From Armatimonadota bacterium (GTDB taxonomy: Bacteria; Armatimonadota; Zipacnadia; Zipacnadales; UBA5352): a stretch of DNA of 16,665 nt. The stretch spans positions 1 to 16,665 of the forward strand of contig JAYENL010000001.1 in NCBI GenBank assembly GCA_034722055.1. Reading direction: 5' to 3'. Position 1 is the first letter of the stretch. Every line of letters begins with the position of its first letter. Positions 1-16,665 of the stretch are shown piece after piece. The translations under genes and the position numbers were made by a program. The notes under the pieces were generated by a model, which worked only from the letters and a program-made list of their open reading frames with translations, did not search any database and was not told the DNA's origin.

Positions 1-409
1 TGGCGCAAGCGGGAGGGGGGAAACGGATCCGACCGATCCGCCGTTCTCCCTCTCGCTGTCGAAACGTCGTACGGAACGGCGGGCCGGACAGTGGTCCGGC
101 CCCTCCATGGCGCGTCGCATCGCGCCGTACGGAGGGGCGGGCTTCCTTGCCCGCCCGTGTCGTTCGCCGTCGTCGTGGACCTCCCCCCGACCCGAGCTTC
201 GCTCGGGCACCCCCCCCTGGCGCCACAGACGACGTGGCGCAAGCGGGAGGGGGGAACGGATCCGACCGATCCGCCGTTCTCTCTCTCGCTGTCGAAACGT
301 CGTACGGAACAGCGGGCCGGACAGTGGTCCGGCCCCTCCATGACGGCTGGGGGCGCTGCCTTCGCCGTACGGAAGGGCGGGCAGCCTTGCCCGCCGGTTG
401 TTTGCCGTC
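1..409. repeat. Tandem duplication (period about 234 nt) of a REP-like palindromic mosaic
   Basis: 1-109 and 235-342 are near-identical (one indel, two substitutions by eye); looser similarity continues over 123-171 vs 363-409. Each unit holds the hairpin GGGCCGGAC-agtg-GTCCGGCCC (81-102; 314-335) and a GG(A/G)-GGGCGGGC-loop-GCCCGCC hairpin (131-156; 371-395). Confidence 0.9.
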
Positions 410-420
410 AGCCGTCCTCG

Positions 421-492
421 CCTCTCCCGCCTGCGGCGAAGCCGCCAGGGAGAGGGGAGTGGAGTTTGCGGCGCAAACTCCGAGGGGTGAGG
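421..492 (-). repeat. Palindromic intergenic element of the CCTCACCCC-hairpin-CTCTCCC-hairpin-GGGAGAGG type
   Basis: The reverse complement reads GCCTCACCCCTC-GGAGTTTGCG-c-CGCAAACTCC-ACTCCCCTCTCCC-TGGCGGCTTCGCCGCAGGC-GGGAGAGG. A related element lies on the + strand at about 180-254. Confidence 0.65.
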
Positions 493-509
493 CAGTCGTC
501 CCTGCCGCC

Positions 510-1763
510 CTACAGCCGGTCCAGCGGGTCCTCGTCGATAACCTGGCCCTCGGCGTCCTCGTCGGCGAGCTGCTGCTCGCGGACCAGGCGGGCGCGGGTG
601 ATGGCGCGCCGGCCGAAGCGCTCCGCGATCTCATCCCGCGCCCGCGCCAGCTCGCTCCTGCGCTCGTCGGTGTCACTGAACAGCGAGAGCTGGCCGGGGC
701 CGGAGCCCTCGCTGAGGTTGCTCACGCCCACGCCGATCAGCCGCGCCTGCTGAGCGCCGAACCTGACGCGCCGCAGCAGCTCCCGCGCGCGCTGGAAGAT
801 GACCTCATCCAGCTCTGTGGGCTCCTCGAGGGTCTCGCTGCGGGTGAAGAGCTTGAAGTTGGAGAGCTTGACCTTCAGCGTGACCGTGCGGGCCCGCTGG
901 CCGCTGCGCCGCAGCCGCCGGCCCACCTCCTCGCACAGCGCCAGCAGCCGCTGCTCCAGCGCCGCCAGGTCGCGCGTGTCCTGCGCCAGCGTCTCCTCGC
1001 GGCTGATCTGCTTGCGGGAGTCCTCCTCCGGCCGATACCACGACACCGGCGCGTCGTCCCGGGCGTGGGCGGCCCGCCACAGATACTCTCCGTGTGCGCC
1101 GAAGTGCCGCTCCAGCAGCGTCTTGGGGACCTTCGCGAGCTGGCCGATGGTGTGCACGCCCATCTGCCGCAGGCGCTTCTGCGTCACCTCGCCCACGCCG
1201 GGAATGTCATCCACGGGCAGGTCGAAGAGCCGCTCCGGCAGCTCATGGGGTCGCACGATGCTCAGCCCGTCCGGCTTGTCCCAGTCCGAGGCCATCTTCG
1301 CCACCAGGCGATTGGGGGCCACGCCGATGGAGACGGTGATGCCCAGCTCCTCGCGGATCTGCTGCTTGATGCGCGCCAGGAGGCTCTCCAGCCCGCCGAA
1401 GAGTTTGATGGAGCCGGTAACGTCCAGGTAGGCCTCGTCGATGGAGGCCGGGTCCATGCGGGGGGTGAAGTGGCTGAGGACCTCCCGCGCGCGGGCGGCG
1501 TACTGCGAGTATGTCCTCCCATCCACGGGCAGGAAGACGCCGTGAGGGCAGCGGCGGCGGGCCTCCCACATGGGCATGCCGGAGCGCACGCCGTAGGGCC
1601 GGGCCTCGTAGGAGGCGGCGGAGACCACGCCGCGCTGGGAGGTGCCGCCCACGATGACGGGCTTGCCGCGCAGCTCGGGGTTCCGCTGCTGCTCCACGGA
1701 GGCGAAGAAGGCGTCGAAGTCCACGTGCAGGATGATGCGCTCGTCCGGGTCCCAGTCGATCAT
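510..1763 (-). CDS. dinB: DNA polymerase IV (Y-family translesion polymerase), 417 aa
   Basis: Motifs ILHVDFDAFFASVE, SAASYEARPYGVRSGMP, SIDEAYLD and SIGVAPNRLVAKMASDWDKPDG, plus the C-terminal beta-clamp motif QLSLF (678-692). Start set at ATG 1763 (MIDWDPDERIIL, GGAG just upstream); the extension to 2090 crosses the promoter and REP elements. Confidence 0.96.
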   Translation of the reverse strand: MIDWDPDERIILHVDFDAFFASVEQQRNPELRGKPVIVGGTSQRGVVSAASYEARPYGVRSGMPMWEARRRCPHGVFLPVDGRTYSQYAARAREVLSHFTPRMDPASIDEAYLDVTGSIKLFGGLESLLARIKQQIREELGITVSIGVAPNRLVAKMASDWDKPDGLSIVRPHELPERLFDLPVDDIPGVGEVTQKRLRQMGVHTIGQLAKVPKTLLERHFGAHGEYLWRAAHARDDAPVSWYRPEEDSRKQISREETLAQDTRDLAALEQRLLALCEEVGRRLRRSGQRARTVTLKVKLSNFKLFTRSETLEEPTELDEVIFQRARELLRRVRFGAQQARLIGVGVSNLSEGSGPGQLSLFSDTDERRSELARARDEIAERFGRRAITRARLVREQQLADEDAEGQVIDEDPLDRL

Positions 1764-1783
1764 CGGCTCCACCGACCGCTCAG

Positions 1784-1797
1784 CGAACGTGTGTTCG
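1784..1797. promoter_or_regulatory. LexA operator (SOS/Cheo box), CGAAC-N4-GTTCG
   Basis: CGAACGTGTGTTCG is a perfect GAAC-N4-GTTC palindrome 20 nt upstream of the dinB ATG and immediately downstream of the -10 box. Confidence 0.88.
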
Positions 1798-1802
1798 ATA
1801 GC

Positions 1803-1832
1803 ATCATACTCTCGCGCGGGCGCCGGTGTCAA
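1803..1832 (-). promoter_or_regulatory. sigma70/sigmaA-type promoter of dinB
   Basis: Minus strand reads TTGACA (1832-1827), 18 nt, TATGAT (1808-1803); an unlikely chance match in DNA of about 70% GC. Confidence 0.85.
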
Positions 1833-1906
1833 GGCGTGGTAAGCACTGGGTGCGGACTCCTGGTGTCGGGGCAACTGCAGACGAGGGCGGCGCCCCAGAC
1901 AGACCC

Positions 1907-1961
1907 GTGGGGCGGGCTTCCAGCCTGCCATCGCCTGGAGACGCGGTGCGTCTCTCCCCAC
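1907..1961. repeat. Inverted pair of REP-like elements
   Basis: + strand GTGG-GGCGGGC-TTCCA-GCCTGCC (1907-1929); - strand GTGG-GGA-GAGACGC-ACC-GCGTCTC (1961-1938). More degenerate hairpins extend to about 2106. Confidence 0.75.
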
Positions 1962-2111
1962 CACCAGAGCTCCGCCCGCAGGCGCGTAGGCGCCTCTCCC
2001 CGCCCCCACAGCCGGGGGGCGATCGTCGTTCGAGCGCAGCCTCAAGTGCACGGCAACAACTGCATGCCCTTGAGAGCGCGCCGGGCGCAAGTACGCGCGC
2101 CTCCGCGCAGC

Positions 2112-3533
2112 TCACTCCTCGGCGGGCGGCTCCGGGGGTGGCATCTCTATCATCATCGGCTCGCGCGGAGCGCCCATCTCTTCGGGCTTCGGCAGGCGGT
2201 AGGCGTCCTCGCCAATGGCGCAGCTATCGGGCGAATAGGCCTCCGCGTGCCCGTCCAGGAAGCCGTAGACGTTGAGGGTGCCATGCCGCGGCGGGTCGGG
2301 CTCAGACGCGCCGGGGAAGTCCGGCCAGTCGAAGGCGTTGCCCTTCCCGATCTCGGACTCATACAGCGCGATGGTGCCCCAGCCCCTCTGTGCCTCGGCC
2401 AGCGAGTGGCGGCTGAGCTTGTAGTTGAAGGCGTAGCTGAAGTCCGCATCGTCGGCGGGGCAGTGGTAGACTACCCGGCTGCCAACGTAGGGATGCACCG
2501 CGCTGCACCAGGAGCTGGCGACGGGCAGGCGCTCGTCGTAGTCCGCGGCGTACATGAGCATCCCCACCATCAGTTGCTGCACGTGGCCGCGGCACTCCTC
2601 CGTCTCCTGCTGCTCCTCCAGGCGCCCGGCGACCGCGGCCTGGAAGCTCTCATCCGGCCCCAGCACCTTCGGCTCCTCACACCACGCCAGCGACCAGCCG
2701 CGCTCGCCGTTGGCCAGCGGCATCGCCATGCGCAGGCGCACGGTGCCGGCCAGCTTCACGGTGGCGCGATCCCCGGAGATCCCGCAGTCGGCGACCTCGT
2801 AATCGGCCTTGATCTCCTCCGACAGAGCCAGGTCGATGGGGGAGAAGCTGCCGCCCATCCCCGGCTCCATCATGGCCATCATCTGCGTCATCCACTGTTC
2901 CCGCTGGGATCCCTCGGCCGTCATGGGCTCGAGCTGGCGCTCCACGGCCTGGCGGGCCTGATGCTGGCGGGTCTCCGCCAGGTCCACCGCCCAGCCGTCT
3001 CCCAGGCGCCGCAGCACCAGCGTCCATGTGAAGTCGCGGTGAATCGACAGCTCCGCCCATCCGCTCATCTCCCGGGTGACGATCTCACCCAGGTCCACCT
3101 CCGCGCCCTGCATCAGCACCGGCAGCAACTGCATCATCCGCGCCGGCCAGCCATAGTACTCCTCGGGTCGCTCCCGCCCGGCGATCTGGACGGGCGCCCA
3201 CTGGTCCATGGCCATGTCCCCGCTGCTCTGAGGGTGCACGAGGGCCCAGCCGGCCTCCCAGTCCTGGTCATCGATGGCGCGCACGTAGTCCAGCGCCACC
3301 TTGGTGATCGAGGCCAGGTCCGCGGCCGAGGGCTCCTCGCCCTCGACCTGTGCCTCCGGGGCCGGACCGGCCTGCTCGAGTGCGGCGATTGCGGCCAGGA
3401 CGGCGCTGCGTGCGGCGCCAGCGTTCGAGCGCGCGGACGCCACGGAGAGGAAGATGCTGAGGTACGTGACGAGGCCGAGGGCAGCAGCGAGAAGCACGTA
3501 CCTGGCGACGCGTCCGGAGAGCATCCGGCACAT
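2112..3533 (-). CDS. Membrane-anchored or exported protein with NTF2-like segments and a C-terminal DUF1559/H-X9-DG-like domain, about 473 aa
   Basis: N-terminal hydrophobic helix (YVLLAAALGLVTYLSIFLSVA). The C-terminal region CRGHVQQLMVGMLMYAADYDERLP...YHCPAD...SYAFN...H-GTLNVYGFL-DGH contains an exact H-X9-DG. Start set at ATG 3533 after GAAGGGGG; GTG 3542 is an alternative. Confidence 0.8.
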   Translation of the reverse strand: MCRMLSGRVARYVLLAAALGLVTYLSIFLSVASARSNAGAARSAVLAAIAALEQAGPAPEAQVEGEEPSAADLASITKVALDYVRAIDDQDWEAGWALVHPQSSGDMAMDQWAPVQIAGRERPEEYYGWPARMMQLLPVLMQGAEVDLGEIVTREMSGWAELSIHRDFTWTLVLRRLGDGWAVDLAETRQHQARQAVERQLEPMTAEGSQREQWMTQMMAMMEPGMGGSFSPIDLALSEEIKADYEVADCGISGDRATVKLAGTVRLRMAMPLANGERGWSLAWCEEPKVLGPDESFQAAVAGRLEEQQETEECRGHVQQLMVGMLMYAADYDERLPVASSWCSAVHPYVGSRVVYHCPADDADFSYAFNYKLSRHSLAEAQRGWGTIALYESEIGKGNAFDWPDFPGASEPDPPRHGTLNVYGFLDGHAEAYSPDSCAIGEDAYRLPKPEEMGAPREPMMIEMPPPEPPAEE

Positions 3534-3570
3534 CAGAACCACCCCCTTCGGTACATGTCATCACGCGAGG

Positions 3571-3599
3571 ACTTCGCCGGCCGACGGGCCGACACCTGC
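3571..3599 (-). promoter_or_regulatory. Putative alternative-sigma (sigmaH-like) promoter GCAGGT-N15-GGCGAAGT
   Basis: Lies about 37 nt upstream of ATG 3533 in the sense orientation; the same bipartite motif recurs at 10090-10118 (-) and 10140-10167 (+). Confidence 0.6.
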
Positions 3600-3676
3600 A
3601 GAGTTAGTGCGAAACGCAACGTCGGCGGTCCGCGCCGGCGCGCGCCGTGATCCCCCTGGATGGCCGGCTGGGAGAG

Positions 3677-4642
3677 CTACTGCTCCTCGGAGGGCGGTGG
3701 CGGCGGGCCCTCCGCCTCCTCCTTCTGCCGGCGCCTGTAGCGTACGATCAGCCAGATGGCAATCACCAGGGGGATCCAGACGACTGCGCCGGTGATGACG
3801 ATGTAGATCAGCGCGGTGACGACGGCCTGCACCGCCCGCACCAGCCCCCGCCAGGCGCCCTTGAGGTGATATGCGATCTGCCAGGCTGCGGTCTCCTCCA
3901 CCGGCGCCTCGCCGTATTCGGTGAGGGTGATGGTGAGCGTGGAGAAGGCCACCTGGTCCTTCAACATGCGCAGGCGGCCCTGGAGCTGCTCAATCTCCCC
4001 CCGCACCCGGGCCAGCTCGCGCTCCACCTCCAGCAGCTCAGAGACCTTTCCGCTCCTGGCAGCCAACTGCCGATAGCGCTCCGCCAGGGCCTGCTTGTTG
4101 TCGATGCGGATCTGGAGGTTGGCGTACTCCTCGGTGACGTCCTGCCCGCCGATCCGGTCGAGCTTGACATCGCCGAGCTCCTTGGCGGCATCGTAGACCC
4201 TTCGGAAATGCGCCGATGGCACGCGGGCCACGATCTCGGACTGCGTGCGGGTGTCGTACTCGTTTACGGTCAGCGAGGAGATGAAGCCGCCGACGTCATC
4301 CACGAGATCGACGATAGTCGTCTGCGCCTCGTCCAGGTTCTCGACTTCGATGTCCAGGTCGGCGGTCTTGATGATCTTGCGGGCCTGGGCGGCCTCGACC
4401 GTAGAGATCATCGACAGCGCCGCCGCGGTATCGCCGGTGGCGGAGATGTCCACGGCGCCGCCGGCGGCGGTCCGCGCCGCCATCTCCGGAGCCGCCTCCT
4501 CGGCGGCGTACTCGGCGCCGGGGGGGCTGGGGGGCTCCTGCGCCAGTTCCACCTCCCGCTTGGCACATCCCGCCAGCACTACGAGGCCGACGGCCGCGGC
4601 CAGCGCGAGCTTGGTCCGGCTCGACGCCATCATGCGCTGCAT
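3677..4642 (-). CDS. DUF4349 domain lipoprotein, about 321 aa
   Basis: Lipobox VVLAG-C; DUF4349-type motifs KIIKTADLDIEV, GQDVTEEYANLQIRI and ELLEVERELARVRGEIEQLQGRLRMLKDQVAFSTLTITL; C-terminal TM helix followed by RRR. Start set at ATG 4642 after GAGGAGG. Confidence 0.9.
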   Translation of the reverse strand: MQRMMASSRTKLALAAAVGLVVLAGCAKREVELAQEPPSPPGAEYAAEEAAPEMAARTAAGGAVDISATGDTAAALSMISTVEAAQARKIIKTADLDIEVENLDEAQTTIVDLVDDVGGFISSLTVNEYDTRTQSEIVARVPSAHFRRVYDAAKELGDVKLDRIGGQDVTEEYANLQIRIDNKQALAERYRQLAARSGKVSELLEVERELARVRGEIEQLQGRLRMLKDQVAFSTLTITLTEYGEAPVEETAAWQIAYHLKGAWRGLVRAVQAVVTALIYIVITGAVVWIPLVIAIWLIVRYRRRQKEEAEGPPPPPSEEQ

Positions 4643-4693
4643 CGGCGATGCCCTCCTCACGGCGTGATGCCACAGCCGCCCAGCCATCGGTAT

Positions 4694-4719
4694 GACGACG
4701 CGCCCCCGCCTGCGGTTCC
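4694..4719 (-). promoter_or_regulatory. Putative ECF sigma factor promoter GGAACC-N16-CGTC
   Basis: Minus strand reads GGAACC gcaggcgggggcgcgt CGTCATA about 50 nt upstream of the DUF4349 start, matching the generic ECF -35 AAC / -10 CGT pattern. Confidence 0.6.
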
Positions 4720-4768
4720 GTCACGTGCCACCCACGACCGCACTCCTGCGTCGGGGGAGGCAGTGGGA

Positions 4769-7501
4769 CTACTCCGCCAGCGCCGCCCGCAGGGCCGCGC
4801 GGAGTCGTTGAGCCGACGAGCGCGAGACAAGGACATACACGGGCGCCTTCGTGACCTCCAGCGTGTCCTCCAACGGAAGGCGATTGCCCATGGTGTCGAG
4901 CAACTGAGCATCGTCCGGCAGGTCCAGGGCGAACCGGCTGGCCGACAGCTTGGTCCTGGCCCAGATGACCGCCACGAAGCGGTCGGCGGTGCGAAGATAG
5001 CAGGCCGTGATGCCGCTATCATACTCCTCGACGCCCGCCCCCTCGCACGGGTCCAACAGCCACGCTGCGATGCTGTAGACGACCCCATGCGGCCGGATGG
5101 TGCGGTCCCACTCGTAGATCGACATGGCGCTGAGACGCGGGAGCATGCGCGGCTCGACGTTCGTCCAGTAGTAGAAGTAGCGCTCCGAGCCGGAGGCGAT
5201 GGAGAGGGCGAAGTACTGCAGCGACAGGTGCACGGCCTCACCCACCGGAAGTCCGCCGATGCGCCGGGTGTACTGGCTCTCAAGCCTGTCGGGGGTGAAG
5301 CGGTAGAAGCTCGTGGCGGTCAGGCCGGTCTCGGTGTTCCAGCGGGGCATGACGCTTCCGTGGCGCGTTGCCCATGAGCGGACACGATCGTAGGGCGCCC
5401 TGCTCTGGCAGCCGTAGCCGTGGTAGGAGAAGATGGTCGCGCCATCCAAGGCGCCGGCCGCCACTGTCTCGGCGGCCCAGTCAGGGACATTGGGCGAGCA
5501 GCAGGGCGCCAGCACCACACAGGCGGGATTCACCTCGCGTGCCGCCTCGGCCGCCACCTGCGCCATCCGTGCGTACTGCGCCGCGGTGCCACCGTAGAAG
5601 CCATTGTGGTAGGGCTCGTTCCAGACCTCCCAGTGGCGTATCCATGGCCGGTAGTGCCCCACGACGGTGCGCACGTAGCGGCGGAACTCGTCCTCGTCGC
5701 GGTAGGGCCCGACGCCGCGGCGCTGCGCGTCACTGCCCTCCTCGGCCACCGTCCCCCAGTCCGGCACGCGGAGGAACTCGCCGAGGATATGCAGGCCGGC
5801 GTCACGCACCCGCTCGACCTGGTCGTCGAAGAAGCGCCACTGGTCCGGCTCCGGCTCGGCGGTGCGCCAGTGCGTGATGCTGGAGCAATCATGAATGCGC
5901 GTCCAGCGATAGCCCAGCCGCCGCGCGGCGCGCATCTGCCAGTCGGAGTGGGTCGCGAAGTGCCCCCCGATGACGGACTGCTCCGGCGGGACGTTCCGCG
6001 GCCGGGGGATCACCGACAGCACTACTGAGGCCAGGGGCTCCGGATCATCGCCCAGGTGCGCGTCCGCCCGGAAGGCGCCCAGCTCCCGCAGCGGCAGCTC
6101 CACCGGCCGGCTGAGCGTCTCGCCCGGGGCGAGATGCACTGGCACGGGCACCTCCGCCACCACTCGCTCGCGGTAGTCGCGAACTCGCACCGCAATCGTC
6201 TCGTCCACGGCCTCGCTGCCGGCGTGAACCTGGAGCGTCAGCACCTTCGGCTGTCCGGGCGCGAAGATGCAGGCGAAGGCGTCGGTGGTCAGCGACGCCT
6301 CCACGGGCGCGGACGGCTCATACTCGGCGCCGGCGGTGGACAGCGACAGCGCGTCCAGCCACAGCGTGGCCGCGCCCTGCGCGGTGCCACTCACGGTCAG
6401 ATAGTAGGCGCCATTGAGCGACGGCGCCACGGCTCCGGTGGCCGACAAGCGCCGGAGCGTCTCGTCGGGCTGAGCCGTCAGCTCCAGGACCGGCTGAGCC
6501 TGGCTGATGCGCACCGCCGAGTGCAGATGCACGCGCAGCTCCACCGGCCCGCCGGTAGCGGCCGCCGAGATGGCCAGCGTGAAGGGCTCATCGCCAGCGC
6601 CAAACTCGATGCAGGGCGTGGTCAGCGAGACGTGGTCCTCCGCCTGCAGGTCGAAGCGGATCGAGCGCCGCCCGTGGGCGACATGCTCCTCGCACGGCCA
6701 ACGTGGCTCGGCGCCGGCGACATCCCAGTGGTGCGCCACGTCCACCTCGAAGCTTCCGTGGGGCACGACGTTGCCCTCCGGCGGCGGCCCCCCGATGGCC
6801 TCCGGCTCGTGCGTCTCGACCGAGGCGTCGTCGATCCACACGGTGCCCGTGTCCTGGGCCTCAAACCAGATGTAGAGGCCGGCGTTGTCATCGCTCTCGA
6901 GAGTCGTCCCCTCGATCTCGAACAGCTCCCAGTCGCGGCCGGGCTCGAAGGTGCCCCGGAGGTGCTTGGTGTAGGGCGGCGGCGAGTGGCGCAGCGAGGC
7001 GCCCACCTCGGGCACGTGGCCCTCCGCCCGCACCCACATCCGGACCACGTAGCGCCTGCCGGCCTCGATGTCCAGTGGCTGCAGGAACTGCGAGGCGCCG
7101 CTGGTGCGACTGCGGCACTCGATGCGCTGGCAGGTCTGGCCCGAGTGCGGGTTCTGGCGGTCGAGGCTGAAGACGGTATCGCAATGGCCCCACACGTTAG
7201 GCAGCCAGCCCTGCGCCAGGCCCACTTCCGTGGCCGGCGGCTCGAACCCCGGGTTCTGCAGCAGGTTCTCGGCCTGGCAGGTGGGGGCGGCGAGCAGACC
7301 CACGAGCGCGATGACCGTCGGCAGCAGCAGAGAGTGTCCGCATGGCGCCATTGCGGGTCGGCTCATGGTACCATGCCGCCTCTTGGTGTACCGCGCATTG
7401 CCCTGACTTTGGTCTGGACGGGTGCCGGGCTGGAAGCCCCGCCTACGCGAATGAACTGCCGCGAGCGGCCCCCACGCCGACACCAGCATGGGAGTGCGCA
7501 T
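4769..7501 (-). CDS. Secreted clan GH-A glycoside hydrolase (GH39/GH5/GH42-like) with two N-terminal CBM4_9-like modules
   Basis: Signal peptide LLLPTVIALVGLLAAPTCQA; CBM starts NLLQNPGFE and NVVPHGSFE; acid/base motif WEVWNEP; SYHGY; nucleophile motif WNTETG. Start uncertain: ATG 7501 has GAGGAGG upstream, while ATG 7366 or 7351 give a more conventional signal peptide. Confidence 0.85.
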   Translation of the reverse strand: MRTPMLVSAWGPLAAVHSRRRGFQPGTRPDQSQGNARYTKRRHGTMSRPAMAPCGHSLLLPTVIALVGLLAAPTCQAENLLQNPGFEPPATEVGLAQGWLPNVWGHCDTVFSLDRQNPHSGQTCQRIECRSRTSGASQFLQPLDIEAGRRYVVRMWVRAEGHVPEVGASLRHSPPPYTKHLRGTFEPGRDWELFEIEGTTLESDDNAGLYIWFEAQDTGTVWIDDASVETHEPEAIGGPPPEGNVVPHGSFEVDVAHHWDVAGAEPRWPCEEHVAHGRRSIRFDLQAEDHVSLTTPCIEFGAGDEPFTLAISAAATGGPVELRVHLHSAVRISQAQPVLELTAQPDETLRRLSATGAVAPSLNGAYYLTVSGTAQGAATLWLDALSLSTAGAEYEPSAPVEASLTTDAFACIFAPGQPKVLTLQVHAGSEAVDETIAVRVRDYRERVVAEVPVPVHLAPGETLSRPVELPLRELGAFRADAHLGDDPEPLASVVLSVIPRPRNVPPEQSVIGGHFATHSDWQMRAARRLGYRWTRIHDCSSITHWRTAEPEPDQWRFFDDQVERVRDAGLHILGEFLRVPDWGTVAEEGSDAQRRGVGPYRDEDEFRRYVRTVVGHYRPWIRHWEVWNEPYHNGFYGGTAAQYARMAQVAAEAAREVNPACVVLAPCCSPNVPDWAAETVAAGALDGATIFSYHGYGCQSRAPYDRVRSWATRHGSVMPRWNTETGLTATSFYRFTPDRLESQYTRRIGGLPVGEAVHLSLQYFALSIASGSERYFYYWTNVEPRMLPRLSAMSIYEWDRTIRPHGVVYSIAAWLLDPCEGAGVEEYDSGITACYLRTADRFVAVIWARTKLSASRFALDLPDDAQLLDTMGNRLPLEDTLEVTKAPVYVLVSRSSAQRLRAALRAALAE
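7424..7475 (-). repeat. Two REP-like elements
   Basis: Minus strand GTGG-GG-GCCGC-TC-GCGGC (7475-7458) and GTAG-GCG-GGGC-TTCCA-GCCC (7446-7427); the second shares the GGCTTCCAGCC core with the elements at 1907, 16344 and 16458. Confidence 0.65.
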
Positions 7502-7525
7502 GACGATCCGTCCTCCTCGCCCGCG

Positions 7526-7951
7526 TTATCGCTGCCGCAGCAGTGGCAGACCATCCGACGACATCTCGCGCGTCACCGAGAGCCCGGGCAGCACCTGCAG
7601 GACGATCTCGCACAGGTAGAGCACGATGGTCTGCGGCTCCAGGTGACCGCCGAGGGTGGTCTCGGCGTCGCTGGCGGTGATGTGGGCATGGACCTGGCCG
7701 TCGGCGATCAGGCCCGCGATCTGGCACAGCTCCATGGGGCCCTCATGCACCACGTAGCGGTTCCTCGGGGGCAGCTCGCACCAATCGCCGACGTGGATGT
7801 GGGTCCGCTTGAGGGCGCCGAAGCCGGTGACGATGGCCGCGCAGTCGAGGCCCTCATCCTCCGCGACCTGCTGCAGGCTCTCCAGCAGCAGGTCGCCGTC
7901 GTCGAGCCGGACGACGATGGTCCGGCCGTCATCTGAGATGAAGCGTTCCAT
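7526..7951 (-). CDS. PPC domain (DUF296) protein, 141 aa
   Basis: IVVRLDDGDLLLESL, TGFGAL, GPMELCQIAG, the VHAH (HxH) motif and GGHL, at the typical length for the family. Confidence 0.92.
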   Translation of the reverse strand: MERFISDDGRTIVVRLDDGDLLLESLQQVAEDEGLDCAAIVTGFGALKRTHIHVGDWCELPPRNRYVVHEGPMELCQIAGLIADGQVHAHITASDAETTLGGHLEPQTIVLYLCEIVLQVLPGLSVTREMSSDGLPLLRQR

Positions 7952-8035
7952 GGGTCACCCCGATGGTATTCCCATTCGATTCGCAATACTCTTGGTCATA
8001 TTCCGGTAATACGATTCGTGATAGTCGGTGTAGGC

Positions 8036-9742
8036 TCAGTCTCCGACGCCGTTGGACACGCTGCGGATCGTGTAAACACGGCCTCGTCTCTCGCCCGCGG
8101 GCGCGAGGACGCCCATATCAACCAACTTCCCTAGAAGATAGCTGACGTGCCGGAGTTCTGCCTGCGATAGGTCTCGGCGCCTGTAGAGGAGAGCGGCGAT
8201 CTCTGCCCGTCCTGCTGGTTGGATCTGGCTCAATACTTCGACAATCCGGGCTTCTTCCTCGTGCTCTTCGTCGAATGACAGCATCACGTCTCTGGGCGCT
8301 TGGGTTGGGGCGAGGGTGTAGTACGCGCCACCTCGGGTCCCGTGCATCTCAATGATTCCAACGTCTACGAGCCCGCGCAACTCTCTCGTTGCGGTTGGCC
8401 CGCCGACGCTGTTGATGCGTTGGAAGTCTCGGTTCGCCATTCGGCCGTGCAGACGCAGGTATGCGAGCGCCATCAACTGCTGCTCGGAAAGCGAGTGCGG
8501 CCCGAACTGCTGCAACCACTCGCGCACTTCCGGCGACATGAGGTGCGCGTTCCTGAGGGTGACCTGGAAGGATGTACTCGACTCATGAAAATCAGGCGGC
8601 GCGAGGCCGGCTCTCTTCATCTCGGCGATCATAAGCGTCACGCCAGTTCCGCGCTGCTCCATCAAGCCAAACTCGCGTAACGCGGCTACCATCCGGGGAT
8701 TGCGGGTGGACTGCTCGTGCTCGATATTGTCAAGAGTGACTGTCCCGAAGAGGGTTCCTGGGTTCCTGATCTCGATGCGGTCGGCGAAGATACGAATGCG
8801 GATCGCAGTCCCCCGATGAGCGTAGCTACGGTGTGCCACTGCGTTTGTGATCGCTTCTCGGATCACCTCCTCAGGGTACTCCGGGACTTCTGCACGCCAC
8901 AGTCCCCTGACCTCGGCACGTCGGGCGACTCTCCCCATCACGGTCTCAACTGCCCTCACGATGATGTCTTGGGCACGGCCATGTATCTCGCGGTCAAAGA
9001 GATAGCGCGAACCTGCCTCGCGCGCAGCCACCGTGGTCCCCTCGAACTGGGTGACTGTGGCAACGCATCTGGGGAAGAACCGCTGCGGGTCGTCGCCGAA
9101 GAGTAACAGCCCAGCCACGGTGGGGATCAGGCGCTGCTTCTGTTCTGCCACGAAGCCTCCTCGCCGGAGCAGATCAGTGTCGCTTGCCTCGCCAGCCCCG
9201 CTCGAGGGATCTCGGCGAGCTATCGCCCCTCGGTACTCCTCGATGGTCGCGTCGTTTACGGGGCCGGCCTCGAAATCGTCACGGAGAGCTCCGAGGAACT
9301 GCGCCAGATCATCTGCGGTCATCCGCCGGTTGGTGTTCCCAACTCTGCGGTAAGCGCCATTGGGCAAACCGCGGCGTCTGATGTAACAAGGCTTGCGAGC
9401 ATCTGGTAACTCGCGCACCTCTGCGGCTACGATCACTTCTCCATCCGCTTCTGCGAGGGTGAACTCCGGTTGGATTCGGGGCTCCATCTGGTCGTTTGCG
9501 AGGCCAGATAGTTCCTCTTGAAGGGATCCCGCGTCGTAGACTCCGGTCGCGACGTATCCCGCGACTTCATCAATGCCAAAGATAAGCACACCACCGCCCC
9601 GCCGGTTGGCGAAGGCTGACAGCGACTCCAGGACCGACTCGGTTGGCATTCCGTCCTTAGCCTTCTTGAGTTCGACGTCCTGGAGCTCGCTGCCGTGACT
9701 GCGGACCTCCTCGAGAAGATCCAGCAGCGTCTCGCTATCCAC
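8036..9742 (-). CDS. AlbA_2 (Schlafen-like) + HATPase_c_4 (RecG C-terminal-like) + winged-helix protein, 568 aa
   Basis: ELQDVELK and SAFANRRGGGVLIFGIDE (AlbA_2); YPEEVIREAITNAVAHRSY, IEIRNPG, RNPRM and EQRGTGV (HATPase_c_4); two C-terminal wHTH-like segments (ATRELRGLVDVGII...GTRGGAYY and YLLGKLVDMGVL...GERRGRVY). GTG start with GAGGT upstream. Confidence 0.9.
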   Translation of the reverse strand: MDSETLLDLLEEVRSHGSELQDVELKKAKDGMPTESVLESLSAFANRRGGGVLIFGIDEVAGYVATGVYDAGSLQEELSGLANDQMEPRIQPEFTLAEADGEVIVAAEVRELPDARKPCYIRRRGLPNGAYRRVGNTNRRMTADDLAQFLGALRDDFEAGPVNDATIEEYRGAIARRDPSSGAGEASDTDLLRRGGFVAEQKQRLIPTVAGLLLFGDDPQRFFPRCVATVTQFEGTTVAAREAGSRYLFDREIHGRAQDIIVRAVETVMGRVARRAEVRGLWRAEVPEYPEEVIREAITNAVAHRSYAHRGTAIRIRIFADRIEIRNPGTLFGTVTLDNIEHEQSTRNPRMVAALREFGLMEQRGTGVTLMIAEMKRAGLAPPDFHESSTSFQVTLRNAHLMSPEVREWLQQFGPHSLSEQQLMALAYLRLHGRMANRDFQRINSVGGPTATRELRGLVDVGIIEMHGTRGGAYYTLAPTQAPRDVMLSFDEEHEEEARIVEVLSQIQPAGRAEIAALLYRRRDLSQAELRHVSYLLGKLVDMGVLAPAGERRGRVYTIRSVSNGVGD

Positions 9743-9794
9743 GGACGTTCACCTCATTCTGAAGGTGGCATGAGTGTGCCTGCGGCGCGACCGG

Positions 9795-10031
9795 TCACCC
9801 CAGCCGCCGCCAGCTCATGTCCACGATGTCGCCGCCGCGGAAGGTGAAGGTCTTCCGCCACAGGCTTCGCGAGGTGCCGACGCTGACCTCGCACTTGGTC
9901 ACCAGCCGGCCGTCCCCCTCCTCGCTGAGCTCATCCTGCAGGATCTCGCACTCCATCAGCTCCTCGCCGTAGTTGCGCTTGAGGTACGAGGCGATCTTCT
10001 GGTTGATCTGCTCCTCGGTGAGCGTTGGCAT
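9795..10031 (-). CDS. Small hypothetical protein, 78 aa (MPTLTEEQINQKIASYLKRNYGEEL...)
   Basis: Strong SD (AGGAGG) 7 nt before ATG 10031, high GC3 codon usage and globular-looking composition; no family recognised. Confidence 0.8.
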   Translation of the reverse strand: MPTLTEEQINQKIASYLKRNYGEELMECEILQDELSEEGDGRLVTKCEVSVGTSRSLWRKTFTFRGGDIVDMSWRRLG

Positions 10032-10089
10032 GACGATGCCTCCTGTGGGCTGCTCTGGCGAGCCGTCCCTGGTGGATCCGTCACGCCTA

Positions 10090-10118
10090 ACTTCCCGAAA
10101 GGCCACGGCAGGACCTGC
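10090..10118 (-). promoter_or_regulatory. Putative alternative-sigma promoter GCAGGT-N15-CGGGAAGT
   Basis: Sense orientation, upstream of the 78-aa gene; matches the motifs at 3571-3599 and 10140-10167. Confidence 0.5.
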
Positions 10119-10139
10119 CGCCGCGGCAGCGACGCCCGC

Positions 10140-10167
10140 GCAGGTTGCGCGGTATGCGCGGCGAAGT
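10140..10167 (+). promoter_or_regulatory. Putative alternative-sigma promoter GCAGGT-N14-GGCGAAGT
   Basis: Both boxes are identical to those at 3571-3599; lies 25 nt upstream of GTG 10193. Confidence 0.6.
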
Positions 10168-10192
10168 GGGCAAGGAGAGACAGGAAGGGGAG

Positions 10193-12589
10193 GTGCCGGC
10201 GATACTGCGGCCGATCATGACCATCGGACTGCTGACGAGCATCTGCGCCGCGACGCATGCCCAGCGCGTCGTGCCTGCCACCGAGGCCTACCAGCCGTGG
10301 CTGGAGACCGCCTGCATCATGCAGCCGTGGAGCCTGGAGCGCACGCGGGCGCTGGTTGAGGACCGTGAGGAGTGGATTCCGCGGCTGAAAAGGTGGGGCT
10401 TCGACAGCGTCATCTTCATCCCCGGCCCCAGCGACATCCGCCCGAACTACCCCATGGATGCCCTGAGGGAGGCGGTCGATGACTACCATGCGGCGGGCTT
10501 CAAGGTCATCATGTACTCCTCCATCATGCACGCCGGCCATCATGAGACGTGGCACTCGGTAGCTGCGAACCGCCCCGCCTGGTGGCAGCGCGGGCCGCGA
10601 GGAGGGACCGTCGAGGTCTACGGGGACAAGTGGCTCTGCCCCAACACCGGCGCGCTGCAGTTCACCACCGACCTGGCCATCCGGCTGGCGGCGGAGATGG
10701 ACGCCGACGGCATCATGCTCGACAACAACGAGTTCTACTACACCGACCACGGCGCCACCTGCTACTGCCAGGGCTGCCAGGAGAGCTTCGGCCGGCACAT
10801 CCGGCAGAAGCTCGGCGACGAGAGGCTGCGCGAGATGGGCCTGGATCCCGAGCGCGTTCGCTGTCCCGAGCCCGGCGAGCCGCTGTATCCGCACTGGGTG
10901 GACTGGCGCTACGTGGCGTGGCGGGAGGCCACCGAGGAGTTCCGGCGGCGGGTGCGCGAGGCCCTGCCGGGCACCATGCTGTGCGCGAACACGCAATACA
11001 AGTACAATTGGGTGCTGGCGGTGCATGAGCAGATGGCGGCGGAGGACGTGGTGTTGTCCGAGTCCCGCCACCAGTACGGTCGCGAGATGTCATGCAAGCT
11101 GGCCTACGGCCACGCCCTGGCGGATGGCAAGCCGCTGTGGAACTACCTGGGCACCTGGGAGGACGACGACCTCAGCCGCATCCTGCCGCCCCACGAGATC
11201 CACGATCAGCTCTGCACCACGCTGGCGTGGGGCTGCTCGCCGTGGATCGTGGGCTACGGGCTGGTGGACCGGGCGCCGGCCGCCCACTGGAGCTTCGGCC
11301 ACTACGCCAGCGAGGGGCGCAGCGGCTTCCGGCGCCACGAGGAGGGCGGGCCGGACGGCTCCGCGGCCATCGAGCTGTGGGCGGAGACGACGTCCCGGAT
11401 CAGCACCTTCCAGTCGCCCTTCCTGGAGGTGCAACCGGGCCAGCAATTCGCCTTCCGGTGCCGATACCGCACCGAGGGCGTGGCGCCCGGCCATCCCCGC
11501 CTGAGGCTGACCTTCGTCAACGCCGCGCTCAAGCCGCCCGGCGGCGAGCCCTACGTGTTCTTCGCAGAGGGCGAGGGGGGCACGCACGGCTGGGAGGAGC
11601 TGGTCCTGGATGGCGTTACCGCCCCGGAGGGCGCGGAGGTCGTCAACGTGGAGGTCTTCCTCTGGGACGCCTCCGGGAGTCTGTTCCTCGACGACGTGCA
11701 GTTCATCCGGGAGGGTGAGAACCTGCTGCGGAATCCGGGCTTCGAGCGGCGGGTGGCTGAAGAGAACGCCGCCGGGCGCGAGGCTCTGGTCGGCGGCCTG
11801 CAGTTCTGGCGCGAGCACGAGGAGCTGTACCGCGGGGCCACGCGCTGGGCGGACGTGGGACTGCTGCTGTCGCGGCACAGCGTGGACTTCAGGGAGGTCT
11901 ACAACCGCTTCCCGCGCCCGACCATGAACGCCCTTCTGGACGCGCACATCCCGTTCGCAGTGCTCGAGGAGCACCAGCTCGACGACGAGCACCTCTCGCG
12001 CTTCACCGTCGTGGTGGTCCCCGTGGCGAGCTGCCTGCCGGAGGAGGGCCTGCGGACGCTGGCGCGCTGGGTGCGCGGTGGCGGCCGGCTGATCGTGACC
12101 GGCGGGACGGGGCAGTACACGCAGTACGGCGAGGAGCGCGGGCGTGACCTGCTGGCGGTGCTGTTGGGGCAGTTGCGGGAGGCGCTGTGGGAGGCCCGCG
12201 AGGTGGGGGAGGGCATGGCGCGGTGGCTGCCGCAGGGCGATGGGGACGAGGAGGTCGCAGAGGGCCTTGTCGAGGCCATCCGGGAGCTGGGCGGCGGCGA
12301 GATCGTGCGCGTGGAGGGCGCTCCGGAGGGCATCGACCTGATCGCCTGGGCGCAGGCCGATCAGCGGCGGCTCCTGCTGCACCTGGACCGCCACGAGGCG
12401 GGGAAGGGCGGCGACGTCGCCCTGCGCCTCCGGGTGCCCGAGGGATGGAGCCCGCCCGCGAGCGTGACGTGTTACGACCTGCACGCGGGGGAGCGGGAGG
12501 TCGAGGCCCGATCTGAGGACGGATACGTCAGCTTCACCGTCCCCGCGCCGGAATGGTACGCGGTGGTTGCGGTGCGGTTCGGCGGATGA
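10193..12589 (+). CDS. Secreted putative glycoside hydrolase (GH42/GHL6-like TIM barrel + inserted CBM-like module + beta-galactosidase trimerisation/GATase1-like domain), about 798 aa
   Basis: Signal peptide ending ICAATHA; DGIMLDN followed by a CYCQGC metal-binding cluster; ADVGLLLS...ALLDAHIPF...LSRFTVVVVP...LARWVRGGGRLIVTG (trimerisation-type domain). Start set at GTG 10193 after a purine-rich SD; ATG 10217 is an alternative. Confidence 0.8.
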   Translation: MPAILRPIMTIGLLTSICAATHAQRVVPATEAYQPWLETACIMQPWSLERTRALVEDREEWIPRLKRWGFDSVIFIPGPSDIRPNYPMDALREAVDDYHAAGFKVIMYSSIMHAGHHETWHSVAANRPAWWQRGPRGGTVEVYGDKWLCPNTGALQFTTDLAIRLAAEMDADGIMLDNNEFYYTDHGATCYCQGCQESFGRHIRQKLGDERLREMGLDPERVRCPEPGEPLYPHWVDWRYVAWREATEEFRRRVREALPGTMLCANTQYKYNWVLAVHEQMAAEDVVLSESRHQYGREMSCKLAYGHALADGKPLWNYLGTWEDDDLSRILPPHEIHDQLCTTLAWGCSPWIVGYGLVDRAPAAHWSFGHYASEGRSGFRRHEEGGPDGSAAIELWAETTSRISTFQSPFLEVQPGQQFAFRCRYRTEGVAPGHPRLRLTFVNAALKPPGGEPYVFFAEGEGGTHGWEELVLDGVTAPEGAEVVNVEVFLWDASGSLFLDDVQFIREGENLLRNPGFERRVAEENAAGREALVGGLQFWREHEELYRGATRWADVGLLLSRHSVDFREVYNRFPRPTMNALLDAHIPFAVLEEHQLDDEHLSRFTVVVVPVASCLPEEGLRTLARWVRGGGRLIVTGGTGQYTQYGEERGRDLLAVLLGQLREALWEAREVGEGMARWLPQGDGDEEVAEGLVEAIRELGGGEIVRVEGAPEGIDLIAWAQADQRRLLLHLDRHEAGKGGDVALRLRVPEGWSPPASVTCYDLHAGEREVEARSEDGYVSFTVPAPEWYAVVAVRFGG

Positions 12590-12626
12590 CCGGGGCTGGC
12601 AGTGCCGGTTCGGGAGGGATTTGGTG

Positions 12627-13478
12627 ATGGGACACAGAGGTATGCTGGTGGTGTGCTCCGCGCTGATCACATGTCAGGCGGTGCTCGGACAGCCTCAGAC
12701 CGAGGTCACCATCACCACCGACCCGGTGCCGGCCGAGGTCAATATGCTGACGAACCCCGGCTTCGAGGAGGGCCTGGGCGAGGAGGGGGCGCCGGTGGGC
12801 TGGCGGATCAACACCGCGGCGCCGGAGAGCTTCGCCTTCGAGCCCCTCGGGAAGGCCCGCTCCGGCGACGTCTGCTGGCGCGTGCACACCGATTCCCCGG
12901 CCATGTCCGGCTACATCCAGCAGAACGTGCACGTGGAGGCCGACACGCAGTACCGCGCCTGGACGTGGCTGCGGCTGCAGGGCGGGCGCTACATGATGCT
13001 GCTGCGCGGCCGGGTGCGGCCGCCGGGGGAGCCGCCGTGGCGCTTCGATGAGCGCACTGACATCATCTCCACGCACAACCACTGGCTAGCGCCGCTGTAT
13101 CTGGAACCCGAGCACCTGCAGGGCCCGCCGCCGGACGAGTGGATCCTCATGCCGCTGGACATCACTGTCCCGGACGGGCTGGAGACGGTCCAGGTGTGGC
13201 TGGGCTCCTACTTCACCGCCTCTGAGATGCACTTCGACGACACCTACTTCGGCCCGGCGACCTGTACCCTGTCCGTGCGCGTGCACAGCGACTCGCCGAT
13301 CCGCGACGTCATTGTGCGGGACGTCGCCGGTGGGCCGGCGATCTACCGTGACGACGAGCCGGGCGGGGAGACCACCTGGCAGGTGACGGTCCCCGATTTG
13401 CCCATCGCCGACGCCTACCGGGTAACCGTGAGGACCGACGCCGGCGAGCAACAGCTCCTCGTGCTCGCCAACCGGTGA
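12627..13478 (+). CDS. Secreted protein with a CBM4_9-like carbohydrate-binding module, about 283 aa
   Basis: Signal peptide (MLVVCSALITCQAVLG), NMLTNPGFE...GW...YIQQNVHV...YRAWTW...EW...HFDDTYF and a short beta-rich tail. GGAGG at 12613-12617; GTG 12624 is an alternative start. Confidence 0.8.
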   Translation: MGHRGMLVVCSALITCQAVLGQPQTEVTITTDPVPAEVNMLTNPGFEEGLGEEGAPVGWRINTAAPESFAFEPLGKARSGDVCWRVHTDSPAMSGYIQQNVHVEADTQYRAWTWLRLQGGRYMMLLRGRVRPPGEPPWRFDERTDIISTHNHWLAPLYLEPEHLQGPPPDEWILMPLDITVPDGLETVQVWLGSYFTASEMHFDDTYFGPATCTLSVRVHSDSPIRDVIVRDVAGGPAIYRDDEPGGETTWQVTVPDLPIADAYRVTVRTDAGEQQLLVLANR

Positions 13479-13505
13479 TCGACCGCTGGGAGGAGAAGGC
13501 GTGCG

Positions 13506-16325
13506 ATGAGACGCCCAAGACTGCTGGCGCTGGCGCTCTGTGGCTGTCTGCTCGCCGCCGCGGCCCCGGCCGCGGAGCTTGAGTGCGGTTCACTGGCCGT
13601 CACGCTGGACGAGGCGACCGGTCGCATCACCGGTGCGCGGCTGCCGCAGCTCGACCGGGCGCTCGGCCTGACCGGCGGTCTGCGTCTGACTGAGGGCGCT
13701 GAGGAGCGGGAGATCGCGCTTGGGGACGCGACTTTCGAGGCCGCCCGTGCGCCGCGCCTGCTCTTCCAGCCGGAGGGCGAGGGGCTGACCGTCGCCTGCA
13801 CGATCCGCGCCGAGGCCGGCTGGCTGGCGTGGGACGTGACGCTGCGCAACGATGCCGACCGACAGCGGCTGCTGGCTCTGTCGCTGCCCGTGGAGGTGCC
13901 GGCCGATGGTCCGCCGGCCTGCTACGACGGCTACCTGGAGGAGCCGGCGCTGGAGGAGCCGTTCGACGGCCCTCGGTACCGCACGCCCATTCCGCTGTGC
14001 GCGGCCTGGAGCGAGGCCGGGGGCGCCGCGGTGGGCATCAGCCCCAGGGAGCACCTCTCCTTCATCGCCACGCGCGGCGAGCCGCTGGCGGACGCCGGCG
14101 CGCGCATCGAGACCTGCACCCGCATCGTGCTCGACCCCGGGCAGCAGCTTCAGGTGGAGCTGCTGCTGTGCGGGATGAGCGGCCGGTGGGGCAGGGGCGA
14201 GGCGCTGCACTGGTGGTACGCCTCGGCGCCGGAGCTGTTCCGGCCCGCCGGGGGCATCGACCCCCGGGTGCTGCGCGCCAGCGGCCAGTACCTGGCCTGG
14301 AAGCGCAATCCGCTGATCCAGGAGGACTACGCTGTCCGCGAGCGTGCCCGACGCTGCCACGTGGGCTGGGACTGGTGCATCGGGCCCTTCAAGCGGGTCG
14401 GTGACATCGTGGCGCGTAAGGAGTGGTTCGACTACGACCCGGCGCTTCCGGAGCGGATGGACGAGACCGACAGGCTTCCGTGGTCGGAGTATCGCGCGCA
14501 GCGCAGGGCGCGCTTCCAGACCGGCGAGCGGCTCGGCGTGGCCATGCTCTTCTACACCCCGTCGCAGATCTGGTGCGAGGAGCAGCTTGCGCGGGAGCAC
14601 TTCGAGGACGCCATCGTCAGGGACCCGTCAGTGAGCACCCGCCACCCGAACGGCTACGTGAAGCGCCACGAGGCGGTCGTGCGCGTCTTCCCCCACAATA
14701 CGAGCTGGGGGGAGCAGTCGAAGCGGGACCTGGCGGAGGTGTCCGAGCAGCTCGGGCTCTACGGCTTCGCCTTCGACACCGCCACCGGTCCCGCGAAGTA
14801 CCGCGGGCCGGGGATGGACGGGCTGCCCGAGCGCGGCTGGGATGAGGATGGCCCCTTCGTGCGCGAGGGCGTGGCCATCCGCCGGCTCATGGAGCATGTG
14901 CACACGCTGGAGCATGAGGATGGCACCACCGTGGCGGTGGTGGCGAACATCCGCCACAGCGCCGACTACAACTGCTGCATGGGGGCGGACGCGGCGCTGT
15001 TCGAGGGCGAGCCCTGGAAGGGCCTCCGCGGCCGCGAGTGGGCACTGCGCGACGCCATCGGCACCAAGCCCGCCTGCTGGTGGGAGCATTACGCGCTGGA
15101 CAGCCTGGTGGACTATGAGAACATGACACGCGAGGAGATCGCGGCGGCCTACCAGGGCATGGCCGACTTCACCGCCATCGAGAGCCTGCACATGGGCTTC
15201 TGGCCCACGGCCGCCTACTCCCGCGGCTTCGAGTCCATGACCCGGCGCTACCTGCCGCGCATCGAGGCCTGCATCGCGGCGGGCTGGCAGCCGGTGACCG
15301 CCGCGCACAGCGACGACTTCACCTGGATCACACGCTACGGGAGCGGCCTGGGGACGCACATTGCGGTCGGCAACGAGACCGCGGAGCCGGCGGAGGGCAC
15401 GCTGGCTCTCTCTCGGGAGTGGCTTGATGCGCCGCTGCCGGTGCCCACCGTGGCGCTGCTGGCGGAGATCCCCATCATCGGCAAGCTCTTCCGCCGGCCC
15501 GGCGCACTCGTCTTCACAGCGTTCGACGGCGGCTCGCTGACCACGCGGGTCGAGCCGGAGACCCTCACCGTGAGCGGCGTGAGCGTGCCCCGCCGCGCGG
15601 CGGAGGTGGTGGCGGCCTGTGCGGTGCTGGACCTCCCGGCCGGGTCCTCAGCGACCGCCCAGTGGACCGGCGACCGCGTACGCCGGACGCTGGCTCTCAC
15701 CGTCGAGGCGCCGGAGGACGTGGCGCCCTGTGGGGGAGTTCGCGTCCCCGATGGGATGCGCGTCGCCGCGGCCCGCATCGACGGCGAGGACGTCGCGTGC
15801 CGCGAGCACCGGGGCACGGCGTTCTTCGCCGACGAGGGCCAGCGGCGCGAGTACCGCGTCGAGATGGATTTGGTCTCGTCGATCATCGAGCCGGCGCAGG
15901 AGGAGCTTCTGGCGGTGGACTTCCTGTTCGGGGACCAGCCCGCCGGTTACGTGGTCATTCTCGGCGAGGCCACGGAGGCCGAGGAGCTCGCCGCGGAGCG
16001 GATCGTGCACTACTTCCAGTGGTTCGTGGCATCCGAGCGCGGCGTGGAGGAGCCGGAGCCGTTCCCGGTGGTGCGCGGGGAGATTCCGCGCGATGACTCG
16101 TTGATGATCGTCATAGACCTGGGGGGCGAGGCGCCGGGGGTGAGGCTGCCGGACGCGCGGCACCTGGAGGTCACGGCGCCGGACGCGGACGGCCTGGAGC
16201 GGGCCGTCGATGAGCTGCTGCACGTGCTGGACGCCGAGTACGTGGCACCGCCGACCTTCGTGTGGCGGCGGTCAACCAACGAGGCCGGGCTTATCGGCGA
16301 GTGGCTGCCCGACCCGGTGCGGTGA
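13506..16325 (+). CDS. Large secreted hypothetical protein, possible glycoside hydrolase of unassigned family, 939 aa
   Basis: Signal peptide MRRPRLLALALCGCLLAAAAPA; beta-rich N-terminal region; alpha/beta central region with LYGFAFDT and AALFEG acidic strand-end motifs; C-terminal alpha/beta domain. SD GGAGGAG upstream. The CDS is secure but the function is inferred. Confidence 0.7.
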   Translation: MRRPRLLALALCGCLLAAAAPAAELECGSLAVTLDEATGRITGARLPQLDRALGLTGGLRLTEGAEEREIALGDATFEAARAPRLLFQPEGEGLTVACTIRAEAGWLAWDVTLRNDADRQRLLALSLPVEVPADGPPACYDGYLEEPALEEPFDGPRYRTPIPLCAAWSEAGGAAVGISPREHLSFIATRGEPLADAGARIETCTRIVLDPGQQLQVELLLCGMSGRWGRGEALHWWYASAPELFRPAGGIDPRVLRASGQYLAWKRNPLIQEDYAVRERARRCHVGWDWCIGPFKRVGDIVARKEWFDYDPALPERMDETDRLPWSEYRAQRRARFQTGERLGVAMLFYTPSQIWCEEQLAREHFEDAIVRDPSVSTRHPNGYVKRHEAVVRVFPHNTSWGEQSKRDLAEVSEQLGLYGFAFDTATGPAKYRGPGMDGLPERGWDEDGPFVREGVAIRRLMEHVHTLEHEDGTTVAVVANIRHSADYNCCMGADAALFEGEPWKGLRGREWALRDAIGTKPACWWEHYALDSLVDYENMTREEIAAAYQGMADFTAIESLHMGFWPTAAYSRGFESMTRRYLPRIEACIAAGWQPVTAAHSDDFTWITRYGSGLGTHIAVGNETAEPAEGTLALSREWLDAPLPVPTVALLAEIPIIGKLFRRPGALVFTAFDGGSLTTRVEPETLTVSGVSVPRRAAEVVAACAVLDLPAGSSATAQWTGDRVRRTLALTVEAPEDVAPCGGVRVPDGMRVAAARIDGEDVACREHRGTAFFADEGQRREYRVEMDLVSSIIEPAQEELLAVDFLFGDQPAGYVVILGEATEAEELAAERIVHYFQWFVASERGVEEPEPFPVVRGEIPRDDSLMIVIDLGGEAPGVRLPDARHLEVTAPDADGLERAVDELLHVLDAEYVAPPTFVWRRSTNEAGLIGEWLPDPVR

Positions 16326-16341
16326 CCCGCTGCGGGCTACA

Positions 16342-16551
16342 ACCGCAGGCTGGAAGCCTGCGCCACGGGGTGGTGGAGACAGGATGCGTGGCGTGTTGCC
16401 GTCCGGAGGGGCGGCGTGCCTACGCCGCCCGCCGTTTTCGTTCGCAATGGTCACGACCGCAGGCTGGAAGCCCGCGCCACGGGGTGAGGATGATTGCTGG
16501 GATGGCATCACGCATCCGGGGCGATCTGTGGGGCAGGCATCCCTGCCTGCC
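16342..16551. repeat. BIME-like cluster of alternating REP-like elements
   Basis: The 31-nt direct repeat ACCGCAGGCTGGAAGCC(T/C)GCGCCACGGGGTG occurs at 16342-16372 and 16456-16486 (1 mismatch). It alternates with + strand hairpins GGAG-GGGCGGCGT-gcct-ACGCCGCCC (16405-16430) and GTGG-GGCAGGCA-tccc-TGCCTGCC (16528-16551). Confidence 0.85.
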
Positions 16552-16665
16552 ATCGTTCGTCGCGGCCATGCCAGACCGTCTGTAAGGTCGGAAGGACCGC
16601 AGGACCATGATAGCGAATGCCATGCTGTGGCGAGGCCGTAGATGCCATCAATCGTGGACGGGAGG

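Follow-up and report, generated by a model that had tools for sequence, protein, structure and literature searches.

What is a secretin-like peptide doing in an exported, enzyme-like protein of an Armatimonadota bacterium? The locus lies in the window, by which we mean the whole stretch of 16,665 nucleotides that was analysed, and consists of a CDS on the + strand (13506..16325) for a 939-aa protein whose translation, AlphaFold model and structural matches point to a GH36/GH129/GH101-like architecture. The initial annotation had reported a secretin signature peptide with Pro-rich flanks at 15450..15497, embedded in a putative glycoside hydrolase that otherwise shows no secretin features. Translation of these nucleotides on the + strand gave VALLAEIPIIGKLFRR, residues 649-664, with APLPVPT upstream and RRPG downstream, which confirmed the observation.

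The host protein contained no Pfam family (E <= 0.01) and no NCBIfam family. Its AlphaFold model (mean pLDDT 94.9, pTM 0.93) predicts a glycosidase-like fold of beta-sandwich, (beta/alpha)8 barrel and beta-sandwich, as in clan GH-D-like enzymes (GH36, GH129, GH101, GH31). Foldseek matched the model with 9awt_A (E 4.5e-16, TM 0.60 by target length), and VIA aligned 575/654 residues with 9ayu_A (Z 22.1, rmsd 5.6, model span 23-708), which supports the glycosidase-like fold. The same arrangement, with one beta-sandwich N-terminal and another C-terminal to a (beta/alpha)8 barrel, is common to the GH36-type alpha-galactosaminidase of Flavonifractor plautii (9awt, 9ayu, 8x1b), the GH129 enzyme NagBb (5wzn; VIA Z 15.4-15.6, about 505 residues aligned) and GH36 alpha-galactosidases. 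Sequence identity to these GH36/GH129 enzymes is only about 10%, without a family HMM match, and the host protein differs from them by the secretin-like loop and by an additional alpha/beta domain at its C-terminus, which covers about residues 800-939. The central barrel, recognized from alternating strands and helices in the model, spans about residues 230-600 (14194..15305, +). When 105 family sequences were aligned, the only invariant columns were D424, D495 and G519, and the two Asp residues are candidate catalytic residues of the barrel.

The N-terminus is basic and hydrophobic with an A-x-A-like end, which suggests a probable Sec signal peptide of about residues 1-23 (13506..13574, +; cleavage site placed by eye). 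In the model this region forms a helix (residues 3-17) of low pLDDT (66-69). A lipoprotein anchor was considered as another kind of tether and rejected, since inspection by eye revealed no conserved lipobox in the N-termini of carriers or non-carriers of the secretin-like segment.

In the AlphaFold model, the motif segment was placed between strands 629-636 and 667-672 of the C-terminal beta-sandwich. It is predicted to form two short helices (649-654 and 656-662), giving a helix-kink-helix element on Pro-rich linkers, with a pLDDT of 71-87 that is below that of the rest of the protein. Among the 14-mers of the mature protein the motif ranked 3/904 in hydrophobicity. A 117-aa fragment around it matched PF00263 and nothing else, over profile positions 134-149 of 169, with 11.1 bits and E 0.3, a score far under the gathering cut-off of that family (27.5 bits). 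Together with a match to the type IV pilus secretin PilQ, this delimits a core of VALLAEIPIIGKLF, residues 649-662 (15450..15491, +). The protein thus contains the loop motif hydrophobic-P-x-L-x-[DE]-[IL]-P-x-x-G-x-L-F. The full secretin domain was absent from the whole 939-aa protein (Pfam, E <= 0.01), as were the N-terminal secretin modules Secretin_N, STN and N0, which are present in the secretins of this genome. No Pfam secretin match was obtained outside the motif, in agreement with the initial annotation.

The motif appears to correspond to an element of secretins known as the amphipathic helical loop (AHL). In those parts of the secretin literature that we could consult, the AHL is described as the region of these proteins that is conserved best, and is proposed, mostly from structures, to start outer-membrane insertion. 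Five of the eight invariant columns in an alignment of 48 secretin domains fell within the motif (P147, L149, P153, G156 and F159). The insert is near-identical to the AHL of PilQ, GspD and InvG (PF00263 positions about 134-149), which is likewise hydrophobic and has a short helix predicted around G-K-L-F. Unlike the secretin AHL, it lies outside any secretin domain and is bordered by Pro-rich linkers instead of a following strand such as ELLIFVTP. In the PilQ model a coil (146-155) and a helix (156-159) lead into a strand (160-175), whereas the host insert has no following barrel strand. The two also differ in copy number: the glycosidase-like protein has one loop per monomer, while secretins are described as having 12-16 subunits (PMC9239104) and PilQ as having 12-15 monomers (PMC10653833).

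The motif is very unlikely to occur by chance. With the amino-acid frequencies of this genome, 5.18 million ORF residues are expected to contain the pattern proposed in the initial annotation 1e-5 times and a looser form of 9 residues 0.045 times. The looser form occurred four times when the 6.14-Mb genome was translated in six frames, namely in the host protein and in three true secretins (PF00263 E 6e-34 to 8e-41, 117-140 bits). A census of the motif DNA pattern in 67 genomes of the order gave 150 matches that were classified, with 17 further matches outside the listing. Among the matches listed, 148 of 150 lay within PF00263 domains, and the remaining two were the host gene and its orthologue in the genome G015. 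Among these matches the motif sequence is therefore otherwise exclusive to the secretin family. A search of species-representative genomes found an insert-type sequence in just one further genome, that of a Candidatus Zipacnadia bacterium. A homology search with residues 640-680 (E <= 10) yielded 80 candidates, of which the cluster of the query alone passed; the known carriers P0003-P0005 failed as well, so that this search had no power to reveal further carriers.

DNA and protein alignments showed that the motif is part of a lineage-specific indel of 20 codons, residues 647-666 (15444..15503, +), the borders of which are uncertain by a few codons. The insert was present in 4 of 15 close aligned homologues (P0001, which is the 939-aa protein, P0003, P0004 and P0005) and missing from the other 11, some of which are 64-67% identical. 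In the stored family it was found in 5 of 164 proteins, two of them of the same sequence, and was absent from the other 159, including roughly 150 more distant representatives. Seven orthologue loci could be read across the insert site, and only this genome (G000) and G015 had the insert; in a three-way DNA alignment with the window and G015, the G003 orthologue had a gap of 60 nt. By these alignments the segment belongs to an indel of a surface-type loop and is no conserved core element. An assembly artefact was rejected because four assemblies, independent of one another (sources own, jgi, lgn and ncbi), all have the insert. In the maximum-likelihood tree the four carriers were paraphyletic, so that three changes were needed, which would imply one or two losses. 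A single carrier clade was not rejected on the tree test (p-AU 0.105), and secondary loss of the insert, in P0008 and in a clade of eight members, is therefore possible. In sum, the alignments and searches show a genuine, non-random insertion that is specific to one lineage and resembles secretins, in a host protein that is itself no secretin.

Sequence comparison identifies the loop motif of PilQ from the same bacterial family as the nearest relative of the insert. The motif is identical to the PilQ of this genome in 11 of 12 residues, and the P0003 version, PLLADIPIIGKLF, matches the PilQ orthologue of G006 (L049) in 13 of 13. Within this family, the Ala of L-A-[DE] is characteristic of PilQ-type sequences: LADIPIIGKLF is found in G005, G006, G010 and G012. 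The pilQ gene of this genome resides on contig C35 in a cluster pilM-pilO-STN-pilQ-aroC-aroK, and the best non-self DNA match of the motif in a genome-wide blastn search fell within this pilQ (C35:12619-12657, 39 nt, 89.7%, E 8.7e-6). A separate comparison with pilQ gave 35/40 nt identical. Identical residues encoded by 13 codons in a genome of 70% G+C can account for this similarity through codon bias, so that the nucleotide identity with pilQ is suggestive of copying but inseparable from codon bias. No direct repeats or other junction signature were visible in the three-way DNA alignment. In G015, the PilQ motif LLHQIPIIGKLF differs from the insert LLAEIPIIGRLF; the copy must therefore be old, and no present-day donor is traceable. 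Ongoing gene conversion with pilQ was rejected, since there are positions at which the inserts of G000 and G015 are alike but the PilQ motif of G015 departs from its insert. The up to 13/13 identity with PilQ of the same family makes a copy from a PilQ-type gene likelier than convergence, and such copying is the most likely origin of the insert.

How can these observations be brought together? The explanation that we prefer, though tentatively, is a single insertion derived from the PilQ AHL and co-opted as a loop that holds an exported enzyme at the outer membrane, rather than a general tag. An exported GH36/GH129-like enzyme would have gained roughly 20 codons once, in a shallow Armatimonadota (Zipacnadia-type) lineage, and the insertion would have entered a loop of the C-terminal beta-sandwich. 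Its core of 13-14 residues would be homologous to, and most likely copied from, the AHL that the type IVa pilus secretin PilQ has in the same family, with Pro-rich linkers on either side. As a hydrophobic interfacial loop, the insert could then retain the enzyme in the periplasm at the outer membrane's inner face, a role that would parallel the one supposed for the AHL of secretin monomers. An outer membrane must be present because the genome encodes secretins. The rank of the motif in hydrophobicity, the predicted helix-kink-helix on Pro-rich linkers and the N-terminal signal-like sequence are in favour of such a tether. Against it, close orthologues work without the insert, the membrane binding of a single short loop in each monomer may be weak compared with that of the 12-15 copies in secretins, and the hydrophobic face of the insert may, in terms of the model, pack on the protein instead.

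Short amphipathic helical elements beside a flexible linker are also found in the interfacial loops of the periplasmic-face enzymes BcsG and EptA, which are proposed to put the catalytic domain at the membrane surface (bioRxiv 10.1101/2024.06.05.597511). Those loops are unrelated in sequence to the insert, and BcsG and EptA are integral inner-membrane proteins, unlike the host protein, in which the inserted loop is the sole hydrophobic element past the signal peptide.

It is also quite conceivable that the insert is an accidental copy in an indel-tolerant loop, kept by hydrophobic helices packing on the beta-sandwich or a subunit interface and devoid of any role in membrane binding or targeting. 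The loop is indeed an indel hotspot: an unrelated insert occupies this very site in a distant homologue from G032 (L012), and in the sister clade a different insert, of 20 residues, lies 15 residues downstream. Orthologues without the motif are otherwise intact, and the pLDDT of the insert suggests a placed rather than a floppy segment. Conservation speaks on both sides. Among the four carriers, 12 of 15 motif columns were invariant, versus 7 of 20 in the flanks and 59% for the protein overall; the flanks thus vary freely while the core keeps the residues of the secretin consensus, and the three substitutions among carriers (A/P, E/D and K/R) all stay inside that consensus. This level of conservation was not significantly above the protein average (binomial p 0.078), and 207 of 925 windows were equally or more conserved; when G000 and G015 were compared, the stretch of 16 codons at residue 647 ranked 12th of 918 in nucleotide identity. 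An exposed loop of such hydrophobicity would be costly to a soluble protein unless used, which argues against a mere passenger.

Independent emergence of the loop sequence, by convergence or chance and without descent from any secretin gene, is unlikely. It would fit with a common stretch of only 13-14 residues between flanks that lack similarity, with a DNA identity explicable by codon bias and with an insert that does not track the PilQ of its own genome. It is difficult to reconcile with the minute chance expectation per genome, with the 13/13 match to PilQ of the same family, which includes the family-specific Ala, and with the near-complete restriction of the pattern to secretins among the matches listed. 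Even less probable is mimicry for docking, whereby the enzyme would bind, through the loop, to the PilQ channel or to an AHL-recognising secretin-assembly factor. Tethering to a secretin channel had been proposed in the initial annotation, and the motif resembles the PilQ paralogue more closely than it does the other secretins of this genome; yet the insert has none of the adjacent beta-strands by which the AHL is positioned in a secretin, and the parts of the secretin literature at hand contain no report of an AHL-recognising factor. The broader proposal that the motif is a portable localisation signal reused in many non-secretin proteins has the host enzyme as its sole supporting case and is highly improbable, since no other non-secretin carrier occurred among the 150 listed and classified matches from 67 genomes, other proteins of the enzyme family had no motif and the species representatives contained the insert-type pattern in one other genome. 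The initial annotation had named a failure of the motif to recur in non-secretin proteins beyond chance as a refutation, and among the listed matches this was the outcome. Nor was the accompanying claim of an H-X9-DG pilin-associated family in the window upheld: Pfam searches of 9 ORFs, NCBIfam searches of 11 ORFs and a regular expression for prepilin N-termini identified no member.

Under the preferred explanation of a co-opted membrane loop, this would be a natural case in which the AHL alone was moved to an unrelated exported enzyme, and the orthologues with and without the loop are a ready pair of constructs that could show whether the AHL suffices for membrane association. That the secretin AHL is an autonomous, transferable module for outer-membrane association is a rather doubtful proposition at present. 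If it were true, the case would be direct evidence that the AHL has the part in BAM-independent membrane targeting long proposed for it, and would supply a natural tag of minimal size for the outer membrane's periplasmic face. If the loop is inert, the case would be an oddity of how loops evolve, within a glycosidase-like family that is uncharacterised. With copying as its most likely origin, the case would also show that very short in-frame pieces of one bacterial gene can be fixed in another.

Translation of positions 15450-15497 on the plus strand confirmed the initial annotation's observation of a secretin-like peptide, VALLAEIPIIGKLFRR, at residues 649-664 of the 939-aa product of ORF 13506-16325 (the host protein). 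Its Pro-rich flanks were likewise borne out, since APLPVPT directly precedes the motif and PG directly follows it. From the amino-acid frequencies of the genome's long ORFs (5.18 million residues in all), 1e-5 matches would be expected for the original 14-position regular expression and 0.045 for a looser 9-position form; the six-frame translation of the 6.14-Mb genome contained three and four places, respectively. The four looser-form places were the window, one ORF on contig C35 and two ORFs on contig C178, and the latter three are true secretins (PF00263, E 8.7e-40, 5.9e-34 and 7.6e-41). A 117-aa host-protein fragment around the motif matched PF00263 alone (profile positions 134-149 of 169, 11.1 bits), and the full-length protein matched no Pfam family at E ≤ 0.01 and no NCBIfam family. 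The resemblance is thus real and local, and limited to the secretin signature.

The N-terminus of the host protein, basic and then hydrophobic, resembles a Sec signal peptide by eye. Among 1.84 billion cluster representatives, 366 relatives were retrieved at E ≤ 0.001; they form an uncharacterised family, and 105 of them were used to build a very confident AlphaFold model (mean pLDDT 94.9, pTM 0.93). In this model the (beta/alpha)8 barrel stands between an N-terminal and a C-terminal beta-sandwich, and an alpha/beta domain ends the protein. The nearest enzymes, identified with Foldseek and VIA-align, were a GH36-type alpha-galactosaminidase of Flavonifractor plautii (9awt_A, Foldseek E 4.5e-16) and the D463A mutant of the F. 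plautii alpha-galactosaminidase (9ayu_A; VIA Z 22.1, rmsd 5.6, 575/654 residues aligned, model residues 23-708), together with GH129 NagBb (VIA Z 15.4-15.6), GH36 alpha-galactosidases and GH101 EngBF (VIA Z about 15 for both). The model's layout and neighbours support the designation as a putative glycoside hydrolase by fold, which the sequence families (no Pfam, no NCBIfam) did not. Only D424, D495 and G519 were invariant across the 105 family sequences, and the two Asp are candidates that would fit a clan GH-D-type mechanism.

The neighbours of the host gene also look carbohydrate-related. An 814-aa ORF (10145-12589, plus strand) has weak GHL6, GH42M and GH114 matches, all below cut-off, and a 303-aa ORF (12567-13478, plus strand) contains N-P-G-F-E and, close to its start, a hydrophobic segment resembling a signal sequence. 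Weak GH39 and CBM_4_9 matches were found for a 910-aa ORF (4769-7501, minus strand), which overlaps with long ORFs on the plus strand (3647-5377 and 6056-7936); either strand may code at 3647-7936. Between 8001 and 10000 the G+C content is 0.60-0.63, versus about 0.70 elsewhere in the window, and this stretch, with an ORF at 8036-9742 (minus strand) matching Schlafen AlbA_2 (E 2.8e-13) and HATPase_c_4 (E 9.1e-27), may be acquired DNA splitting a glycosidase-like gene cluster. The pilin-associated H-X9-DG family that the initial annotation placed in the window was found neither by Pfam (9 ORFs) nor by NCBIfam (11 ORFs), nor by a six-frame regular expression for prepilin N-termini.

Alignment of homologues, proposed as a check for an indel, indeed revealed one. 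All 15 proteins from a word-indexed search, the window's own cluster included, were aligned; the segment was present in four of them (the host protein P0001 and its homologues P0003, P0004 and P0005), in the form T-V-[AP]-L-L-A-[ED]-I-P-I-I-G-[KR]-L-F, and absent from the other 11, some of which are 64-67% identical to the query. In homologue P0008, W-P is directly followed by G-Q-P-E-A-L at this site. The DNA alignment of the window with related genomes G015 and G003 showed a clean 60-nt difference, and the motif was absent from the other 159 stored family proteins. Of the 61 related genomes compared, seven besides the window's contained a close orthologue, with 64% identity or more; among the seven loci readable across the site, the window's included, the insert was found only in the window's genome (G000) and G015. 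An insert-specific DNA pattern hit one locus in genome_contigs, in a Candidatus Zipacnadia MAG, the window's own record maybe lying outside that collection. An assembly artefact was ruled out as the origin of the insert, since each of its four carriers belongs to a separate assembly with a source of its own.

In the AlphaFold model, strands 629-636 and 667-672 of the C-terminal beta-sandwich flank the insert, for which two short helices (649-654 and 656-662) are predicted; pLDDT values are 71, 77 and 87 for residues 641-650, 651-660 and 661-670, and mostly 95-99 elsewhere. The segment's hydrophobicity ranks third among the 904 14-mers of the mature protein. A G032 homologue (36% identity) has an unrelated insert at the motif's loop, and an eight-member sister clade without the secretin-like loop has a different 20-residue insert (R-E-M-P-G-T ... 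S-V-W) about 15 residues downstream, at window protein residues about 681-685 in the orthologue alignment. Indels are thus tolerated in the loop region, this face of the beta-sandwich being an indel hotspot. In orthologue P0012 (genome G008, contig C26, locus L010), a deletion from just after G-N-E-T-A-E-P to D-G takes out the first C-terminal beta-sandwich strands and the loop site, the tblastn match being split in two on one contig.

With a DNA pattern encoding L-x-[DE]-[ILM]-P-h-h-G-x-[LF]-F, 167 matches were obtained in 63 of the 67 genomes of the order (reversed-pattern control: 2 matches). The 150 matches listed were classified, and diverged copies would escape the pattern. In the window's family (18 genomes), 63 of the 65 matches lay within PF00263 matches by coordinates, the other two being the window gene and its G015 orthologue. 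All classified matches in other families were secretins, 40 by coordinates against PF00263 matches and two sets of 25 and 20 by Pfam on fetched ORFs; the Pfam run for the first set covered 30 loci, five being family matches already counted by coordinates. Secretins thus made up 148/150 classified matches, and the remaining two represent one orthologous gene. The initial annotation had read the motif as a reused, portable tag; among the 150 of 167 matches from the 67 genomes its occurrence outside secretins is a single evolutionary event. Within the limits of this census, the lack of recurrence in non-secretins, which the initial annotation had named as a refuting outcome, speaks against the general claim. 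Outside the window, C178 carries three tandem secretin-domain genes within about 4 kb (27643-31602; PF00263 at 27643-28116, 29462-29929 and 31120-31602). This triple arrangement on one contig occurs in 14 of the 18 family genomes, at syntenic loci in the relatives, and its middle secretin scores far lower (41-68 bits) and is without the loop pattern.

The C35 secretin gene follows pilM, a PilO-like gene and an STN-domain gene and precedes aroC and aroK, and the closest solved relative of its product is Vibrio cholerae PilQ (6w6m); on account of this setting and structure, it is PilQ, the secretin of the type IVa pilus. The sequence of its loop is T-P-L-L-S-E-I-P-I-I-G-K-L-F, and the window's L-L-A-E-I-P-I-I-G-K-L-F is identical to it at 11 of 12 positions. 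PilQ orthologues of other genera in the family (G005, G006, G010 and G012) have L-A-D-I-P-I-I-G-K-L-F, the P0003 insert agreeing with G006 PilQ at 13/13 residues (PLLADIPIIGKLF); other secretin paralogues differ (e.g. L-S-D-I-P-V-I-G-E-L-F and L-G-D-L-P-I-I-G-Q-L-F). The best non-self genome DNA match to a 121-nt query around the insert was pilQ (39 nt, 89.7%, E 8.7e-6), an identity that cannot be told apart from codon bias because it covers no more than 13 codons and the genome's G+C content is 70%, and no junction signature was visible in the three-way DNA alignment with G015 and G003. We consider it probable that the insert was copied from a PilQ-type gene, and unlikely that the loop reached its secretin-like sequence independently by convergence. 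The G015 insert (L-L-A-E-I-P-I-I-G-R-L-F) is unlike G015's own PilQ loop (L-L-H-Q-I-P-I-I-G-K-L-F); continuing gene conversion with pilQ is therefore ruled out, and the copy is old.

A maximum-likelihood tree was built without the indel columns, three distant homologues forming the outgroup. In it the carriers are paraphyletic and branch off basally among the orthologues; the branching order is P0012, P0001, P0003, the group P0004+P0005+P0008, and then eight non-carriers. This tree requires a minimum of three changes, and its well-supported branches force at least two; such a history would comprise one gain and one or two losses. A tree holding the four carriers together was not rejected (p-AU 0.105). 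We conclude that the insert was gained once, and subsequent loss is likely.

In secretins, the amphipathic helical loop (AHL) is described as thought to begin monomer contact with the inner leaflet (PMC6532946), as associating with that leaflet through its hydrophobic surface (PMC10653833) and as delimiting the membrane region on its lower side (PMC7545093). In a mitochondrial GspD, V162 and F166 face the membrane (PMC8134430), and their i, i+4 spacing fits h-G-x-L-F. In an alignment of 48 secretin domains five of the eight invariant columns fell inside the motif, and in a PilQ model the motif is a coil with a helix of four residues, directly ahead of the final strand of the barrel. The inferred identity of the motif with the AHL rests on these literature statements, none of which spells out the motif, on the alignment and on the PilQ model.

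The exported enzyme bears a loop that is hydrophobic, helical in part and set on Pro-rich stalks, and that probably derives from the PilQ AHL. Tentatively, this loop would dip into the outer membrane from the periplasmic side and keep the enzyme in place, possibly close to glycans of the envelope or bound to the membrane. By analogy, amphipathic loops of BcsG and EptA have been proposed to place catalytic domains at the membrane surface (bioRxiv 10.1101/2024.06.05.597511). Among the four carriers 12/15 motif columns are invariant (whole protein 59%, immediate flanks 7/20; binomial p 0.078, with 207/925 windows equally or more conserved). The three substitutions (A/P, E/D and K/R) are all compatible with the secretin consensus. 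Between G000 and G015, the 16-codon window from residue 647 has 94% nucleotide identity (rank 12/918; 73.7% overall). This pattern fits purifying selection on the core and freely varying linkers, and is no proof of it. An enzyme held at the membrane by an AHL-derived loop is narrowly the most likely reading, at less than even odds. The main rival, a passenger that is inert, or has a structural role alone, in a loop open to indels, has similar odds, and docking of the loop to PilQ or an assembly factor is a remote possibility. The initial proposal is partly supported: the recurrent tag is dropped, and what stands is a secretin-like, plausibly functional insert that may bind the membrane. No description of a secretin loop in a non-secretin protein was found in the literature searched, which left out most subscription journals. 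An interfacial hydrophobic loop on an exported enzyme is of an already known kind; what is new here is its probable secretin origin, as a rare and lineage-restricted feature.
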